Positions 1-64,000 of a stretch of 64,000 nucleotides of DNA are shown here, one piece after another. Made by a program: the position numbers and the translations under genes. The notes under the pieces are model-generated. The model ran no database searches. It saw only the letters and a program-made list of their open reading frames with translations, and had not been told where the DNA came from. This DNA is from a bacterium (GTDB lineage: Bacteria; SZUA-182; DTGQ01; JBLIRR01). The DNA is taken from the NCBI GenBank assembly GCA_049472395.1, contig JBLIRR010000012.1, forward strand, positions 55,777 through 119,776. The letters are read 5' to 3'. Position 1 is the stretch's first letter. The number at the start of each line of letters is the position of its first letter.

Positions 1-461
1 AAGATATTGAATCAGCTCCTCATTGGATAGAGACATGTATTGAGCGTAAGCTATTAAAAAGAATAAGCCCGAGTGAGACATATACATATATGGTAAACGC
101 CGCCCCTTGGCCTATTAAAGACAGGGATTCAATCGTACACAATATCATTGAACAAGATCCAAATTCAGGCGTTGTGAATATAAGGGCAACATCAGTTCCT
201 GACTTTATACCGGAAAAGTCCCATTTAATGAGAGTTAAGGATATAGAGGCTTATTGGAGGTTCACTCCTCTTGCTGATGGATATGTTGAGATAGTATATA
301 GGGTTTATAATAATCCAGGTGGATATCTGCCTTCCTGGTTGGTAAATATAGCGACAATTTCGTATCCTTATAAAAGCATGATTAATCTTAAGAAGGTTAT
401 TACACAACCTAAATATCAACAGGCACATTACGATTTCATTTCTCAGAAGCTTTCCGAATAA
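1..461 (+). CDS. START/SRPBCC lipid-binding domain protein, C-terminal part (5' end probably outside window)
   Basis: Reading frame is open from position 3 to the stop at 459-461 with no upstream stop; first in-window ATG at 90; C-terminal motif GYLPSWLVN matches the conserved START-domain strand. Confidence 0.5.
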   Translation, partial: DIESAPHWIETCIERKLLKRISPSETYTYMVNAAPWPIKDRDSIVHNIIEQDPNSGVVNIRATSVPDFIPEKSHLMRVKDIEAYWRFTPLADGYVEIVYRVYNNPGGYLPSWLVNIATISYPYKSMINLKKVITQPKYQQAHYDFISQKLSE

Positions 462-512
462 TAAAATATTTTTCTGTAGAGTAAGCACACTCTAAATTGT
501 TCATGAGATTCA

Positions 513-521
513 TGGTATAAT
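513..521 (+). promoter_or_regulatory. Extended -10 element TGGTATAAT upstream of secreted-protein gene
   Basis: TGnTATAAT match about 45 nt upstream of ATG 567; AAGGAGGAA ribosome-binding site at 555-563. Confidence 0.35.
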
Positions 522-566
522 AATAATAAGAGAATTAAATAGTGATACTTATAAAAGTAAGGAGGA

Positions 567-1226
567 ATGTGTATGTTTTATAAAAATTCTAAAAAATTAT
601 TTGTAATTATATTTTTTATCGTATGTGCTGTGAGCCTTTCCTTTGCAATTTCTGCTCATGCACAGAATAATTGGACGGCTATGCCTCCCTATAATACGCT
701 GTGGCCCCTATGGTCTCCGGCACTTTCCCCTTATGATGCTGTTACAGGGATACGCACACCAATAGTGACAAGTCTTGAAGCTACTGTTGAACTTCCTGTT
801 GAACCTGCCATAACCTGGGACCCGAGTCTCGCATATCCCTGGCTCTTATATAACACGCCAGTCGGCATGGCTTATTTTGATCCACTCTATGGAATAAATT
901 TTTGGCCTCCTGCATCTTTACTTGATGACGCGGGCCTTCCTCTTCCCCTTGTATTACCTGATTTGTATAGTGCTTTAGCGCCGACAGATACAACGTGGCT
1001 GCAACAGAATGTCCTTTTTGCAAACTCTTATTTTCTCCAGGTATATCCCTCTTTGCTTGCAACTGCAGACCCAGCTGCATTAATAGCCGCTGCAACAATT
1101 CCTCTTCCTCCGGCAATAGTTGCGGCTCTCAACCTTGGATTACCGGTTGTAGGATTAGGAACAACTATTTTCCCTCCTCCTGATATACTCGATTTTCTCA
1201 CTCCTGCTGCCCTGTTAGGATTGTAA
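567..1226 (+). CDS. Secreted Pro/Trp/Tyr-rich protein, paralog of 23289-23912
   Basis: N-terminal signal peptide ending AISAHA; shared motifs PPYNTLWPLWSPALSP and YLLYNTPxGMAYxDPLYGINxWPP; strong RBS. Confidence 0.8.
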   Translation: MCMFYKNSKKLFVIIFFIVCAVSLSFAISAHAQNNWTAMPPYNTLWPLWSPALSPYDAVTGIRTPIVTSLEATVELPVEPAITWDPSLAYPWLLYNTPVGMAYFDPLYGINFWPPASLLDDAGLPLPLVLPDLYSALAPTDTTWLQQNVLFANSYFLQVYPSLLATADPAALIAAATIPLPPAIVAALNLGLPVVGLGTTIFPPPDILDFLTPAALLGL

Positions 1227-1298
1227 TTTTTTATCCTCGTCACACCACCCTTTCTCTGTATGGGAAAGGGTGGGTACAATAAACTCAAGGAAACATTC

Positions 1299-2723
1299 TT
1301 AGTGATGTCCGATTAAACGTTTTAACCTTTTATTGAGAGCAGATTGCGTTATACCTAAAAGGGATGCTGCTATTGATTGATTGTTTTTTGCTCTCTTTAA
1401 AGCTTCTTTAATGGCCAATTCTGAAATCTGACGCAGGGTTGGGAATTTATCTTTAATAATAAAGATCGGTTCATTTATTTTTCTGGCAGTATAATGTCCT
1501 GAGAGGTGAGAATCATTTATATGGCCAAGTTTTTCTCTAAAGCAGTTTAATGAGAGCGTGCCTCTGATATGCCTGCTGACGGCTTCAAATACCATTGCCT
1601 TTAATTCACGTATATTTCCTGGAAAATGATATGTTTCAAGTAGTGTGTATAATTGAGGGGGAATATTAGTGACCTTCACCCCGATCTCTTGAGATGCTTG
1701 ATGAATAAAATGATGTATGAGCACTGGTAAATCCTCAAAGCGCTCCCTGAGGGGAGGAACTTTAATTTCATAAACCCGAAGGCGATAATAAAGATCACTG
1801 CGAAATTTTTTCTGAACAACCAAATCACTTAAATTTTTATTCGTCGCGGTAATAATACGTGCATTGGCCCGTTCGACGAAATCTGAGCCGAGAGGATAAT
1901 ATTCGTGTGTTTCAAGAAGACGCAACAGCTTTATTTGTGAGGAAGCACTGAGGTCTCCAATCTCATCAAGAAAAAGAGTGCCGAATGCTGCTTTTTTGAT
2001 GAGCCCCTCACGGACAGTATCTGCACTTGTAAATGCACCTTTTTTATGTCCAAAGAGGGTATCGGCAAATACACTATCATCTAAACCCGCTGCATTAACC
2101 ACGATATAGTTGCCTTTCCTTCCGCTCAAGGAGTGAATACATTGTGCAATAAGTTCTTTTCCCGTGCCTGATTCACCCGAAATTTGAATGGGAAGGTTTG
2201 TTTTTGATATGGACTCAACGTAGAGAAATAATTTTTTCATTGAATCACTTGTAGTAATGATATTGGAGAATATTTTAGGATGTTTAAGTATATGTGAAAA
2301 AAAGTATTGTTTTAAATTAAGGTTTTCTTCTCTCAATTCCCTGATCTTCAGCGCATTTGTTACTGCAGTGATAAGTTTTTGATTCTCAATTGATTTGACT
2401 AAATAATCAGATGCCCCCATCTTCATGCATCGTATGGCTGTTTCAACTTCATTAAGACCAGTTATAATAATAATTGAGGTATCTGGAAAATCCTCTTTTA
2501 TTATGGGAAGTAATTTCTCTCCTGAAATATACGGCATAGTTAAGTCAAGCAGGACTAAGCCAACCTTCTTCTCATTTATAATTTCAATTACCTGTGTGCT
2601 TTCATTGCAGCATAATATATTGTTCATTCCTGCTGCTTTGAGCACTCGGCTAAGGCTTACTAAAATCTGGGTTTCATCATCTACAATTAATATAGGATTT
2701 AAGGGATATAATGTGTCATTCAT
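1299..2723 (-). CDS. Sigma-54-dependent response regulator (NtrC family)
   Basis: N-terminal receiver domain (ILIVDDE...), AAA+ sigma-54 activator motifs GESGTGKE and GAFTSA, C-terminal HTH; 8-nt overlap with upstream kinase gene. Confidence 0.9.
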   Translation of the reverse strand: MNDTLYPLNPILIVDDETQILVSLSRVLKAAGMNNILCCNESTQVIEIINEKKVGLVLLDLTMPYISGEKLLPIIKEDFPDTSIIIITGLNEVETAIRCMKMGASDYLVKSIENQKLITAVTNALKIRELREENLNLKQYFFSHILKHPKIFSNIITTSDSMKKLFLYVESISKTNLPIQISGESGTGKELIAQCIHSLSGRKGNYIVVNAAGLDDSVFADTLFGHKKGAFTSADTVREGLIKKAAFGTLFLDEIGDLSASSQIKLLRLLETHEYYPLGSDFVERANARIITATNKNLSDLVVQKKFRSDLYYRLRVYEIKVPPLRERFEDLPVLIHHFIHQASQEIGVKVTNIPPQLYTLLETYHFPGNIRELKAMVFEAVSRHIRGTLSLNCFREKLGHINDSHLSGHYTARKINEPIFIIKDKFPTLRQISELAIKEALKRAKNNQSIAASLLGITQSALNKRLKRLIGHH

Positions 2724-5418
2724 AATATTCTTTCCTCGCTGATAAAATAATTTGAGCTGTTGTTCCCTGACCCTCTTGCGAACTCAGATTCAGGCGTCCA
2801 TTATGTTCATTAATAATAGTCTGAGATACTGAAAGTCCAAGACCTGTCCCGCCCTGTTCCCTTTTTGTGGTAAAGAAGGGATCCTTAATTTTCTTAAGAT
2901 TGCGGTGAGGAATACCCGTTCCTTCATCTTTTACTTCAATGGTGACAGTCCCTTTATCTTTCTGTTGATAGGTTAAAATAAAAATACCCTGTGTTCTATT
3001 TGTTAAGGCATGACAGGCATTTTGGATTAAATTTATGACTACCTGCTCCAAGCGCTGGCTATTTCCTTGAATCATGGGCAGATTTTCATCAAGAAGAAAG
3101 GTAAAATTCCTGGTTGATTTTTTAAGCATAGTTGATGTAAGAGAAATGGCAGATTGAACTATTTGATTAATATTTAATAGGGTAAACTGTCTATGAGGAT
3201 CTTTTCTGGCAAAATTTTTTAATTCTTTCACGATTCTGTCAATCCTTATAGCGCCATCAGCGATATCGTTTAAGCAATTGAGAATGTCATCCCGAATATG
3301 TGAGTAGTGGAGCCCTCCAATAATAAAATCACCATTCTCTCCATAATAATTATTGAGAATGGGGAGCGCCCCCTCAAGAATCCTTCTCAAAAATGGAGTG
3401 TTTGACATAATAAACTGATTTGGATTATTTATCTCATGGGCCACTCCTGTTACCAGTGTCCCCAATGAGGCAAGCTTATCAGCCTGGATAAGCTGTTCTT
3501 GTTTTTCACGTGCTTCTTTTTCCATCTTTTTACGTTCAGTTATGTCTTCGATCATTCCCATTAAATATTTTGGATTGCCCGATTGCTCTCGAACAAGGCT
3601 CACAGTGAGGTTTGCCCAAATTATAGAGCCATTTTTATGATAATACCGTTTTTCTATGGAATATGTTTTTAGAGTATCGTGAAGCAATTTTTCATGATGC
3701 TCCAGATCTATTGCCAAATCTTCAGGATGTGTAATCTGCTCAAAGGTTAATTCTAATAATTCATTCTGAGTATAGCCGACCATTGTGCAAAAACGCTGGT
3801 TGACTTTAAGAAAACGCCCATCAGGCCTCGCATATACCATACCAACGGCAGCCTGTTCAAATATCTTCCGGAATCGCTCTTCACTTTCTCTCAAGGCCTT
3901 CTCAGTCCGTTTACGCATCGTGATATCTTGCACTGTTCCATATAAGCGTCGTGGATTTTCCTCCTTATCTCTCTCTACTATTCCTTGAGAAAACAATATT
4001 CTTTCTTCCCCATGATTTGTGATAATTCGATACTCAATCTCGTAGGAATTACCATTTTTCAGTGTATCGTGGATAGCCATATTGAGATGAATAAAATCGT
4101 CAGGATACACCCTATCCCTATATATATCATAAGTAATATCAACTGCTTTTGGTTCGTAGCCGAATAATCTATATACTTCATCTGACCATGTTATTGTGCC
4201 CTCAGTTATGTCCCACTCCCAGTCGCCGATGTGGCCGATCTCTTGAGCCTTCGCTAATCTATCGCGATTTCCTTGCAGTTTCTTTTCAACCTCTTTACGT
4301 TCGGCGATTTCCTTTTTTAATTGCTCATTGCTCATTTTGAGCTCAACTGTGCGCTCGTTTACCATATGCTCAAGATGATCCCGGTGTTTTATAAGTTCTT
4401 CTTCCGCCTGTTTTCGTTCAATAATCTCACCTATTCGTTTTGCGATTATTTTAATGAGATCCTTATCTGAACCTCGATCTTTTTCACGATAACTTATTTC
4501 CAATGATCCTTTTACATTACCATGAACTTTAATAGGCTCTGAGTGCGTGCATTCGCTCTGTTGGGGACTGTGGGTAGTATATTCATAATCTTCAAAGATT
4601 ATTTTAGGGTTGGTCATGTTCGAATGTTTCAATGAAGAGGAAATAATCTTTACTGCTTCCTGAATTATTTTCTCTAAGCTCATATAGTGCTCATCAATTC
4701 TTGAAATCCCATAGAGACAGTTGAGTTCTTTCAGCCGCTTATTAAGAATGAGCATTAGCAATCTGTTTTCCTTCTCTACCTTTTTCCGCTTAGTAATATC
4801 CTTAATATCTTCAACAATCCCCACAAGCTCACCCGTGAGACTCTTGAAGGGCGTTGCTGTGACAATACAATGAATTTTGATCCCATTTTGCCCCTCTTTT
4901 TCAACATCGCATTCTATATACCTCTCGCCTCGTAGAATTTTATTTAATGGACAATCAAGGGTTTGACACAGCGAGCCATGAAATGTCTCAAAACACTTTT
5001 TCCCTATTGCATCCTCTCTATTTACACCTAACATCTTTGACAGAGTGTCATTAATTTTAAGCACAGTGAAATCTTTATTAATTAAGCGCATGCCATCGGC
5101 CGCTGTGTTAAATATCTGATCGAGCTCAATTTGAGCGAATTTGATAACATCTTTTTCCTGCTTTAGTCTGTTCATTATATATTGCGCGCTCGCTCCGAAT
5201 AGTATGATTAATACTATGATTATTACACGCATCCATATTTCATGGAGAGGAGGAGTCATTAGATGGTTGAGGAAATTATGTCCCGGAAATATATATGCAT
5301 GAATTTCGGATCCAAGTACCCAATAAAGTGCGCCTGTAACGATGCCGGCAAGAAGGAATGGCCCCCCTGCTTTATTCGCTACTTCTCTCATTCTTACTTT
5401 TCTTATATTGTGTATCAC
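2716..5418 (-). CDS. Membrane-anchored multi-PAS sensor histidine kinase
   Basis: N-terminal TM helices, several PAS-like segments, coiled-coil, HisKA H-box (GVAHEINNP) and HATPase_c G-boxes (GTGIPH, GGTGLGLS). Confidence 0.9.
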   Translation of the reverse strand: MIHNIRKVRMREVANKAGGPFLLAGIVTGALYWVLGSEIHAYIFPGHNFLNHLMTPPLHEIWMRVIIIVLIILFGASAQYIMNRLKQEKDVIKFAQIELDQIFNTAADGMRLINKDFTVLKINDTLSKMLGVNREDAIGKKCFETFHGSLCQTLDCPLNKILRGERYIECDVEKEGQNGIKIHCIVTATPFKSLTGELVGIVEDIKDITKRKKVEKENRLLMLILNKRLKELNCLYGISRIDEHYMSLEKIIQEAVKIISSSLKHSNMTNPKIIFEDYEYTTHSPQQSECTHSEPIKVHGNVKGSLEISYREKDRGSDKDLIKIIAKRIGEIIERKQAEEELIKHRDHLEHMVNERTVELKMSNEQLKKEIAERKEVEKKLQGNRDRLAKAQEIGHIGDWEWDITEGTITWSDEVYRLFGYEPKAVDITYDIYRDRVYPDDFIHLNMAIHDTLKNGNSYEIEYRIITNHGEERILFSQGIVERDKEENPRRLYGTVQDITMRKRTEKALRESEERFRKIFEQAAVGMVYARPDGRFLKVNQRFCTMVGYTQNELLELTFEQITHPEDLAIDLEHHEKLLHDTLKTYSIEKRYYHKNGSIIWANLTVSLVREQSGNPKYLMGMIEDITERKKMEKEAREKQEQLIQADKLASLGTLVTGVAHEINNPNQFIMSNTPFLRRILEGALPILNNYYGENGDFIIGGLHYSHIRDDILNCLNDIADGAIRIDRIVKELKNFARKDPHRQFTLLNINQIVQSAISLTSTMLKKSTRNFTFLLDENLPMIQGNSQRLEQVVINLIQNACHALTNRTQGIFILTYQQKDKGTVTIEVKDEGTGIPHRNLKKIKDPFFTTKREQGGTGLGLSVSQTIINEHNGRLNLSSQEGQGTTAQIILSARKEYYE

Positions 5419-5487
5419 TCGCGTACTCTAATAAAATAAATATAGTTATAATTCTTTTCGGAATATGAAAAATAATTCATTATTTAT

Positions 5488-5517
5488 AAAAAAAAGGGCG
5501 GTCTGTGAAGACCGCCC
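5488..5517 (-). terminator. Rho-independent terminator downstream of MCP gene
   Basis: GC-rich hairpin GGGCGGTC/GACCGCCC with 6-nt loop (5496-5517); on the minus strand it is followed by a run of 8 U (A-run 5488-5495). Confidence 0.7.
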
Positions 5518-5570
5518 TTTCTGCTGTGAGAAATCTCACCTAAGAAATCGATGTGCGATATCTCACGGTA

Positions 5571-7898
5571 TCAATATTTTCCGAATTCATTATCATCAAG
5601 AGCTATGATCTTTTTGGGATCAACCTTGACAACTCCTATATTATGCATATTCTCGCCACCTGTGCCATGGAGCTGGCCGGTGCTATGAGCAGGGAGAGAC
5701 CTGACTTTATCAGATGGCCTCCTCGTAGGTGCTTGAGCATACATTTGCCGCTGGTGTTGATAATTCTTCAGGGTAAAGTGCTGGAGCAATCCTTTTAATT
5801 GATTGGCCTGGCTTGATAATTCCTCAGCAGCAGATGCCCCCTCTTCAGCATTGGCAGTCGCCTGCTGAGTTACTTGGTCTATCTGACTAAGCCCCTGATT
5901 AACCTGTGCTATCCCCTGAGCCTGATCATTTGATGCTGCGGCAATTTCGGCGACAAGATCCGAGGCCTTTGTGACACCTGTTAAGATTTCATTCAGAGCA
6001 TCGGCAGTTTTATTCGCAATGTCTGTGCCATTTTCTGTTTTCTTTACAGAGCCTTCGATAAGCTCTGCGGTCTCTTTGGCTGCCTTGGCACTTCGTCCGG
6101 CCAAATTCCTGACTTCTTCCGCCACAACTGCAAAACCTTTTCCGTGTTTTCCTGCCCGTGCAGCTTCTACCGCTGCATTGAGAGCGAGTAGATTTGTCTG
6201 GAACGCTATCTCATCAATGACCTTGATGATTTTCGAGATATTCTTACCTGATTCATTTATTTCACCCATGGCACTCACCATATCCTGCATCTGTGAATTT
6301 CCTCTTTCTGCTGCTGCTCGTGCTTCATTGGCGAGCTGATTTGCCTGATTAGCATTTTCCGCGTTTTGTTTTGTTTGAGATCCCATCTCATTCATAGAGC
6401 TTGTGATCTGCTCAAGGGAGGATGCTTGCTCTGTAGCTCCTTGTGAAACCGACTGACTTGAGTCGGAAACCTGCTGTGAACCTGATGCGATTTGTTCCAC
6501 TGATAAGCTGATCTGTCCCATAATATTGTTAAGATCACTATTCATTTTTATTAAGGCTGTTCCTATAACGTCCTTCTCATCCTTTCGTTTGGCATCAAAG
6601 GATAAATCCCCTTCGGCAAGCTTTTGTAAAGACCCGACAAATTCATATTGAAGATAATCTGCAAAGTGATCCATGGCCATGGCCATTTGGCCTATTTCAT
6701 CCTTATCTTCTATATTGAGGCGCATATCAAGATGGCCAGTGCTCATCTCCTTAATCATGTCAACAGTTTTATTGAGCGGGTTTACAATGCTGCGGGTAAT
6801 AATTAAGGCAGCAAAGATCCCCGCAATGATGGCAAGAAGAGAGATAAGAGGCACCACCACTAAAGTCTTATCAATCTTTTGCCCCATCTGCGTTGTTGCA
6901 GAACTCGCCATTTCAGTGAGCCTGTCCCTGATCCTTCCCAGAACCGCAAGCGTCTCCTCAGCGGCAGTCTCTGTTTCTTCCTGCATAATATGCATCGCCT
7001 CTTCAATTGATGCTTCGGCCTCTTTTTGGGCAATCATTGACTTATGATACCTCTCCCCTGCTTCTTTAAATGAATTGAGGCTGTTTTGTATACTGCTTAG
7101 AGTAGGGTGAAGCCCTGATATTCCTTCGATAAGGCTTGCCCAGGAGGAAATCCCCTCTTCAACTGAGCGAAGCTGCTCTTTATACGTAGCCCATTGTTCA
7201 TTAGTCGGAGTAATAGCAAGCTCTGCTGCTTCCGAGCGCAGTATGAGAAATGGAGCAATAACGCCTTCATTCATCTCCATATCAATTTCTCCCCATTTCA
7301 CTATAGCCGCTATATTTCCTCCCTGTTCAGCCTTCTCTTTTGCAGGATCAATAACATTTTCCATTCCCCTGTCAAGTGTTTCAGTGAATTTTTGAGCTAT
7401 TCTATCCCATTCTTCCCGAACCTCCTCTTGAATTTCCTGGGCTCTCATATAGTCTTCCCACTTGTAAAGGTTTTTAATTTTTATAGCTGATGCATGCAGT
7501 CGGTGATGGGGCTCCTCAACCTCTCGGAGAAGGCGGGCTATTTCAGGATCTTCTGCGGCGATCTCCCGGGCATCCTCTCCATAGAGCCACTGGCCGAAGC
7601 CGCACTTACGGTCATCTGTTTCAACATCAAGGCTGGTGACCTTATCATCTGCAAACATATTATTGACTCTACCCATCCACCGGACATGATCTATGATTCT
7701 CTGAAGAATTTCCGCTTGCAGGTGATCATGTTCCACAACTTCATGAGCCAAATGGTCAACAGAGCGGAAGTTGACATAACACATACCCCCGATAAGGGTC
7801 AGAAGAACAAGTATCACCCCGAATCCACATCCAAGTTTTGCAGAAAGTCTCATATTTTTAAACATGGCTGTAAGCTCCTTTCTTTGTTGTGGTATCAA
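5571..7898 (-). CDS. Methyl-accepting chemotaxis protein with CZB-like motif in the N-terminal sensor region
   Basis: Two TM segments flanking a ~300-aa domain, HAMP, MCP signalling domain ([19 protein letters not shown]); HxxxW...CGFGQW...HHRLH spacing matches the chemoreceptor zinc-binding signature; true start may be the internal MFKNMRL. Confidence 0.9.
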
Positions 7899-8424
7899 TC
7901 ATTGTGTCACGGTCTTTCTCAATTTGCATAAGCTCTTCTTCAAAGAGTAGTTTATTAACGTCAAGGAGTATTTTAACCTCTTCCCCCACCTTGCCCATGC
8001 CTTTTATGTAACTGCTCTTCACCCCTTTTCCCGTCCTTGGGGGAGGTTCTATATGAGATTCCGGGATATCCATAACCTCGCTCACTGTATCAACCACTAA
8101 GCCTATGGCTATATCATTTATATTGACCACCATGATACATGTCCGATCATCATATTCTCGAGACTGAAGATTAAAGCGGGTGCGCACATCCATAACCGGG
8201 ATCACCTTTCCCCGTAAATTGATCACCCCCTTCATAAAATCAGGCATATCCGGTACCTCGGTAATCTTTTGAATACCGATGATTTCCGTGACATATCGTA
8301 TATCAATCCCATAATCTTCCTTTCCCACGCAAAAGGTGAGAAACTTATCTTTTTGAGCATCCTCATCCTCATCCTCATCATACATGTCCTCATCAAACAG
8401 CTTATTATTTTGATTATCAGTCAT
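7858..8424 (-). CDS. cheW: Chemotaxis coupling protein CheW
   Basis: CheW-like domain ([43 protein letters not shown]) preceded by an acidic N-terminal tail; overlaps the MCP gene start. Confidence 0.85.
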
Positions 8425-8699
8425 TATCCTCCTCCTTGTTAAATATGATGAACTTGTAGTTTATAAAGCATAGATAGTATACTATGCGATGGAGACTAAG
8501 CACATAGAATGCCACACAATGTAAAGAACCTATGTCATTGAAATGATGAAAGATAAGACGAGACCAGAAGGATCGAGAGGGGTATGAGATAGTACATCCT
8601 AATTCTGTGAAAAAAGGAATAAAAAGGCCTTTTTATTACACGCTATAGAGAGGCGCATCAAAAAAAAATGTGAGGCAAAATGTCATACCCCTTGCTGCC

Positions 8700-9683
8700 C
8701 TATTTTCGATATTCTTTTAGGAGCGATGTTTGTAAAAAATTAAAGATTTGGGGGAGGGTCATATATCCTTTGGCTTTTAATTTTTTTAAATCAATAATGC
8801 CGCCAGCCATGGATGCGTGGCCTCCATATTCCCCGAAATCTTCTATGATGCGCCCTAATATATCAACGGAGTTGTGCTTTGAATATTCACTTCTTACAGA
8901 AATATACAGAAATTTTTTATCATGGGTAACTGTTACCATAAAATCAATATCCTGAATTTGAAAAAAAAAATCGCTGATAATCCCAAGAAGTGACGAAGAG
9001 GCATGAGGCCCCACATAGGTAAATCCAAATCCTCCCTTTGTGAATAGATTTGATATTCCTCGTTTGACGAATTCAATGTCCTTAAGCTCGAGATTATTAA
9101 TTAACACATGATTGATAAAGTTTATATCTGCGCGAGAATAGAGATAAGAGAATGCATTAAGATCTGGTTTTCTGACACCCCGAAGCATTTTCATTGTGTC
9201 AGTACTTAGTCCTATAAAGAGGGCTCCTGCAACTGATGCTGGAATGGTGAGCTTTGCTTCAATCAAATATTCTGTAATGATAGTACTGCATGAGCCATAG
9301 GTGGGCCGTATATCACAGAATTCAATCCCCGGGATTTTTTGTGCTCCCTCATGATGATCTATGACAGCGACTATTTTTGATTGAAGTTTTGGTATATTTT
9401 GTTTATCCGGTCTCCCATCTACTATGATAGTGCCATCATTCTCGGATAGACCGACCATTTTAACATGAACTATATCGATCTTTAAAAGATGTATCATTTT
9501 TTTTGTTATTTTTCTTTGGATCGTACCGCTATAACAAAATAGAGAGTTTATATTATTCTTCTTAAACAAATAGGAAAGGCCAAATCCCGCACCTATCGAA
9601 TCCGGATCGGGGAACTTGTGAGGGACTATAATAATACGCTTATATCGTCTACAAATATCTAAAAGTCTTGCTGAATGATCCAT
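8700..9683 (-). CDS. DHH/DHHA1 phosphoesterase (NrnA-like oligoribonuclease / pAp phosphatase)
   Basis: DHH motifs (FPDPDSIGAG, VIDHHEG) and DHHA1 motif GGHASMAGG. Confidence 0.8.
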   Translation of the reverse strand: MDHSARLLDICRRYKRIIIVPHKFPDPDSIGAGFGLSYLFKKNNINSLFCYSGTIQRKITKKMIHLLKIDIVHVKMVGLSENDGTIIVDGRPDKQNIPKLQSKIVAVIDHHEGAQKIPGIEFCDIRPTYGSCSTIITEYLIEAKLTIPASVAGALFIGLSTDTMKMLRGVRKPDLNAFSYLYSRADINFINHVLINNLELKDIEFVKRGISNLFTKGGFGFTYVGPHASSSLLGIISDFFFQIQDIDFMVTVTHDKKFLYISVRSEYSKHNSVDILGRIIEDFGEYGGHASMAGGIIDLKKLKAKGYMTLPQIFNFLQTSLLKEYRK

Positions 9684-9951
9684 ATCGATTTTATCTCTTA
9701 TCCGATTGCCTATCGGAGTTATTTATAGCATACGCAACTCTATTTTACAACCTTAAGGAAATAATACGTATGTGGCAAAAATTGATGAAATATATAAATT
9801 CCAGAGATCATTTTGAAATTGGCCGATGACTATGCATATGGTAAAAAGTAGCGCATGCTTATAAGAGAGAGAATATTCTAAACAATCAAATAATTAAGAC
9901 AATATAAAAAAGAGCAATAGAGAAGAATGAAAGGTGACGAAGGAGATATTT

Positions 9952-10737
9952 ATGAAAAGATGCCCGGTATCCGACAAAAAATATGATCAGGATATATTTA
10001 ACAATCTCGATGAAGTTGATATAAAGCATTTTGAGAATCAAGTGGCGCAATTTATGCGGCAGAAGCTTGATCTTATTCTTATAAAAAGCCATCGAGATAA
10101 TCAGAACAGATTAGAATATCCTGAGCTCATGCGATTGTTTTATATCGAAGCATCGGAGAAACCACTCTATCAAAATTTAAACAGGGCAGATGACGTTGAT
10201 GATTTGATTGCTCATATAATTGACCTTTCTATGAAATTGGGAAGATCTATCGGTGAAATAGTGTATAAATATAAAGAGAAAGTGGATAGAGAGGTATATG
10301 AACATATCCAAATGCTCTCCTCAATAGTGAAAGAATTTATTCAGCAGATGAAGCAAAAAAAAGGCGTGTATAGGATTTCAGAAAAAAGTACCGTGAAGGA
10401 TATGCAATATCAATTTTACGGATTTCTTAAAAAGAATTTTGATATATATCTGCTGGATAAGATTATTCCTCCTATTTTAGACGGAATTGAAGCTGGGCAT
10501 AGCGATGTGTATGAACTCATTCTCAAGTCTGTCAATGAGTTTTTATCTCACATGGGGATAATTACCTTAGAGTTGAGGGAGGATCAAGAAATTGATTATG
10601 AACTATGGACACCACTTGAATCAGATGATCATGACACCGGAGAGTATACACCTCAAAACCGTATAAAGAAAATCATTCAGTTGCCCTATGTTTTTGATAG
10701 AAATCATATGGTAAAACAGGGGAAAATTATTAGCTAA
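9952..10737 (+). CDS. Hypothetical protein with divergent GrpE-like C-terminal region
   Basis: ORF in the track begins at GTG 9934; ATG 9952 has a GAAGGAGAT RBS; C-terminal segment (LESDDHDTGEY...QGKII) loosely resembles the GrpE beta-domain. Confidence 0.45.
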   Translation: MKRCPVSDKKYDQDIFNNLDEVDIKHFENQVAQFMRQKLDLILIKSHRDNQNRLEYPELMRLFYIEASEKPLYQNLNRADDVDDLIAHIIDLSMKLGRSIGEIVYKYKEKVDREVYEHIQMLSSIVKEFIQQMKQKKGVYRISEKSTVKDMQYQFYGFLKKNFDIYLLDKIIPPILDGIEAGHSDVYELILKSVNEFLSHMGIITLELREDQEIDYELWTPLESDDHDTGEYTPQNRIKKIIQLPYVFDRNHMVKQGKIIS

Positions 10738-10968
10738 GAGTGTTCTGAATGACAGAAAGCAGTGGGCAATAAATCCCTCCTTCACCGCAATTCTATTGAT
10801 AATTAATTCAAATAATGGCATTTTCTTTGCATAATTCTGTTTTATTATAGTAAAATAATTTTTTAATGTAATAAAAGTTTAAGGATTTTGGAGTGTGTGA
10901 TTCATCTAAAATCCGAACCATTACCCATTGAATAAAGCCAATCCAATGCAAAGAGGAGAGTAAATTAG

Positions 10969-11763
10969 GTGCATATGAGACGAATTATTGACAATTCTTT
11001 TAAAGCAATTTTTATAAAAGAAGAGGCACGAAGGGAACACTCAGTCGCACTTTCTATCATAATCCCGGTTCACGATGAGGCTGAGACTATCAAGGGATTG
11101 AGAGATGAGATTAATGATATCATGGAGGAACAGTCACTATCATGGGAATGTATTTGGGTGGATGATGGTTCGTCGGACCAGAGTTTATCAGTTATTCAAG
11201 AGCTGTGTGATGAAGATACTCACCATCGGTATCTTGCTTTTGAGCATAATGCGGGCTTGTCTGCTGCCCTTTGGGCGGGGTTTAGAGCGAGCATGGGCAC
11301 GCTGTTAGTGATATTCGACAGTGATTCTCAAAGTGATCCATCACACATCCTTCATGTGGTAAGAATTCTCAATGATCAGAGTGTTGATATGGTGAGCGGC
11401 TATTATTGCACACCGAAAGATACTATGGTAAAAAAATTAGCATCTAAAATCAGCCCTCAATTAAGCAATTGGATTGCAGGCAGAGCCATACGCGCTGGAG
11501 GATGTTCTATTCGCGTCTTTAAAAAAGAATGTATACGATCCCTCCCTTTATTCGCCGGTATGCATAAATTTTTATCATATTTGGTTGCAATGCAGGGGTA
11601 TCGTGTGATGGAAGTGCCGGTTGCGCATCGTATTTGTTCACAATGGAAGACAAAATTCAGATACAGAGCGAATAGGAGAGGATGGTTTGGCATCATTGAC
11701 GTATTGGGCATTTTTTGGCTTAAAAAACGATCTTTCCATTACAAAATCATCCGAAAGTCATAA
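10969..11763 (+). CDS. Family 2 glycosyltransferase (polyprenol-phosphate sugar transferase-like)
   Basis: GT2 signature (LSIIIPVHDEAETI, WVDDGSSDQS, DSD); GTG start at 10969, alternative ATG at 10975. Confidence 0.8.
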   Translation: MHMRRIIDNSFKAIFIKEEARREHSVALSIIIPVHDEAETIKGLRDEINDIMEEQSLSWECIWVDDGSSDQSLSVIQELCDEDTHHRYLAFEHNAGLSAALWAGFRASMGTLLVIFDSDSQSDPSHILHVVRILNDQSVDMVSGYYCTPKDTMVKKLASKISPQLSNWIAGRAIRAGGCSIRVFKKECIRSLPLFAGMHKFLSYLVAMQGYRVMEVPVAHRICSQWKTKFRYRANRRGWFGIIDVLGIFWLKKRSFHYKIIRKS

Positions 11764-11969
11764 TCTAGCAATTATTATGGCCAATTGCCTTGTTGGCAAG
11801 AGATACCTGCTGTTCGTTTCCCTAAACGCTCGGCTTTTTAAGAATTTTTATGCATGCTCCGCAAAAATTGCAAAACTCGCTTCGCTCAAACAATTGCAAT
11901 TTTTATCGCTCCGCCTCGCTAAGAAAAATTTGTAATATTAGTGAGCGCGTTATTCTATGTGATCCTTCT

Positions 11970-14054
11970 TTACCTTGTCCTTACTTTATATCCAACTTCG
12001 ATAATGCCACCAGCGCAGTCCCCTGGAATCTCAGCCTTGGAAAATCCTTTCTCCACTTCTTGAATATTTGCTTTACCGAGAAGATTACGTTCATCCTTAA
12101 AGATATTAAATTTCATGCCGGGGAAAATTCCTTTTTCCGTTCCCGTATCTGTATGGAACGTTTTTCCATTTTTTGCGATGATAGTCCCTGTACATAAAGG
12201 AAAAGAGTCCCGAAATTTCATTGAAAGACCGGAAATAATTAATGAAAGGTCATCGATGGTCTCAGAGGGGCTAAATACATCGTGATAGAGACGAATAAGA
12301 CCAGTATCAACTTCGATGAACCTTGCGAGTATCTCAATTCCATCCTCTCTTGTCGTGACGTATCCATATATTATTCCTTCTGCAGTTGTTATTTTGCCTA
12401 TCTGGTGCGCTTCAAGGCCCTGGATACTTTTCTCCATTATTATTTTGGGTAGTTTTTCCCGTTCGACCAAGGTAAAACGCCCCTGTTCTGAAAAAGATTC
12501 AATGGTCTTATTATAGATATAAGGAATAGTGGATTCATCATTCCTCATGCCATCACTCTCAAAAGGGAGTATAGCCAGTATCATCTTTTCTTCACTTTTA
12601 AAGATTTTTTCTCGCGGAACTTTCTGTATATAATGATGCGCTTCATCTTGATTTCCTAATCTATCTTCTACCAAAAGATTGAGCACTGTCATTTTTTCTT
12701 TAAGATGTATCATCTTATTAATATAATAAATATTATACCTTAACAAAATTGTGCGAACAAGTTCTATATATTTTTGAGGATTCTTGATTTCAGGAGTACG
12801 TGTTCGAAGTTTATCCATATTATTTTCCACAATCGTTTCTATTTCCGATATATGAAATAGTGTCCTATCATTGAGCTTTATCTGTTGTATTCCATTATTA
12901 GTCCGAATAATGCCCTCTAAAAAGATGTCGTGGTAATAGGTGGCAAAATCTTCTTTTGGTGGGTAGGTGATCTCAATGGAGATATCTCTTTTTGAGGGTA
13001 TCATCGCCAAAGTTGATGGCTCTCCATCATGAGAGGGCATATTCTGAGCAATTTTAACCCATTTTCCCGGTGGCGGCGTAAGAGGTATTTCCCCTTGAGT
13101 GATATTGCCGGCGTTATCTTTTGTCCAAAATGTAGCCGTCTTTAAGCCCTTAGTAAGAGGAATTGAGTGTTCAATAAGACACACCTGGTCAAGACCTATC
13201 GTGGGTACTTCTTTCTGATTCAGTGTAAAGGATTGAATACCGGACAGGTCATACACTATTGCGGTAAGAAGCACTTGATCTATTTTACCGCTTTTGTCAG
13301 GGTAGATTATATCTGCGATTACTATGGGTCCTTGTTGATCAAGGAAAATACGAATAGCCTTTTCTGCTTCTTTGCCGACTAGATCTTTGGTGGTGATGCT
13401 CACAGTATTCCAGCCCGCCTCAAGATCGACTGATACATGAAAGGGGAAGATAGGTTCGGCTAATTCAATAAACAGGGGATCGTGGTTTACTGAAACAGCA
13501 GCTATATAGTGATCATCATGTGCCATTCCGGTAACGCTGAAAGTAGTTTTATTCGTTCGGTATAGTTCTTTTTGCATTTCCAAATCGATCCCGGGAGGTT
13601 GTATATCCAATCCCGATGCAATGAGAGATGCCTTGCGAGTTTGATTAAGATAATATTTGGCCCTTGCCGAGCCACTGTGGCTCATAGATAATTCCAGTTC
13701 TTCTAATGCGTCCTCGATTAGTCCAAGATGGAAATAGCATATACCCAGTTCGCGATGAGGGAAATATCCTTCGCGGAAATGCATTCCATATGCCCTGGCA
13801 TATGGTTGATCTTGGTAACGAAGTTCAATAGCATCCTTGAATTCTGAAATCGCATATTCCCAACATCCTCCCCGCATACAGCTTATGCCCCGTCTATAGC
13901 ATGCATCCCAGGTTACCACATGAATCTTGTCTTGAGTAATACAATATTTCTTACCATCTTTGATACAGATTCTCGCCTTTTGCATAGAACATGCATAGAT
14001 AAGAATGATCATCCCTAGAAGCACAACATTTTTTATTTTGTCGTGTTTATACAT
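11970..14054 (-). CDS. TPR-containing lipoprotein with TolB-N-like and C-terminal beta module; partner of the cyclase-CHAT protein
   Basis: Lipobox-type signal peptide (IYACS); TPR-like helices near the N-terminus; LAILPFESDG segment and a C-terminal module resembling the C-terminus of the upstream gene product; 9-bp gap to the upstream gene. Confidence 0.7.
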   Translation of the reverse strand: MYKHDKIKNVVLLGMIILIYACSMQKARICIKDGKKYCITQDKIHVVTWDACYRRGISCMRGGCWEYAISEFKDAIELRYQDQPYARAYGMHFREGYFPHRELGICYFHLGLIEDALEELELSMSHSGSARAKYYLNQTRKASLIASGLDIQPPGIDLEMQKELYRTNKTTFSVTGMAHDDHYIAAVSVNHDPLFIELAEPIFPFHVSVDLEAGWNTVSITTKDLVGKEAEKAIRIFLDQQGPIVIADIIYPDKSGKIDQVLLTAIVYDLSGIQSFTLNQKEVPTIGLDQVCLIEHSIPLTKGLKTATFWTKDNAGNITQGEIPLTPPPGKWVKIAQNMPSHDGEPSTLAMIPSKRDISIEITYPPKEDFATYYHDIFLEGIIRTNNGIQQIKLNDRTLFHISEIETIVENNMDKLRTRTPEIKNPQKYIELVRTILLRYNIYYINKMIHLKEKMTVLNLLVEDRLGNQDEAHHYIQKVPREKIFKSEEKMILAILPFESDGMRNDESTIPYIYNKTIESFSEQGRFTLVEREKLPKIIMEKSIQGLEAHQIGKITTAEGIIYGYVTTREDGIEILARFIEVDTGLIRLYHDVFSPSETIDDLSLIISGLSMKFRDSFPLCTGTIIAKNGKTFHTDTGTEKGIFPGMKFNIFKDERNLLGKANIQEVEKGFSKAEIPGDCAGGIIEVGYKVRTR

Positions 14055-14063
14055 GAGGATTCC

Positions 14064-16877
14064 CTAGAGCTTTTTTTCAGTCCCTTTTATAGGATCTCCA
14101 GATTCAAATGGTACGTTTTGCTCAAGGATTTCTGCTACAGCCGTGCTTTCGTTTACCTTTTTTATGAGGATATACCCTTTTGTGGTTCTTTCTTCTGGTG
14201 TATCTAATTCCGGTGTATTTAAGACCGTGAAGACCTGATCCTGCCTCACTCCCATATTATGTCCAAGATTAATCTTGATCTCATCTCCTTCCAAAGACAT
14301 TATTCTACCTTTGAGAGGGTAATGGGTTGCGAGATTCTCGATGGTTTTACGGACCAATTCGGAGGCAATAGTTTCTAAGCTCTCTGTCTCAGGAAAGAAT
14401 GGTTGAGAGAATGCAGTGAGTATTTCAGTACTGTGTGTTTCTACAAGGCGAAGGCTTATTTCCGATTGTAATCCTTCACGTGTTTTATATGAGACGGGCT
14501 CAGGGAAAAGAATGATGCGGGCAGAGAGCAGTGTATAGGCATCCTGTAATGATTTTGATGAAAGTGTGGGAATCCCAATCTGAAGCTCCTGCAATATTCC
14601 TGCTATCCTTTTTCGCTCAAGTACGGACAAGCCAATTGAGGTGGTCTGAGTAAATACCTCAATCATCCTATTGAAAAGCTTTTCATAATGACCCTTCAAG
14701 GATACAACAGCAGGATCATCCAGTTCCTGCCAGTTCGGTGCAATGATACAAATGGAGATAGGCTGTGATGTCCATGTATCTGACTGGCTCTTGGTTGCGA
14801 AAAAACCTTTATTGTTAAATTGTTGGGTAAGCTGATCTTGATAGGAAGAAAGAATTTGAATAGTCTGTGTTATTTTTTGAAAATCAGGGTCTATTCCGGC
14901 TTCTTGAATGTAAGAGGGGAAAATGTTCGGAAGATTTCCATGAGGATCTTTATATGATTTTTTAAGACCCATATAGGCGTTTGTAATAAGAAGCATAATG
15001 ATAAGAGAGAGGCTTGCTCCCGTGAGCACTTGTTTCCATGACCAGGTTTTTTTATTGCTCTCTTTTATGTTTAAATCTCTATGAGCTGTCTCTGACCTCA
15101 CCATGCAATATTTTTTCTCATCCGGCTCTGGCTCCTTGATTTGTTCCATATAATTCGATGTGGGATCTCCGTACAGGACATAGCTTGCCCAGATAATCGC
15201 CTCTTCTTCATATTGATTAATTAATGAGAGCCTAGCTTTTCTTAAAGCTTCTCCTATGCTCATGCCAGAGAGAATGTTTTCATAGAATTCTAATGCAAAA
15301 TAACTTCCTTGGTTATCAGGAATTTCCCAGAATGTCCCAATGTAATGTTTTACTCCTGCTAAAAGAAACGCATTGGCCAATCCGAAGATTTCCTCCTGAA
15401 ATTGTTCTTTTAAGGTCCATTCATTAGTGCGTGCTGATTGACATGCATTCGAGAAAATAAGGGCGGGCATCTTTGAGGTGGCTATTGTGCTGATATCCCG
15501 TGCTGTGATGTTTTTACCTCCGGTTTTCCATCCACTCTCCTCGGGGCTTGTGTGATTAAACTCGGCATGACCTGCAAAATGGACAATATCAAATTGTTCA
15601 AATTTTTTTTTCAGATATTCACAGGTCAGGTTTTTTGAGCGTAAGGTAATATTTATGAAATTCTTTTCTCTCAGCATGAAGTCACGAATCCGAGAGCCTT
15701 CTGCATATGCATTCTTCAGATCCCCTTCCAGGTCTGCTATGATCAGCATATTTAATGGCTTTGACAATACCCGTGATTTACTTCCATTCACTGTCTGTTT
15801 GGTTTTTACTAATCTCCCCATATTGAAACGTTGACAAAGGAATTGATGGCCATCAAAAATAAGCTCCCAAGGGATCTGGACGAGTTGGTCATCGATATGT
15901 AAGGTTAAGTAATGCGCCCTTGTTTCGTCAAGCTTTTTCTTAAGGGAAGGGGAAAACAGTTTTTCATAAAAGGCCTGCCCAGTCTCTCTTAGTTTTAGGA
16001 GAAGCTCACGCTTGAAAATACCCAGGCGAAGCGCTTTATTAAAGGTATCGACCATCTCATTGCATTCTTTATTAATCCACTCCATGGAGATTGGGATCTG
16101 TTCATAATGACGAATAGTGCTTTCTTCTCCGGCCATGTGCTCATTAGAGCTAATTTTTAAATGATCCCTCTCACAAAGCACTTCGAGCCGAAAGACCATT
16201 ATGGATTTTTTCATTCTCTCTTCATCGGGTTCTTCACTAGCGCGCAGTTTCGGCTTTCCCCAGATGACCTGGAAAAGCTTTAAAGATTGAGCCCTACCTC
16301 TTGGAAGAGAGTATTTATCATACATACAGGTAATGTCCTCAGAGGATTTGACTTTTTCATAGACCTTCTTTGAGATAATTATCTGATAAGCCTTAGCGTG
16401 AGATTGGATACGTGATGCTTGACTTACCGCATTACCATAAATATCTGACTCCTTCATATAAACCTCATCCCAACTTATGCCGATCCTCACATGTATTTTA
16501 GAAATTTCTCCTATGATGGTGTTATAGGCATATAATCTTTTCTGAATTGCTATTGAGGCTTTTACTGCCGAGAGAGGATCTGGGAAATAGGCCATAAGCT
16601 CATCTCCCAGGGTTTTATATATCGTCCCCTTATTGCCTGCAATGATAGGCATGACGATCTGCCTGAGTTTTTGCACAAGACTTTTCCCGCACACATCACT
16701 GCGGGTATCAATAAAGTTTGGATAGTCATAAATGTTGGCAAAAAGAATAGCGAGTTTCTTCTTGTATTGTCCATTTAAAATTTCATCAATAAATTCTTTC
16801 CCCACTAATATTTCTTCAATCATGCCAGGGAATTTTCCAAAGAATACTTCATGATCTCTTGGCTTTAATTCCTCCAT
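14064..16877 (-). CDS. Membrane-anchored class III nucleotidyl cyclase domain / CHAT protease domain fusion protein
   Basis: N-terminal cyclase homology motifs (LAILFANIYD, YKTLGDELMAYF, RIGISWDEV, YGNAVSQASRIQS); CHAT motifs (QIPWELI, HFAGHA, FSNACQSA, AGVKHYIGTFWEIPD); one TM helix; ~300-aa C-terminal extracytoplasmic region. Confidence 0.8.
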   Translation of the reverse strand: MEELKPRDHEVFFGKFPGMIEEILVGKEFIDEILNGQYKKKLAILFANIYDYPNFIDTRSDVCGKSLVQKLRQIVMPIIAGNKGTIYKTLGDELMAYFPDPLSAVKASIAIQKRLYAYNTIIGEISKIHVRIGISWDEVYMKESDIYGNAVSQASRIQSHAKAYQIIISKKVYEKVKSSEDITCMYDKYSLPRGRAQSLKLFQVIWGKPKLRASEEPDEERMKKSIMVFRLEVLCERDHLKISSNEHMAGEESTIRHYEQIPISMEWINKECNEMVDTFNKALRLGIFKRELLLKLRETGQAFYEKLFSPSLKKKLDETRAHYLTLHIDDQLVQIPWELIFDGHQFLCQRFNMGRLVKTKQTVNGSKSRVLSKPLNMLIIADLEGDLKNAYAEGSRIRDFMLREKNFINITLRSKNLTCEYLKKKFEQFDIVHFAGHAEFNHTSPEESGWKTGGKNITARDISTIATSKMPALIFSNACQSARTNEWTLKEQFQEEIFGLANAFLLAGVKHYIGTFWEIPDNQGSYFALEFYENILSGMSIGEALRKARLSLINQYEEEAIIWASYVLYGDPTSNYMEQIKEPEPDEKKYCMVRSETAHRDLNIKESNKKTWSWKQVLTGASLSLIIMLLITNAYMGLKKSYKDPHGNLPNIFPSYIQEAGIDPDFQKITQTIQILSSYQDQLTQQFNNKGFFATKSQSDTWTSQPISICIIAPNWQELDDPAVVSLKGHYEKLFNRMIEVFTQTTSIGLSVLERKRIAGILQELQIGIPTLSSKSLQDAYTLLSARIILFPEPVSYKTREGLQSEISLRLVETHSTEILTAFSQPFFPETESLETIASELVRKTIENLATHYPLKGRIMSLEGDEIKINLGHNMGVRQDQVFTVLNTPELDTPEERTTKGYILIKKVNESTAVAEILEQNVPFESGDPIKGTEKKL

Positions 16878-16910
16878 TGTATGTCTCCTCGGTCTAACAT
16901 AAATAAAGCC

Positions 16911-17264
16911 TTAACACGTAAGATGAAGCGCGGCAACAGCCTTTTTGATTTTGTAAATAGTATTATAGTGTTCGACGGCGGCTGCTGTTTTAGCTATATA
17001 CACCCCGATTCCCTGGGCTTCAATTTCTCGCTGAACGTTAGGGGAAACTCTCATAAGTCCTGGTGTGCCTTTTCCAATAACCAAGATTTCCGGCTTATAC
17101 TCAATTATTTCTTGTATATCATCCATACAAAGATTGTGTCCTTCCTTGCGCCACCATGATGAATTAATCCTCTCCGGATAGATTATCACATCAGAGGTAT
17201 ACACCTTCCCGTTAATTTTTACGTGCCCAAAGCTATAAGAATCAATCATAAAGATATTACTCAC
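16911..17264 (-). CDS. Mth938-like domain protein
   Basis: Small protein with the Mth938-family pattern (HVKINGKVYTSDVIIYP...PEILVIGKGT...GIGVYIAKTAAAVEHYN). Confidence 0.65.
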   Translation of the reverse strand: MSNIFMIDSYSFGHVKINGKVYTSDVIIYPERINSSWWRKEGHNLCMDDIQEIIEYKPEILVIGKGTPGLMRVSPNVQREIEAQGIGVYIAKTAAAVEHYNTIYKIKKAVAALHLTC

Positions 17265-17551
17265 CCATTATAATATAGTATGACATTAAGAATACATTAT
17301 ATTATAAATATTGTCAATGATACTATATGCTTTTTCCATAAATTTTTATATCAATATCAACTTTTGCATTTATCTATAATCGAGATATTATGATGATATT
17401 ATTGAGCTTTGGTTTAAGCTCAAAACTAACAAGAAGTTAAAAATAAATTATATGTAAACATTGTAAATATGACTCTATAGATTTAGTATTTTCAAGTTGT
17501 TGTATAAAAAGTGCAGAAGTTGAGTAGCACTCTGAAAAACAGAATTACGAT

Positions 17552-17580
17552 TTGACAAAGAAAAGTTTTTCGTATACACT
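17552..17580 (+). promoter_or_regulatory. Candidate sigma-70 promoter for tRNA-Leu
   Basis: TTGACA (17552-17557), 17-nt spacer, TACACT (17575-17580), ending about 18 nt before the tRNA 5' end. Confidence 0.4.
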
Positions 17581-17597
17581 AATGTCCAATTTTGGTT

Positions 17598-17685
17598 GCC
17601 GGGGTGGCGGAACAGGCAGACGCAAGGGACTTAAAATCCCTCGGTATCTTATACCGTGGGGGTTCGATTCCCCCCTCCGGCACCA
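17598..17685 (+). tRNA. tRNA-Leu (anticodon UAA), CCA encoded
   Basis: Hand-folded cloverleaf: 7-bp acceptor stem with one G-U, anticodon loop CTTAAAA, long variable arm typical of Leu, T-loop TTCGATT, 3' ACCA; 88 nt. Confidence 0.85.
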
Positions 17686-17708
17686 TTAAATGCAATGATT
17701 TTTTTGGA

Positions 17709-17744
17709 GGATTGGTCTTAAGTGACCAATCCTTTTTTGTTTTC
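17709..17744 (+). terminator. Rho-independent terminator after tRNA-Leu
   Basis: Hairpin GGATTGGTC/GACCAATCC with 6-nt loop followed by TTTTTTGTTTT. Confidence 0.7.
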
Positions 17745-18007
17745 TGCAACTTATCTCTAAAAAAACCTCTTCTGTGATTATTTTCATCATCTAAAGAGAC
17801 AATCCATTTTTTTATTTAAATACGTGGTCTATTCCTACCAGATCGCCGAATAATAATAAAGAAGCTTTTTTTATATAAACGATTATTACTAATTAAAATA
17901 CTCCTTTATTGTAATATATTATTAAGAATGTTAAAATTGTAATAAAGACGCCTCATAATCATATTGATTCATAAGGTGTATTTAAGGTAAAAATAAAGGA
18001 GAGAATC

Positions 18008-18103
18008 ATGGCTGACGGAAAAAAACCCATAGACGGTATATGGGCATTAATCATATTCGGGTCTTTATTGGGAATGGTTTTTTTGCTGGGCTTTTTTGTG
18101 TAA
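18008..18103 (+). CDS. Small 31-aa single-TM peptide (not in the ORF track, below its length cutoff)
   Basis: ATG preceded by AAAGGAGAG at 7-nt spacing; translation MADGKKPIDGIWALIIFGSLLGMVFLLGFFV; sits between the tRNA-Leu terminator and the convergent U32 gene. Confidence 0.4.
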   Translation: MADGKKPIDGIWALIIFGSLLGMVFLLGFFV

Positions 18104-18113
18104 CCTAAGAATT

Positions 18114-20096
18114 TTATCGCAGTCCCACATCCCAATTCCATATACCAGGTCGATTTTTTAGTTTTACATTCGAGGGTATAGGTTCAACTAAATGTATAAA
18201 TAACCTATAGCCAGCCTTGAGCAACTCTTCTTCTTTCGATATAAGATCAAGCTTCCAGTTTGGAAAGATCCAATAATTCTGCCCATATCGGGATACCCAT
18301 GCTTTTTCAGCCTTTGGGCTCGTGAAAGGGTGATTTATTTTTATCTGGTGATTAAGGACACGAGAGATGCATAATGGCCAACTGCCAGAGAGGACAATTC
18401 CAAGGGGAAGAGGACTCTGCTTTGCTAAAAGAAGAAAATCTTTCTTTCCTGGTTCCGGGCTCACAATAATGCCTGTAAAACCCATTGATGCTGCAATCGA
18501 AATCGCCAGAGCATTTGCGATATTACAGAATGGGCCGGCCCAAAGTTCCATATTTTTGGATCTTGAAAAGTATGATAACTGCCAGGGATTATTGAGAATA
18601 AATTTTCGTGCGCCTTTGCTTCGCAATTTCTTTATCATGGATTTTATCGAGTCATTTTCGTCAGGCCATATCACGGGTGGAAGCCACCACCAGAGCAAGG
18701 GAGCACCCTTAAGATTAATTTTGTGTAACGATTCGGCTGACAGCCATAGGCCAGTCTCGTCATTCACTCTAGAGGCTGCAATAGTCCTGTATATTCTAAG
18801 AGTACGGGGTTTGATTTTATGAGGGAAGGGCCTTGGAAATGAAATTTTACATAAGGGAATGTTTTCACGCGGAAGAGCATTTGTTGTTATTCTCGCTTCT
18901 TCTCCTTTTATGAGAGTATCAAGCTCCTTTTCTCGTCGGTCCTTAAGGAACACGGGTACATTTCTCAGAGGGCCTCTATTGAGTGAAGGCTTAATGTAAA
19001 AAAACTTACCCCTTGGAACATAAATTTTTACCTGAATAATCTGGTGCCACTTGTCATCTTCATAGCCCACGCGCAATACATCGCCAGGGATAAGTTCTTC
19101 CCTGGTTACTATAAAGGGTTTCTGCCCTGATCCCTTAATTCTGCCGACAAGTAATCCTGAGCCGGTCTGATCTTCAGTATGAATAGGATTCTGAGGTCTG
19201 TGAGATAATAGATTATAATGAGTGTACACACGACCTAATGCATACGCAAGGAGCCTTAACGCTTCTTTTTTTGTCTGAGAATCCCTGCCTTTATCACGCA
19301 GCATTTTATATGCCCGCACGGTGTGATACACATAATGCGGTCCCTTTTTGCGCCCCTCGATCTTCCAGGCGCGCACTTGGGGGATTGAAAGGAGCACTTT
19401 CACAAGAATATCCATACTGAAATCACGGCAGGAAAAATACCGACGCGGACGATGATTTTGTATATAGCGTCTTCTGCATGGCTGTACACATTGGCCTCGA
19501 AGCCCACTCTTGCCGCCTAAATAGCTGCTCCAATAACACCTTCCGGAAATACCGTAACAAAGGGCACCATGGACGAAGACTTCAATATCCAATCCTGATG
19601 GACATGCCTGGGCACATGTTTTGATTTCGTCAATACTGAGTTCTCTGGGCATGATTATCCGGTCAATGGGGACCTTTTGTTTGATGAACCTTAATGCTTC
19701 GGGAAAACCCACATCAGAGAGGGTTGAAAGATGGATTTTCCCTTTAAAGCCTATTTGTTTAATAAGTTCGAAAAGCGCAAGATCCTGGATGATTAATCCA
19801 TCAGGTTTCACCTGATTTTTTAATTGAGTAAGGAGCATACCCGCATCGCCTACTTCGTCGGGCTTTAAGAGAGTATTAAGGGCAATATATACCTTGACCT
19901 TGTTTTCATGGGCAAGGGCAACCAATGGTATAAGCTGCTCTACTGTAAAGTTTTTCGCTTCCATCCTGGCAGAAAAAGATTTGAGCCCGCAGTAAATTGC
20001 ATCAGCTCCTGCGGCCAATGCAGCAAAGAATGAAGCCTTATTGCCGGCAGGTGCCATAATAGATGGCGGAGGTGTGCTTTCAGCTTTCTCTGTCAT
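18114..20096 (-). CDS. Peptidase U32 family protein (long form)
   Basis: U32 signature (AGADAIYCG, EVFVHGALCYGISGRCYWSSY, WKIEGRKKGP) plus a C-terminal extension. Confidence 0.8.
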   Translation of the reverse strand: MTEKAESTPPPSIMAPAGNKASFFAALAAGADAIYCGLKSFSARMEAKNFTVEQLIPLVALAHENKVKVYIALNTLLKPDEVGDAGMLLTQLKNQVKPDGLIIQDLALFELIKQIGFKGKIHLSTLSDVGFPEALRFIKQKVPIDRIIMPRELSIDEIKTCAQACPSGLDIEVFVHGALCYGISGRCYWSSYLGGKSGLRGQCVQPCRRRYIQNHRPRRYFSCRDFSMDILVKVLLSIPQVRAWKIEGRKKGPHYVYHTVRAYKMLRDKGRDSQTKKEALRLLAYALGRVYTHYNLLSHRPQNPIHTEDQTGSGLLVGRIKGSGQKPFIVTREELIPGDVLRVGYEDDKWHQIIQVKIYVPRGKFFYIKPSLNRGPLRNVPVFLKDRREKELDTLIKGEEARITTNALPRENIPLCKISFPRPFPHKIKPRTLRIYRTIAASRVNDETGLWLSAESLHKINLKGAPLLWWWLPPVIWPDENDSIKSMIKKLRSKGARKFILNNPWQLSYFSRSKNMELWAGPFCNIANALAISIAASMGFTGIIVSPEPGKKDFLLLAKQSPLPLGIVLSGSWPLCISRVLNHQIKINHPFTSPKAEKAWVSRYGQNYWIFPNWKLDLISKEEELLKAGYRLFIHLVEPIPSNVKLKNRPGIWNWDVGLR

Positions 20097-20334
20097 AAAA
20101 AGTGCCCTGATTCTTTAAGATTACGAAGAAAATAGTAAAATATCAACCATATAAGAGATGCCTGAACCGTTGATTATACTTATTTTAAAGATAGCATTTT
20201 ATTACGTGAATGTAAAATAGAGAGAGAAAGCTGAGGGATGATCGAATAGATTGACATAATGAGAATAAATATGGTAATGTACCATTATTTTGGGAAATTA
20301 TTTAATTCTGTCATGATATCTGCGGTTTACTATA

Positions 20335-21795
20335 ATGCATAAAAAGGCTGAAACTCTAATAGAATTTTTGCAGAACAATGGCGCCTCCTATGGTGATATT
20401 CGAATCCATCTTGATGATGAGACAGAGTCTTTTCAGACATTAAATGGGGTGATCCAGGAAACATCGAGAAGAGCGGCACAAGGTATCGGCATCCGGGTAC
20501 TTTATAATGGTGCATGGGGATTTGCCTCGACCGAGGATTTTACTCGGATGGAATTATGTGCGAGGACAGCCCTTAATAATGCACAAAGTGCCTCGGCTCT
20601 CATACGCTCACCTATTGAGTTAGCGCCAAAAATGATATATCAGGACAATTTCACCTCTCCCGTGGGCACTGATCCTTTCAGTATTACAACAAATGAGAAG
20701 ATAAAACTTCTTCTTGAACTTGACGGGAAAATAAAAGATCCGAGGCTTTCATATTGGACAGTGTTCGCGGTTTTTGATAAAAAGAAGATACTTTTTCTCG
20801 ATACCGAAGGTGCCCGGATCGAGAGAAACCTTCATGATATCGATGCGGGATTAATGGCCTTTACGAATGATCCGCAAGGCAGACAGCACAGGAGGAGTCA
20901 TAATCTTTTCCTAGATGCCGATGGGAAAATCGGCTGGGAGTCTCTTCTCAGCGCCCCTCACTTTCTTTCACATGCAACAAGGATAAAAAATGAGCTTTGT
21001 GAGGTAATTGAGGCGGAAAAGTGCCCGCACAGGGTATGTGATCTAATTCTTTTAAACGAAATGATGGCTCTCCAGGTTCATGAAACCATAGGGCATGCGC
21101 TTGAGCTTGATCGTATTCTTGGGTATGAATTAAGTTATGCGGGGGGAAGTCACATTGAGCTGAAGGATTTTGGCAGGCTCAAGTTTGGAAGTTCTAAACT
21201 CAATGTAAGGGCTGACGGGACGGTCAAGAATTCACCTGGCTCTGTCGGCTATGATGATGACGGGGTGAAGGCGAAAAATGTAGTGCTTATAGAAAATGGA
21301 ATATTAAAAAGCGCTCTTACCTCAAGACAGATGGTCAAAGAGGCAAATAAAAAAGCAGGAAAAATCATTTTTGAAAGCTCCGGAGGGGCGAACAGGGCCT
21401 CAGGTTATAACAGGTTGCCAATTGAAAGAATGAATAATATTAATGTTGATCCGGGTGATGATGGTGATATTAATCAAATAATCGCAAGCTGTGAAAGTGG
21501 TCTTATGGTCGAGTCTCCGGTTTCGTGGTCTATTGGATCAAATCGTGAGAATTTTCATTTTGCCACTGAAATTGGATGGGAGATTAAAGAGGGTTCGATA
21601 GCAAGAGTTGTAAAGAATCCATCCTATGGGGGCAGAACATTAGAGTTTTGGAACTCGCTCGCGAAGGTGGGCAATAGCACAACCTGGCGGCTGCAACAGG
21701 TCTTTAACTGCGGCAAGGGACAACCGAATCAAATCATGCGCCTTGGGCATGGTGTCCCTATTTGTTTATTTAAGAATGTGGAGGTCGGCAATTAG
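20335..21795 (+). CDS. tldD: TldD-family metallopeptidase
   Basis: TldD/PmbA fold motifs (GIGIRVLYNGAWGFAST, HETIGHALELD); immediately followed by a PmbA-like gene. Confidence 0.8.
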   Translation: MHKKAETLIEFLQNNGASYGDIRIHLDDETESFQTLNGVIQETSRRAAQGIGIRVLYNGAWGFASTEDFTRMELCARTALNNAQSASALIRSPIELAPKMIYQDNFTSPVGTDPFSITTNEKIKLLLELDGKIKDPRLSYWTVFAVFDKKKILFLDTEGARIERNLHDIDAGLMAFTNDPQGRQHRRSHNLFLDADGKIGWESLLSAPHFLSHATRIKNELCEVIEAEKCPHRVCDLILLNEMMALQVHETIGHALELDRILGYELSYAGGSHIELKDFGRLKFGSSKLNVRADGTVKNSPGSVGYDDDGVKAKNVVLIENGILKSALTSRQMVKEANKKAGKIIFESSGGANRASGYNRLPIERMNNINVDPGDDGDINQIIASCESGLMVESPVSWSIGSNRENFHFATEIGWEIKEGSIARVVKNPSYGGRTLEFWNSLAKVGNSTTWRLQQVFNCGKGQPNQIMRLGHGVPICLFKNVEVGN

Positions 21796-21797
21796 AT

Positions 21798-23165
21798 ATG
21801 GAGACGCTGCTGCATACTCTTCAAGTCATAAACAATTATATGAAGGAAAGGGATATCTGTGGTGAACTCTTATATCGAGGAGAGAAATCTCATTTATTGA
21901 GGGTAGCCAATGATCAGGTGTCTCTTAATGTCACAGAGGAAGGTGGAAAATTCTTTGTCACCTTACAAGATAATAAAAGGTTCGCAAGGGGAAGCATTGC
22001 GACCTCAGCTGAGAATATCACCCACATTAAGGGCTTGATTGATGATCTTCACGAATCAATCCGATTCTTCCCCGAGGTTCCTTTTTCCACTCCCATGAAG
22101 CCCATATGTCAGCACACGCCCTACACAGCTCACTGTGATCCTGAGATAGAAAACATGGAAAGCAGCATTATGCGCGGGCTCTATGAGAAGGCTATAGAGT
22201 ATTATGCCCCGCGAGGTCTAACAACATCAGGCTCTTTTTCTGCAGGAATGTATGAATATGCTCTCATTAATACCCTTGTGGAGATGCCCCTCTATTATAA
22301 AGGCACTGATTTTAATACTGAGGTAGTATTACAGTTGATGGAAGGGAAAAAAGAAGTACGGATCGATTCATGTGGTGCCAGATTATCTCAGAATGATCCG
22401 GATAGGCTCTTAAAGGACCTTGAGAGAAGTGTCCATTGTATGGTAAGCACAGAATGCACTGAAATTAAACCGGGTAAATATGATGTCATTTTTGGTATTA
22501 ATGCAATTGCCGAGCTTATTTCTTTTTTGAGTTGGCTCGGATTTGATGGGGAGACCTACGAGTATGAAATGGGAATGCTGCAAAAGAGCATCCATAAAAT
22601 GGGGGATAGGATTTTGGGTGAGAATTTTACCCTTATTGATGACCCTGAAGATCCTGATATATTATATGCCCATCCCTTTGGAATCAATGGAGTAGAGCGC
22701 AAAGGCATAAGGATTTTTGACAAGGGGAGAATATGCTATCTTTATTATTCTGATAAATTGAGTGCAGACAGATTTGGACATGCGGTAAATAACGATATTT
22801 CTACTGCAAACTTGAAATTATTGGGAGGAGAGGGCCCGGCAAGTTTTAATGAGATGGTCTCACATTGTGCTGCCCAGACAATATATATCCCCTATCTTCA
22901 TTATATGCATTCACCGAACAGAGCGGCGGGTGAGATTACCGCAACAACACGATTTGGCACATTTTTACTTGAGGATGGCAAGGTCAAGAAGCATTTTATT
23001 AATTTTCGCTTACATGACACATTATTTAACATCTTTAGTAACATTGAGTGGTTAAGCAGCACTCTGTCAGCAGTTAATCTTGCGGATACCTATGATCTGC
23101 GTTTTGCCAAAAGCCTCACCGCTCCTTTATATATGAGAGTAAAGGGAGTGTCACTTAGCAATTAA
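21798..23165 (+). CDS. pmbA: PmbA/TldE-family metallopeptidase
   Basis: TldD/PmbA family sequence pattern; 2-nt spacing after tldD suggests an operon. Confidence 0.7.
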   Translation: METLLHTLQVINNYMKERDICGELLYRGEKSHLLRVANDQVSLNVTEEGGKFFVTLQDNKRFARGSIATSAENITHIKGLIDDLHESIRFFPEVPFSTPMKPICQHTPYTAHCDPEIENMESSIMRGLYEKAIEYYAPRGLTTSGSFSAGMYEYALINTLVEMPLYYKGTDFNTEVVLQLMEGKKEVRIDSCGARLSQNDPDRLLKDLERSVHCMVSTECTEIKPGKYDVIFGINAIAELISFLSWLGFDGETYEYEMGMLQKSIHKMGDRILGENFTLIDDPEDPDILYAHPFGINGVERKGIRIFDKGRICYLYYSDKLSADRFGHAVNNDISTANLKLLGGEGPASFNEMVSHCAAQTIYIPYLHYMHSPNRAAGEITATTRFGTFLLEDGKVKKHFINFRLHDTLFNIFSNIEWLSSTLSAVNLADTYDLRFAKSLTAPLYMRVKGVSLSN

Positions 23166-23200
23166 ATTTCTTTCAGAAATTATTATTTCACTATAGAGAT

Positions 23201-23253
23201 CACAGAGATCACAGTAGTAGAGTGAAATCACCGTCTCCGCTGTGATCTCTGTG
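23201..23253. terminator. Long-loop hairpin between convergent genes (putative bidirectional terminator)
   Basis: Perfect 14-bp inverted repeat CACAGAGATCACAG / CTGTGATCTCTGTG with a 25-nt loop, followed by an AT-rich stretch. Confidence 0.4.
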
Positions 23254-23288
23254 GTTAATTTTAAAAAATCTTATTTCTCTTTTTCATT

Positions 23289-23912
23289 TCAATAGCCGAG
23301 AATAGCTGCCGGCGTCAATAGGGAGCTGAATGTAGGCGTAGGAGTAATCAGAGAGGCTAACCAGGGTGTCAAACCTGTTAAATTCGGTGGGAGCGCTATG
23401 GTGCTCGCCAGATTAGCATAATTTGGATATTCAGCAATATAGGCTAAGTTAGCAATCGGCACGACATCCTCAATCCACAGAGGATCTGTCGGAAGTAATA
23501 GTGAAAAACCAAGCGGCAGACCAACGGGTATGGGGAGACCGGTTACCGTATCTATCATATAATTTGGCGGCCAAAGATTTATGCCGTAGAGAGGATCGTA
23601 ATAGGCCATTCCAATAGGAGTATTATAGAGTAAATAGGGGTAGCTAAAACTAGGGTTCCACGTTAATCCCGGCTGTACTGGCAGGACAGTTGTAGGATAC
23701 AGGGAATCAACGATTGGAGTGGCTAGTCCTGTCACAGGATCTGGTGGTGAGAGAGCAGGGGACCATAAAGGCCACAAGGTATTATAAGGTGGTAACGGGG
23801 TCCATGTCTGGGCATTGAGGCATGGAGCACACACTAATAACGACAGGACAACAATACTAAAAAGGCATAGAGACATATTTCGTAATAATCTTCGTAGTTT
23901 TTTTGATAACAT
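23289..23912 (-). CDS. Secreted Pro/Trp/Tyr-rich protein, paralog of 567-1226
   Basis: Signal peptide ending CLNAQ; motifs PPYNTLWPLWSPALSP and YLLYNTPIGMAYYDPLYGINLWPP shared with the 567-1226 product; GGGAGG RBS; real start may be the internal MSLCLF. Confidence 0.8.
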   Translation of the reverse strand: MLSKKLRRLLRNMSLCLFSIVVLSLLVCAPCLNAQTWTPLPPYNTLWPLWSPALSPPDPVTGLATPIVDSLYPTTVLPVQPGLTWNPSFSYPYLLYNTPIGMAYYDPLYGINLWPPNYMIDTVTGLPIPVGLPLGFSLLLPTDPLWIEDVVPIANLAYIAEYPNYANLASTIALPPNLTGLTPWLASLITPTPTFSSLLTPAAILGY

Positions 23913-23980
23913 AAAATTTTTTACCTCCCTTAAGAATAATAGAATTTAAAAATTAGAAATCTAAAGAGTTATAAATTCTA

Positions 23981-23989
23981 ATTATACCA
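23981..23989 (-). promoter_or_regulatory. Extended -10 element TGGTATAAT upstream of paralog gene
   Basis: Reverse complement of ATTATACCA gives TGGTATAAT about 70 nt upstream of start 23912; identical element to the one before the 567 paralog. Confidence 0.3.
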
Positions 23990-24010
23990 CCTCCTTTAAA
24001 ACAGAAATTC

Positions 24011-24472
24011 TTATTGAAGATTTATCCAGGATAAGTAATAATCCACTAAGCCGAATGAATATGTAGGGTAATTAGGCGGACCATAGGGTTGAAAAGTACC
24101 CGGCAGAGCTTGATAAGGGAAAGGGATTGCTTCTATGTAACTTAAATAAGGGTACGTAGCACTATCAAAATAATTATAAAGATATACTGCATAAGGATCG
24201 AGAAAAGGATTGTAACTATAGGCCCCCAATAAATCATTACCAGCTATAGGTGGTTTATACCCATATCCAAGGTAGTAAAAAGGATCAGTGATCGAATTAA
24301 TGTATCCATAAGTTGTAAAATAAAGTGGATCAAGATAATAATAAGAAATAGGTAATTGCTGACAATATGTATTTATGGGGGTAATAATAAAATAGATCGA
24401 TAAAAAGATTAAAGCTATATATTTAAAAAATCTAAGACTATCCATAAAGCTCCTCCAATTTAAATTACCCAA
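24011..24472 (-). CDS. Secreted Tyr/Pro-rich low-complexity protein
   Basis: Hydrophobic N-terminal signal-like segment; mature part about 25% Tyr with repeated Y-x-Y, PY and DP motifs. Confidence 0.6.
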   Translation of the reverse strand: MGNLNWRSFMDSLRFFKYIALIFLSIYFIITPINTYCQQLPISYYYLDPLYFTTYGYINSITDPFYYLGYGYKPPIAGNDLLGAYSYNPFLDPYAVYLYNYFDSATYPYLSYIEAIPFPYQALPGTFQPYGPPNYPTYSFGLVDYYLSWINLQ

Positions 24473-24623
24473 CCGTTTATGTAGAATTTGAAATATATCT
24501 TGATTTTATCACCCCCTGTTTTCATTTCTTATGTAAAAATTATGATTATCCATCCGATCGAAAAGAAAAAATAAAATGAAAAAATGTTTAGATATATAGT
24601 GGTAATATTATAACCAAAAAACT

Positions 24624-24647
24624 AATAATTGTCAAGTGACAATTATT
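24624..24647. promoter_or_regulatory. Palindromic candidate operator
   Basis: AATAATTGTCA-AG-TGACAATTATT: 11-bp inverted repeat arms with a 2-bp spacer, in the intergenic region upstream of the 24011-24472 gene. Confidence 0.3.
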
Positions 24648-24753
24648 GATTACAGCAATTCTAATTTTGATTGTTAAATTCCTCGACCGCGGGGTCAGAT
24701 CTTGAAATATTGACAACGACTCGAAGGATAATCCTTTTTTAGAAATCTGTCTG

Positions 24754-25476
24754 TCAGGGAATAATTATTTGAGGGATTTCTCCAAGAAATTCTCCACTCT
24801 TTTTATTAAAAAATTGCGCGCTATAGGTGCCGGAGGGTAAATTTTCAATGAGTGTTGTGAGATCATAATTGCACACGCATCTGCACCCGCTGCCATCCAA
24901 TAGTTCTTCCTCATAAATGTTAATGGTATGATCAACTATTTCCATGCTTCTGGCTATCTCTATAATACAGCAATTAAAAAGTGCATCTTTATGATAGAGA
25001 TAGAGAATATCATGTTCATACAGGTAGCTGAATTGTGAATGCTTTTCTTCTCTTGTGGTGGGATTGCAGTCACTATTTGAGTACTCTTTAATTGCTGGTT
25101 CCAATGTTTCAGAACTTGTTGGTCCTAAGGGGAAAATCCAGGGGAAGTAGAGAGCAGGGGATGCCCACTGAAACTGATAATCAGGAATGGCCAACGGTGT
25201 ATTTACAAATGAAGGGAAAAAGTCTTGTCCCCATGAAGAGGAAGGAGACCATGGCGTAATGTAAATTGGTCTCTGGGAAAAGATTGAAGAATATGGCTCC
25301 CAGATTGACGATAACGATACCTGAGAAAAGAGTGGGGAAACTGTCCATCTATTATTCACAATAAATGGTGATGATGGATTTGTCGTGTATGAAGTGAATA
25401 ATTGTGCTTCTATATTAAAGGAAGACAATAAGAGGATAGAGATTAAAAGAATAATAATATAGCCCGCTTTTTTCAT
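24754..25476 (-). CDS. Secreted protein with Ser/Pro/Trp-rich N-terminal half and Cys-containing C-terminal domain
   Basis: Signal peptide (IILLISILLLSSFNIEA); the N-terminal half has low-complexity composition similar to the neighbouring secreted proteins. Confidence 0.65.
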   Translation of the reverse strand: MKKAGYIIILLISILLLSSFNIEAQLFTSYTTNPSSPFIVNNRWTVSPLFSQVSLSSIWEPYSSIFSQRPIYITPWSPSSSWGQDFFPSFVNTPLAIPDYQFQWASPALYFPWIFPLGPTSSETLEPAIKEYSNSDCNPTTREEKHSQFSYLYEHDILYLYHKDALFNCCIIEIARSMEIVDHTINIYEEELLDGSGCRCVCNYDLTTLIENLPSGTYSAQFFNKKSGEFLGEIPQIIIP

Positions 25477-25602
25477 TTTGCTAAGTATCCTTTTTTGTTA
25501 TGATGTTGCAATATCTTATGTATACTCAATATATACTTCCAAAAGCTTCTCTAAAAATGACACACTTTTTTGTATGATCTTACAATAAATGCAATAACTG
25601 CT

Positions 25603-25797
25603 CTATGGGCAGTTATCTTTCCTGGCACTACATTTTTTCTTAAAGGATTGGCACACAAATCCCGAGCTTTCACGAACCATGGCAGACGGGGTTTTTTTTG
25701 TTTTAAAGCCCATCGCTTTGCAGCCATAAGGAAAGTTTTTATCCCACGTGATATAAAAATAGTGACATTTATAACAATTAACGTCTCGCTCTGTCAT
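25603..25797 (-). CDS. Small Cys-rich protein, hypothetical
   Basis: 64-aa ORF with patterned Cys/aromatic residues (CYKCHYFYITWD...GCKAMGF...FVCQSF...C...C); overlaps an opposite-strand ORF of similar size. Confidence 0.35.
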   Translation of the reverse strand: MTERDVNCYKCHYFYITWDKNFPYGCKAMGFKTKKTPSAMVRESSGFVCQSFKKKCSARKDNCP

Positions 25798-25934
25798 TGA
25801 GAAGATTTCTCTACTATAGATCTTTAATCCCTGGCTCCTAAGCTCATCACCAATTATTTATTTTAGCATACTTCAAATATTAGTTCATTATACAACTTTG
25901 GGTATTTGTATAAAAGACTTGAGTATGCTACAGT

Positions 25935-26630
25935 ATGCTTATGGATGCGGGGAGAGGAATTCTTTATATTGTCGGAACACCTATTGGGAATCTAGAGGAT
26001 ATTACTTACCGGGCGATTGCCACATTACAACACGTCGATTGTATTGCCGCAGAAGATACCCGCCGTACAAGAAAATTGCTGACTCATTATTCCATTTCAA
26101 AACCGTGTATGAGTTATCATGATTTTAATAAGATGAAACAGGCTCCTCTCATTGTAAAACGAATTTTAGATGGTGAATCAATTGCACTGGTGACCGATGC
26201 GGGCACACCAGGGATATCTGATCCGGGATATCGTTTGATCACAATGGCTATTGAGAATGGAATATCGGTACTCCCGATTCCAGGGCCTTCCGCGCTTGTT
26301 TCCGCGTTATCCGTATCAGGGCTCCCCATTGACCGTTTTGTATTTGAGGGATATTTAGACGGGCGGTCTAAAAAGAGACAAAATCGGTTACTCCAATTGG
26401 TTGATGAAGTGAGAACCATTGTGATATTTGAGTCTCCCCACAGGATCAAGAAAACACTGGAAGACATAGCCACTATCTTAGGGGACCGTAAGATTTGCAT
26501 TGCCAGAGAATTAACCAAGCTTAATGAGGAGGTGATTCATGGTGAGGTCACCAGGATCATACAGCTACTCAGCGAAAGAGGGAAGATAAAAGGGGAGATT
26601 ACTATCGTCATTCATGGCAAGGACAAATAA
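25935..26630 (+). CDS. rsmI: 16S rRNA (cytidine1402-2'-O)-methyltransferase
   Basis: RsmI N-terminal signature ILYIVGTPIGNLEDITYRAI...AEDTRRTRKLL. Confidence 0.85.
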   Translation: MLMDAGRGILYIVGTPIGNLEDITYRAIATLQHVDCIAAEDTRRTRKLLTHYSISKPCMSYHDFNKMKQAPLIVKRILDGESIALVTDAGTPGISDPGYRLITMAIENGISVLPIPGPSALVSALSVSGLPIDRFVFEGYLDGRSKKRQNRLLQLVDEVRTIVIFESPHRIKKTLEDIATILGDRKICIARELTKLNEEVIHGEVTRIIQLLSERGKIKGEITIVIHGKDK

Positions 26631-26635
26631 CAGGG

Positions 26636-27589
26636 CTATGTGGGTAATGCGTGGGAGATTAAAGCCACTGCCCCGATTATCCCTGCATTGTCGCCAAGCT
26701 GTGCTCGCACAATCTGAGCTGATTTAACAGGAATATCAAAGGCCCGTTTACGGATCTCCTCCACCATTGAAGGGTAAAACATGTCCCATGAATGAGACAT
26801 GCCTCCGCCAATCACTATCATTTCGGGATTGAGGAGATTGATCAGAGTGGCAATTCCTATGCCAAGATATATGCCTATGTCATGCAATATCCGTCGGGAT
26901 AACGCATCGTTCTCTTTCGCAGCTTTATATATGATTTCTGCGGTTACCTCTTCTCCTTTCCCGCATATGTGTGAGAGTGTGCTCTTGTGCCCTTCATTGA
27001 GCAGCTCAAGAGTCCTTTTTACAAGTGCAGAGGCAGACGCATATGCCTCAAGACATCCCCTATTGCCGCAATTACATGTAATCCCATCATAGATAATAGT
27101 CATGTGGCCGACTTCTCCAGCCATTCCCATGCATCCGTGCCATATTTTCCCATCAAGAATAATCCCCCCTCCAACACCAGTCCCCAGCGTGAGACAAATG
27201 AGGCTGGATACGGTGCGGCCGGCTCCATACCATTTTTCTCCGTAAGCAATCGTGTTCGCGTCATTTTCAATATATACCGGAACCCTGAAATGTTCCTCTA
27301 TAATCTGTTTCAAAGGAACATCGTTCCACCCGGGCAGATTTGGTGATGTATGAATCACACCGCTTTTTATCTCTATAATACCCGGGCACCCTATTCCTAT
27401 ACCTAATAATGGTGATGGATTTTGTGATGCAATAAGCTCGTCAATACACGCTTTGAGATTATGAATAACATGTTCAACTCCCTGCTGTGCATGGGTTGGC
27501 TTAATAGCAGAGTGTGTGATATGCCCATCCATTGTAACCGCTCCCCCCCGAAGATTAGTCCCGCCTAAATCTATACCAATAAAATACAT
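26636..27589 (-). CDS. ROK family sugar kinase (glucokinase-like)
   Basis: ROK signature (FIGIDLGGTNLRG; Cys/His cluster GHMTIIYDGITCNCGNRGCLE). Confidence 0.85.
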   Translation of the reverse strand: MYFIGIDLGGTNLRGGAVTMDGHITHSAIKPTHAQQGVEHVIHNLKACIDELIASQNPSPLLGIGIGCPGIIEIKSGVIHTSPNLPGWNDVPLKQIIEEHFRVPVYIENDANTIAYGEKWYGAGRTVSSLICLTLGTGVGGGIILDGKIWHGCMGMAGEVGHMTIIYDGITCNCGNRGCLEAYASASALVKRTLELLNEGHKSTLSHICGKGEEVTAEIIYKAAKENDALSRRILHDIGIYLGIGIATLINLLNPEMIVIGGGMSHSWDMFYPSMVEEIRKRAFDIPVKSAQIVRAQLGDNAGIIGAVALISHALPT

Positions 27590-27592
27590 TTT

Positions 27593-28453
27593 TTACTCCT
27601 TAAGTGCATCCAGCGCAGTTTTGTACATTACTGCTTTTGGCGCCTTAGTTTTTGTCCATAGTGTGAATTGAAGGCATGCTTGGTTGATAAACATTGTTAA
27701 GCCGGGGACCACTGTGCATCCTTTTGTCTCCGCATCCATAATAAGTTTTGTCTTAAGCGGTGTGTATATTGTATCAAATACCACAAGGTCCTTATGGAGA
27801 AATTCAGCGGGCAGTGGTGTGTCCTCTCTATGGGGCCACATACCAACTGATGTGCATTGAATGAGAATGTCAGCCTGAGCGATTTCTCCTTGGAGGCTCT
27901 TTTGATCAAAAGAAGAAGTTGTAATGGGTGCCCTATTCAAGTTTTGTAAATCATTTTCTAATCTTTTGACCTTTTCGGGTGTTCTCCCCACAATTGCCAA
28001 GGAGTGTGGATTATGCACATGCAATAAATTGAATGCAATCCCACGGGCTACACCACCGGTGCCTACGATTACAATTTTTTTTTCGTTGATTTCGATCCCT
28101 GCTTCTTTCAAGGCTTCCATTGCCCCTGATCCATCAGTATTATACCCTTTTACTTTATCCTCTTCTTTGAGAACAGTATTAATAGAACCGATAAAGGAAG
28201 CTCCTCCCTCTATCCAGTCAAGATAAGGCATTATCTGTATTTTATGTGGAATAGTGATGCTGAGTCCCTTGAGCTGCTCGAGGGCTCGAAAACCATTCAT
28301 TGCATGTTTCAGGTTTTCATCAATCACCCGAAAGGCACAATAGATATAATCAATTCCGCATTCACGAAAGGCCGCATTATGAATAAGAGGGGATAAGGAA
28401 TGCTCTACAGGATTGCCAATAATTGCACACACCTTTGTGGATGGAGTAATCAT
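27593..28453 (-). CDS. aroE: Shikimate dehydrogenase
   Basis: AroE motifs (AIIGNPVEHSLSPLIHNAAF, GLSITIPHK, VGTGGVARG); start placed at internal Met (28451-28453) to avoid overlap with mpl; the track ORF runs to 28525. Confidence 0.8.
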   Translation of the reverse strand: MITPSTKVCAIIGNPVEHSLSPLIHNAAFRECGIDYIYCAFRVIDENLKHAMNGFRALEQLKGLSITIPHKIQIMPYLDWIEGGASFIGSINTVLKEEDKVKGYNTDGSGAMEALKEAGIEINEKKIVIVGTGGVARGIAFNLLHVHNPHSLAIVGRTPEKVKRLENDLQNLNRAPITTSSFDQKSLQGEIAQADILIQCTSVGMWPHREDTPLPAEFLHKDLVVFDTIYTPLKTKLIMDAETKGCTVVPGLTMFINQACLQFTLWTKTKAPKAVMYKTALDALKE

Positions 28454-28460
28454 TATAGTG

Positions 28461-29879
28461 TTAGTTCCTTTTTGTGTGCGTGCTGTGTGCCAAAGCAAGC
28501 GGTAATTTTTTATATATATTGTCAAATCCCCCTGGAGACATAATCACTACCACATCGTCTTTTCTAAGGTTTTGCGCACAATAATCGACAATGGCATTCA
28601 CCTCCTTAATATAGAGGGCATCCTGTCCGTTTTTATTTATCTCTCTGGCTAATTGTTCCGGGGATAATCTCATTGAGGGTTCTATCATATCTTCTTGATA
28701 TACGCCGGCAATAATAATTTTGTCGGCATGCGTAAATGCGCTCCTGTATTCTTCTTGAAAGACATTTCTTTTACTGGTCGCTGTACGGGGTTCGAATAAT
28801 GCCCACAATCTTCTGTCCTTATATCGTGCTTTTAATCCTGCGAGCGTCTCCCTCACAGAAGTGGGATGATGAGCAAAATCGTCTATCAATGTAATACCGT
28901 TTATTTCAGTAAATACTTCCTGCCGTCTTTTTACGCCCCGAAAGCTCAGTATACTCTGAGCAATAATCTCCGGATGGACACCTATGATAAATGCCCCAAC
29001 AAATGCGCACAGGGCATTGACCATGTTATAGGTCCCTATAAGTTTTGATCGGACAAGCACAGGTTCCGGGAGGTGGTCGGGGCTTATAATTTTACATGAG
29101 GAAGAGTGACTCTCTATGTGCACTTCATCCAGCTTCCATGTTGACTCATGATGAAATCCGCATGTATGAACCGTGCATTGAGCTTCTCTGCATAATTCTC
29201 TGACATGAGCATTGTCAATACAGGCTATCAGGTGTCCATCGGGCGGGATGAGAGCAATAAATTTTCTAAATGCCTGTTTAATTTCATCGATACTGTGGTA
29301 GATATCAGCATGGTCAAATTCAATATTGGTCAGAATAGCGAGTTTGGGTTTATAATGCAAGAATTTTGGATTTTTATCAAAGAAGGCAGTATCATATTCA
29401 TCCCCCTCAATAATAAAATGTTTCTTTTTTCCTATTTTATAATTGCGTGAGAAATTAACCGGTATGCCCCCAATAAGGAAACCAGGTTCATAGCCTGAAG
29501 ATTCTAAAATCCAACTGAGCAATGAAGAGGTTGTCGTTTTTCCATGGGTGCCTGATACCACTACGGGATACTTATCATGTAAAAAGAATTTAGCCAAGGC
29601 TGCGGGGAATGAACAGTAAGGCAGGCCTCTCTCTAACATAGCCTTGACTTCAGGATTGTTTTTTGAAACTGCATTGCCGACAATAATGAGGTCAGGGGGA
29701 GGATCAAGGTTTGCAGGCGCAAATTCGTGGATAAGCTTAATGCCTAAATTTTCAATGATCGTGCTCATGGGAGGATAGGCATTGTGGTCTGAGCCTGTAA
29801 CGGTAAATCCGGCCTCTTTCAGCATGCCTGCAAGGGATGCCATACCAGTGCCACAAATTGCAATAATATGAATATGCAT
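28461..29879 (-). CDS. mpl: UDP-N-acetylmuramate:L-alanyl-gamma-D-glutamyl-meso-diaminopimelate ligase
   Basis: Mur ligase N-terminus (HIHIIAICGTGMASLAGML...GSDHNAYPPMST) and P-loop GTHGKTTTSSL; length fits Mpl better than MurC. Confidence 0.8.
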   Translation of the reverse strand: MHIHIIAICGTGMASLAGMLKEAGFTVTGSDHNAYPPMSTIIENLGIKLIHEFAPANLDPPPDLIIVGNAVSKNNPEVKAMLERGLPYCSFPAALAKFFLHDKYPVVVSGTHGKTTTSSLLSWILESSGYEPGFLIGGIPVNFSRNYKIGKKKHFIIEGDEYDTAFFDKNPKFLHYKPKLAILTNIEFDHADIYHSIDEIKQAFRKFIALIPPDGHLIACIDNAHVRELCREAQCTVHTCGFHHESTWKLDEVHIESHSSSCKIISPDHLPEPVLVRSKLIGTYNMVNALCAFVGAFIIGVHPEIIAQSILSFRGVKRRQEVFTEINGITLIDDFAHHPTSVRETLAGLKARYKDRRLWALFEPRTATSKRNVFQEEYRSAFTHADKIIIAGVYQEDMIEPSMRLSPEQLAREINKNGQDALYIKEVNAIVDYCAQNLRKDDVVVIMSPGGFDNIYKKLPLALAHSTHTKRN

Positions 29880-29883
29880 TATC

Positions 29884-31044
29884 TTACAACCTCATTATCT
29901 CTATGGCCCATCGAAGTATTGCATCATGCAGCTCCGGGCGCAGACTATTAAATTTAAAATTTTGACGTGAAGGATGAATGCGATTAGAGAGAAGAATGAC
30001 CCATAAATTTCGCTTAAGATCTATCCATATGGATGTACCAGTAAAGCCAGTATGTCCTATGGAATCTTTTGAAAAGAGGTGTCCGGAGCTTGAGCCCTTT
30101 GGGGATGGTGTATCCCATCCCAGGCACCATGTAGATCCGGGAATATCCTGCCGAGCAAAGAATTTCTTTATTACGTGAGTTGGCAAAAAATTATGTGGTT
30201 GATCGAGCGAATAGGGCATGCAAAGAGCTCTTAATAATTTATGGATATCAGAGGCAGTGGAGAATAATCCCGCATGACCTGCAACACCACCCATTGCATA
30301 TGCATTATCATCATGGACCTGTCCGCATAAGACCTTCTTGCGCCAGGGGCAGTTTTCAGTTGGGGCGAATGTATGATGATTCTTCCGAAGGATCGAGATA
30401 GATTGTTCCCCCTGTGATAAATCGTTAAAAAATGTTTTTTTTAACCCAAGCGGCGTGAATATAAATTTGTCACAAAACTCATCGAGTTCCATAGAAGAGA
30501 TCTTTTCTATTATAAAGCCGACCAGCATAAATCCTAAATCACTGTATATTGATTTGCTTCCAGGCTCATACTCCAGTTTTTCATTACATAAAAAATCATA
30601 ATAATACCTTTTGGCCTCATGGTGTCCGATGAGTGGTTTACCTTCTTTTTGTTCAATATCTAATAGAGAGGTATAATATGGCTTATACGATACAAAACCG
30701 GCTGAATTGCTCAAAAGGTGCGAAATAGTTATATGTCTTTTTTCCGCATCTCTTATTTCCGTAAGATATTTTGATACTCTATCACTGAGATTAATCATCC
30801 CTTTATCGTATAATATCATAATAGCGGTAGTGGTAGCGAGCTGTTTCGTAAGAGAAGCCAGATCATACACAGTCTCTATGGTCGCCTTTTCCTGATGAGA
30901 GCTGTCTAAATATCCGAAGGCTTGATGATACACAACCTCAAAGTTAAGAGAGATTAACACAACCATCCCAGGGCAGTAAGTATTATTTATCGCATTGTGT
31001 ATTTTCTTTTCAATTATGCTCAGATCCATTACCGGGTCTTTCAA
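29884..31044 (-). CDS. Beta-lactamase-family serine hydrolase
   Basis: SxxK motif (SLTK), YSD and HTG motifs; lies between mpl and ldcA. Confidence 0.75.
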   Translation of the reverse strand: MKDPVMDLSIIEKKIHNAINNTYCPGMVVLISLNFEVVYHQAFGYLDSSHQEKATIETVYDLASLTKQLATTTAIMILYDKGMINLSDRVSKYLTEIRDAEKRHITISHLLSNSAGFVSYKPYYTSLLDIEQKEGKPLIGHHEAKRYYYDFLCNEKLEYEPGSKSIYSDLGFMLVGFIIEKISSMELDEFCDKFIFTPLGLKKTFFNDLSQGEQSISILRKNHHTFAPTENCPWRKKVLCGQVHDDNAYAMGGVAGHAGLFSTASDIHKLLRALCMPYSLDQPHNFLPTHVIKKFFARQDIPGSTWCLGWDTPSPKGSSSGHLFSKDSIGHTGFTGTSIWIDLKRNLWVILLSNRIHPSRQNFKFNSLRPELHDAILRWAIEIMRL

Positions 31045-31967
31045 CCTACTGTTGCTGTTTCATCAAAAATTAGGCGGCATTTATCAGTATCGAGGGTAAC
31101 CTCAATGCCTAAAGGTATAGTAAGGTTTTCTAAGGCATGGCCAAAGGGGAGACCTATGCAAATAGGAATATTCTGCCGATCAAAAACCTCATTGATGAGA
31201 TCCCTTAATTTTTTTTCATTATCACTTCTTCCCTGCGTGGAAGTGAGTATATCTCCAAATACTACGCCATTTATTTTTTCAAGCTTGCCGGCTGCTTTGA
31301 GATGATACAACATTCTGTCGATACGGTATGGTGCTTCCTTTCGATCCTCTATTAAGAGTATTTTATTATCCGTATCGATCTCATAATGAGTGCCCAAGCT
31401 ATGAATCAAAAGCGTGAGGCATCCTCCGATGAGCACTCCTTTCCCCCTGCCTTCTCTGACAATCTTATTCTTACTAAAGGGAATGGGGGGGAGGGGAGAG
31501 TCTTTGGTTAACGCGTGTAATAAGCAATGTTCGGATAATGCTCTGATATAAGCTAATTGGTCAGTTGCGACCATTGGTCCATGAAAGGAAACCATAGAGC
31601 ATGTTTTGTGAATAAAAAGATGCAACACAGTAATATCACTAAAACCAATAAAGATTTTTGGATTTTTTTTTATACTGTCGGCTTTCAGTAAAGGTATTAA
31701 CCTGGCAGACCCATAGCCGCCACGAGCACAAAAGATAGCGTGTACATCCTTGTCACAAAACATCGTATTAATCTCATCCGCTCTTCTTTTGTCGGTTCCT
31801 GCCAGATAGCCCTTCTTGGCAAAAATAGTATCCAGAAATTTGATTTTAAAACCATATTCATTGAGCCGCTTAGTTCCAAGAATAAACTTCTCCTTATCAA
31901 AAGGCCCGGCAGGGGCCACGATACCTATAGTATCTCCACGTTTTATTATTCTTGGTTTATGAATCAT
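31041..31967 (-). CDS. ldcA: LD-carboxypeptidase (muramoyltetrapeptide carboxypeptidase, peptidase S66)
   Basis: S66 pattern GDTIGIVAPAG...GTDKRRADEIN...FCARGGYGS; 4-nt overlap with the upstream gene. Confidence 0.85.
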   Translation of the reverse strand: MIHKPRIIKRGDTIGIVAPAGPFDKEKFILGTKRLNEYGFKIKFLDTIFAKKGYLAGTDKRRADEINTMFCDKDVHAIFCARGGYGSARLIPLLKADSIKKNPKIFIGFSDITVLHLFIHKTCSMVSFHGPMVATDQLAYIRALSEHCLLHALTKDSPLPPIPFSKNKIVREGRGKGVLIGGCLTLLIHSLGTHYEIDTDNKILLIEDRKEAPYRIDRMLYHLKAAGKLEKINGVVFGDILTSTQGRSDNEKKLRDLINEVFDRQNIPICIGLPFGHALENLTIPLGIEVTLDTDKCRLIFDETATVG

Positions 31968-32788
31968 GGCTTAATCATTGGCATGAGTTTAGTTTTTAGT
32001 AATTCAAAGGCATCTTTTGGTGTGTTGGCAAAATTGAATAAATTAAGGTCAGAGGGGCTTATGGTCCCCCATTTTACCATAGCATTAAAATTGAGCACTT
32101 CATTCCAATAGTCTGAACCATATATCAAAATAGGAACTCTTTTAGATATTTTTTTTGTTTGCATCAATGTAAGTACTTCCACAAGTTCATCAATTGTTCC
32201 AAATCCTCCAGGGAATACAATAAGAGCTTTGGCAAGATTCATAAACCAAAATTTACGCATAAAAAAATAATGGAATTCAAAGGATAATTGATCGGAGATG
32301 TAAGGGTTCGGTTTTTGTTCATGAGGCAGGCTAATATTTAATCCGATAGATTCTCCCCCTGCTTTTGCCGCACCTCGATTTGCCGCCTCCATTATCCCTG
32401 GTCCGCCCCCAGAGCAAACAACAAAACGATGCCCGTCCCTGCAATGCCGTGCCCAGTCAGTCAAAAGGCGTGAGAGCTCTACGGCATCTTCATAGTATTT
32501 TGACATCAATAATTTTGTCTGCGCAATTTTTTCCTTTCGAATTAAATCATTATCTGGAGTAACACTTTGCGTGATCTGACGTTGTAATGCTTTCAGCTCC
32601 CTTTGTACCGTTCTTTTCGATTGAATTCTCGATGATCCGAAAAAAACAACAGTATCTTCTATCCCATATGTTTTGAAGCGGGATAATGGCTCAAGACATT
32701 CGCACATTATTCTTGCAATTCGAGCATCCGGGCTAGTAAGAAATTCAATGTTCTTATAGGCTTTCACAGGACGTTTCTTTGTAGTCAT
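31964..32788 (-). CDS. LOG family nucleotide 5'-monophosphate nucleosidase-like protein
   Basis: LOG/TIGR00730 motifs (VVCSGGGPGIMEAANRGA, PGGFGTIDEL). Confidence 0.8.
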   Translation of the reverse strand: MTTKKRPVKAYKNIEFLTSPDARIARIMCECLEPLSRFKTYGIEDTVVFFGSSRIQSKRTVQRELKALQRQITQSVTPDNDLIRKEKIAQTKLLMSKYYEDAVELSRLLTDWARHCRDGHRFVVCSGGGPGIMEAANRGAAKAGGESIGLNISLPHEQKPNPYISDQLSFEFHYFFMRKFWFMNLAKALIVFPGGFGTIDELVEVLTLMQTKKISKRVPILIYGSDYWNEVLNFNAMVKWGTISPSDLNLFNFANTPKDAFELLKTKLMPMIKP

Positions 32789-32982
32789 ATTATCTCCTTT
32801 TTTACAGTAGGATAATAATATCTTTAAAGCGAGCTTTTTTCAAGCGAGAAATTGCAGCAATTCAATTTTTGAGCAGATGGGGGACATCACATTCAAGGAA
32901 TAATATTTCCAAAGTGAGCATTAGTGAAGAAATTTAAGAATACGCTGCGAGATAAAAAAGATAAGCTTATAAAATAAAGAGT

Positions 32983-33171
32983 TTAGCTTCGCCGCACGGC
33001 TGCTTGCATTAATTTTAGATAGCGCTGGGAGATCTGTTCCCTTTTAAGAGTAACGTAAACAATATTTTCTGAATTTGAGGTGGGAAAATAACGATTAAGT
33101 TCCCTTATCATTCGAGCACGTAAACGATATATAGTTTCATTTGCCATTGCAACAATCCCTCTTCTTGACAT
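32983..33171 (-). CDS. Hypothetical small basic protein
   Basis: 62-aa ORF upstream of the LOG gene; no recognisable domain. Confidence 0.25.
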   Translation of the reverse strand: MSRRGIVAMANETIYRLRARMIRELNRYFPTSNSENIVYVTLKREQISQRYLKLMQAAVRRS

Positions 33172-33405
33172 CTAATCCCTGGTTAAAATTATTGTTTATC
33201 TTACCACTAAAAAGGAAAAATACTTTTTAGTTGAGTTACTCTTAATTAGACGAGAGTATCTTTTATGCCTTACACTTTTTTTAAAGAAAGATTTACTTTT
33301 ATCGAAAAAAGTATCTCCCTATGGTATCATATGTGCGGCGGAGCTTCGCGATACTGGTTACCTGATATTCGAAGCTGGATAATAAATAAAAGAATGGTAT
33401 TTTAG

Positions 33406-34044
33406 ATGAGCATTGACATCGAATGGTTCAATAGAAAATTGAATGACAATTTGCCTCTCATTTTAGCATCTGCTTCACCTCGGAGAAGAGAGCTTCTTGA
33501 ACAATTAAACTTAAAATTTCAGATTATTCCAAGCAATATTAAAGAGCATGATATGACAGGCCCTCCTGAAAAGAAAGCTCGAACATGGGCATTTCTCAAA
33601 GCGGACGCCATAGCAAAAAAATTTTGCGGCGTTATACTCGGGGCGGATACGATTGTTGTGCTCGGGAAAAATATTTTAGGCAAACCTCGTGATGCAGAAG
33701 AAGCCCGCCAGATGCTTCGTCAATTAAGCGGAAATACCCATTCCGTCATTACGGGACTGGCTTTGATCAATACCCAGACCGGGTGTCATATTTTAGAATC
33801 GGTTGAAACAAGGGTGACCTTTCGGATATTGGAGGAGGGAGAAATAGATGACTATGTAGCAAGCAGGGAACCTATGGATAAAGCCGGGGCTTATGGTATT
33901 CAGGCTCAAGGCGCTTATTTTGTCAAGCATCTTCAGGGATGCTATACGAATGTTGTTGGCCTTCCCGTCTCTACTTTCCTTAAATTCCTTCGAGAAATCT
34001 TAATCAGGAAAAAGAGCAATTTATTTTCGGATAAATGCCGATAA
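33406..34044 (+). CDS. maf: Maf-family nucleoside triphosphate pyrophosphatase
   Basis: Maf signature LILASASPRRRELLEQL...GADTIVV. Confidence 0.85.
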   Translation: MSIDIEWFNRKLNDNLPLILASASPRRRELLEQLNLKFQIIPSNIKEHDMTGPPEKKARTWAFLKADAIAKKFCGVILGADTIVVLGKNILGKPRDAEEARQMLRQLSGNTHSVITGLALINTQTGCHILESVETRVTFRILEEGEIDDYVASREPMDKAGAYGIQAQGAYFVKHLQGCYTNVVGLPVSTFLKFLREILIRKKSNLFSDKCR

Positions 34045-34071
34045 GATAATAAAAAAAGAAGGAAATAAGCC

Positions 34072-34383
34072 ATGTTAGAGCAACTAAAGTTTATTTTTCA
34101 AATTCTTCCCTTTGCTTTTATACAGGAAAATGTTTTTTTGATTCCTGTGTGGCAAATGATAATTTTTGTATTTATCATTACGTTTTGTATATTCTTTAGA
34201 AAGTATCAATTGGGATTATTGATCTCATTTGTATTTAGCTTTTATTGGGGTTTGATCGTGAATCGTGATGTGTTTATAGGAAACGTGCACAGTGAATATG
34301 CCGTTTCGTGGGTATTTATTTTATATATCGTTGGAGGAGCTATTCTTGTTATCGTACCCTTGGTTTCATTCTTCAAATCGTGA
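34072..34383 (+). CDS. Small integral membrane protein, hypothetical
   Basis: Three hydrophobic helices; AGAAGGAAA RBS; 27 nt downstream of maf. Confidence 0.5.
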   Translation: MLEQLKFIFQILPFAFIQENVFLIPVWQMIIFVFIITFCIFFRKYQLGLLISFVFSFYWGLIVNRDVFIGNVHSEYAVSWVFILYIVGGAILVIVPLVSFFKS

Positions 34384-34582
34384 TATACTCATAACCTTGA
34401 TCCCAATATAGGACAATTTTTATCTTTACGCATGCATGATACTTGTCTTAAGGGTGAGACTGTTCAAGGGGCAATAGTACTTTCTCCCAAGGGGAAATGC
34501 TATTTGGATGTAACAGCAAATGGTAAGAGTCGACACTTCTCATGTGGTGAATATAATATGTCCCCATGATGAAGTTGGCTTT

Positions 34583-35230
34583 TTATAAATTGCAGCATTC
34601 ACCTTCATTCTCTTGAAAGAAGTCAGCTACATGAATATCAAAGGAAGTTGAAAAATCAGCCCGCTTTCCCGTCATTATTTCGACCGCATTAAATGTAAGT
34701 TGTGCATGATATTTATAGCTGTCATAAGTAACGCAGAGTGGACATCCCGGAGAACATAAGAGGTCATTGAGGGGTGAATTCTTTTTCTGGCTTACGCTCA
34801 TAACGTTGAGTGTAATCTCTATATTTGACCCGGCTTCGACGACCTGCCCAAGCGCAAGTGATCGTGAGTCTAAAGTAGAAGGAGTATAGCTATCAGCTGG
34901 TGTATAGTCTATGCGGACATTCTCGATAGATACAGAGGATGAGGAGAGCTTATCCGATATATTGGGCAATAATTCGGAGCTTATCGTAACAGTCAATGAA
35001 TCAGGTAATATCTTATAACCGTCGCACGTATTATCCCCATCATTACTATCCATCCATAGAGCAACGTCCGAATCGATATGTGTGGTAGCGCAATTGGCTG
35101 TAATGGCAACCGTATTAAAAAGAGCAGCGCCTGGACTTGTCGCCGATCCGCAACCACCTATTAAAAGAGCACAACAACACAATAGATGCACAAGAAAAAT
35201 ATTTTTTCGCATCTCTTTACTCCTCCTCAT
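34583..35230 (-). CDS. Lipoprotein, hypothetical
   Basis: Signal peptide with lipobox (LIGGCGSA); no recognisable domain. Confidence 0.6.
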   Translation of the reverse strand: MRRSKEMRKNIFLVHLLCCCALLIGGCGSATSPGAALFNTVAITANCATTHIDSDVALWMDSNDGDNTCDGYKILPDSLTVTISSELLPNISDKLSSSSVSIENVRIDYTPADSYTPSTLDSRSLALGQVVEAGSNIEITLNVMSVSQKKNSPLNDLLCSPGCPLCVTYDSYKYHAQLTFNAVEIMTGKRADFSTSFDIHVADFFQENEGECCNL

Positions 35231-35354
35231 GCTAATCCTAAATATAAAGCATACATCAATATATACTATACATCACATTTTTATTTGTCAGAAAATTGTT
35301 TCAATGGTACCATAAAATATATAGTATAGCAATAGAGGCGCGGCAATTCTAATT

Positions 35355-35834
35355 TTAGACAAATAACCTGTATAAATAGAAAATCATTACTCCCTTCCCC
35401 CCTTCTTGACGGGAACCGGGTCTGTAAAATTCCACGAGATGTCGGCCTTGGTCGGAATTGAGCCAGTGAATAACGTATTCTTTAAGAAGGGATTTTCCAT
35501 GAGGAGAATGAATTCCTTTTCCCGTGATGATCATGACAGTTCGGGTATTCTGGTGTGCGCACTGTTCACAAAATGCCTCAAGACGAACGATGGATTCATC
35601 GTGCACTAATCCATGTAAATCTAACGTAGCTTCTATCTTTTCACCACTCTCTCTGTAAGTTGCTTTTCTTTTGCGTATACAAAAAGATTTCTCTTCTATA
35701 AAATCAAATTTTTTTTCATTTATAGGAGCCCGGTTGCTCCCGAGAGCTTCTATAGCTTTAAGAAAAGCCCTTTTTTCCTCATTGGATAGAGTCCACGTCT
35801 CATTCCTCTTTTTTTTCTTAGATTTTTTTAACAT
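35355..35834 (-). CDS. Smr domain protein
   Basis: C-terminal Smr motif LDLHGL...IITGKGIHS...LKEYVIHWL. Confidence 0.75.
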   Translation of the reverse strand: MLKKSKKKKRNETWTLSNEEKRAFLKAIEALGSNRAPINEKKFDFIEEKSFCIRKRKATYRESGEKIEATLDLHGLVHDESIVRLEAFCEQCAHQNTRTVMIITGKGIHSPHGKSLLKEYVIHWLNSDQGRHLVEFYRPGSRQEGGKGVMIFYLYRLFV

Positions 35835-35894
35835 TGAGTTTCAAAATAAAATTTTATCTGCTATACTATCTCCTGAAGATAAGTATATAATTGT

Positions 35895-35971
35895 GGTGGA
35901 TGTAGCTCAGTGGCTAGAGTCCTGGATTGTGGCTCCAGTTGTCGCGGGTTCAAATCCCGCCATCCACCCCA
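35895..35971 (+). tRNA. tRNA-His (anticodon GUG) with encoded G-1 and CCA
   Basis: Hand-folded cloverleaf: extra 5' G opposite discriminator C73, acceptor GTGGATG/CATCCAC, anticodon loop TTGTGGC, T-loop TTCAAAT. Confidence 0.85.
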
Positions 35972-36141
35972 TCCTCTTCATTGCCCATGCCCCAAAAACT
36001 CATATTGTTTTATGTGTGTAACAGGCGTATAAGCACGTGTTGTCTTAAAACTCGAGAACTTCCGCCTCCCACCGAGAAGGTTAAATTTTTAGTGTATTAA
36101 GAACGAAACTAAAAATACATGTGTGATTCAGGGACTTTGAG

Positions 36142-36324
36142 CTAAGAATCGCAGCCGTTCAGTTTGATTGCTTCATCAATAAGCATAATAGGAATTTCAT
36201 CCTTGATGGGATAGAGCAGTTTACATGCGTGACAGATAAAACCAGATTCATCCTGTTTTAATTCAAGGTCTCCCTTACATTTTGGGCATGCTAAAATATC
36301 AATTAATTCTTTATCAATAGCCAT
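36142..36324 (-). CDS. Trm112-like protein (UPF0434 family)
   Basis: Zinc-ribbon-like pattern [11 protein letters not shown]...[20 protein letters not shown]. Confidence 0.75.
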
Positions 36325-36430
36325 ATAATTCCCTCGTTAATTTTTTTATTTCTTAACGCTAAATATTATAAAGGAGCTGTTACATAAATTCAATAGATAA
36401 ATAGCTCGCAGTCAAGATAAGAGGAGGCTC

Positions 36431-36466
36431 ATAAAAAAAAATTGGGCTGTACTAAAAGTACAGCCC
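36431..36466 (-). terminator. Rho-independent terminator (bidirectional in form) downstream of the response regulator gene
   Basis: Hairpin GGGCTGTAC/GTACAGCCC with 5-nt loop, flanked by an A-run (36433-36441) on one side and TTTT on the other. Confidence 0.6.
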
Positions 36467-36693
36467 TTTTCAAAATCAAGAGCAGTTGGGGGGGGAGAAC
36501 CACTCCTGATTTTGGTTGCTTATTTTTTACTGCAATTACTTTAATTTTTGAAGCAACTTTTATGCCAATAATCGAGTCCCATTTTAATTATGACTGCGGC
36601 TCTATTTGGGGATTTTAGCCGGGTGGCTTTTGGTTGGGGCCTCGATTATTTATGATATGGAGAAAGAATTATGACAGGGGCCATTATGAAAGA

Positions 36694-37296
36694 TTATTCA
36701 ATTTCATGTGAAAATTTATGTGAAAAGAATGAGGTAAGTTTTTCTTTAATGGCATTAATCTGTATGGCAGTATCCATATTGTCTTGACTTACAATTTCTT
36801 TTATTGAATTAACTAATATAGAGTATGAATTTATCATGGTCTCAAGTCTCACAATAGTTTTACGCGCATCTTCCTCTATGAATATTTTTGCTTGGTAAAG
36901 GTCCTCCACAGAATTATTGAGGCCTTTTATTTCATAAAGGGTTTCCAATTTTGACAGTATAATATTTTGCGAAATAGGTTTTTGAAGATAGTCTCTGGCT
37001 CCCAAAGACATGGCGGCTACCGCATTTTCAATAGAACCAACTCCCGTTAACACAATAACTTCAATTCGCGGTTTGTGTTGTTTCACATATTTTACAACCT
37101 CAAGTCCATTCACAAAAGGCATTTGCATATCAGTAATAATAAGATCAAAATTTTTTTCATTAATCATATGAAGAGCGTTCTTACCATTATCAGAGGTAAA
37201 GACATTATCACCATGATCTTTAAGTATATTACAAATAAGAAGTCTTTCTACGGCATTATCCTCAACAACTAAAATATCAAGCGATTTATCCACCAT
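36694..37296 (-). CDS. Response regulator, receiver domain with short C-terminal extension
   Basis: REC domain (ILVVEDN...DLIITDMQMP...K at the expected position); no recognisable output domain. Confidence 0.8.
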   Translation of the reverse strand: MVDKSLDILVVEDNAVERLLICNILKDHGDNVFTSDNGKNALHMINEKNFDLIITDMQMPFVNGLEVVKYVKQHKPRIEVIVLTGVGSIENAVAAMSLGARDYLQKPISQNIILSKLETLYEIKGLNNSVEDLYQAKIFIEEDARKTIVRLETMINSYSILVNSIKEIVSQDNMDTAIQINAIKEKLTSFFSHKFSHEIE

Positions 37297-37432
37297 TTCC
37301 TAGCCCTCCTCTTTTTATCCCTATCGGTAAATTTAATATTTTTGATTTATTTGCGGTGATTCGCTCTAATTCGTTATAATAAAAATAAGGACTTAGCCTC
37401 GCGAGAGAGTATAATCAAACAGAGGGTAAAAC

Positions 37433-40400
37433 GTGTTGCGCAATAATGAATATAGGGGAAAGATCAAATATCCTGCGAATTTGCCGATTGTTCATAAGAA
37501 GGATGAGATAATAAAGGCAATAAGGCGTCATCGGGTCGTAGTAATAAGTGGGGAGACCGGCTCAGGCAAAACAACTCAGATTCCAAAATTTTGTCTTGAG
37601 GCGGGCTTTGGCCGTAAAGGCATCATCGGGTGTACGCAGCCCCGGCGTATTGCCGCTTCATCTGTTGCACAGCGGGTAACAAGTGAATTAGATAGTTTGG
37701 GAAATGGACTTGTCGGTTACAAGATTCGTTTTAGGGATACGACACACTCTTCTACTGTTATCAAGTTTATGACAGATGGTATTCTTCTTGCCGAGACACA
37801 GTCAGATCCGATGCTACGGTCTTATGATATTATAATAATCGATGAGGCCCATGAAAGAAGCCTTAATATTGATTTCTTGCTTGGCATATTGCGGAATTTA
37901 ATTTGCCAAAGACAGCATCTTAAACTGATTGTTACCTCTGCAACCATTGATACTGAAAAATTTTCTCACTACTTTGATGATGCACCCATTGTTGAGATTT
38001 CAGGTAAGCTCTACCCTGTAGAGATCAGAAACAAACCACTGGATCATGCGCTGGAAGAGTCAGGGGAGATAACTTATATTGATCAGGCTGCAGCGGCAGT
38101 AGATGAATTAAGGGAGGAAGACTGCGAAGGGAATATGCTCATCTTTATGCCAAGTGAACGGGATATATGGGAAACAGTTCAGAAACTAAGGGGCAGAAAT
38201 TATCACCATACGATTATTCTTCCCCTTTTTGGAAGGCTTTCATCCGCAGATCAACAGAGGATATTTGCATCGACAAAAGAACAAAAGATTATAGTTTCTA
38301 CTAATATTGCTGAGACCTCTATTACAATCCCCGGAATTAAATACGTCATCGACACAGGATTAGCAAGAATTTCCCACTACAATCCGCGCCTTCGGATACA
38401 GACGCTTCCCATAAAAAACATATCCAAAAGCAGTGCAGATCAACGCAGGGGCAGATGCGGAAGGGTAAAGGCTGGTGTGTGTATTCGATTGTATAGTCAG
38501 GATGAATATGAGAGTTGGCCGCTTTTTACGCCACCAGAGATAATCAGGTCTAATCTTGCTGAAGTTATTTTGCGTATGCGGTATCTTAAAATAGAAGATA
38601 TCACACACTTCCCCTTTATTGATTCGCCAGCTCAAAAAGCAATAAAAGATGGGTTTGGAATTTTGCGAGAGCTTGGTGCTATTGATTCTTCAGACACATT
38701 GACGGATACTGGTATTCTTATGGCAAGACTGCCCCTTGATCCCAGAATTTCACGAATGATTATTGAGGCAAAAAAAGAAAATGCACTGCGTGAAATAATC
38801 ATTATTGCCTCTGCTTTGAGTATTCAAGATCCCAGGGAAAGGCCGGCAGAAAAACAGGGTCTTGCAGATGAAATGCATAGCCGTTTCATTGTCCCTCAAT
38901 CTGATTTCCTTACCCTTTTAAAGATATGGGATACCTATCATGATACCTTAGAGCGATTGAAAACGCAGAATCAAATGCGAAAGTTTTGCACTACTCATTT
39001 TCTTTCCTACAAACGAATGAGTGAGTGGCGGGATATTCATGAACATATCTATAGGATTCTCAAAGAAGAAGGCGGATATTCAATGAATAAAACCCCTGCT
39101 CATTATGATCAGATACATCGAGCCATATTAAGCGGACTTTTAAGTAATATAGGCCAGCGAAATATGAAAAAGGCAAAAGAGAAGAATGCCTATAATGCCA
39201 CTAAAGGCAAAGAGGTGATGATTTTTCCTGGTTCAGGCCAATTCGGAAAAGCAGGTGAGTGGATTGTGTCTGCCCAGATGGTGCAGACTTCACGACTTTT
39301 TGCTCGCACTATTGCCACGATTAATTCAGAATGGATCGAGGCTTTAGCCGATGGGCTCTGCAAGGTAACGTATTATGATCCTCATTGGGAAAAGGAGCGG
39401 GGGGAGGTTGTTGCATATCAGCAAAAATCTTTATATGGGCTCATTATCGTCCCAAAACGCAAAGTGAGTTATGGCGGAATTAATCCTGAAGAATCACAGA
39501 AAATTTTTATCAGAGCAGCCTTAATCGAAGGGCACATCAAGGAGTATTTTGTATTTTTTGACCATAATAACTCTATTATTACCTGCATAAAGAAAATGGA
39601 AGGCAAAATACGGCGCCGGGACCTTCTTGTGGATAATGACACCATGTATAATTTATATGCGCAGCGGCTTAAGGGCATATGTACTATCAATGGATTAAAA
39701 AAACTAATTAGAGAGAGAGGAGGGGATTCCTTTCTGAAAATGCATATGAATGATTTTCTCTCGACAATACCGGATGCCCAGGAGCTGGCTCAATACCCCG
39801 ATACATTGGAAGTGGGTGATCTGCTCCTTCCTCTTACTTACAGATTTAGCCCGGGTGATGAGGATGATGGGATAACAGTGACAATTCCCCTCTCTCAAAT
39901 GAATCACCTCCGGCCTGAGGTATTTGATTTCCTCGTGCCAGGCTTGTTATATGAAAAGATTATTTTTTTATTAAAAGGACTCCCCAAATTATATAGAAAA
40001 CAACTCATCCCTCTTCAAGATTCGGCAAAAATAATTGTTGATCTCATATCAGCCAAAAAGTCTCAGGGATCATTATATGCAATCCTGACTGCTATTATTT
40101 ATGATCAATACAGGGTAAAGATCCCTTTTGATGCGTGGCCGCGCACTACTCTTTTACCGCATCTTAATATAAGATATAAGGTAATAGACTTAGAAGGCAA
40201 GGTTATAGGGCAGGGCAGGGATTTTTACGCACTCTCGAAGATAAAGATTAAAGATGACGAGCAATGGGTGGGGGCATGTAAGAGGTGGAACCGCCCAGGT
40301 ATTGTAACCTGGGATTTTGATAATATAGAGGAGAAAATAGCTATTGGCCATGACAAGAACGGAATCTGTCATTATGCCTATCCCGGGCTCTATGCTCACA

Positions 40401-41215
40401 AAGAGTATAATGAAAAGGGTGCATCCGTGGAACTTCGATTATATAGATCCTCTGAAGAAGCGTACACAGCAACACAGAAAGGTTTAAAGACCCTTTATAT
40501 GATTCAATTTGCCATCCAGTTGAAAAGCTTTAAAAAAGACTGGGAATTCCCTGATAGCTGGAGAGAGCATTGTCGATCATTCGGGGATATACAAAAATTT
40601 AATGAAATGCTCTTTCATTTTATAGTGGATGAGATATTTCGAATAGATAATCCGAAAATACCAAGTAAAGAGGAATTTGAGGAAACAATTGAACATATAC
40701 GCAGTATATTTATCTCTAAGGCAAGGGAAATTATCAACCTTATACAAACTTTGTTAAAACAGCATCGCAGTACCCTTTATACGATAAAACATTTTGCCAC
40801 CCTGGCCTCGGCAAACCACGTTTTGGATCATCTGTTTACACAACTCACCAGTGATGTGAAGCAGCTTGCGCCCAGCCATTTTCTTACCCTCTATAATTTT
40901 GATCGTATGAAAGAGATTCCTCGATATTTAAAAGCTATCGAGGTCAGGGCCCAGCGCGCTTACGTATCCTTCCAAAAAGATAGTAAGAAAGCGCGCAGTT
41001 ATGCTGTTCACCAGAATAATCTTACGGCTGTCACGCAAGAATTGAAGCAGTCTAAGGTCTCATCGCCTCAGCGTATAAAACTCATTAATGAATACCGCTG
41101 GATGATAGAAGAATATAAGGTCTCACTGTTTGCCCCGGAGCTTAAGACTCCTTTTTCGATCTCGGATAAACGTCTTATGCAAAAATGGCAACAAATCCAG
41201 CACTGCTTCCCCTAG
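37433..41215 (+). CDS. hrpA: ATP-dependent RNA helicase HrpA (DEAH-box)
   Basis: Walker A GETGSGKTTQ, DEAH motif (IIIDEAHERS), helicase C and HrpA C-terminal region; about 1260 aa; GTG start. Confidence 0.9.
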   Translation: MLRNNEYRGKIKYPANLPIVHKKDEIIKAIRRHRVVVISGETGSGKTTQIPKFCLEAGFGRKGIIGCTQPRRIAASSVAQRVTSELDSLGNGLVGYKIRFRDTTHSSTVIKFMTDGILLAETQSDPMLRSYDIIIIDEAHERSLNIDFLLGILRNLICQRQHLKLIVTSATIDTEKFSHYFDDAPIVEISGKLYPVEIRNKPLDHALEESGEITYIDQAAAAVDELREEDCEGNMLIFMPSERDIWETVQKLRGRNYHHTIILPLFGRLSSADQQRIFASTKEQKIIVSTNIAETSITIPGIKYVIDTGLARISHYNPRLRIQTLPIKNISKSSADQRRGRCGRVKAGVCIRLYSQDEYESWPLFTPPEIIRSNLAEVILRMRYLKIEDITHFPFIDSPAQKAIKDGFGILRELGAIDSSDTLTDTGILMARLPLDPRISRMIIEAKKENALREIIIIASALSIQDPRERPAEKQGLADEMHSRFIVPQSDFLTLLKIWDTYHDTLERLKTQNQMRKFCTTHFLSYKRMSEWRDIHEHIYRILKEEGGYSMNKTPAHYDQIHRAILSGLLSNIGQRNMKKAKEKNAYNATKGKEVMIFPGSGQFGKAGEWIVSAQMVQTSRLFARTIATINSEWIEALADGLCKVTYYDPHWEKERGEVVAYQQKSLYGLIIVPKRKVSYGGINPEESQKIFIRAALIEGHIKEYFVFFDHNNSIITCIKKMEGKIRRRDLLVDNDTMYNLYAQRLKGICTINGLKKLIRERGGDSFLKMHMNDFLSTIPDAQELAQYPDTLEVGDLLLPLTYRFSPGDEDDGITVTIPLSQMNHLRPEVFDFLVPGLLYEKIIFLLKGLPKLYRKQLIPLQDSAKIIVDLISAKKSQGSLYAILTAIIYDQYRVKIPFDAWPRTTLLPHLNIRYKVIDLEGKVIGQGRDFYALSKIKIKDDEQWVGACKRWNRPGIVTWDFDNIEEKIAIGHDKNGICHYAYPGLYAHKEYNEKGASVELRLYRSSEEAYTATQKGLKTLYMIQFAIQLKSFKKDWEFPDSWREHCRSFGDIQKFNEMLFHFIVDEIFRIDNPKIPSKEEFEETIEHIRSIFISKAREIINLIQTLLKQHRSTLYTIKHFATLASANHVLDHLFTQLTSDVKQLAPSHFLTLYNFDRMKEIPRYLKAIEVRAQRAYVSFQKDSKKARSYAVHQNNLTAVTQELKQSKVSSPQRIKLINEYRWMIEEYKVSLFAPELKTPFSISDKRLMQKWQQIQHCFP

Positions 41216-41288
41216 CCCTTCATTTTTGGCATACCAAAATTAGAATTGATGTAATAATTGTTTTTAATAAGAAAATGTAGAAAAAATA

Positions 41289-41317
41289 TTGACAAAACAT
41301 TAATTTTTTGTTATAAT
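41289..41317 (+). promoter_or_regulatory. Perfect consensus sigma-70 promoter
   Basis: TTGACA (41289-41294), 17-nt spacer, TATAAT (41312-41317); about 180 nt upstream of the large gene at 41501. Confidence 0.6.
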
Positions 41318-41500
41318 AGAAAGCCTTTTCTATTAGTATGTCGTAGAAATACTCAAAGGGAGGGGGTGTAAATGTAAGATTTAAAAGAAAGATAAAGACT
41401 CACTATACTCTATGCGTGCATTAATCCTTATTTTCTACTAGTCTTTATCTTTGAATTCTATTATAAGGTATATTTTTAAATTATTCAAGGGGGGGAGAAA

Positions 41501-44500
41501 ATGAAAAAGTTTAAAAGAGCATATTTTACAAGTTTTATAATTATCTCTTTATTATTGTGTGGATTAATATCCCGTGTAAATAATGTCCGAGCTGACGATA
41601 ATGTGTTTAATTATGATATTGGGGATTATCAGTGGGCACCCGGCTTCGGGTGGGGTGGATGGTCCACACGGGGGAGTTCTCCCAATGATGCGTGGGGCTC
41701 TTCAACGTTCTCTTCTTTTGATTTTTCACCAGGAAATAAGTTCGGGGGCTTTTTTACTAATATCTTAAGTGAACTTGTCTGTCCTTATGTGCCGGGTGTA
41801 ACGCTCGGCCCTTGGGTTACTTGCCCTCCGACTCCATCTCCCCCTCCTTGGCCCTCACCCGGCGAAGAGAATGAGGTATTTAGCAAAGAATATGAAATAT
41901 CGAAAGGTAAATATGGATACGGATGGGACTATTGTTGGGGTGGAAATTGTGGCACAACAGTTGATTCTTCAATGAGTGCAACAGATACTTTTTCTGTTCC
42001 CGAAAAAGGTATTTATTATGTAAGGATTTACAATGGCGGAGAAGCAAGTTATAAAGGTGACCGTGTATCCTCCGGTGAGATAAAAATCAATAATAAGAAG
42101 GTAATAAAAAGTAATGATTTTAACAAGAACGAGACATTCATTGAAGTTCAATTAGAGTTAAAAAAGGGGATAAATACGCTCTATGTAAAGATAAATGGAG
42201 CCCCGGGTGCTTTTATAGTGGTGAAGATAGTCAAGATAGTGGAACCTGTGCCTCCCCCTGTCATTGAATTCGAGGACGCAAAACTTGAGGCTGCGGTTCG
42301 CGCTGCTCTTGGAATTGGAAAGAATGAGCCTCTCACAGAGGACCTTCTTCTTGGTCTCACTGATTTATATGTGGATTCACTGGGTATTAAAAAACTTGGA
42401 GGGATAGAGTATTGCACAAATCTTGAATTTCTTAGCGCCTCGGATAATAAAATAAGTGACGTGGGTCCTCTCGCATTCCTTCATAATCTCATATGGCTCC
42501 ATCTTGCGCGAAACAATATCTCCAATGTAAGCGCATTGGAATATCTTACTGAGCTTGAGTGGCTCAATGTATCCAATAATACAATAACCAGCTTATTTCC
42601 CCTTATAGATTGTGATAATCTAGAGTGGCTCAATCTTTCCAATAATCCTATCAATCCTTATGATTTAAGTGATTTATCTCATATAGATCATTTATATTTT
42701 ACTAATGATCCGGCTGTCTATGATAGAACCACAGGAATGATGGCGACTGATTCGCGTGATGATAATTTTACGTTTACCTTTGAAGATCTCCTTGCGCATC
42801 CGGCAGATAGCGCTACCTTGACGCTCACTATCGAAGGAGATGTCGATGAATCGCGAGAGTATTTGAGTGTGTATTCGGGAAATCGCGATTTGGGTGATAT
42901 TTTTAAGAGCGGAAATCTAAAAGAATGTGATGGATTTAATGAGGCACAGATAGAAATTACTCCAGATGATCTGGAGTCCTTAATGCATAAGGGGAAAATT
43001 ACCTTTACTTTAATACCATCGAATTATGTTGATTTCAGTGAGTGTCATCTAAGAGCTTATCTGCGATTGGAATATGAAAGACAAGCGGTTGTTAAGCAGT
43101 ATGTTTTTGGTGATGAAACCGGAACCGCAACCTCCGATGGTGATCCTCTATCCTTTACCTATAAAGATATTCCTTTAGATCCACTCCATAATGTCAATTT
43201 AATTGTCAATGTCAATGGCGATGTGGGAAATCCCAGTGAGTATATTACGGTTAAGGCAGGCACTACGAAACTCGGAGATGTATATAAAACTGGGGGTCTT
43301 TTAGACTGCAGTGGATTTTATGAAGAAGTCATTCAAATAACCAAGGAACAGGTACAATCATTAACCACCGATGGAAAGATTACCTTTACCCTCGTGCCAT
43401 CGAGCGCTGTCGGGTATAGTGCGTGCAATCTGAGCGCTTATCTGAAACTTGAGTATGTATCGTATGTTTTTGGCCAGGAAACTGATACTATACTATCGGA
43501 CGGAGGACTATCCTTTACGTATAGAGATATTCCGGAAGACCCGGTTCGTGGCTGTATTTTAGAATTGAATGTTGAGGGTGATTTGGATAGTAGCAATGAA
43601 TATATCACTGTGAAAGCAGGAAGTACAATAATCGGACAGGTATATAAAGACGGAGATCCTAAGGAATGTAATGGTTTTAATGAAGAGCAGCTTGAAATAA
43701 GCGCAAGTAAGTTACAATCATTAACCAGTGGCGGAGAGATTACCTTTACATTAGTGCCATCGAGCGCTGTCGGATTTGGCACCTGTGATCTAAGTGTATA
43801 TGCAAGATTGGCATATGAAAGTGAGCCGCCCGTTACTCCCTTTCTGTTTGGTAAGCAAACTCCTACGGTAAATTCTGATGAGGGAGGAGTGTCCTTTACC
43901 TATAGTGGAATTCCTGTAGATCCTCTTCATGCGGTGAATCTTATTGTCAAAGCAAAGGGAGATTTGGGAGGTACCAATGAATATATTACTGTGAAAGCAG
44001 GCACGATCGTGCTTGGGAATTTATATAATACTCAAGGCCAGACAGACTGCGGTGAGCTCAAAGAAGAACAGATAACCATAAGCAAGGATGAATTGAAGTC
44101 CCTCACCACTTATGGTAAGATTACTTTTACATTGGTTCCCTCCAGTGCGGTGAGCTATGGTTCATGTGATCTGAGTGTAAATGTTAAGCTTGACTATGTA
44201 TCCTATGCTTTTGGGGAAGCAAGTGCTACGGTGTCATCTGATGGTGCATTATTTTTTACATTCAGAGAAATTCCGGCCAATCCTCAGCATCCTGTCAAAG
44301 TGGTTGTCAAAGCAAAGGGGGATTTGGGTGCCACGAATGAATACCTCACGATAAAAGCGGGTAGTACTGAACTTGGAAATTTATATACAACCTCCGACCA
44401 GACAGACTGTGGTGATTTTAAAGAAGTATCCATAACCTTGAGTAAGGATAAGGTGAAGTCCCTTGCGATTGATAATAAGATAACTTTTACATTGGTTCCA

Positions 44501-46432
44501 TCGAGCGCTGTCGGTTATGGTTCTTGTGATTTAAGTGCCAATTTAACACTCGTATATGAAAGTGAGCCACCCGTTCCTACCTATATTATTGGCGAAACAA
44601 CAGCGACAGTAAATTCCGATGGTGATGTAATATCTTTTACTTACGAGGAAATTCCTTCAAATCCGCTCCGTAATCTTACTATCATTGTCAAAGCAAAGGG
44701 GGATTTGGGCGACACGAATGAGTATATCACCTTAAAAGCAGGCGCCACTATACTTGCGGATTTGTATAGAGCACCTGATCTAGTAGATTGTGGCGAATTT
44801 GAAGAAGAGAAGATAATCATAAGTAAGAGTATGGTGCAATCCTTAACAGTGAATGGGCAGATTACCTTTTCATTAGTGCCATCTGGTGCGGTGAGTTATG
44901 GCACATGTGATCTAAGTGCGAATCTCACACTGGTATATGTAGGTGAACCCTCTATAGTGCCCGGTGTGTTTGGCAAGAAAACAGCCACGGCGACATCCGA
45001 CCAAGAACTCTCCTTTGCCTATAATGATGTTCCTGCGAATCCGCTTGAGAATTGTATCTTATCTGTTTTTTTCAAAGGGGATGTAGATCATTCCAGTGAA
45101 TTTATCACTGTCAAAGCGGGAAGTACTGTGCTCGGGTATTTATATAAAACAGGGAACCCAACGAGCTGTGATGTGTTTAATGAGGGGCAAATATTCATAA
45201 GTAAAAGTGCATTAAAGAACATGACAACCAACGGGGAAATAACCTTTACCTTAATCCCCTCTGCAGAGGTTAATATTTGCGATTCAAGCGCCTATATAAA
45301 ACTTGCATATGAAAGCCAACCCCCCGATACTACCTCTGTGTTTGGCAAGAAGACAGCAACGGTGACATCCGATGGTGTAATATCTTTTACCTATAGAGAG
45401 GTTCCTGCCCATCCACTCGATAATTGTATTTTATCCGTTTATTTCAAAGGGGATATAGATCAACCCAGTGAATATATCACTGTCACAGCAGGGGGGACTG
45501 AGCTTGAGGATTTGTATGCAACGGGAAATCCAACGAGTTGTGATGTGTTTAATGAAGGGCAAATATTCATAAGCAAAAGTGCATTAAAGAACATGACAAC
45601 CGACGGGGAAATAACCTTTACCTTAATTCCCTCTGAAGAAGTTAATTATTGTGATTCAAGCGCCTATATAAAACTTACATATGAAAATTACCTTCCTCCT
45701 GATTCATGTGTATTTGGACAAAAAACCCCCATCATGATCTTTGAGAATGAACTCTCCTTTATTTATAAGGGAATTCCTTCATCCCCGCATGATGACGTTA
45801 TCTTAATTCTTAATGCAGATGGGGATTTAGGCAGTACCAATGAGTTTATTACCGTGAAAGCAGGTGATACCGTGCTTGGCGATATATATAGAACCGCAGG
45901 TCTGACAGATTGCAGTGGACTCAAAGAGGATATTATAACAATTGGGAAGGATGAACTGGCTTCGCTCACAACAAATGGTGAAATAACATTTACATTAATT
46001 CCTTCCGGCGCGGTGAGTTATGTCTCGTGTGATCTGAGGATTTCTGCAGAACTCACATATGTATCCTATATATTTGGTGAGCAGACACCGACGGAGACCT
46101 CGGAGGGTTCAATATCTTTTAACTACAGAGGGATTCCTTCAGATTTGCTTGATGATGTCATTTTAATTGTCAACGCAGATGGAGATTTGGGTAAAAGCTA
46201 TGAGTTTATTACCGTGAAAGTAGGGAGTATAGAGCTTGGAGATTTATATAATACGGAGACTCTCACAGACTGCAGTGGATTTCATGAAGGATTTATAAAT
46301 ATTACCAAGGATGAATTGAAATCTTTAGCCACCGAAGATGGGAAGATTACATTTACATTAGTCCCATCGATTGCTGTTGATTTCAGTTCTTGTCCCCTAA
46401 GGGCCAATGTAATCCTCGACTATCAATCATAG
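41501..46432 (+). CDS. Giant secreted repeat protein: signal peptide, LRR region, about ten tandem ~120-aa Cys-containing repeats
   Basis: Signal peptide; Gly/Trp-rich N-terminal region; leucine-rich repeats (LxxLxLxxNxIS pattern); tandem units each with ITFTLVPS, EYITVKAG and two conserved Cys; GGGGGGAG RBS. Confidence 0.85.
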   Translation: MKKFKRAYFTSFIIISLLLCGLISRVNNVRADDNVFNYDIGDYQWAPGFGWGGWSTRGSSPNDAWGSSTFSSFDFSPGNKFGGFFTNILSELVCPYVPGVTLGPWVTCPPTPSPPPWPSPGEENEVFSKEYEISKGKYGYGWDYCWGGNCGTTVDSSMSATDTFSVPEKGIYYVRIYNGGEASYKGDRVSSGEIKINNKKVIKSNDFNKNETFIEVQLELKKGINTLYVKINGAPGAFIVVKIVKIVEPVPPPVIEFEDAKLEAAVRAALGIGKNEPLTEDLLLGLTDLYVDSLGIKKLGGIEYCTNLEFLSASDNKISDVGPLAFLHNLIWLHLARNNISNVSALEYLTELEWLNVSNNTITSLFPLIDCDNLEWLNLSNNPINPYDLSDLSHIDHLYFTNDPAVYDRTTGMMATDSRDDNFTFTFEDLLAHPADSATLTLTIEGDVDESREYLSVYSGNRDLGDIFKSGNLKECDGFNEAQIEITPDDLESLMHKGKITFTLIPSNYVDFSECHLRAYLRLEYERQAVVKQYVFGDETGTATSDGDPLSFTYKDIPLDPLHNVNLIVNVNGDVGNPSEYITVKAGTTKLGDVYKTGGLLDCSGFYEEVIQITKEQVQSLTTDGKITFTLVPSSAVGYSACNLSAYLKLEYVSYVFGQETDTILSDGGLSFTYRDIPEDPVRGCILELNVEGDLDSSNEYITVKAGSTIIGQVYKDGDPKECNGFNEEQLEISASKLQSLTSGGEITFTLVPSSAVGFGTCDLSVYARLAYESEPPVTPFLFGKQTPTVNSDEGGVSFTYSGIPVDPLHAVNLIVKAKGDLGGTNEYITVKAGTIVLGNLYNTQGQTDCGELKEEQITISKDELKSLTTYGKITFTLVPSSAVSYGSCDLSVNVKLDYVSYAFGEASATVSSDGALFFTFREIPANPQHPVKVVVKAKGDLGATNEYLTIKAGSTELGNLYTTSDQTDCGDFKEVSITLSKDKVKSLAIDNKITFTLVPSSAVGYGSCDLSANLTLVYESEPPVPTYIIGETTATVNSDGDVISFTYEEIPSNPLRNLTIIVKAKGDLGDTNEYITLKAGATILADLYRAPDLVDCGEFEEEKIIISKSMVQSLTVNGQITFSLVPSGAVSYGTCDLSANLTLVYVGEPSIVPGVFGKKTATATSDQELSFAYNDVPANPLENCILSVFFKGDVDHSSEFITVKAGSTVLGYLYKTGNPTSCDVFNEGQIFISKSALKNMTTNGEITFTLIPSAEVNICDSSAYIKLAYESQPPDTTSVFGKKTATVTSDGVISFTYREVPAHPLDNCILSVYFKGDIDQPSEYITVTAGGTELEDLYATGNPTSCDVFNEGQIFISKSALKNMTTDGEITFTLIPSEEVNYCDSSAYIKLTYENYLPPDSCVFGQKTPIMIFENELSFIYKGIPSSPHDDVILILNADGDLGSTNEFITVKAGDTVLGDIYRTAGLTDCSGLKEDIITIGKDELASLTTNGEITFTLIPSGAVSYVSCDLRISAELTYVSYIFGEQTPTETSEGSISFNYRGIPSDLLDDVILIVNADGDLGKSYEFITVKVGSIELGDLYNTETLTDCSGFHEGFINITKDELKSLATEDGKITFTLVPSIAVDFSSCPLRANVILDYQS
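42760..46432 (+). repeat. Tandem array of about ten diverged ~360-bp coding repeats
   Basis: Recurring protein motifs imply a ~360-bp DNA period; two adjacent units are ~95% identical over ~120 nt (near 45150 and 45510). Confidence 0.75.
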
Positions 46433-46562
46433 GGAATGTAGAATTGTTTTTTATTTTGCCTTTGTAAAGTTCATTTCAATATATTATAATACACACTTAA
46501 TTATATGGTATGTGAAAAATGGGATAATTTTTTAACAGAGTGGCAGAATTATACAAACAATA

Positions 46563-47594
46563 GTGAAAAAAAATAGCTTGCTCGCGTGGAAAAACTTACT
46601 CGCCTTTGCGATCAGTTGTGTGTGCCTCTTTTTTTTTCTAAGAAATATAGTCTTTATAGAGGTATACTATGCGCTCAAACAGGTTGATTACCGATGGTTG
46701 CCTTTGATTGTTCTTGCTATTTGGTTGTCTATTGTGTTTCGAGCCTTTCGTTGGCAAATTTTACTCCAGAAGATCAAAAACATCTCCGTAATCAGGTTAT
46801 ATCATATGTGGGCGATAGGACTCATGATAAACTGTATCCTGCCTGCCAGGATTGGGGATGTTATTAAAGCATGGGTATTGAGCCAAAAAGAACAGATATC
46901 CGTTTCTGCCCCTTTAGCAACAGTGGTTGTTGAACGTCTCTATGATTTATGCACGGTTATTCTGATTCTCTCTGTGGTATTAACAACCTATACATTTCCA
47001 GCAGATCAGACGTATAACTGGAAAGGCATAGAGTATCCTATAGGCACCTTATTCAGAAAGATCGGAATAAGCTTCTTCCTGGTGGCTTTGGCTGCTACTG
47101 TAGTATTGGGAATATTAGCATATTTCCCAGTTAAACAAAGAACAAAAGTATTAGATATTTTCCCCGTCATGATTAGAGAGCGCCTTGAGCATTTACTTTC
47201 TTCGTTTATATGTGGGCTTGATATTTTTAAAAGACCACTATCCGCGCTCTTAGCTGGTGCATGGAGTCTCGCTGTGTGGTATGTGATTATGTTGTGCATA
47301 TACTTTCTTTTTAGAGGTTTTTCTTTGAACGTAGGCATTCTTGGATCATTTTTGCTCATGTCTGCTTTGGGATTATGTGTTGCTTTGCCACAAGCACCGG
47401 GATTTATAGGTGTTTTTCATTTAGCAACAGAAATTGTATTAGTAAAATGTTTTGGCATAGACAGGGCGAGTGCACAGGCATTTGCCATTGTTTTATGGGT
47501 TACACAAATAACTCCTCAAATAGCTGCTGGTTTTATTAGCTTGGGTATTGAAGGGGTGAGTTTCAAGAAAATTAGAGAAAGATCAGCCGTATGA
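46563..47594 (+). CDS. UPF0104-family integral membrane protein (lysylphosphatidylglycerol synthase TM-region-like)
   Basis: Multiple TM helices with the family motif FRAFRWQILL; GTG start; 4-nt overlap with the downstream gene. Confidence 0.65.
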   Translation: MKKNSLLAWKNLLAFAISCVCLFFFLRNIVFIEVYYALKQVDYRWLPLIVLAIWLSIVFRAFRWQILLQKIKNISVIRLYHMWAIGLMINCILPARIGDVIKAWVLSQKEQISVSAPLATVVVERLYDLCTVILILSVVLTTYTFPADQTYNWKGIEYPIGTLFRKIGISFFLVALAATVVLGILAYFPVKQRTKVLDIFPVMIRERLEHLLSSFICGLDIFKRPLSALLAGAWSLAVWYVIMLCIYFLFRGFSLNVGILGSFLLMSALGLCVALPQAPGFIGVFHLATEIVLVKCFGIDRASAQAFAIVLWVTQITPQIAAGFISLGIEGVSFKKIRERSAV

Positions 47595-48400
47595 AATTCA
47601 GGCCTTGTATTGATTTACATAATGGTAAGGTAAAACAGATTATCGGCAGTACACTTGGTGCTGATAGTGAGAAATTGGTCGTTAATTATGAGTCACCCAA
47701 ACCTCCCTCCTATTTTGCCAATCTTTATAAACAAGATAAATTAACAGGCGGTCATGTGATAATGCTTGGAAGTGGCAATGAAAAAGCAGCACAGGAGGCC
47801 TTACACGCCTACCATGGTTATTTGCAAATAGGGGGAGGGATAAATTCTGACAATGCATTATATTGGTTGAAACAGGGAGCATGCGCTGTCATTATAACGT
47901 CATATGTCTTTAAAGGGGGGAGGATTAATAGGGAAAATTTACATAAAATAGTAAATATAACCGGCAGAGAACATCTTGTACTTGATCTAAGCTGCAGGCG
48001 AGTGAATGAAAAATATTTTGTGGCAACCGATAAATGGCAAAATATTTCACATGAAGAGATATCCTCGGCTTTACTTGATTATCTCGCTGAATCTTGTGCT
48101 GAGTTTTTGATACATGCAGCTGACAGAGAAGGAAAATGTGAGGGGGTTGAAATTCCTCTTATAGAAAAGTTAGGAAAGTGGGCGCCTATTCCTGTCACAT
48201 ATGCAGGGGGGGTGCGCTCACTAGAGGACCTTGATACCATATACCAAAAAGGCGGGGGAAGGCTTGATGTGACAGTGGGCAGTGCTCTTGATATCTTTGG
48301 CGGCAATGTACCCTACAAAGAGGTGGTAGAATGGCATAAAAAGCACAGTGCAATCGGCGTTGGGGGGGAGGATATGTATGAAAAAAATTTGGGAGATTAA
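47591..48400 (+). CDS. HisA/His6-family TIM-barrel isomerase-like protein
   Basis: N-terminal CIDLHNGKVKQIIG, IGGGINSD, LIHAADREG and VTYAGG motifs typical of ProFAR isomerases, especially the His6 type. Confidence 0.65.
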   Translation: MKFRPCIDLHNGKVKQIIGSTLGADSEKLVVNYESPKPPSYFANLYKQDKLTGGHVIMLGSGNEKAAQEALHAYHGYLQIGGGINSDNALYWLKQGACAVIITSYVFKGGRINRENLHKIVNITGREHLVLDLSCRRVNEKYFVATDKWQNISHEEISSALLDYLAESCAEFLIHAADREGKCEGVEIPLIEKLGKWAPIPVTYAGGVRSLEDLDTIYQKGGGRLDVTVGSALDIFGGNVPYKEVVEWHKKHSAIGVGGEDMYEKNLGD

Positions 48401-50054
48401 GGGAAAATATTCAAAAAACTCGTCAGTGTTCAATGAATTATTAAAGATTCGAGGATTTGATTCAGATGAAAAAATAGACAGATTTTTACATAGTTCTGCA
48501 GGCCATTTGTATTCTCCCTTTTTGTTGAAAGATATTTCGAAAGCTATCGACAGATTATTTTTTGCCCAAAAGAACAATGAATTAGTGATGCTTTATGGCG
48601 ATTATGATGTTGATGGAGTTACCTCTATAGTGCTTTTGGCAAAGCTGCTTCGCTATTTGGAAATCCCCTTTTTTTATTTTCATCCCGATAGATTAACGGA
48701 TGGTTATGGATTTCATAGTCGGGGTGTGAGTATTGCACTATCTCGCGGAGCCAAACTTATTATTACGGCAGATTGTGGTATTTCCGATCATAAAACAGTA
48801 GACTATGCTCAAAGGGTTGGTATTGATGTTATTATTACCGATCATCACTGTCCTGGGGATTCAATTCCTGATGCTTTCGCGGTTATAAATCCGCAAAGGC
48901 GAGATTGTTCATACCCAAACAAGGATCTTGCAGGCGTCGGAGTGGTGTTGAAATTTGTTCAGGGTGTCTTTGAGAAGATGCTGATAGCTCCTTCTCTGGA
49001 GGAATATTTTGAAATAGCCGCTATTGGGACGGTGGCTGATGTTGTCCCCATCATTAATGAGAATAGAACCATCACCAAATTAGGATTGGAAATAATTGGA
49101 TCGCAGCCTATTAATCCAGGCATTAATGCCTTAATAGAAATCGCCGGAATAAAGTCACGAAAGATTAATTGCGGCCATGTAGGATTTCAGATAGGTCCTC
49201 GCTTAAACGCAGCCGGCAGGATTTCCCGGGCAGAACTTGCAACTGAATGTCTCCTTGCTCAAAAGAAAGAGCGGGTCCAGGAACTGGCTTATTATTTGAA
49301 CACAGAGAATATGAAGCGTAAAAAAATTTGTGAGGAAGTGCTGCAGCAAGCACTGGAAAAAATTGAGAGGGATCCACATCTAAGAGAGGGCAAGATTATT
49401 GTATTGTCGGGAGAAGGATGGCATCGGGGAGTTATCGGGATTGTGGCCTCCAAGATCCAATCTATTTATTATAAGCCAATTGTTATAATATCCATTGAAA
49501 AAAATGTAGGACATGGTTCTGCCAGAAGTATCCCTGCTTTTAATATTTTTAATGCACTCCAGAATTTAGATTCGTGGCTCCTGAATTTTGGGGGGCACAG
49601 CCAGGCAGCAGGCATAACAATTGAGACCGATAATATTGAACAATTCAGAGAGAGCATTAACACACTCGCGAATACATCCCTGAGTGAAGATGATATGAAA
49701 GAAAGAGTGGTTGTGGATATGGAAATCGATTGTGGTGCATTTACAGTGGGTACTATTAAGCAGATTGAGCTTATGCAGCCCCATTCAATCGGTAATCCGG
49801 CACCTGTGTTTGCTTCCTTTGGGTGCAAATTGAAATCTTCCCCGCGACGTATAGGGCAACAGGGGGATCATCTGAAATTTCAGGTTTCACACCACGGAAA
49901 GAGCTTTGAATGTGTTTATTGGCAGGCAGGGAATAATCATATAGAAACAAATAAAGGGTACCTCGATATTGCATACACCCCATCTCTCAATGAATGGAAG
50001 GGATACCAAAAGATTCAGTTTGAAATTAAAGATTGCCGGCTATCTAAAAGCTAG
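48378..50054 (+). CDS. recJ: Single-stranded-DNA-specific exonuclease RecJ
   Basis: DHH motifs (LYGDYDVDGVTS, IITDHH) and DHHA1 (GGHSQAAG); start at ATG 48378 with GGGGGAGGA RBS, overlapping the upstream gene's 3' end. Confidence 0.85.
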   Translation: MKKIWEIKGKYSKNSSVFNELLKIRGFDSDEKIDRFLHSSAGHLYSPFLLKDISKAIDRLFFAQKNNELVMLYGDYDVDGVTSIVLLAKLLRYLEIPFFYFHPDRLTDGYGFHSRGVSIALSRGAKLIITADCGISDHKTVDYAQRVGIDVIITDHHCPGDSIPDAFAVINPQRRDCSYPNKDLAGVGVVLKFVQGVFEKMLIAPSLEEYFEIAAIGTVADVVPIINENRTITKLGLEIIGSQPINPGINALIEIAGIKSRKINCGHVGFQIGPRLNAAGRISRAELATECLLAQKKERVQELAYYLNTENMKRKKICEEVLQQALEKIERDPHLREGKIIVLSGEGWHRGVIGIVASKIQSIYYKPIVIISIEKNVGHGSARSIPAFNIFNALQNLDSWLLNFGGHSQAAGITIETDNIEQFRESINTLANTSLSEDDMKERVVVDMEIDCGAFTVGTIKQIELMQPHSIGNPAPVFASFGCKLKSSPRRIGQQGDHLKFQVSHHGKSFECVYWQAGNNHIETNKGYLDIAYTPSLNEWKGYQKIQFEIKDCRLSKS

Positions 50055-50135
50055 GATTGAGGAGCCAGGATTGAAGAGCCAGAATTGAAAGCGAACCAGG
50101 GTTGAGCCTAAACCACTGTGAGCTCAACCCTGGTT
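50053..50135. terminator. Direct repeats plus 14-bp perfect hairpin between convergent genes
   Basis: Three ~14-bp direct repeats (AGGATTGAGGAGCC, AGGATTGAAGAGCC, AGAATTGAAAGC) then inverted repeat AACCAGGGTTGAGC / GCTCAACCCTGGTT with 14-nt loop (50094-50135); weak T-tract. Confidence 0.4.
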
Positions 50136-50142
50136 TCTGAGA

Positions 50143-50577
50143 TCAATAGTAAAGGCCGTAAAGTCCGCCGTAGAGTCCGCCATAATATCCGCCATAGAGT
50201 CCGCCGTAATAACCGCCATAGCCGCCGTAGAGTCCGCCGTAATAACCGCCATAGCCGCCGTAGAGTCCGCCATAATAACCGCCATAACCGCCATAGAGTC
50301 CGCCGTAATAACCGCCATATCCGCCATAACCGCCATAGAGTCCGCCGTAATAACCGCCATAGAGTCCACCGCCGTAAAGTCCATAAAGTCCACTATAGCT
50401 AGAGTAACCCGCGGTTCCATAATAGGGATACCCAAATATGCCTGAATTAGAATAATAGGGGCTTAAATATCCACCATAGCCACCATAGTAGGCATGTGCA
50501 GATTGGATAGTAAAACTCAAAGCCACGATAAATATTAAGAATGATAAAATAATAAGTTTATGAGTCGTTATTTTCAT
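50143..50577 (-). CDS. Secreted Gly-Tyr-rich tandem-repeat protein
   Basis: Start at internal Met with AGAGGA RBS (track ORF runs to 50634); signal peptide ending SAHA; mature part almost entirely YGG / LYGG / YYGG repeats. Confidence 0.7.
   Translation of the reverse strand: MKITTHKLIILSFLIFIVALSFTIQSAHAYYGGYGGYLSPYYSNSGIFGYPYYGTAGYSSYSGLYGLYGGGLYGGYYGGLYGGYGGYGGYYGGLYGGYGGYYGGLYGGYGGYYGGLYGGYGGYYGGLYGGYYGGLYGGLYGLYY
50160..50395. repeat. Short tandem DNA repeats (about 15-30 bp units) encoding the GY repeats
   Basis: Recurring units such as GCCGTAGAGTCCGCCGTAATAACCGCCATA visible directly in the sequence. Confidence 0.8.
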
Positions 50578-50957
50578 TTTTATTTCCTCTCTTATTACTT
50601 TCACAAAATTCTTTAATCTTTTTTTAATCTCCAAAGAATGCTTTGAATTTTATGATTTTAATCCTTCTCCCTCACCTCCTCTTTTTATGATTTTTCTTTT
50701 TCATATATATGCTCTTCTCGCCTTGACATTGGAGCATTTACAAAAAGAGATATCATTGGTTTATGAAAAAGCTATATTTACTCATTATATATTTACTCAT
50801 TATATATTCTATTAAAATATATCCTAAAAGCCTATTTTCTGCAATATATTCTTACAAAATTTTCACTTACGAATGTATCCGGAAAATTGATTTATCTCAG
50901 AGCAATAATAATATAATTATGCAAAATGTATACCAAAAAATGGAGCAGGTGAGAAAT

Positions 50958-52991
50958 TTATTCTTTATTTACAAATTGTAGAATTTTTTCTTTAAGTATT
51001 TTTGCATCAACAGGTTTGGTTATATAATCGACCATACCAAGGGCTATGGCATTTTCTTGATCTTCTTTCATTGCAGCTGCGCTCAGGCCGATAATAGGAA
51101 TATTTTTATTTATTTTTTTATGTATTATTTCAGTTGATTTAAGACCTCCCATCACCGGCATTTGTATGTCCATCAGGATAATATCATAGCGATGTGATTG
51201 AACCTTTTGTATTGCCTCCTTTCCATTCCATACCGCATCAACGCAGCACCCATATTTTTCAAGAAGCATTTTTATAAGGCTTTGGTTCGTTGCATTATCT
51301 TCTGCAATAAGGACTCTTATTCCCTTTAATGCTATCTCTTTAGAGAGATGCCGTGTAATGATTTGTCCGCTCTTGCGTTTATCCCCCAATGTGGTTTGAA
51401 AAATGGCTGCGAGTTCTTGCCTTGTTATTGGCTTGGGAAGAAATGCATCGAACCCAGATCTCCTCATTATTCGTGTGCTCCCGATCTTTGCATATAAACT
51501 TATGGCAATAAGTTTTGTTTTTTTATATTTCTCTTCTCTTTTAATTCTCTTTGCGAGTTTATAACCGTCTATTTTTGGCATTTTCAAATCACAGAGGATT
51601 ATATCAGGAATTGTGGAGTGATTATACATCCATTTGAGGAACTCACTTGGAGACGTAGTGCTGTAAAGAATTGTCAGTCCTAAGTTATGGCAATTTGACT
51701 CTAAGATACGGAGTGAATTTTCATTATCATCTATGATGACGACCTTTTTGCCTTTCAGCTTTTTTAATTGAAGAGGGGTTATTTGACTGTCGGCAATAGG
51801 ATCGCTTTCTTTAAGTTTCAAAGTGAAAATGAATTCACTTCCTTTTCCTTCCTCGGATTTAAGCCAAATTTCTCCTCCCATCATTTCAACAAGACGTTTG
51901 GAAATAGCCAGACCAAGACCTGTACCCCCATATTTTCTTGTAGTAGACATATCCGCCTGTGAGAAAACTTCGAATATGGTGCGTCGAACATTTTCCTTGA
52001 CCCCGATTCCCGTGTCTTTTACTGATATTCGTATAGTCTTTATTGTATGGGGCGCAGTCACGTTGGTATCATCTGTCGATTTATCAAGACTCACATGTAA
52101 AGCTATTTCGCCTTCATTTGTAAACTTTATAGCATTACTTAACAGATTGAGTAATATTTGTCTGATTCTTGTAGGATCACCATTGAAGCTTGTTGGCATT
52201 CCATCCTCAAAATTATAATAAAGCTCGATCTTTTTTTCCCTAATTTTGGCGCTCAGTATCTTAAGCACGCTTTCGATCAAGTACTGAAGGTCAAAATTTA
52301 TTTCTTCAAGCTCTACCTGGTCTGCTTCAATCTTAGAAAGATCAAGGATATCATTAATAAGGTCCATAAGTGAATTGCATGTATTGTAAATTATATCGAG
52401 ATAATTCTTTTGACTTGCATCTAAATGAGTATCATGCAAAAGTTCTGCAAATCCTATTAACGCATTCATGGGGGTTCTAATTTCATGTGACATATTAGCG
52501 AGAAATTGGCTTTTTGTCACACTCGCGGATTCCGCCGCTTCTTTGGCTTTAATTAATTTAAGTTGCGTGTGCCTTCGATCGGAAATATCGCGAAAAACCA
52601 CGACAGCACCGAAGATGTGTCCTTTATCATCCCTGATGGGGGACCCATTGGCCCGTATATGAATTCTTTTTCCTTCCTTATTCTCAAGAAGAATCGTATC
52701 TTCAAGCTCGAGTATTTGGCCGGATTTTATTATCAATGAAAAGGGGTTGCGGATTCTTTTGCCCGTTTCTTCATCAATAATAATGAAAATATCACTTAAG
52801 GATTTATTTAGGGCCTCATTCTCCTTATAACCTGTTAATTGGCAGGCCATATAATTTATGAATTCTACCCTGCTATTGATGTCTGTGGCAATTACTCCAT
52901 CTCCAATACTCTTTAGTATTGCTGCAAATTTTTGCTGAGCTTTTATTAATCTATGTTCATCTTCAACTATTACAATCCGTTTCTTTGCCAT
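50958..52991 (-). CDS. Hybrid sensor histidine kinase (PAS, HisKA, HATPase, two receiver domains)
   Basis: PAS region, H-box MSHEIRTPMNAL, HATPase G-boxes (GTGLGLAIS), two C-terminal REC domains. Confidence 0.9.
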   Translation of the reverse strand: MAKKRIVIVEDEHRLIKAQQKFAAILKSIGDGVIATDINSRVEFINYMACQLTGYKENEALNKSLSDIFIIIDEETGKRIRNPFSLIIKSGQILELEDTILLENKEGKRIHIRANGSPIRDDKGHIFGAVVVFRDISDRRHTQLKLIKAKEAAESASVTKSQFLANMSHEIRTPMNALIGFAELLHDTHLDASQKNYLDIIYNTCNSLMDLINDILDLSKIEADQVELEEINFDLQYLIESVLKILSAKIREKKIELYYNFEDGMPTSFNGDPTRIRQILLNLLSNAIKFTNEGEIALHVSLDKSTDDTNVTAPHTIKTIRISVKDTGIGVKENVRRTIFEVFSQADMSTTRKYGGTGLGLAISKRLVEMMGGEIWLKSEEGKGSEFIFTLKLKESDPIADSQITPLQLKKLKGKKVVIIDDNENSLRILESNCHNLGLTILYSTTSPSEFLKWMYNHSTIPDIILCDLKMPKIDGYKLAKRIKREEKYKKTKLIAISLYAKIGSTRIMRRSGFDAFLPKPITRQELAAIFQTTLGDKRKSGQIITRHLSKEIALKGIRVLIAEDNATNQSLIKMLLEKYGCCVDAVWNGKEAIQKVQSHRYDIILMDIQMPVMGGLKSTEIIHKKINKNIPIIGLSAAAMKEDQENAIALGMVDYITKPVDAKILKEKILQFVNKE

Positions 52992-53027
52992 TATTTTGTT
53001 CTATTTCCTCATTACACAAAGCTTTTC

Positions 53028-55592
53028 TCAATGCTTATTCATTTTTTCACGCGGGAAGGTAATCTTGAATTCCGTCCCTTTGTGACAGCTCAGTTCGATC
53101 TTTCCATTAAGTTGATGGGTCAAGCACTGCACTAACACCAGACCCAGTGAATCAGGGTGGTTCAGGTCTATCTCGCCTGAGAACCCTGTTCCATTGTCCC
53201 TGACAATTAAAATTAAGTTGTTATCCCTTCCGTGATAGAGAGTAAGGTATATTTCTCCCTTATTGCGATTGGGAAAGGCATGCTTAAGGCTATTTGATAC
53301 AAGCTCATTTATTATTATCCCGCATGGAATGGCTGAGTTGATGTCAAGGAATATGTTCTTCATATCTATTGTCAATTGAATGGATGTGGATCTTTCCTTG
53401 TATGTTTGAAAAAGATAGGAGAGCAGATCCCGGCTATAGTGAGAAAAGTTGATCTTGTCTAAATTCTCTGATTCATAGAGTTTTTCGTGTACCAAAGCCA
53501 TAGACCTTACCCGGCTTTGACTGTCCTTAAATAGCTCCTCTACCTCTTTGTTCTGGATATATTGACTATGAAGGTTAAGCATACTGGAGATAACTTGCAT
53601 ATTATTTTTGACCCTATGATGGATTTCTTTAAGCAGTACTTCCTTTTCCTTCAGGGATTGTTTAATTTGATTTTCAGTGTGCTTGCGAAAAGTGATATCT
53701 ATATTGGTACATACGATGCGCAATGGCGCCCCGTTTTTATTTCTTTCAATCACTTTCCCCCGTGAGAGGACCCATATCCACTGCTTGTGGATGGTTTTGA
53801 GCCTATATTCAACCTCGAAATAAGGGGTATCCCCCTTTCGTATTGAGTTGAATAAATCTTCTACCCTTTGCCTGTCCTCCGGATGTATTCGTTTTACCCA
53901 TAATGCATAATCTCCATGTATTTCATGAGGCTTAGAAAAACCGAGCATTCTCTGCCAGCTTGGATCAAAGTAAAGCTCATCAGTGGCCACGTTATAATCC
54001 CATAGCCCCTGATTTGTTCCTTCAATTGCTAATTGCACGCGCTCCTGGCTTATTCGTAAATTCTCTTCTATCTGTTTGCGCCTCGTGACATCATCATACA
54101 CTGCCACGACCTCCCCTGAGGGTAATTTGTATACGTAATTTTCACGCCAGCCTGCAATACGATCATCTTTATAGAGGGATATCGGATGATTTTCCGAATT
54201 CCCCGTACGCCATACCCTCTGAAATACCTTAAAAAGACCGAAATCTTTTACTCCGGGAAACACGTCGACAACACTTTTGCCGAGAAGGTCGCTTTTATTG
54301 ATTTTATCAATATGCTCTGAAGCTCGGTTTAAATCTTTGAAAATAAAATCATCTCCATCATTCACAGCTTCATACACAGCCACTCCGCTGCTCATATTAT
54401 TAAACAATTCTCTGTACCTCTCCTCACTTATTCTTATTTTCTCTTCGGCTTTTTTTCGGGCAGTAATATCGGTAAAACTCTCAATAATTCCTATAATTTC
54501 TCCATCCGGCCCCAGGTAGGGAACTGCAGTGACGATACATGATATTTTTTCTCCATTAGGCAGTTCCTTATCGACCTCATAATCATAGCGTTTTTGTCCC
54601 TCCAATATTATTCTCATCGGGCATTGGGAAGTATTGCATAGGGGTCCTTGCCAGATAGCTGAACATACGCTACCGATTGTCGTGTCTTTTTCCATCTGGA
54701 AATAAGCGGCAAATGTGTCGTTTATCTGCAGCATTGTATATTCTTTACTAATAACACACATGGGAACAGAGGTATTGAATATCTGACGAAAATCTGAAAG
54801 GGCCCGTTGGAGTCTATCTCTCATTTTTCTTTGTTCCGTCACATCATGGAATATAAGCACAGCACCCCTAATAAGCCCCTTCTCATCTTTAATTGGAGAA
54901 CCGCTGTCAGTAATGGGGATTTTGTTGCCCTCTTTCGTTATCAGGACGGTATGGTTATCCATTCCACTGACAACTCCTTTCGTAAGAGCCTGTGTGACCG
55001 GATCATCAGCAGGTTCTCCCGTATATTCATTAATAATTTTAAAGATATCCCACAAATGCTTATGATGAGCTTTACTGCTTCCCCAACCGGTTAATGCTTC
55101 TGCCACAGGATTCATAAATTTTATTCTGCCCCTCTCATCAGTAACTATGACTCCATCACCAATACTTCGCAATGTTGTTGAGAGCCATTGCTCATTATTT
55201 TTAAGTTTCATTTCTATATCATATCTGTAAAGCGCCATATCGATCACAGTGCGCAACTCTCTATCCTCAAAGGGCTTGAGAAGATGGCCATAAGGTTCTG
55301 TTGCTTTTATTCTATCAAGAGTTAATTTTTCTTGATAGGCAGTTAAATAGATAATAGGGATATTGAATTGCTCCCGAATCCTGCAGGCAGCCTCAATCCC
55401 ATCCATCTTACCCTTTAATCGAATATCCATGAGGATAAGCTCAGGTCTGATATCTGCAGCTTTTATAATCGCGTCTTCTCCTGTATCAACTATTGCCGGC
55501 ACACTATATCCCAAATTTTCCAATTTATTTTTTACGTCAAGGGCAATAATAGTTTCATCTTCAACTATAATTATTTTGATAGGCTTTTCCAT
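53028..55592 (-). CDS. Receiver / multi-PAS / HisKA_2-type histidine kinase
   Basis: N-terminal REC (IIVEDETI...LILMDIRL), three or more PAS-like segments, HisKA_2 H-box (HHRVKNNMQVISSMLNL), HATPase. Confidence 0.85.
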   Translation of the reverse strand: MEKPIKIIIVEDETIIALDVKNKLENLGYSVPAIVDTGEDAIIKAADIRPELILMDIRLKGKMDGIEAACRIREQFNIPIIYLTAYQEKLTLDRIKATEPYGHLLKPFEDRELRTVIDMALYRYDIEMKLKNNEQWLSTTLRSIGDGVIVTDERGRIKFMNPVAEALTGWGSSKAHHKHLWDIFKIINEYTGEPADDPVTQALTKGVVSGMDNHTVLITKEGNKIPITDSGSPIKDEKGLIRGAVLIFHDVTEQRKMRDRLQRALSDFRQIFNTSVPMCVISKEYTMLQINDTFAAYFQMEKDTTIGSVCSAIWQGPLCNTSQCPMRIILEGQKRYDYEVDKELPNGEKISCIVTAVPYLGPDGEIIGIIESFTDITARKKAEEKIRISEERYRELFNNMSSGVAVYEAVNDGDDFIFKDLNRASEHIDKINKSDLLGKSVVDVFPGVKDFGLFKVFQRVWRTGNSENHPISLYKDDRIAGWRENYVYKLPSGEVVAVYDDVTRRKQIEENLRISQERVQLAIEGTNQGLWDYNVATDELYFDPSWQRMLGFSKPHEIHGDYALWVKRIHPEDRQRVEDLFNSIRKGDTPYFEVEYRLKTIHKQWIWVLSRGKVIERNKNGAPLRIVCTNIDITFRKHTENQIKQSLKEKEVLLKEIHHRVKNNMQVISSMLNLHSQYIQNKEVEELFKDSQSRVRSMALVHEKLYESENLDKINFSHYSRDLLSYLFQTYKERSTSIQLTIDMKNIFLDINSAIPCGIIINELVSNSLKHAFPNRNKGEIYLTLYHGRDNNLILIVRDNGTGFSGEIDLNHPDSLGLVLVQCLTHQLNGKIELSCHKGTEFKITFPREKMNKH

Positions 55593-55812
55593 TATCCCGG
55601 CTCCTCTTTTCTCATAATTTTTTTATTGTGAGGACGTATTATTGACGTTCTCTCACTATCATAAAAATTATCCAATTATGTCATAATATATTTATTTATT
55701 ATTAATGTCAAAAATATCGCCTTATTGCTGAGGCAAAGGGATTGTTTTACAAAAATGATTTTGATATATGTATATTATAAAACCATATGATTTGCGAAGG
55801 AGGATACGTAGT

Positions 55813-56316
55813 ATGGATACAATAACAGCTATTAAGACAAGACGAAGTATAAGGAGATATGTCTCTAAGAAAATTGACGAGGCACTCATAAAAGAGATAG
55901 TGGAAGCGGGCAGTCTCGCCCCTTCAGGACTTAATAACCAACCCTGGAGATTTATCGTTGTTGAAGACAAGGATATGATAGATCGAGTCTCAAGGAACAC
56001 GAAATATTCACATGTGATTAAAAACGCCTCTGTTATTATTTGTGTCTATCTGGATAAAGCTGAAAGTTATAACTATATTAAGGATGTTCAGGCAATTGGC
56101 GCATGTATTCAGAATATGCTCCTTTTCAGCCATGCACATGGCCTTGGCTCCTGCTGGATGGGAGAGATATTAAATAAAGCGGAACAGGTCAACACATTAA
56201 TGAAGGTTCCCACAGAATTTGAGCTTATGGCTGTTATTACTCTCGGCTATCCGGCCGAGTCAGGGCAATCAGAGAGAAAGAAGATAGATGATTTAGTATA
56301 TGGGTGGTTAAAATAA
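55813..56316 (+). CDS. Nitroreductase family protein
   Basis: Motifs RRSIRRY, APSGLNNQPWRF; start at ATG 55813 with GAAGGAGGA RBS (track ORF begins at 55768). Confidence 0.85.
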   Translation: MDTITAIKTRRSIRRYVSKKIDEALIKEIVEAGSLAPSGLNNQPWRFIVVEDKDMIDRVSRNTKYSHVIKNASVIICVYLDKAESYNYIKDVQAIGACIQNMLLFSHAHGLGSCWMGEILNKAEQVNTLMKVPTEFELMAVITLGYPAESGQSERKKIDDLVYGWLK

Positions 56317-56474
56317 GGGTAATAAGAATATCCAGGCTTATCCGTAAGAAAGGAAATGATATGCCGATATAAAAAATATGCACCAGTGTCTCATACACTT
56401 AGTATGAGGGAAGTGCTGTGGAGATTGAGCAGCACCGGATCACAATAAGTCATAGAGCAGGGTAAAGAAGACAG

Positions 56475-57320
56475 ATGCCCGTTAGTAAGACATATCATAT
56501 ACATACACTTGATCATTTCATATTATATGGGATTGCGTGCGGTATACTATGGTGGATGATTGAAGTCTTCATCAACGTATCTATTTTGCATAATGGCACT
56601 TTTATTGAACAATTATTTTATCCGAGCTTTCATAATCTCTGGATTCGATTCTCTGTCGCCTGTTTATCAATTTCGTTTGGAATCTATGTTCATCTTAGTC
56701 TCACCAAAAGGAATGAAATGGAAGAGAAACTTTACAGGGCTGAAAAAGAGGTGGATAAGAGAGTTCGGGAACGCACTGAGGAGTTGATATTCGTGAATAA
56801 ATCTCTTCAGCAAGAAATTAATAGACAAAAACACCACATTACTATTGAGAGTGCACAGAATAAACAGGGTATAGGCGTGCTTGAAGAGAGCGAAAGCCAA
56901 TCAAAAAGAGTGTTAGATTCCTTACCTTTTGGAGTTGTTCTTATTGACAGAGAGACACATCTCATTGTCTATGTTAATCCCGCGAGCATAAAAATTATTA
57001 GTACTGACAGAAAAAAAATAATTGGCTCTCTATGCTATAAACACATTTGTCCGAGAGAGGAAGCGCAGTGTCCTATTACAGATCTTGGAGAGAGCATAGA
57101 GAGTTCGGAATGTTTCCTTCAAAAGGCCAATGGGGAAAGAGTCGCCATTTTAAAGACAGTCCTTCCCATTAGGTTGAATAATCATGATTATCTTCTTGAA
57201 AGCTTTTTAGATATTACGGAAAGTATGCAGACAAAAACCACACCAGATTCTGTCAAAAGTGGTGTAGCAGAAATAAACTGGGAAGAATTGGAAATCTTGG
57301 ATACACTCCCTGTTTCTTAA
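56475..57320 (+). CDS. Membrane-anchored PAS-domain protein with no output domain
   Basis: Two N-terminal TM helices, coiled-coil, single PAS-like domain; no kinase or other effector domain. Confidence 0.7.
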   Translation: MPVSKTYHIHTLDHFILYGIACGILWWMIEVFINVSILHNGTFIEQLFYPSFHNLWIRFSVACLSISFGIYVHLSLTKRNEMEEKLYRAEKEVDKRVRERTEELIFVNKSLQQEINRQKHHITIESAQNKQGIGVLEESESQSKRVLDSLPFGVVLIDRETHLIVYVNPASIKIISTDRKKIIGSLCYKHICPREEAQCPITDLGESIESSECFLQKANGERVAILKTVLPIRLNNHDYLLESFLDITESMQTKTTPDSVKSGVAEINWEELEILDTLPVS

Positions 57321-57500
57321 TAGTATGGTTTGGTACGTATAGTATGGTTTCATACTCCCCCCCAAAAAAATTAGTTATAATATTTATCTTGGAAAGATAA
57401 TGAAAAATTCTGTTTTTTATTATATACTAGAATAGAACATTGAGTTGGGATGTAAGCTTACATTATTATTAAATCAGGTGAAAGGGGAGAGCGAAGTGCT

Positions 57501-58451
57501 ATGTCTTATAAAGATAATGAAATGGAATTGTTAAATATCGTGAATAATAATGAGAGTTATTTTTCTTCGGAAGAACCTGTTGAAGTGTCGGAAGAACCTA
57601 TTGAAGATCCGAAAGCTTCTGAGACTAATAATGAGATTAAGATTTATTTGCGTGAAATAGCAAAAGTACCGCTTCTGTCAAGAAAAGAAGAGAAGGAATA
57701 TGCTTTAAGGATTGCCCAGGGTGATACGTATGCGAAATCTGAAATGACGAAGGCAAATTTACGCCTTGTGGTGAATATTGCAAAAAAATACATTAACTGT
57801 GGCCTTCCTTTTTTGGATTTGATACAGGAGGGGAATCTCGGATTAATGAAAGCTGTTGAAAAATTTGATGTGAAGCGTAAATGTAAATTTAGTACCTATG
57901 CAATATGGTGGATTAGGCAAGGAATTACCCGTGCAATAGCTGAAAAGTCACAAACTATAAGGGTCCCGGTGCACACAATGGATGCGGTTAAATCATTGCT
58001 TAAACATACTCAAAAATTTCTGCAAAATAATCACAGAGAGCCTGATAATAAAGAATTAGCAAAATCCATGAAAATATCAATAGAGAAAGTAGAAGAGTTA
58101 AAAAATATTATTAAGAGTCCTATTTCTATTGAAGAACCCATTAATGAATTAGGTAATTATAATATTGTTGATTATATAGAAGATAAACAGTATGTTTCAG
58201 CGTTGGACAGGTTAATTAATGATAATTTAAGTGAGCAGATTCGAAAGGTATTACATACCTTACCAGAAAGAGAAAGAAATGTAATTAAACTGCGATTTGG
58301 CATAGGAGTGCCCACCACAAAGACATTAAATGAGGTTGGGGATCAGTTTCATTTATCACGGGAAAGGGTCAGGCAGCTTCAACAACGAGCCCTTGCCCGG
58401 CTTAAGGAACCTGAACGTTTAAAACCATTGTATGATTTCTTTGGAAATTGA
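57501..58451 (+). CDS. RNA polymerase sigma factor, sigma-70 family (group 1/2-like, RpoS-sized)
   Basis: Region 2 ([11 protein letters not shown]...[26 protein letters not shown]), region 3 (IRVPVHTMD), region 4 HTH; AAAGGGGAGAG RBS. Confidence 0.85.
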
Positions 58452-58486
58452 GAGGGTATATTTCTCTGTGTGGGTGAGGAATCTCA

Positions 58487-58993
58487 TTAGGAATCTAATA
58501 ATGATTCTAAGTATGGCTCGATTGCCCGACATGTATGACAAATAATATTTCCATTTTTATCAATGAGGGTTTTGGATGGTACGCCTTGGACCCCATACGT
58601 GCTGGCCACCTTTGCATATTTATCCAACAGAATTGTATAAGGAATGTTATGTTGAGCTGCAAATGACGATACTTTTTTTTCGCTTTCCTGGATATCGATA
58701 TTAATAATTTCAAATCCCTTTTCTTTATATTTTGAATAGAGATCTCTTAAATAGGGAATTTCCGACACACAGTATCGGCACCATGTTGTGGTAAAAACTA
58801 AAAGCACGACCTTTCCCTTAAAATCACTAAGCTGTATCTTGTTTCCCTTTAAATCATCGAGCATAAATCCTGGTGCGCCGACTTCAATATCTTGACCCCT
58901 CCCTGATTTTTTTCCTGTGGGTGAAAAATCTTCAGATGAGGAACATCCCATCAGATTAATAATAAGAAAAAAACAAATTAATAACTTATACAT
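58487..58993 (-). CDS. TlpA-like thiol-disulfide oxidoreductase lipoprotein
   Basis: Lipobox (LMGCSS); thioredoxin-fold CxxC motif WCRYC. Confidence 0.8.
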   Translation of the reverse strand: MYKLLICFFLIINLMGCSSSEDFSPTGKKSGRGQDIEVGAPGFMLDDLKGNKIQLSDFKGKVVLLVFTTTWCRYCVSEIPYLRDLYSKYKEKGFEIINIDIQESEKKVSSFAAQHNIPYTILLDKYAKVASTYGVQGVPSKTLIDKNGNIICHTCRAIEPYLESLLDS

Positions 58994-59162
58994 GCGCTCA
59001 CTCCATACTCAGAACTCCTCATTGTAAAGCTCCCTAAAAATGATAATTATATTACACTATATCGGCAAAGAAGTCAATTATCACTCGGCAATTCACATTA
59101 TTGATTTTTTTTTGATATACTATCACTATAAAATAGTATACATAACCGAGAGAGGAACATAA

Positions 59163-60692
59163 ATGCCAAAAAAAGAATCCAAGATGTTGGTGCCCTATCA
59201 TCCAACTATAGAACAGCTGAGGCCTTTAGTCTTAGGGAAAAAGCTCAACATAGACAGATCAATAATAGACAATCTGGATACGAATATAATAATACTTGAT
59301 AAAAATATGAATATCACGCTCATGAATCGTGCTGCTGAAAAAACATTAGGTGTCCTTTTCTCAGAGTTAAAAGGGAAAAGCTTTCTCTCCTTGAAATCAC
59401 ACTCAATGAAAAATGAGCTGAGCATAGACCTTAATGAAGTGATTAAAAATCAGAAGACTGTGAATAAGCGTGAGATTCGCTATTTATCCCCGGATAATAC
59501 TGCCCATTTTATTGATTTTAATTATATGCCAATAATCAATGATGATGGTGAGGTTGAGGGGATACTTTCATTTGGGAAGGATGTGACAGAGGCAGTTAAT
59601 CAAGAAATTATTCAACAGGAGACAAATAATAAACTCAAGGAACTGCTCAAGCAACTGTCTAAAAAGGATAAGCAGATAAAAACATTACAAAATCAATTAC
59701 GGGATAGATATAAATTTCATAATCTGATTGGAAAGAATTATCTGATGCAGAATATTTTTGATTTAATAGAAAAGATAGCCCCCACCGACTCAACCGTTCT
59801 TATTACAGGGGAAACAGGCGTGGGCAAAGAATTAGTCGCCAAGGCAATTCATTACAATAGTCTTCGCAGAGATTACCCGCTTGTGAGTATCAATTGTGCG
59901 AGCCTTGTTGAAACTTTGTTGGAAAGCGAGCTTTTTGGTCATGTGAAAGGCTCCTTTACCGGGGCTATCAGGGATAAAAAGGGAAAGTTTGAGATTGCTG
60001 ATAAAGGTACTATATTCTTGGATGAGATTGGTGAAATTTCTTTTTCAACACAGGCGAAATTATTACGGGTCATTCAGGAAAAAGAAATTGAACGAATAGG
60101 TGATGAAAGAAAAATCAAGGTCGATATTCGAATCATTGCTGCCACTAACCAGGACCTTCTTGAAATGATTAAAAAAGGGAAGTTTCGCAAGGACCTCTTT
60201 TACAGATTAAATGTAATAAGCATCAAAATACCGCCTTTAAGGGATAGAATTGATGATATCCCTCTTTTGACTAAACATTTTATCACTCTCTTCAATAAAC
60301 GATATAATCAGAATATCAGAGAGATATCCCCGTTAGTGCAGAAAAAGCTCCTGAATTATTCCTGGCCGGGCAATGTGAGGGAATTGGAGGCAGTGTTGGA
60401 AAAAGCGATAATTTTAAGTTCATCCGATGTCATAAAAGAAGTTGACATTACCCCTGCCGATCATCCCGCTTCCCTCTATCTGTTGCCTCAGAATAAAGAA
60501 TCAGAGGAAGCGCTTACGTCTTATGATGAGGTGAAGGAACGAATAGATGAATTTGAAAAAAATTATTTCCTCACTGTATTTAAAAAATGTAAGGGAAGAA
60601 TAAACGATATCTCTGAGTTGACAGGATTAAACCGACGCACAATCTTAAATAAAGTGAAGAAATTCAATATTAATAAGAACGATTTTAAATAA
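59163..60692 (+). CDS. Sigma-54-dependent transcriptional activator with N-terminal PAS domain
   Basis: PAS region, AAA+ motifs GETGVGKE, GAFTGA, FRKDLFYRLNV, C-terminal HTH; GAGAGGAAC RBS. Confidence 0.9.
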   Translation: MPKKESKMLVPYHPTIEQLRPLVLGKKLNIDRSIIDNLDTNIIILDKNMNITLMNRAAEKTLGVLFSELKGKSFLSLKSHSMKNELSIDLNEVIKNQKTVNKREIRYLSPDNTAHFIDFNYMPIINDDGEVEGILSFGKDVTEAVNQEIIQQETNNKLKELLKQLSKKDKQIKTLQNQLRDRYKFHNLIGKNYLMQNIFDLIEKIAPTDSTVLITGETGVGKELVAKAIHYNSLRRDYPLVSINCASLVETLLESELFGHVKGSFTGAIRDKKGKFEIADKGTIFLDEIGEISFSTQAKLLRVIQEKEIERIGDERKIKVDIRIIAATNQDLLEMIKKGKFRKDLFYRLNVISIKIPPLRDRIDDIPLLTKHFITLFNKRYNQNIREISPLVQKKLLNYSWPGNVRELEAVLEKAIILSSSDVIKEVDITPADHPASLYLLPQNKESEEALTSYDEVKERIDEFEKNYFLTVFKKCKGRINDISELTGLNRRTILNKVKKFNINKNDFK

Positions 60693-60810
60693 GACAGCAA
60701 TCCCTTGTATTTCTAAGAGTGCACTATAATAAATTGAAAAAAATTACATTTCATGCTATAAAACTGACAATAGTATATTGATATTGAATTTAATAAAGGA
60801 GAAATACACT

Positions 60811-61695
60811 ATGAATCAAGTAAAAACAGCTTTTTTTATGACGGTGCTCACAATCTTGTTGGTCCTTGTTGGAAGTGCATTAGGAGGCAGAAACGGTGCA
60901 ATTTTTGCCTTCATATTTGCCCTGGTTATGAATTTTGGGTCTTATTGGTTCAGCGATAAGATTGTATTATCCATGTACCGAGCACAAGAAGTAAGCTATG
61001 AGGAGGCCCCCGAATTATTTACCATAGTCGAAAGACTTGCTCATAGAGGTCATCTGCCAATGCCCAAAGTATATATTATTCCACAGGAATCACCAAATGC
61101 CTTTGCCACGGGAAGAAGCCCCGCACATGCAGCCGTGGCAGCGACACGGGGGATTTTAAATATTTTGTCCGAGCAAGAACTTGAAGCGGTTTTAGGGCAT
61201 GAACTTACACATGTGAAGAATAGAGATACCTTAATAAGCACTATAGCTGCGACCATAGCCGGGGCCATAACCATGCTCGCCACTATGGCCAAGTGGGGTT
61301 TAATGTTTGGAGGACTCTCAGGACGCCGAAGAGATGACAATGGTGCACTTGGCTTAATAGGCATTTTGATTGTTTCGATCCTCGCACCTTTCGCTGCGCT
61401 TCTTGTGCAGATGGCCATTTCACGCTCAAGGGAATATATGGCGGATAAAGGCGGTGCTGAATTATCGAATCATCCGTTGGCCCTTGCCTCTGCGCTGGAA
61501 AAGCTGCAAGCCTATTCGCGAAGAATGCCTATGCAGAGCACGAATCATGCTACCGCTCATTTGTTCATAGTTAATCCATTTAAAAGTGATTTTATAGGTA
61601 ATTTATTCAGTACCCATCCATCGACTGAAAAGCGCGTAGCAAAACTGCATGAATATGCCGAACAGCTTGAGGAGCCACACAACCTTTTCCTATAA
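60811..61695 (+). CDS. htpX: Zinc metalloprotease HtpX (M48 family)
   Basis: TM helices and HELTH zinc-binding motif; start at ATG 60811 with AAAGGAGAA RBS (track ORF begins at 60778). Confidence 0.85.
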   Translation: MNQVKTAFFMTVLTILLVLVGSALGGRNGAIFAFIFALVMNFGSYWFSDKIVLSMYRAQEVSYEEAPELFTIVERLAHRGHLPMPKVYIIPQESPNAFATGRSPAHAAVAATRGILNILSEQELEAVLGHELTHVKNRDTLISTIAATIAGAITMLATMAKWGLMFGGLSGRRRDDNGALGLIGILIVSILAPFAALLVQMAISRSREYMADKGGAELSNHPLALASALEKLQAYSRRMPMQSTNHATAHLFIVNPFKSDFIGNLFSTHPSTEKRVAKLHEYAEQLEEPHNLFL

Positions 61696-61705
61696 ATTTG
61701 TATAA

Positions 61706-62470
61706 CTATTGTGCAGATAAAATGCCCAGCATCTGGGCGTGTATGTGGCCGTTACTCGCTACTATCTCCTGTGCATATATGCTAAAACTACCGGCGGTAT
61801 AGGATGATAACATGCCGCCGGCTTCCGTGACTATCAGGGAGCCGGCGGCCATGTCCCAAGGATGAAGTGTTGATTCCCAGAATCCATCAAATCTGCCCGC
61901 AGCTACATAACAAAGATTGAGGGCTGCGGAACCATCTCGGCGGATTCCCTGGGCCTTAAATAAAAATTTTTTAAAATGGTTCAAGTTTTGATGCGACTTT
62001 TTCTCAATATCATAAGGAAATCCTGTCACGAGCAGACTTTTGTCCAATTCAGAAATGGGTGAGACATGAATCGGATTGCCATTGAGTGTGGCCCCTTTCC
62101 CTCGCTCTCCGGAGAATAATTCATCACGCATCGGGTCATAGACTATGCCGTGAATTATTTCTTCATCCTTCTCCAAGGCAATCGACGTACAAAAACAGGG
62201 ATATCCATGTGCATAATTCGTCGTGCCATCTAAAGGATCAATAATCCATTTATAATGAGAAGAATAGGGACGAGGGGGGCTTTCTTCAGCGAGAACGCCA
62301 TGATCAGGAAATTTACTGCGGATGCGCTCGATAATTATTTTTTCACATAACCTATCAATATCTGTCACAAGGTCTATTTTGCCCTTATAATAAATATTCT
62401 TTTTTTTGGTTAAATACTCTCTTTGTATCTTCCCTGCTTCCTTGGCAGCATCAATCGCAATATCAATCAT
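61706..62470 (-). CDS. Inositol monophosphatase family protein (SuhB-like)
   Basis: IMPase motif WIIDPLDGTTNYAHG; 8-nt overlap with the upstream gene. Confidence 0.85.
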   Translation of the reverse strand: MIDIAIDAAKEAGKIQREYLTKKKNIYYKGKIDLVTDIDRLCEKIIIERIRSKFPDHGVLAEESPPRPYSSHYKWIIDPLDGTTNYAHGYPCFCTSIALEKDEEIIHGIVYDPMRDELFSGERGKGATLNGNPIHVSPISELDKSLLVTGFPYDIEKKSHQNLNHFKKFLFKAQGIRRDGSAALNLCYVAAGRFDGFWESTLHPWDMAAGSLIVTEAGGMLSSYTAGSFSIYAQEIVASNGHIHAQMLGILSAQ

Positions 62471-63932
62471 TTACTCTTGCTGCGCACCTTTTGTGAGAAA
62501 TATGTTCAAGAATTGGCCGAAGCCCGGTTCGATCGATTTCATTACGAAGCCATTCAGGGTCCCAACGCCATAGCAAGATTTCTTGCAGCGCCCGAAGTGT
62601 AGCCATTCGTGGTGTATCTTCAAGAAATGCAATTTCTCCAAGAACATCGCCGACATTCAGTATCCCGATAGTCTGGCCATCCTTGATAACCTCAACCTCT
62701 CCTGTAATAATCAGTCCAACCCAACGATCAGTATTCCCCATTTGAATAATAATATCACCTGGTTTGTAGCGAACGGGTGTGCCATTTTGTATCCACAAGT
62801 GCTTTTCTTTATCAGGAATTCCTGAAAAGACCTGAGATTGTTCAAATGCCTGGCCAGTGAGTATAAAAGCCCTGAAACGTTCTTGAAAATCATCATGCAT
62901 CACAGAATAAAACTGTTCAAAGGTGATTGATCCAACTATTGCCGATTTAGTAATCAAAACATCAGCCACACGAGGTCTGTCATCTAAAAAGGCAATCTCT
63001 CCGATTCCTGTATCGCCGTGTAAAGTAGCGGAATGGATAACATTCCCCGAAGGAGTTCTCCCCAGAACATTGGCTTCTCCTGAAGAAAGCCAATAGAAAG
63101 TGCGATCACGTTCACCATATCGCGTTAAAAAAGTTCCTGCTTGGGCCATACTCCATTGCCAGGGCAATTGAGCAAGCTCGGGTAATAATTGAAATAGAGG
63201 AACGTTTTTATTAAATCCATCTTTTTCATAATCAGAAAGTATCATAGGCTGTAATTGGTTTCGGCCTCGTAATAAAAATGCAGCCTGACACAAGTCGATT
63301 GTGTGCAAAATGACGCCAAAAGCAAAGCATACGCTCGCAATTGATATAATAGTCTTGAGGATTAATCCTCCGGGAGTTATAGGGATATTGATGAGTTTAG
63401 GCAAAGACAGAAATGTCAGCACAACAACATTGATCCATATAATCAGGGAAAAAGCAGCCCAGGCCATCGATGCTTCTGTGTCAGTCTCAATTGTCTGGCC
63501 TGCAGGCAGAAAACGGCTCGTTATTGCCCATCTGAGATGTTCCGGGAGGTCCTCAACGCGGAGAATTTTTTCCATTAAACGCGTTCCAGGGCCGGGTCGC
63601 AGTGGGAAGAGTGCGACAACTGTATAAATCCAGAACCCAATGGCAAAGCCCGACAATAGGATAGGATCAATCGGTTTCCATGCCAGACATGCAAAGCCCC
63701 AGATAAGAGGGAGAATAAGACTGAAGAATGCAGCTATCGAAGGAATGCCAAGACGCCAGACTACCGGTTCCACAACGATGCCAAATCCCCCGAATCCGAC
63801 AATATATTTCTTGCCCTGGCAGTAATGCAAGACAACACTTGCTTGCCAAAGAACCGAGAGGAGATACCCTAAAACGGATCCCCGCAATATTCGTTCACAC
63901 TCAAACAACGTGTCGATGCGTGCCAATGGCAA
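62463..63932 (-). CDS. Integral membrane protein with two C-terminal cyclic-nucleotide-binding domains
   Basis: About six N-terminal TM helices; two CNB-type motifs GEIAFLDDRPRVADV and GEIAFLEDTPRMATLRA; start near the window edge, true start uncertain. Confidence 0.75.
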   Translation of the reverse strand: MPLARIDTLFECERILRGSVLGYLLSVLWQASVVLHYCQGKKYIVGFGGFGIVVEPVVWRLGIPSIAAFFSLILPLIWGFACLAWKPIDPILLSGFAIGFWIYTVVALFPLRPGPGTRLMEKILRVEDLPEHLRWAITSRFLPAGQTIETDTEASMAWAAFSLIIWINVVVLTFLSLPKLINIPITPGGLILKTIISIASVCFAFGVILHTIDLCQAAFLLRGRNQLQPMILSDYEKDGFNKNVPLFQLLPELAQLPWQWSMAQAGTFLTRYGERDRTFYWLSSGEANVLGRTPSGNVIHSATLHGDTGIGEIAFLDDRPRVADVLITKSAIVGSITFEQFYSVMHDDFQERFRAFILTGQAFEQSQVFSGIPDKEKHLWIQNGTPVRYKPGDIIIQMGNTDRWVGLIITGEVEVIKDGQTIGILNVGDVLGEIAFLEDTPRMATLRALQEILLWRWDPEWLRNEIDRTGLRPILEHISHKRCAARVND

Positions 63933-64000
63933 ACGGGTTATAAGGTTATAATTTATTCCGAGACCTAGTAATGCACCAATAAAGCTTATGATTAATATAA

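Follow-up and report, generated by a model that had tools for sequence, protein, structure and literature searches.

The window that we analyzed, a 64,000-nucleotide stretch of a contig from a bacterial metagenome-assembled genome (MAG), carries an intact, uninterrupted open reading frame (ORF) at 41501..46432 (+) that encodes a protein of 1643 aa. The mature product is predicted to be a Thr/Ser-rich protein of ~175 kDa with a pI of 4.3. The identical protein, encoded on a contig of 152.8 kb, is already deposited at NCBI as MGA1868874.1 ('MAG: leucine-rich repeat domain-containing protein [bacterium]'), with an annotation limited to the leucine-rich repeats (LRRs). No papers were found in the literature under the accession of the MAG. 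A sequence-only reading of this DNA had proposed a giant LRR protein with a Sec signal and about ten tandem Cys-containing units, and our analysis bears this out: the number of units is exactly ten, each is 120-127 aa long, and they follow one another head to tail.

The strong promoter noted earlier is of the sigma-70 type and precedes the gene at 41289..41317 (+), as TTGACA-17-TATAAT with the TG of an extended -10 element, and it matches the consensus at 12 of 12 positions. The two hexamers and the TG recur unchanged at the orthologous locus (L001), in a leader that has otherwise diverged around them. The 5' leader of ~175 nt (41325..41500, +) closes with a strong Shine-Dalgarno (SD) sequence, GGGGGGGAG, separated from the ATG by 4 nt, and the 30 nt of the leader proximal to this ribosome-binding site (RBS) are conserved at L001. 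Judged from the promoter and RBS consensus, the product may be abundant as a surface protein. A structured or riboswitch-like leader was ruled out, with no Rfam match in the region and a predicted fold less stable than those of shuffled sequences (z = +1.9). We also observed in the leader (41358..41379) an SD-like GGGAGGGGG box followed by a minimal ATG-TAA 'start-stop' ORF; this G-rich box is kept in the orthologous locus, but its ATG is not. Downstream of the giant gene (46433..46562), no intrinsic terminator was predicted and only a T-rich stretch was seen, and a promoter-like TTGTAA-17-TATAAT sequence (46462-46490) lies ahead of the next gene, which encodes a membrane protein of the LPG-synthase-TM family. 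Other gene neighbors encode HrpA, a HisA-like protein, RecJ, and PAS kinases, all with housekeeping or signaling functions, and no secretion-system or mobile-element genes were found near the giant gene.

The N terminus (aa 1-31; 41501..41593, +) reads as a Sec-type signal peptide, as had been proposed, with an MKKFKR n-region, a 17-residue hydrophobic core, and a predicted cleavage site after VRA (V-R-A at -3/-1) and before DD. The same layout occurs in the orthologue, P0001, and the protein is likely exported past the cytoplasmic membrane. The next segment (41594..41863, +) comprises a low-complexity G/F/S/W-rich stretch (aa 32-~79), then at aa ~80-112 a helix with a Cys-Pro loop, and finally a linker rich in Pro, as delimited by model confidence and conservation in P0001. 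The stretch at aa 32-~79 was modeled as disordered (pLDDT of <50 at model residues 1-43) and shows little conservation with P0001, whereas aa ~80-112 are conserved, containing a helix at residues 49-65 of the N-terminal model and a motif, F.NI..L.CPY.PG...G.W.TCP, common to both proteins. The label 'Gly/Trp-rich region' previously given to this part was thus only partly apt: residues 32-86 do include ten Gly and four Trp, along with eight Phe, eight Ser, six Asp, and four Asn, in a context modeled as disordered and poorly conserved in P0001. Ahead of the LRRs, we found an additional beta-jelly-roll (aa ~122-247; 41864..42241, +) that the sequence-only reading had missed. This domain is unrelated in sequence to the repeat unit, and its origin as a diverged copy of that unit was ruled out by an hhalign probability of 1%. 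A word-indexed search with the N-terminal region gave no match, not even to P0001, so that a limit of the index looks likelier than true absence.

The jelly-roll is followed by a typical bacterial LRR cap and approximately five 22-residue LRRs of the internalin type (aa 248-405; 42242..42715, +), with the LxxLxLxxN pattern of LRR proteins. In Pfam, the block at aa ~283-403 scored above the gathering threshold with both LRR_4 (42.2 bits versus a cutoff of 27) and LRR_8 (34.1 versus 27), both matching at aa 306-362, confirming the leucine-rich-repeat block noted before. The arrangement of a signal peptide, an N-terminal cap, 22-residue LRRs, and then a repeat region resembles that of the Listeria internalins InlA, InlB, and InlH and other bacterial LRR surface proteins. 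Models for InlA, InlH, and NEAT-LRR proteins showed local similarity to the LRRs (E values of 1e-12 to 1e-16) at 45-57 bits, against cutoffs of 1050-1600. The two class 1 internalin models, NF033189 (57.2 bits versus 1600) and NF033188 (44.6 versus 1050), aligned with the LRR region alone, and the protein did not qualify as a class 1 internalin. Unlike internalins, it lacks an Ig-like inter-repeat domain, B-repeats, GW modules, and an LPXTG motif; in place of the internalin repeats it has an unrelated array of jelly-rolls, with one more jelly-roll ahead of the LRRs.

The ten units of the array occupy aa 406-532, 533-652, 653-779, 780-899, 900-1026, 1027-1152, 1153-1276, 1277-1400, 1401-1520, and 1521-1643. 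On the forward strand, unit 1, the most divergent, lies at 42716..43096, units 2-6 lie at 43097..44956, with ESEPPV-type linkers after units 3, 5, and 6, units 7-8 lie at 44957..45700, and units 9-10 lie at 45701..46429. Regular-expression anchors for the EYITVKAG-like and ITFTLVPS-like motifs were found in all ten units, recurring every 120-127 aa. Full-length alignment of the units gave pairwise identities of 31-75% and 17 invariant columns, including two Cys residues that are 37-40 residues apart in every unit, in keeping with the two conserved Cys per unit first noticed from the sequence. Units 7 and 8 arose by a recent tandem duplication: they are 75% identical in protein sequence, share 84% DNA identity over 722 nt (44965..45686; 1.9 copies of a 372-nt period), and both lack two residues ahead of the second Cys. 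Since likeness at the DNA level is confined to this pair, the array appears to be old and diverged rather than an assembly-collapsed repeat. Collapse in assembly was ruled out by this divergence together with P0051, a fragment of 139 aa that an independent JGI contig encodes and that is 100% identical to aa 1505-1643, and the concern that the ORF might be broken by such a repeat has therefore been removed. The protein stops at the last strand of unit 10, and Pfam and NCBIfam detected no SLH, S-layer, Por_Secre_tail/T9SS, PEP-CTERM, or LPXTG anchor or sorting domain. Some units contain a third, unpaired Cys (aa 685, 1185, 1309, and 1403). In units 3, 7, and 8, this residue is in the strand before the GDLD loop within the motif [DGN]C-I-L, and in unit 9 it is close to the N terminus of the unit (aa 1403). 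Most P0001 units (2 and 4-9) carry the Cys at the strand position.

P0001, a protein of 1512 aa with nine units and 52% identity, was the sole full-length relative detected in a word-indexed search of 5.8 billion proteins. It is derived from another MAG, where its gene has HrpA as the upstream neighbor, as in the window. Scans of representative-genome contigs with the 1643-aa protein and with HrpA gave no match, and a pure head-to-tail array with an LRR head is known from only these two MAG proteins. All nine P0001 units matched the unit profile (E values of 1e-34 to 1e-49), and all ten units of the window protein fit the family signature. One-to-one orthology between the two arrays is limited to unit 1, with the other units nearer to units of the same protein. 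Units averaged 49% identity to one another within the window protein and 64% within P0001, compared with 50% across the two proteins, and identities among units Q4-Q9 of P0001 were 69-84%. This relatedness of units within each protein indicates that the two arrays expanded or were homogenized independently.

We attempted to assign the repeat unit to a cataloged sequence family. No Pfam or NCBIfam model covered the unit in scans of the whole protein, with only LRR-related matches above the cutoff, and scans against PHROGs and PADLOC returned nothing besides the LRRs. Among Pfam models for Ig-like/Big, cadherin, PKD, HYR, fn3, and CARDB domains, none matched the whole protein at an E value of ≤1 and none was consistent across 76 family members. 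A search of PDB sequences with profiles A1 and A2 gave nothing credible, the best match being TssB (E value of 0.024). The earlier impression that the unit is not a known adhesin repeat therefore holds in Pfam, NCBIfam, and PDB sequences, and a profile search with the repeat unit likewise placed it in no well-characterized sequence family. The sole Pfam model with recurrent faint similarity was YkcB_C (PF24878), the C-terminal domain of putative GT-C mannosyltransferases, which matched the whole protein at 24.7 bits (E value of 2.2e-5), under the gathering threshold of 27, and also faintly matched P0001. This model matched 4 of the 76 family members (E values of ≥0.044) over ~29 residues, suggesting a relationship to the unit that is remote at most. 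The PPC model (PF04151) did not match the repeat unit, and PPC or collagenase collagen-binding domains appear to be a distinct family because they occur as separate domains from the unit within the same proteins (P0060 and P0091).

When 1.84 billion representatives of clusters at 50% identity were searched exhaustively with a HMMER profile, 225 proteins matched at an E value of ≤1e-3, including 41 at ≤1e-10. A metagenome contig scan with profile A1 gave no match, and profile A2 detected a single weak match in the word-indexed search, for which we suspect a limit of the index. The family is defined by a signature over ~105-125 aa, GD[LF]D-x4-E[YF].TV ... G..LG..F..GG..C ... ADG.ITF.L.PS..V...C ... 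L.L.Y. The relatives are mostly giant secreted proteins from metagenomes, many of 2000-7000 aa, in which the matched regions are not covered by Pfam and whose names in the source databases are 'hypothetical' or are taken from other domains, as in 'CARDB domain-containing protein [Planctomycetaceae bacterium]'. Their partner domains are all extracellular and include M4, reprolysin, and trypsin peptidases, PPC, HYR (25 repeats), fn3, LTD, dockerin, and T9SS tails. The closest unit beyond the two LRR proteins (113 bits; ~41% identity) was observed in P0053, a 920-aa protein from a JGI metagenome, at aa 738-868, C-terminal to thermolysin-like M4 catalytic domains in the position usually taken by PPC or PKD domains.

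We predicted the structure of unit 4 (aa 780-899) by AlphaFold2 with a 76-sequence family alignment and obtained a model of eight strands and one short helix with a pLDDT of 94.7 and a pTM of 0.87. The top fold matches of this model were jelly-rolls rather than Ig-type sandwiches, and the unit is accordingly modeled as a beta-jelly-roll of the carbohydrate-binding module (CBM) or galactose-binding-like class. Matches included PNGase F-type domains (8.7-9.4), Cry11Aa domain III (8.9), CBM6/15/35/36 (7.5-8.7), collagenase collagen-binding/PPC domains (7.3-7.5), accessory domains of GH86 and GH115, and the SID1 ectodomain; CDTb, phage depolymerase, and tail-fiber domains were also among them. The jelly-roll is what the unit has in common with its fold kin, which comprise BcsB CBD-1/2, PNGase F domains, CBM6/15/35/36, and domain III of Cry toxins. 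Relative to CBM-like jelly-rolls, the unit shows sequence identities of 7-20%, no profile match, and Foldseek TM scores of ≤0.59, and it has its own signature, a predicted family-specific disulfide, and no obvious aromatic platform. The conserved aromatics of the unit follow an alternating, core-like pattern, and no CBM-typical platform stands out among them. The repeat unit thus represents a sequence family that has not been curated, with a fold that is well known, and the 'unknown type' assigned to it by the sequence-only reading stands in that no cataloged sequence family contains it but not with regard to its fold or to its distribution, as the domain occurs in at least 225 representative proteins.

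We examined 180 domains of the family from proteins other than the two with LRRs. Scored as present within 3 columns, the two Cys residues occurred together in 134 of these domains, neither occurred in 42, and only one occurred in 4 (Fisher p of ~8e-37, a value that ignores phylogeny), the co-occurrence expected of a disulfide pair. Cys71 and Cys110 are therefore predicted from the alignment to form a disulfide between two loops, one following the strand at residues 57-62 and the other preceding the last strand. In unit 4, they correspond to Cys850 and Cys889 of the whole protein. Together with the confident model, this pattern supports the disulfide-stabilized beta-sandwich that had been suggested for structure prediction. 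The loop between strands 3 and 4 (GD..-x5-E) contains the most conserved positions of the family, Asp42 (174 of 180 domains) and Glu48 (170 of 180), which in unit 4 are Asp821 and Glu827 of the whole protein. Judging from the comparable Ca2+ sites in CBM and PPC domains, the loop is probably a metal or ligand site, and the bound metal may be Ca2+. The predicted disulfide and the Asp42/Glu48 loop form a testable signature of the family.

Considering these features together, we favor, at somewhat short of an even chance, a reading in which the protein is a highly expressed, Sec-exported adhesin or matrix-binding protein whose LRR head binds a partner while its ten modules bind a polymer multivalently. 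The head, consisting of one jelly-roll and approximately five internalin-type LRRs, would recognize a partner. The ten C-terminal modules would be independent CBM-like jelly-rolls, each with one loop-to-loop disulfide, that are joined directly or via short Pro-rich linkers and may extend as a beads-on-a-string array, in the form of a rod of about 10 x 3-4 nm. Such an elongated array could make multivalent contacts with a repetitive polymer, be it a glycan or some other component of the matrix, and would add reach. This reading is suggested by relatives that place the domain beside peptidases, PPC, HYR, dockerin, and T9SS tails, which are positions typical of substrate or surface targeting, and by the near-invariant Asp42/Glu48 pair, the paired Cys residues, the high-confidence model of the unit, and the intact array of ten units. 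The perfect promoter and strong SD conserved in the orthologue point in the same direction, as does the fast evolution of unit number and sequence within each protein that is usual for surface repeat arrays. Counting against an adhesin are the missing aromatic platform typical of CBMs and the neighboring genes (HrpA, LPG-synthase-TM, HisA-like, and RecJ), which give no functional link. As the protein has no anchor or outer-membrane sorting signal and stops at unit 10, it could be either held at the surface or released.

The ten jelly-rolls might instead bind nothing and act as a passive stalk, serving as rigid, disulfide-stabilized spacers for the LRR head in the manner of Ig-like, Big, or HYR repeats. 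We consider this possible but on balance unlikely. Jelly-rolls as a fold class also serve as spacers, no conserved aromatic binding platform is evident, and HYR repeats are interspersed with the unit domain in the giant T9SS proteins among its relatives. The difference in unit number (10 versus 9) and the homogenization within each protein are likewise what would be expected if only length and stability were selected. However, the near-invariance of the Asp42/Glu48 loop (~97%) over 180 distant domains suggests a site rather than a scaffold alone, and in proteases the unit domain takes the position of a targeting module. Furthermore, the LRR head is N-terminal and the C terminus has no anchor, so that the array does not lie between an identifiable anchor and the head.

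A structural role in the envelope, with the protein self-assembling as an S-layer, sheath, or matrix scaffold and ranking among the most abundant of the cell, appears improbable. A consensus promoter, a long leader, and a strong SD are features of highly expressed S-layer genes, and the giant gene resembles these in its perfect, conserved sigma-70 promoter with an extended -10, its ~175-nt leader, and its strong SD; the size (175 kDa), pI (4.3), Thr/Ser-rich composition, and lack of a covalent anchor motif also fit. A promoter consensus is not a measurement of expression, however, and neither SLH and S-layer domains nor other self-assembly domains were detected in Pfam or NCBIfam. LRR heads are unusual among S-layer proteins, and only two full-length members were found in billions of proteins searched. 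We give a similarly low probability to a bolder form of the adhesin reading, in which the unit would be an uncataloged, disulfide-locked, metal-dependent lectin or adhesion module and its ten-fold array, expressed from a consensus promoter, would form the major self-assembling or matrix-crosslinking surface layer of a deeply branching bacterium; if so, this module would have a wide but sparse distribution among the giant proteins that uncultured bacteria secrete. Least probable is a secreted effector or toxin-like protein with an LRR that targets a host or prey protein and jelly-rolls that serve as repeats for receptor binding, like those of Cry domain III, CDTb, and phage receptor-binding proteins: the fold matches to Cry11Aa domain III, CDTb, and phage depolymerase and tail-fiber domains and the local similarity of the LRRs to internalins would suit it, but the internalin models scored far below their cutoffs, Pfam and NCBIfam revealed no catalytic or pore-forming domain, PHROGs and PADLOC added nothing to the LRRs, and the housekeeping context is without nearby secretion-system or mobile-element genes.

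The 1643-aa protein is a candidate for a dominant extracellular protein and, as such, a handle on the surface biology of its source organism. No current concept is challenged by it, since there are many adhesins built of repeated, novel beta-sandwich modules. The domain family is rare, with ~225 clusters at 50% identity, and is not covered by Pfam (2025), NCBIfam (2026), or the PDB; many of its giant secreted proteins now carry no label other than 'hypothetical', 'LRR', or 'CARDB'. A new family entry could be started from alignment A2 together with the high-confidence model.

Other observations concern the remainder of the window. The source lineage is very poorly sampled, and ten of ten window proteins that we looked up were singletons at 90% identity, all from one NCBI MAG. 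The window is rich in signaling genes, with several PAS histidine kinases and hybrid kinases, sigma-54 activators at 1299..2723 and 59163..60692, an MCP at 5571..7898, and a sigma-70 family factor at 57501..58451. A protein of 937 aa encoded at 14064..16877 (-) combines an adenylate/guanylate cyclase domain (aa 38-184) with a CHAT/C25 caspase-like protease domain (aa 298-573) and shows weak PADLOC similarity to the Pycsar cyclase PycC and to BovA (E value of ~1e-6). The gene for a 694-aa TPR protein at 11970..14054 (-) adjoins it, and the two could be a nucleotide-signal/protease module of a defense or signaling type.

Follow-up and report, generated by a model that had tools for sequence, protein, structure and literature searches.

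A Gly-Tyr-Leu repeat protein with a predicted signal peptide, probably the simplest form of an undescribed, multi-copy protein family in an uncultured bacterial lineage

Exported, low-complexity structural proteins rich in glycine and tyrosine are well known in eukaryotes, where they are found in plant cell walls, squid ring teeth and cuticles. The class I glycine-rich proteins of the plant cell wall consist of a signal peptide followed by (GGX)n; they are extracytoplasmic and structural, and cross-linking through tyrosine has been proposed for them. The motifs GGY and YGG also occur in known eukaryotic glycine-rich antimicrobial peptides. In the suckerins of squid sucker ring teeth the M2 modules combine GYG, GGY, GGLY and GLGGY (PMC11931252). 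Suckerins build a protein network that bears load, and its amorphous phase, in which tyrosines stack, consists of M2 modules. The sole bacterial example of exported Gly/Tyr-rich structural proteins found in the literature is that of the sulfur globule proteins (Sgp), which have been described as envelope proteins resembling keratin or the proteins of plant cell walls (PMC10386293; PMC7356093). The bacterial functional amyloids, curli CsgA and Pseudomonas FapC, are secreted, repeat-built, self-assembling extracellular structural proteins, as is proposed below for the protein studied here.

That protein is encoded on the minus strand of a 64,000-nucleotide stretch of contig JBLIRR010000012.1, which as a whole is called the window. 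The features of the gene are as follows.

50143..50577, minus strand: complete CDS of a Gly-Tyr-Leu repeat protein precursor, 144 codons plus TGA (ORF list and sequence; frame and start also from family alignment A2)
50586..50589, minus strand: putative Shine-Dalgarno sequence GAGG, 8 nt 5' of the ATG (AGAGAGGAAATAAAA-ATG), read from the sequence
50491..50577, minus strand: predicted Sec-type signal peptide, residues 1-29 (sequence; AlphaFold helix; junction kept in relatives)
50374..50490, minus strand: less regular, Tyr/Gly/Ser-rich start of the mature protein (YYGGYGGYLSPYYSNSGIFGYPYYGTAGYSSYSGLYGLY), whose pattern YYGGYGGY..SP..GY..PYY is common with the relative P0001
50146..50373, minus strand: regular array of GGLY, GGY and GGYY, repeat family D1 (Tandem Repeats Finder, unit table)

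The open reading frame lies exactly at 50143-50577, with its ATG at 50577-50575 and its TGA at 50145-50143. The precursor reads MKITTHKLIILSFLIFIVALSFTIQSAHA/YYGGYGGYLSPYY...GGLYGGYGGYY x3...GGLYGGLYGLYY, where the slash, here and below, marks the cleavage site. Its signal peptide has an n region MKITTHK, an h region LIILSFLIFIVALSF and a c region TIQSAHA, with predicted cleavage at AHA/YY and Ala at -3 and -1. Since it has neither a Cys nor an RR pair, it is not that of a lipoprotein or of a Tat substrate, and the protein would be exported via Sec. The mature protein has 115 residues (12.0 kDa) and is composed of 43.5% Gly, 34.8% Tyr and 10.4% Leu, together 89%, with two Pro, one Ala and no Asp, Glu, Lys, Arg or His. 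AlphaFold predicts a signal-peptide helix at residues 5-32 with pLDDT of 88-96, and values below 50 throughout the mature part. A longer form starting with TTG at 50634 was rejected; it has no Shine-Dalgarno sequence and adds a charged 19-residue extension before a normal signal peptide, contrary to the starts of the relatives, which sit 4-8 residues before the hydrophobic core. The original prediction of a secreted Gly-Tyr repeat protein was sustained by the Shine-Dalgarno sequence, the n/h/c signal peptide, a hairpin after the stop codon and relatives that keep the pattern, and the Gly-Tyr frame is a genuine minus-strand gene.

The core of the array is the 33-nt unit encoding GGLYGGYGGYY, which is repeated three times perfectly in the protein and is flanked by variants of 8, 14 and 8 residues; the protein contains seven GGLYGG units. 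Tandem Repeats Finder gave a period of 33 nt with 4.4 copies at 93% matches in 50185-50328 (score 246), and also a period of 66 nt with 2.8 copies (score 256). With exact direct repeats of up to 44 nt at 33-nt spacing, followed by 41 nt at 42-nt spacing, the DNA does consist of near-identical short units, as had been predicted. The three perfect 11-residue units differ solely at third codon positions of the Gly-Tyr frame. Translation of the whole 64 kb in six frames revealed no G+Y-rich stretch besides this gene, so the composition is not a background property of the window. Horizontal transfer, considered on account of a peak of 51-54% G+C in a window of 39% G+C, was rejected, since GGN codons account for the peak.

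Like the M2 module of suckerin, the unit GGLY-GGY-GGY-Y draws on a peptide vocabulary of GGY and GGLY. Suckerins differ in being eukaryotic and much larger, and in alternating M2 with M1 modules, which are rich in Ala and His, form beta-sheet and have Pro on either side, an alternation that is not seen in the mature window protein (1 Ala, 0 His, 2 Pro). The likeness is convergent, not homologous. With plant class I glycine-rich proteins the window protein has in common a signal peptide directly before a Gly-rich repeat whose X position is taken by Tyr; compared by general description and by the absence of a Pfam match, those proteins differ in being eukaryotic, not homologous and of lower Tyr content. 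The predicted resemblance to eukaryotic Gly-Tyr proteins thus holds in composition only. Curli and Fap subunits differ from the window protein in their Gln/Asn/Ser-rich beta-strand repeats and in having dedicated genes for secretion and nucleation, none of which lies near the window gene, and the CsgA/FapC repeat models gave no Pfam or NCBIfam match to the window protein at E ≤ 10.

No Pfam or NCBIfam model of any kind matched the protein at that threshold, and no PDB sequence matched at E ≤ 1. Exact-sequence records were found neither for the 144-aa form nor for a 163-aa form or the neighbouring kinase; the databases held no allele of the gene, and a search of 5.8 billion proteins gave no close one. 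As a query, the window protein alone retrieved just two weak matches, P0001 (E = 3e-5) and P0002 (E = 1e-4), having no globular module to anchor homology. A three-sequence, repeat-only HMMER profile gave four matches among 1.84 billion representatives, a count to be read in the light of the composition correction of HMMER, which strips most of the signal and leaves repeat-only queries nearly blind. For low-complexity sequences in general, homology and convergence are hard to tell apart.

The family was located with a hand-made degenerate DNA pattern, and then with a profile that included globular modules. The DNA scan, for G-L-Y-G-G-[L/Y]-Y-G-G, gave matches at several loci, with several matches each, in unclassified 'bacterium' metagenome-assembled genomes (MAGs): six family loci in JBLIRT, five in JBFMGO, four in JAILZY and three in JAFGSM. 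The profile search retrieved at least 207 relatives, all of them entered as "hypothetical protein [bacterium]" and without a Pfam domain or name. The expectation that such proteins are uncommon in bacteria stood for bacteria overall, in view of the four matches just mentioned; in one uncultured lineage, however, this family numbers at least 207 proteins. Family products have in common a signal peptide, an A-x-A/YYG junction and (G)LYGG repeats, the length of which varies widely. Of 120 database relatives 89 carry the A-Y-Y junction, the window protein having ...SAHA/YYGG, and in the 16-sequence alignment A2 residues A30, Y31 and Y32 either never vary or are conserved to at least 90%. Sixteen family products group by BLAST with low-complexity masking on, and tandem clusters contain up to four family genes.

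Two C-terminal modules are optional in the family, and many members carry one or the other. Module A has the form SPFGLQNMYY...PFLQIAPLLG. Module B (AEQAGTW...) is confidently predicted to be an 8-stranded beta-barrel (pLDDT 90-97), and the repeat before it is predicted to be disordered, an arrangement which, in the models, would fit a role as tether or anchor. One member ends in a C-terminal CTQCH haem motif. The window protein has neither module A nor module B, and a tblastn search showed no copy of either anywhere in the window. Other repeat-only members include L088, L100, L076, L032, P0002 and P0003. Assignment of the window protein to the family rests on its signal peptide and AYYG junction, the type of repeat and the lineage. 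Family members have no conserved gene neighbourhood; their neighbours are mixed (GH65, thermolysin-fn3, TPR-sulfatase, multihaem cytochromes) and provide no consistent functional clue.

With respect to lineage, RecJ of the window is 77% identical to that of JBLIRQ, and 53% to those of JBFMGO and JBFLZW, and no named sequence exceeds 45%; a first genome scan with RecJ peptides had given no matches. Six flanking genes are syntenic with JBLIRQ at 59-81% identity, and JBFMGO carries at least five family loci. Judged by RecJ identity and synteny, the window organism belongs to the same unclassified lineage as the carriers of the family. At the corresponding place in the syntenic segment the two closest relatives lack the Gly-Tyr gene, which is thus dispensable or recently acquired there.

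Taking these observations together, we give a probability of about 0.6 to the joint reading that the window protein is a minimal member, signal peptide plus repeats, of an undescribed, multi-copy, lineage-specific family, and that it would serve as a self-associating structural material of the envelope or matrix. Its export, self-association, location and function are put forward here as what we infer from the sequence. Export by Sec and cleavage at AHA/YY would release a 115-residue, charge-free, intrinsically disordered Gly/Tyr/Leu polymer. In such a chain Tyr and Leu may act as 'stickers' and Gly as 'spacers', so that chains would bind one another and their paralogues outside the cytoplasm by the stacking of aromatic rings and by hydrogen bonding between backbones; oxidation might also join chains by dityrosine links. 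In this way a gel-like or insoluble layer would arise in the envelope or in the matrix outside the cell, into which paralogues with a beta-barrel or other module may be tethered. The array would gain or lose in-frame units between its long direct repeats, by which chain length would be tuned and the gene not switched on or off. A wider proposal is offered tentatively and is rather doubtful: a deep-branching uncultured lineage may use numerous paralogous, low-complexity Gly/Tyr/Leu(Met) proteins without charged residues to build an extracytoplasmic material, as a bacterial counterpart of suckerin or plant glycine-rich networks or as a periplasmic or extracellular condensate. Repeat-only members might then be the filler, members with a small avidin-like beta-barrel, the SPFGLQNMYY module or the PPYNTLWPLWSP domain might be displayed on it or anchored in it, and repeat length might be continually re-tuned.

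Instability of repeat length in the family is supported by paralogues, all compared in short-read metagenome assemblies, in which such indels could be collapse artefacts. One paralogue is present on two near-identical metagenome contigs (JGI 3300056619 and 3300056620), which show a single mismatch over 4,765 bp and one 99-bp in-frame repeat indel with a direct repeat at its bounds. At the protein level, P0141 and P0144 differ by no substitutions and one 33-residue repeat indel; P0181 and P0162 likewise have no substitutions and one repeat indel of 73 residues (219 nt). Across the family the repeat region ranges from 42 to 391 residues. Length variation would by extension be expected at the window locus. 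The window gene resembles phase-variable simple-sequence loci in having a tandem repeat inside the gene for a presumably exported or surface protein, where length can change by slippage or recombination. It differs from them in that changes in the repeat set protein length, not expression: the unit of 33 nt and the indels of 99 and 219 nt are all multiples of three. A phase-variable shift of frame or of promoter spacing was not found, the unit and the family indels being in frame throughout.

The family is new in that at least 207 unnamed proteins of the same chemistry, several per genome and with no Pfam model, occur in one uncultured lineage. If these proteins do form a material, that material would add a component of a new type to those of the bacterial envelope or matrix, and would serve as a natural and genetically compact source of suckerin-like polymers and as a clean natural system in which to follow length drift of tandem coding repeats. 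The mature proteins have neither Lys nor Arg and are thus invisible to standard tryptic proteomics, which may be one reason why the family went unnoticed.

Three features beside and opposite the gene bear on what follows.

50094..50135, no strand assigned: perfect 14-bp inverted repeat (AACCAGGGTTGAGC / GCTCAACCCTGGTT), arms 100% complementary, between the convergent recJ and Gly-Tyr genes
50118..50402, plus strand: antisense Arg/His/Asn-rich ORF, a repeat shadow and not a gene
50578..50957, minus strand: 380-bp upstream intergenic region of 26% G+C, presumed from composition and repeats to hold the promoter and regulatory sites

The closest rival to the structural reading is that the window protein is a functional analogue, or a very remote relative, of the Sgps, coating periplasmic elemental-sulfur or other inclusions. 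SgpA, SgpB and SgpC of Allochromatium vinosum and ALG67575.1 of Beggiatoa leptomitoformis are, like the window protein, bacterial, small, and without a catalytic domain or Pfam model. The architecture is alike, with a Sec signal peptide and a repetitive Gly/Tyr-rich protein of 12-15 kDa, and the window protein conforms to the description of a small, repetitive, hydrophobic structural protein behind a predicted Sec signal. In both, the mature N-terminus is two aromatic residues and then Gly, directly after A-x-A: Beggiatoaceae Sgps begin A-x-A/WWG, and the window family A-x-A/YYG. One family-bearing MAG originates from Zodletone spring, according to PMC8248873 an anoxic site where sulfide and sulfur abound. 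The sequences themselves argue against this reading and make it unlikely. BLASTP gave E ≥ 23, and HMMER/phmmer scores were negative, for the single protein and for the family profile, against ALG67575.1, EIJ43877.1 and OUD13142.1. In Sgps prolines recur at regular intervals, Pro+Ala make up 26-34%, Leu is lacking, 7-11 residues are charged and an N-terminal GPFD.GSGWGDFNMSMGGGGRGY block is conserved, whereas in the window protein there are 2 Pro and 1 Ala, Leu makes up 10%, and both charges and the GPFD.GSGWGDFNMSMGGGGRGY block are lacking; Pro amounts to 2 of 115 residues in its mature form against 15-17% in three Beggiatoaceae Sgps. No sox, dsr, sqr or fcc genes were present among the 40 of 44 window ORFs of at least 150 aa that were scanned with Pfam (41 with the window protein itself), and sets of at least six paralogues per genome carrying beta-barrel modules are unlike the Sgp sets so far described.

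Two further functional readings are very improbable. A secreted, bioactive Gly/Tyr-rich antimicrobial or signalling peptide, like the YGGYG peptides of nematodes and arthropods, would be in keeping with a small protein of predicted export whose GGY/YGG motifs are those of eukaryotic glycine-rich antimicrobial peptides. Most such peptides, however, are cationic or processed at basic sites, and the window protein has no cationic residue, is long for that class at 115 residues, and has no adjoining immunity, transporter or processing genes; moreover, the family joins the same repeat to globular domains, which better fits a tether or matrix than a diffusible peptide. The Tyr-rich chains might instead form a redox-related matrix that embeds extracellular multihaem cytochromes or relays electrons between them, given the large multihaem cytochromes (MtrC/MtrF-like, cytochrome c7, paired CXXCH) that adjoin family genes in L065 and L054 and the member with a terminal CTQCH. 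Cytochrome adjacency was seen in just 2 of about 21 loci examined, where it may merely reflect the abundance of cytochromes in those genomes, and no cytochrome lies near the window gene. It is hardly credible, finally, that no functional Gly-Tyr protein is made, whether because the DNA is a non-coding or decaying repeat or because the antisense Arg-rich ORF is the one expressed. Repeat DNA of this kind does keep several frames open, no promoter was identified, and the closest relatives have no such gene in the corresponding place. Against this, the Gly-Tyr frame alone has a Shine-Dalgarno sequence, an ATG and a canonical signal peptide, at least 207 relatives keep the Gly-Tyr pattern on different DNA, and the differences between units are synonymous in that frame alone. 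The antisense ORF starts with a GTG within an arm of the hairpin, without a Shine-Dalgarno sequence, and because the third positions of the Gly-Tyr codons are the middle bases of its own, all of its variable positions are non-synonymous (R/H, S/N/I). On these grounds its earlier description as an artefact of the repeat is upheld.

The hairpin formed by the inverted repeat lies 8 nt past the Gly-Tyr stop codon and has a predicted stability of -28.4 kcal/mol (z = -4.8; none of 200 shuffles was as stable). It is likely a transcription stop shared by recJ and the Gly-Tyr gene, without a canonical U-run; a simple terminator scan found none there because the T-run is missing. In the upstream region no convincing promoter was found, sigma-70-like and sigma-54-like matches being weak and at chance frequency. 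For that reason the sigma-54-like TGGTATACATTTTGC at 50921-50935 on the minus strand was discounted. A second minus-strand ORF, in another frame, extends over 50124-50435. The neighbours in the window encode RecJ and histidine kinases, and the upstream region holds a perfect 15-nt tandem duplication at 50773-50802.

We hold with high confidence that the Gly-Tyr protein is, jointly, the product of a real gene, exported and of low complexity, a member of a wider family (here the LYGG family) and encoded by an unstable repeat. The position in the original prediction proved exact, on the minus strand (ORF list and sequence). The features of the locus are as follows.

Features at the Gly-Tyr locus (window positions)
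50143-50577, minus: Gly-Tyr coding sequence, 144 codons, ATG 50577-50575, TGA 50145-50143
8 nt 5' of the ATG, minus: Shine-Dalgarno GAGG, read from the sequence
50185-50328: 33-nt tandem repeat, 4.4 copies, 93% matches, score 246 (Tandem Repeats Finder)
8 nt after the Gly-Tyr stop: perfect 14-bp inverted repeat, common to the convergent recJ
50049-50089: 14-nt tandem repeat AGCCAGGATTGAAG, 2.9 copies, across the recJ stop codon, immediately before the shared hairpin
50773-50802: perfect 15-nt tandem duplication TATATTTACTCATTA in a 26% G+C region 5' of the gene
50118-50402, plus: Arg-rich ORF, GTG start within the hairpin arm, no Shine-Dalgarno
50124-50435, minus: second ORF

The translated precursor consists of MKITTHKLIILSFLIFIVALSFTIQSAHA followed by 115 residues (12.0 kDa). 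Its N-terminus is a textbook Sec signal peptide, in which two n-region Lys precede a hydrophobic core of 15 residues and positions -3 and -1 are Ala; it has neither Cys nor twin Arg and was modelled by AlphaFold as a helix (pLDDT 88-96). Gly (43.5%), Tyr (34.8%) and Leu (10.4%) dominate the mature part; the others are 6 Ser, 2 Pro and one each of N, I, F, T and A, and a composition count of the 115 residues gave zero Asp, Glu, Lys, Arg or His. The mature part opens with ~39 irregular residues (YYGGYGGYLSPYYSNSGIFGYPYYGTAGYSSYSGLYGLY); the remainder forms seven units, each opening GGLYGG, three of which are perfect GGLYGGYGGYY. This is the signal peptide followed by nearly pure Gly-Tyr repeats that had been predicted, and export of the Gly-Tyr/Leu repeat protein is probable on these sequence grounds. 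A six-frame scan of the whole 64 kb found no second G+Y-rich stretch in the window. The mature protein (50146-50490) lacks Lys and Arg, as do LYGG-family repeat regions, and trypsin-based proteomics is therefore blind to it.

The near-identical short DNA units noted at the outset are seen in the 33-nt period and in exact direct repeats of up to 44 nt (44 nt at 33-nt spacing; 41 nt at 42-nt spacing); Tandem Repeats Finder also reported a 66-nt period (2.8 copies). On folding, the hairpin between the gene and recJ gave -28.4 kcal/mol (z = -4.8); it has no U-run. A regulator may bind at the 15-nt duplication.

At the DNA level, three positions vary among the three perfect 11-residue units, and each is a third codon position in the Gly-Tyr frame. 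Since these are the middle bases of the antisense codons, the Arg-rich ORF shows R/H and S/N/I variation. This synonymous pattern, together with a GTG in a hairpin arm and no Shine-Dalgarno, agrees with the artefact status first proposed for that ORF; it and the second minus-strand ORF are repeat shadows. Judged from sequence, the decisive point is that relatives elsewhere keep the Gly-Tyr protein pattern. With the Shine-Dalgarno, ATG, signal peptide and third-position-only changes also pointing to this frame, a non-coding region or an expressed antisense product is effectively excluded.

Standard searches were almost blind to the sequence, which had no match in Pfam, NCBIfam or PDB. Two weak matches (database proteins P0001 and P0002) came from a word-indexed search of 5.8 billion proteins, and four from a 3-sequence profile run exhaustively with HMMER against 1.84 billion representatives; in all of them a signal peptide ending in Ala precedes a Tyr or aromatic-rich start and GLYGG repeats. 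A degenerate DNA pattern, G-L-Y-G-G-[L/Y]-Y-G-G, scanned over 185,579 species genomes, yielded 115 loci. The majority were single chance matches; a handful of MAGs labelled only 'bacterium' at NCBI stood out by numerous loci with repeated matches at each: JBLIRT (6 loci), JBFMGO (5), JAILZY (4), JAFGSM from Zodletone spring (3), and JBLIRN, JBLIRO and JBLIRS (1 each). With low-complexity masking on, BLAST groups sixteen family members together. An alignment of 16 sequences, the window protein among them, shows an invariant or almost invariant Ala-Tyr-Tyr junction. A profile built from this alignment matched at least 207 proteins, each either 'hypothetical protein [bacterium]' or lacking a name, and none with a Pfam domain. 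The window gene thus appears to represent a member of an undescribed lineage-specific family, not an orphan. Unrelated small Gly/Tyr-rich proteins of signal-peptide or lipoprotein type occur in an alphaproteobacterium, a deltaproteobacterium, an Isosphaeraceae MAG, Rhodanobacter and a Planctomycetaceae MAG (scan loci L013, L027, L042, L051 and L075); secreted Gly/Tyr-rich proteins therefore arise sporadically in other bacteria.

Members of the family share a signal peptide, an A-x-A/YYG junction and a charge-free (G)LYGG, LMGG or LYGLYG repeat of very variable length, followed by nothing, module A (SPFGLQNMYY..TG.GLTYQVPFLQIAPLLGVAGLYN.LFP.LF), module B (AEQAGTW.G.W...GP.TLNLV.DP..., with a conserved C-terminus ..TPVI) or both. 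Among the best 120 of the at least 207 relatives, 89 have the AYY junction, 61 module A and 44 module B. Module B, for which there is no Pfam model, is confidently predicted to be an 8-stranded up-and-down beta-barrel (pLDDT 90-97; P0188 residues 73-189, also L094, L078, L085, L030 and L112), likened to avidin, streptavidin and designed ligand-binding barrels (TM about 0.7, target-normalised); the preceding repeat is predicted to be disordered. With a repeat and no C-terminal module, the window protein is the minimal form, as are L088 2660-3058 and 4383-4778, L100, L076, L032, P0002 and P0003. Repeat-only C-termini carry an aromatic pair (YY, WY, YW, LW, WW, WW and FF in the set of window 50146-50151, L100, L076, L032, P0002, P0003 and P0005), which may be a conserved cap or sorting signal; unlike these C-termini, the repeats have few or no Trp and Phe.

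Family clusters and other modular genes
L088 2660-5363: four tandem family genes
L078 4014-6432: two tandem family genes
L054 4309-6883: two tandem family genes
L083 4165-5172, minus: globular domain with YYGG/LYGG tail
L080 4715-5559, plus: the same
L053 3189-4221, plus: the same
Window 567-1226, plus: signal-peptide paralogue with conserved 'QNW..PPYNTLWPLWSPALSP...' domain
Window 23289-23912, minus: the same

Neighbours in tandem clusters use different repeat dialects (LYGLYG, GLYGG, GYGYPSTGYGYSS). In the low-G+C MAGs JBLIRS, JAFGSM and JBLIRO, an acidic globular domain of ~230 residues precedes the C-terminal tail; that of L083 has no Pfam match. The two window paralogues, also without a Pfam match, are 56-59% identical to the N-termini of P0154 and P0156, in which the 'QNW' domain forms a fusion with two module B copies, and the window organism would therefore share a wider lineage-specific modular secretome.

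There is no rRNA in the window, and the clearest lineage signal is RecJ, encoded by the convergent neighbour. It is 77% identical to that of JBLIRQ (GCA_049472375.1), 64% to that of an ENA contig, 53% to those of JBFLZW and JBFMGO, and at most 45% to that of every named phylum. Synteny between the window and the contig of JBLIRQ, the closest relative, extends over six genes (59-81% identity). The window organism is therefore placed in the unclassified deep-branching lineage in which the LYGG family expanded. Window 50055-56474, with the Gly-Tyr gene, two PAS/hybrid histidine kinases and a nitroreductase, corresponds to 290 bp in JBLIRQ (L118 3697-3986), by comparison either an insertion in the window organism or a deletion in JBLIRQ. 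Nor was the gene found beside recJ in the 64% relative; it is thus not fixed at this site.

From its anatomy, the protein's function is most plausibly structural, and a role in a structural matrix is held with moderate confidence. The exported, charge-free, disordered chain would present Tyr and Leu 'stickers' separated by Gly 'spacers', the design of self-associating structural low-complexity proteins. Many paralogues join the same repeat to a small beta-barrel or other module, which suggests that the repeat anchors or tethers them in a common matrix, where repeat-only proteins might be filler. Plant class I glycine-rich cell-wall proteins, a signal peptide plus (GGX)n, are the second analogue. 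The nearest documented compositional match to the window unit, GGLY-GGY-GGY-Y, is squid suckerin, whose [M2] modules consist of GYG, GGY, GGLY and GLGGY (PMC11931252). The protein would be a new variant within secreted Gly/Tyr-rich structural proteins.

The most serious alternative is a coat like that of sulfur globule proteins (Sgps), which have the same architecture and in Beggiatoaceae open A-x-A/WWG. However, neither the window protein nor the family profile showed similarity to three Beggiatoaceae Sgps (supplement of PMC7356093; BLAST E ≥ 23, HMMER scores negative). Those contain 15-17% Pro, 9-19% Ala, no Leu and 7-11 charges, compared to 2% Pro, 1% Ala, 10% Leu and 0 charges here, and no sulfur-oxidation gene was found among the 40 Pfam-scanned ORFs, out of 44 of at least 150 aa, in the 64-kb window. 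Weaker than the Sgp comparison, and disfavoured, is a bioactive peptide: the mature protein has zero cationic residues, and the family includes domain fusions. A link to extracellular electron transfer, also weaker, is only suggested, by one CXXCH-bearing member and by large multihaem cytochromes beside two family genes (L065 3294-6323; L054 66-3533). They comprise MtrC/MtrF-like, cytochrome c7 and paired-CXXCH types, and one has a Golvesin_C domain. The L054 family protein (6128-6883) terminates in the haem-binding motif CTQCH, and P0160 likewise in CTLCH.

Returning to the repeat of the structural protein we favour, its exact 41-44-nt direct repeats are a substrate for slipped-strand or short-homology recombination. 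Exact look-ups and the 5.8-billion-protein search found no other allele of the window gene. Among the best 120 of the at least 207 relatives, repeat regions range from 42 to 391 residues. Within the family, two protein pairs from independent assemblies are identical save one repeat-internal indel (P0141 vs. P0144, 33 aa; P0181 vs. P0162, 73 aa). The DNA of P0141 and P0144 has 1 mismatch over 4,765 bp and a single 99-bp in-frame indel flanked by the direct repeat GGCTACGGCGGACTCTATGGCGG. These family indels support slippage, although short-read assemblies can collapse repeats. Every unit and indel is a multiple of three in length, so the expected effect is a change in protein length rather than phase variation.
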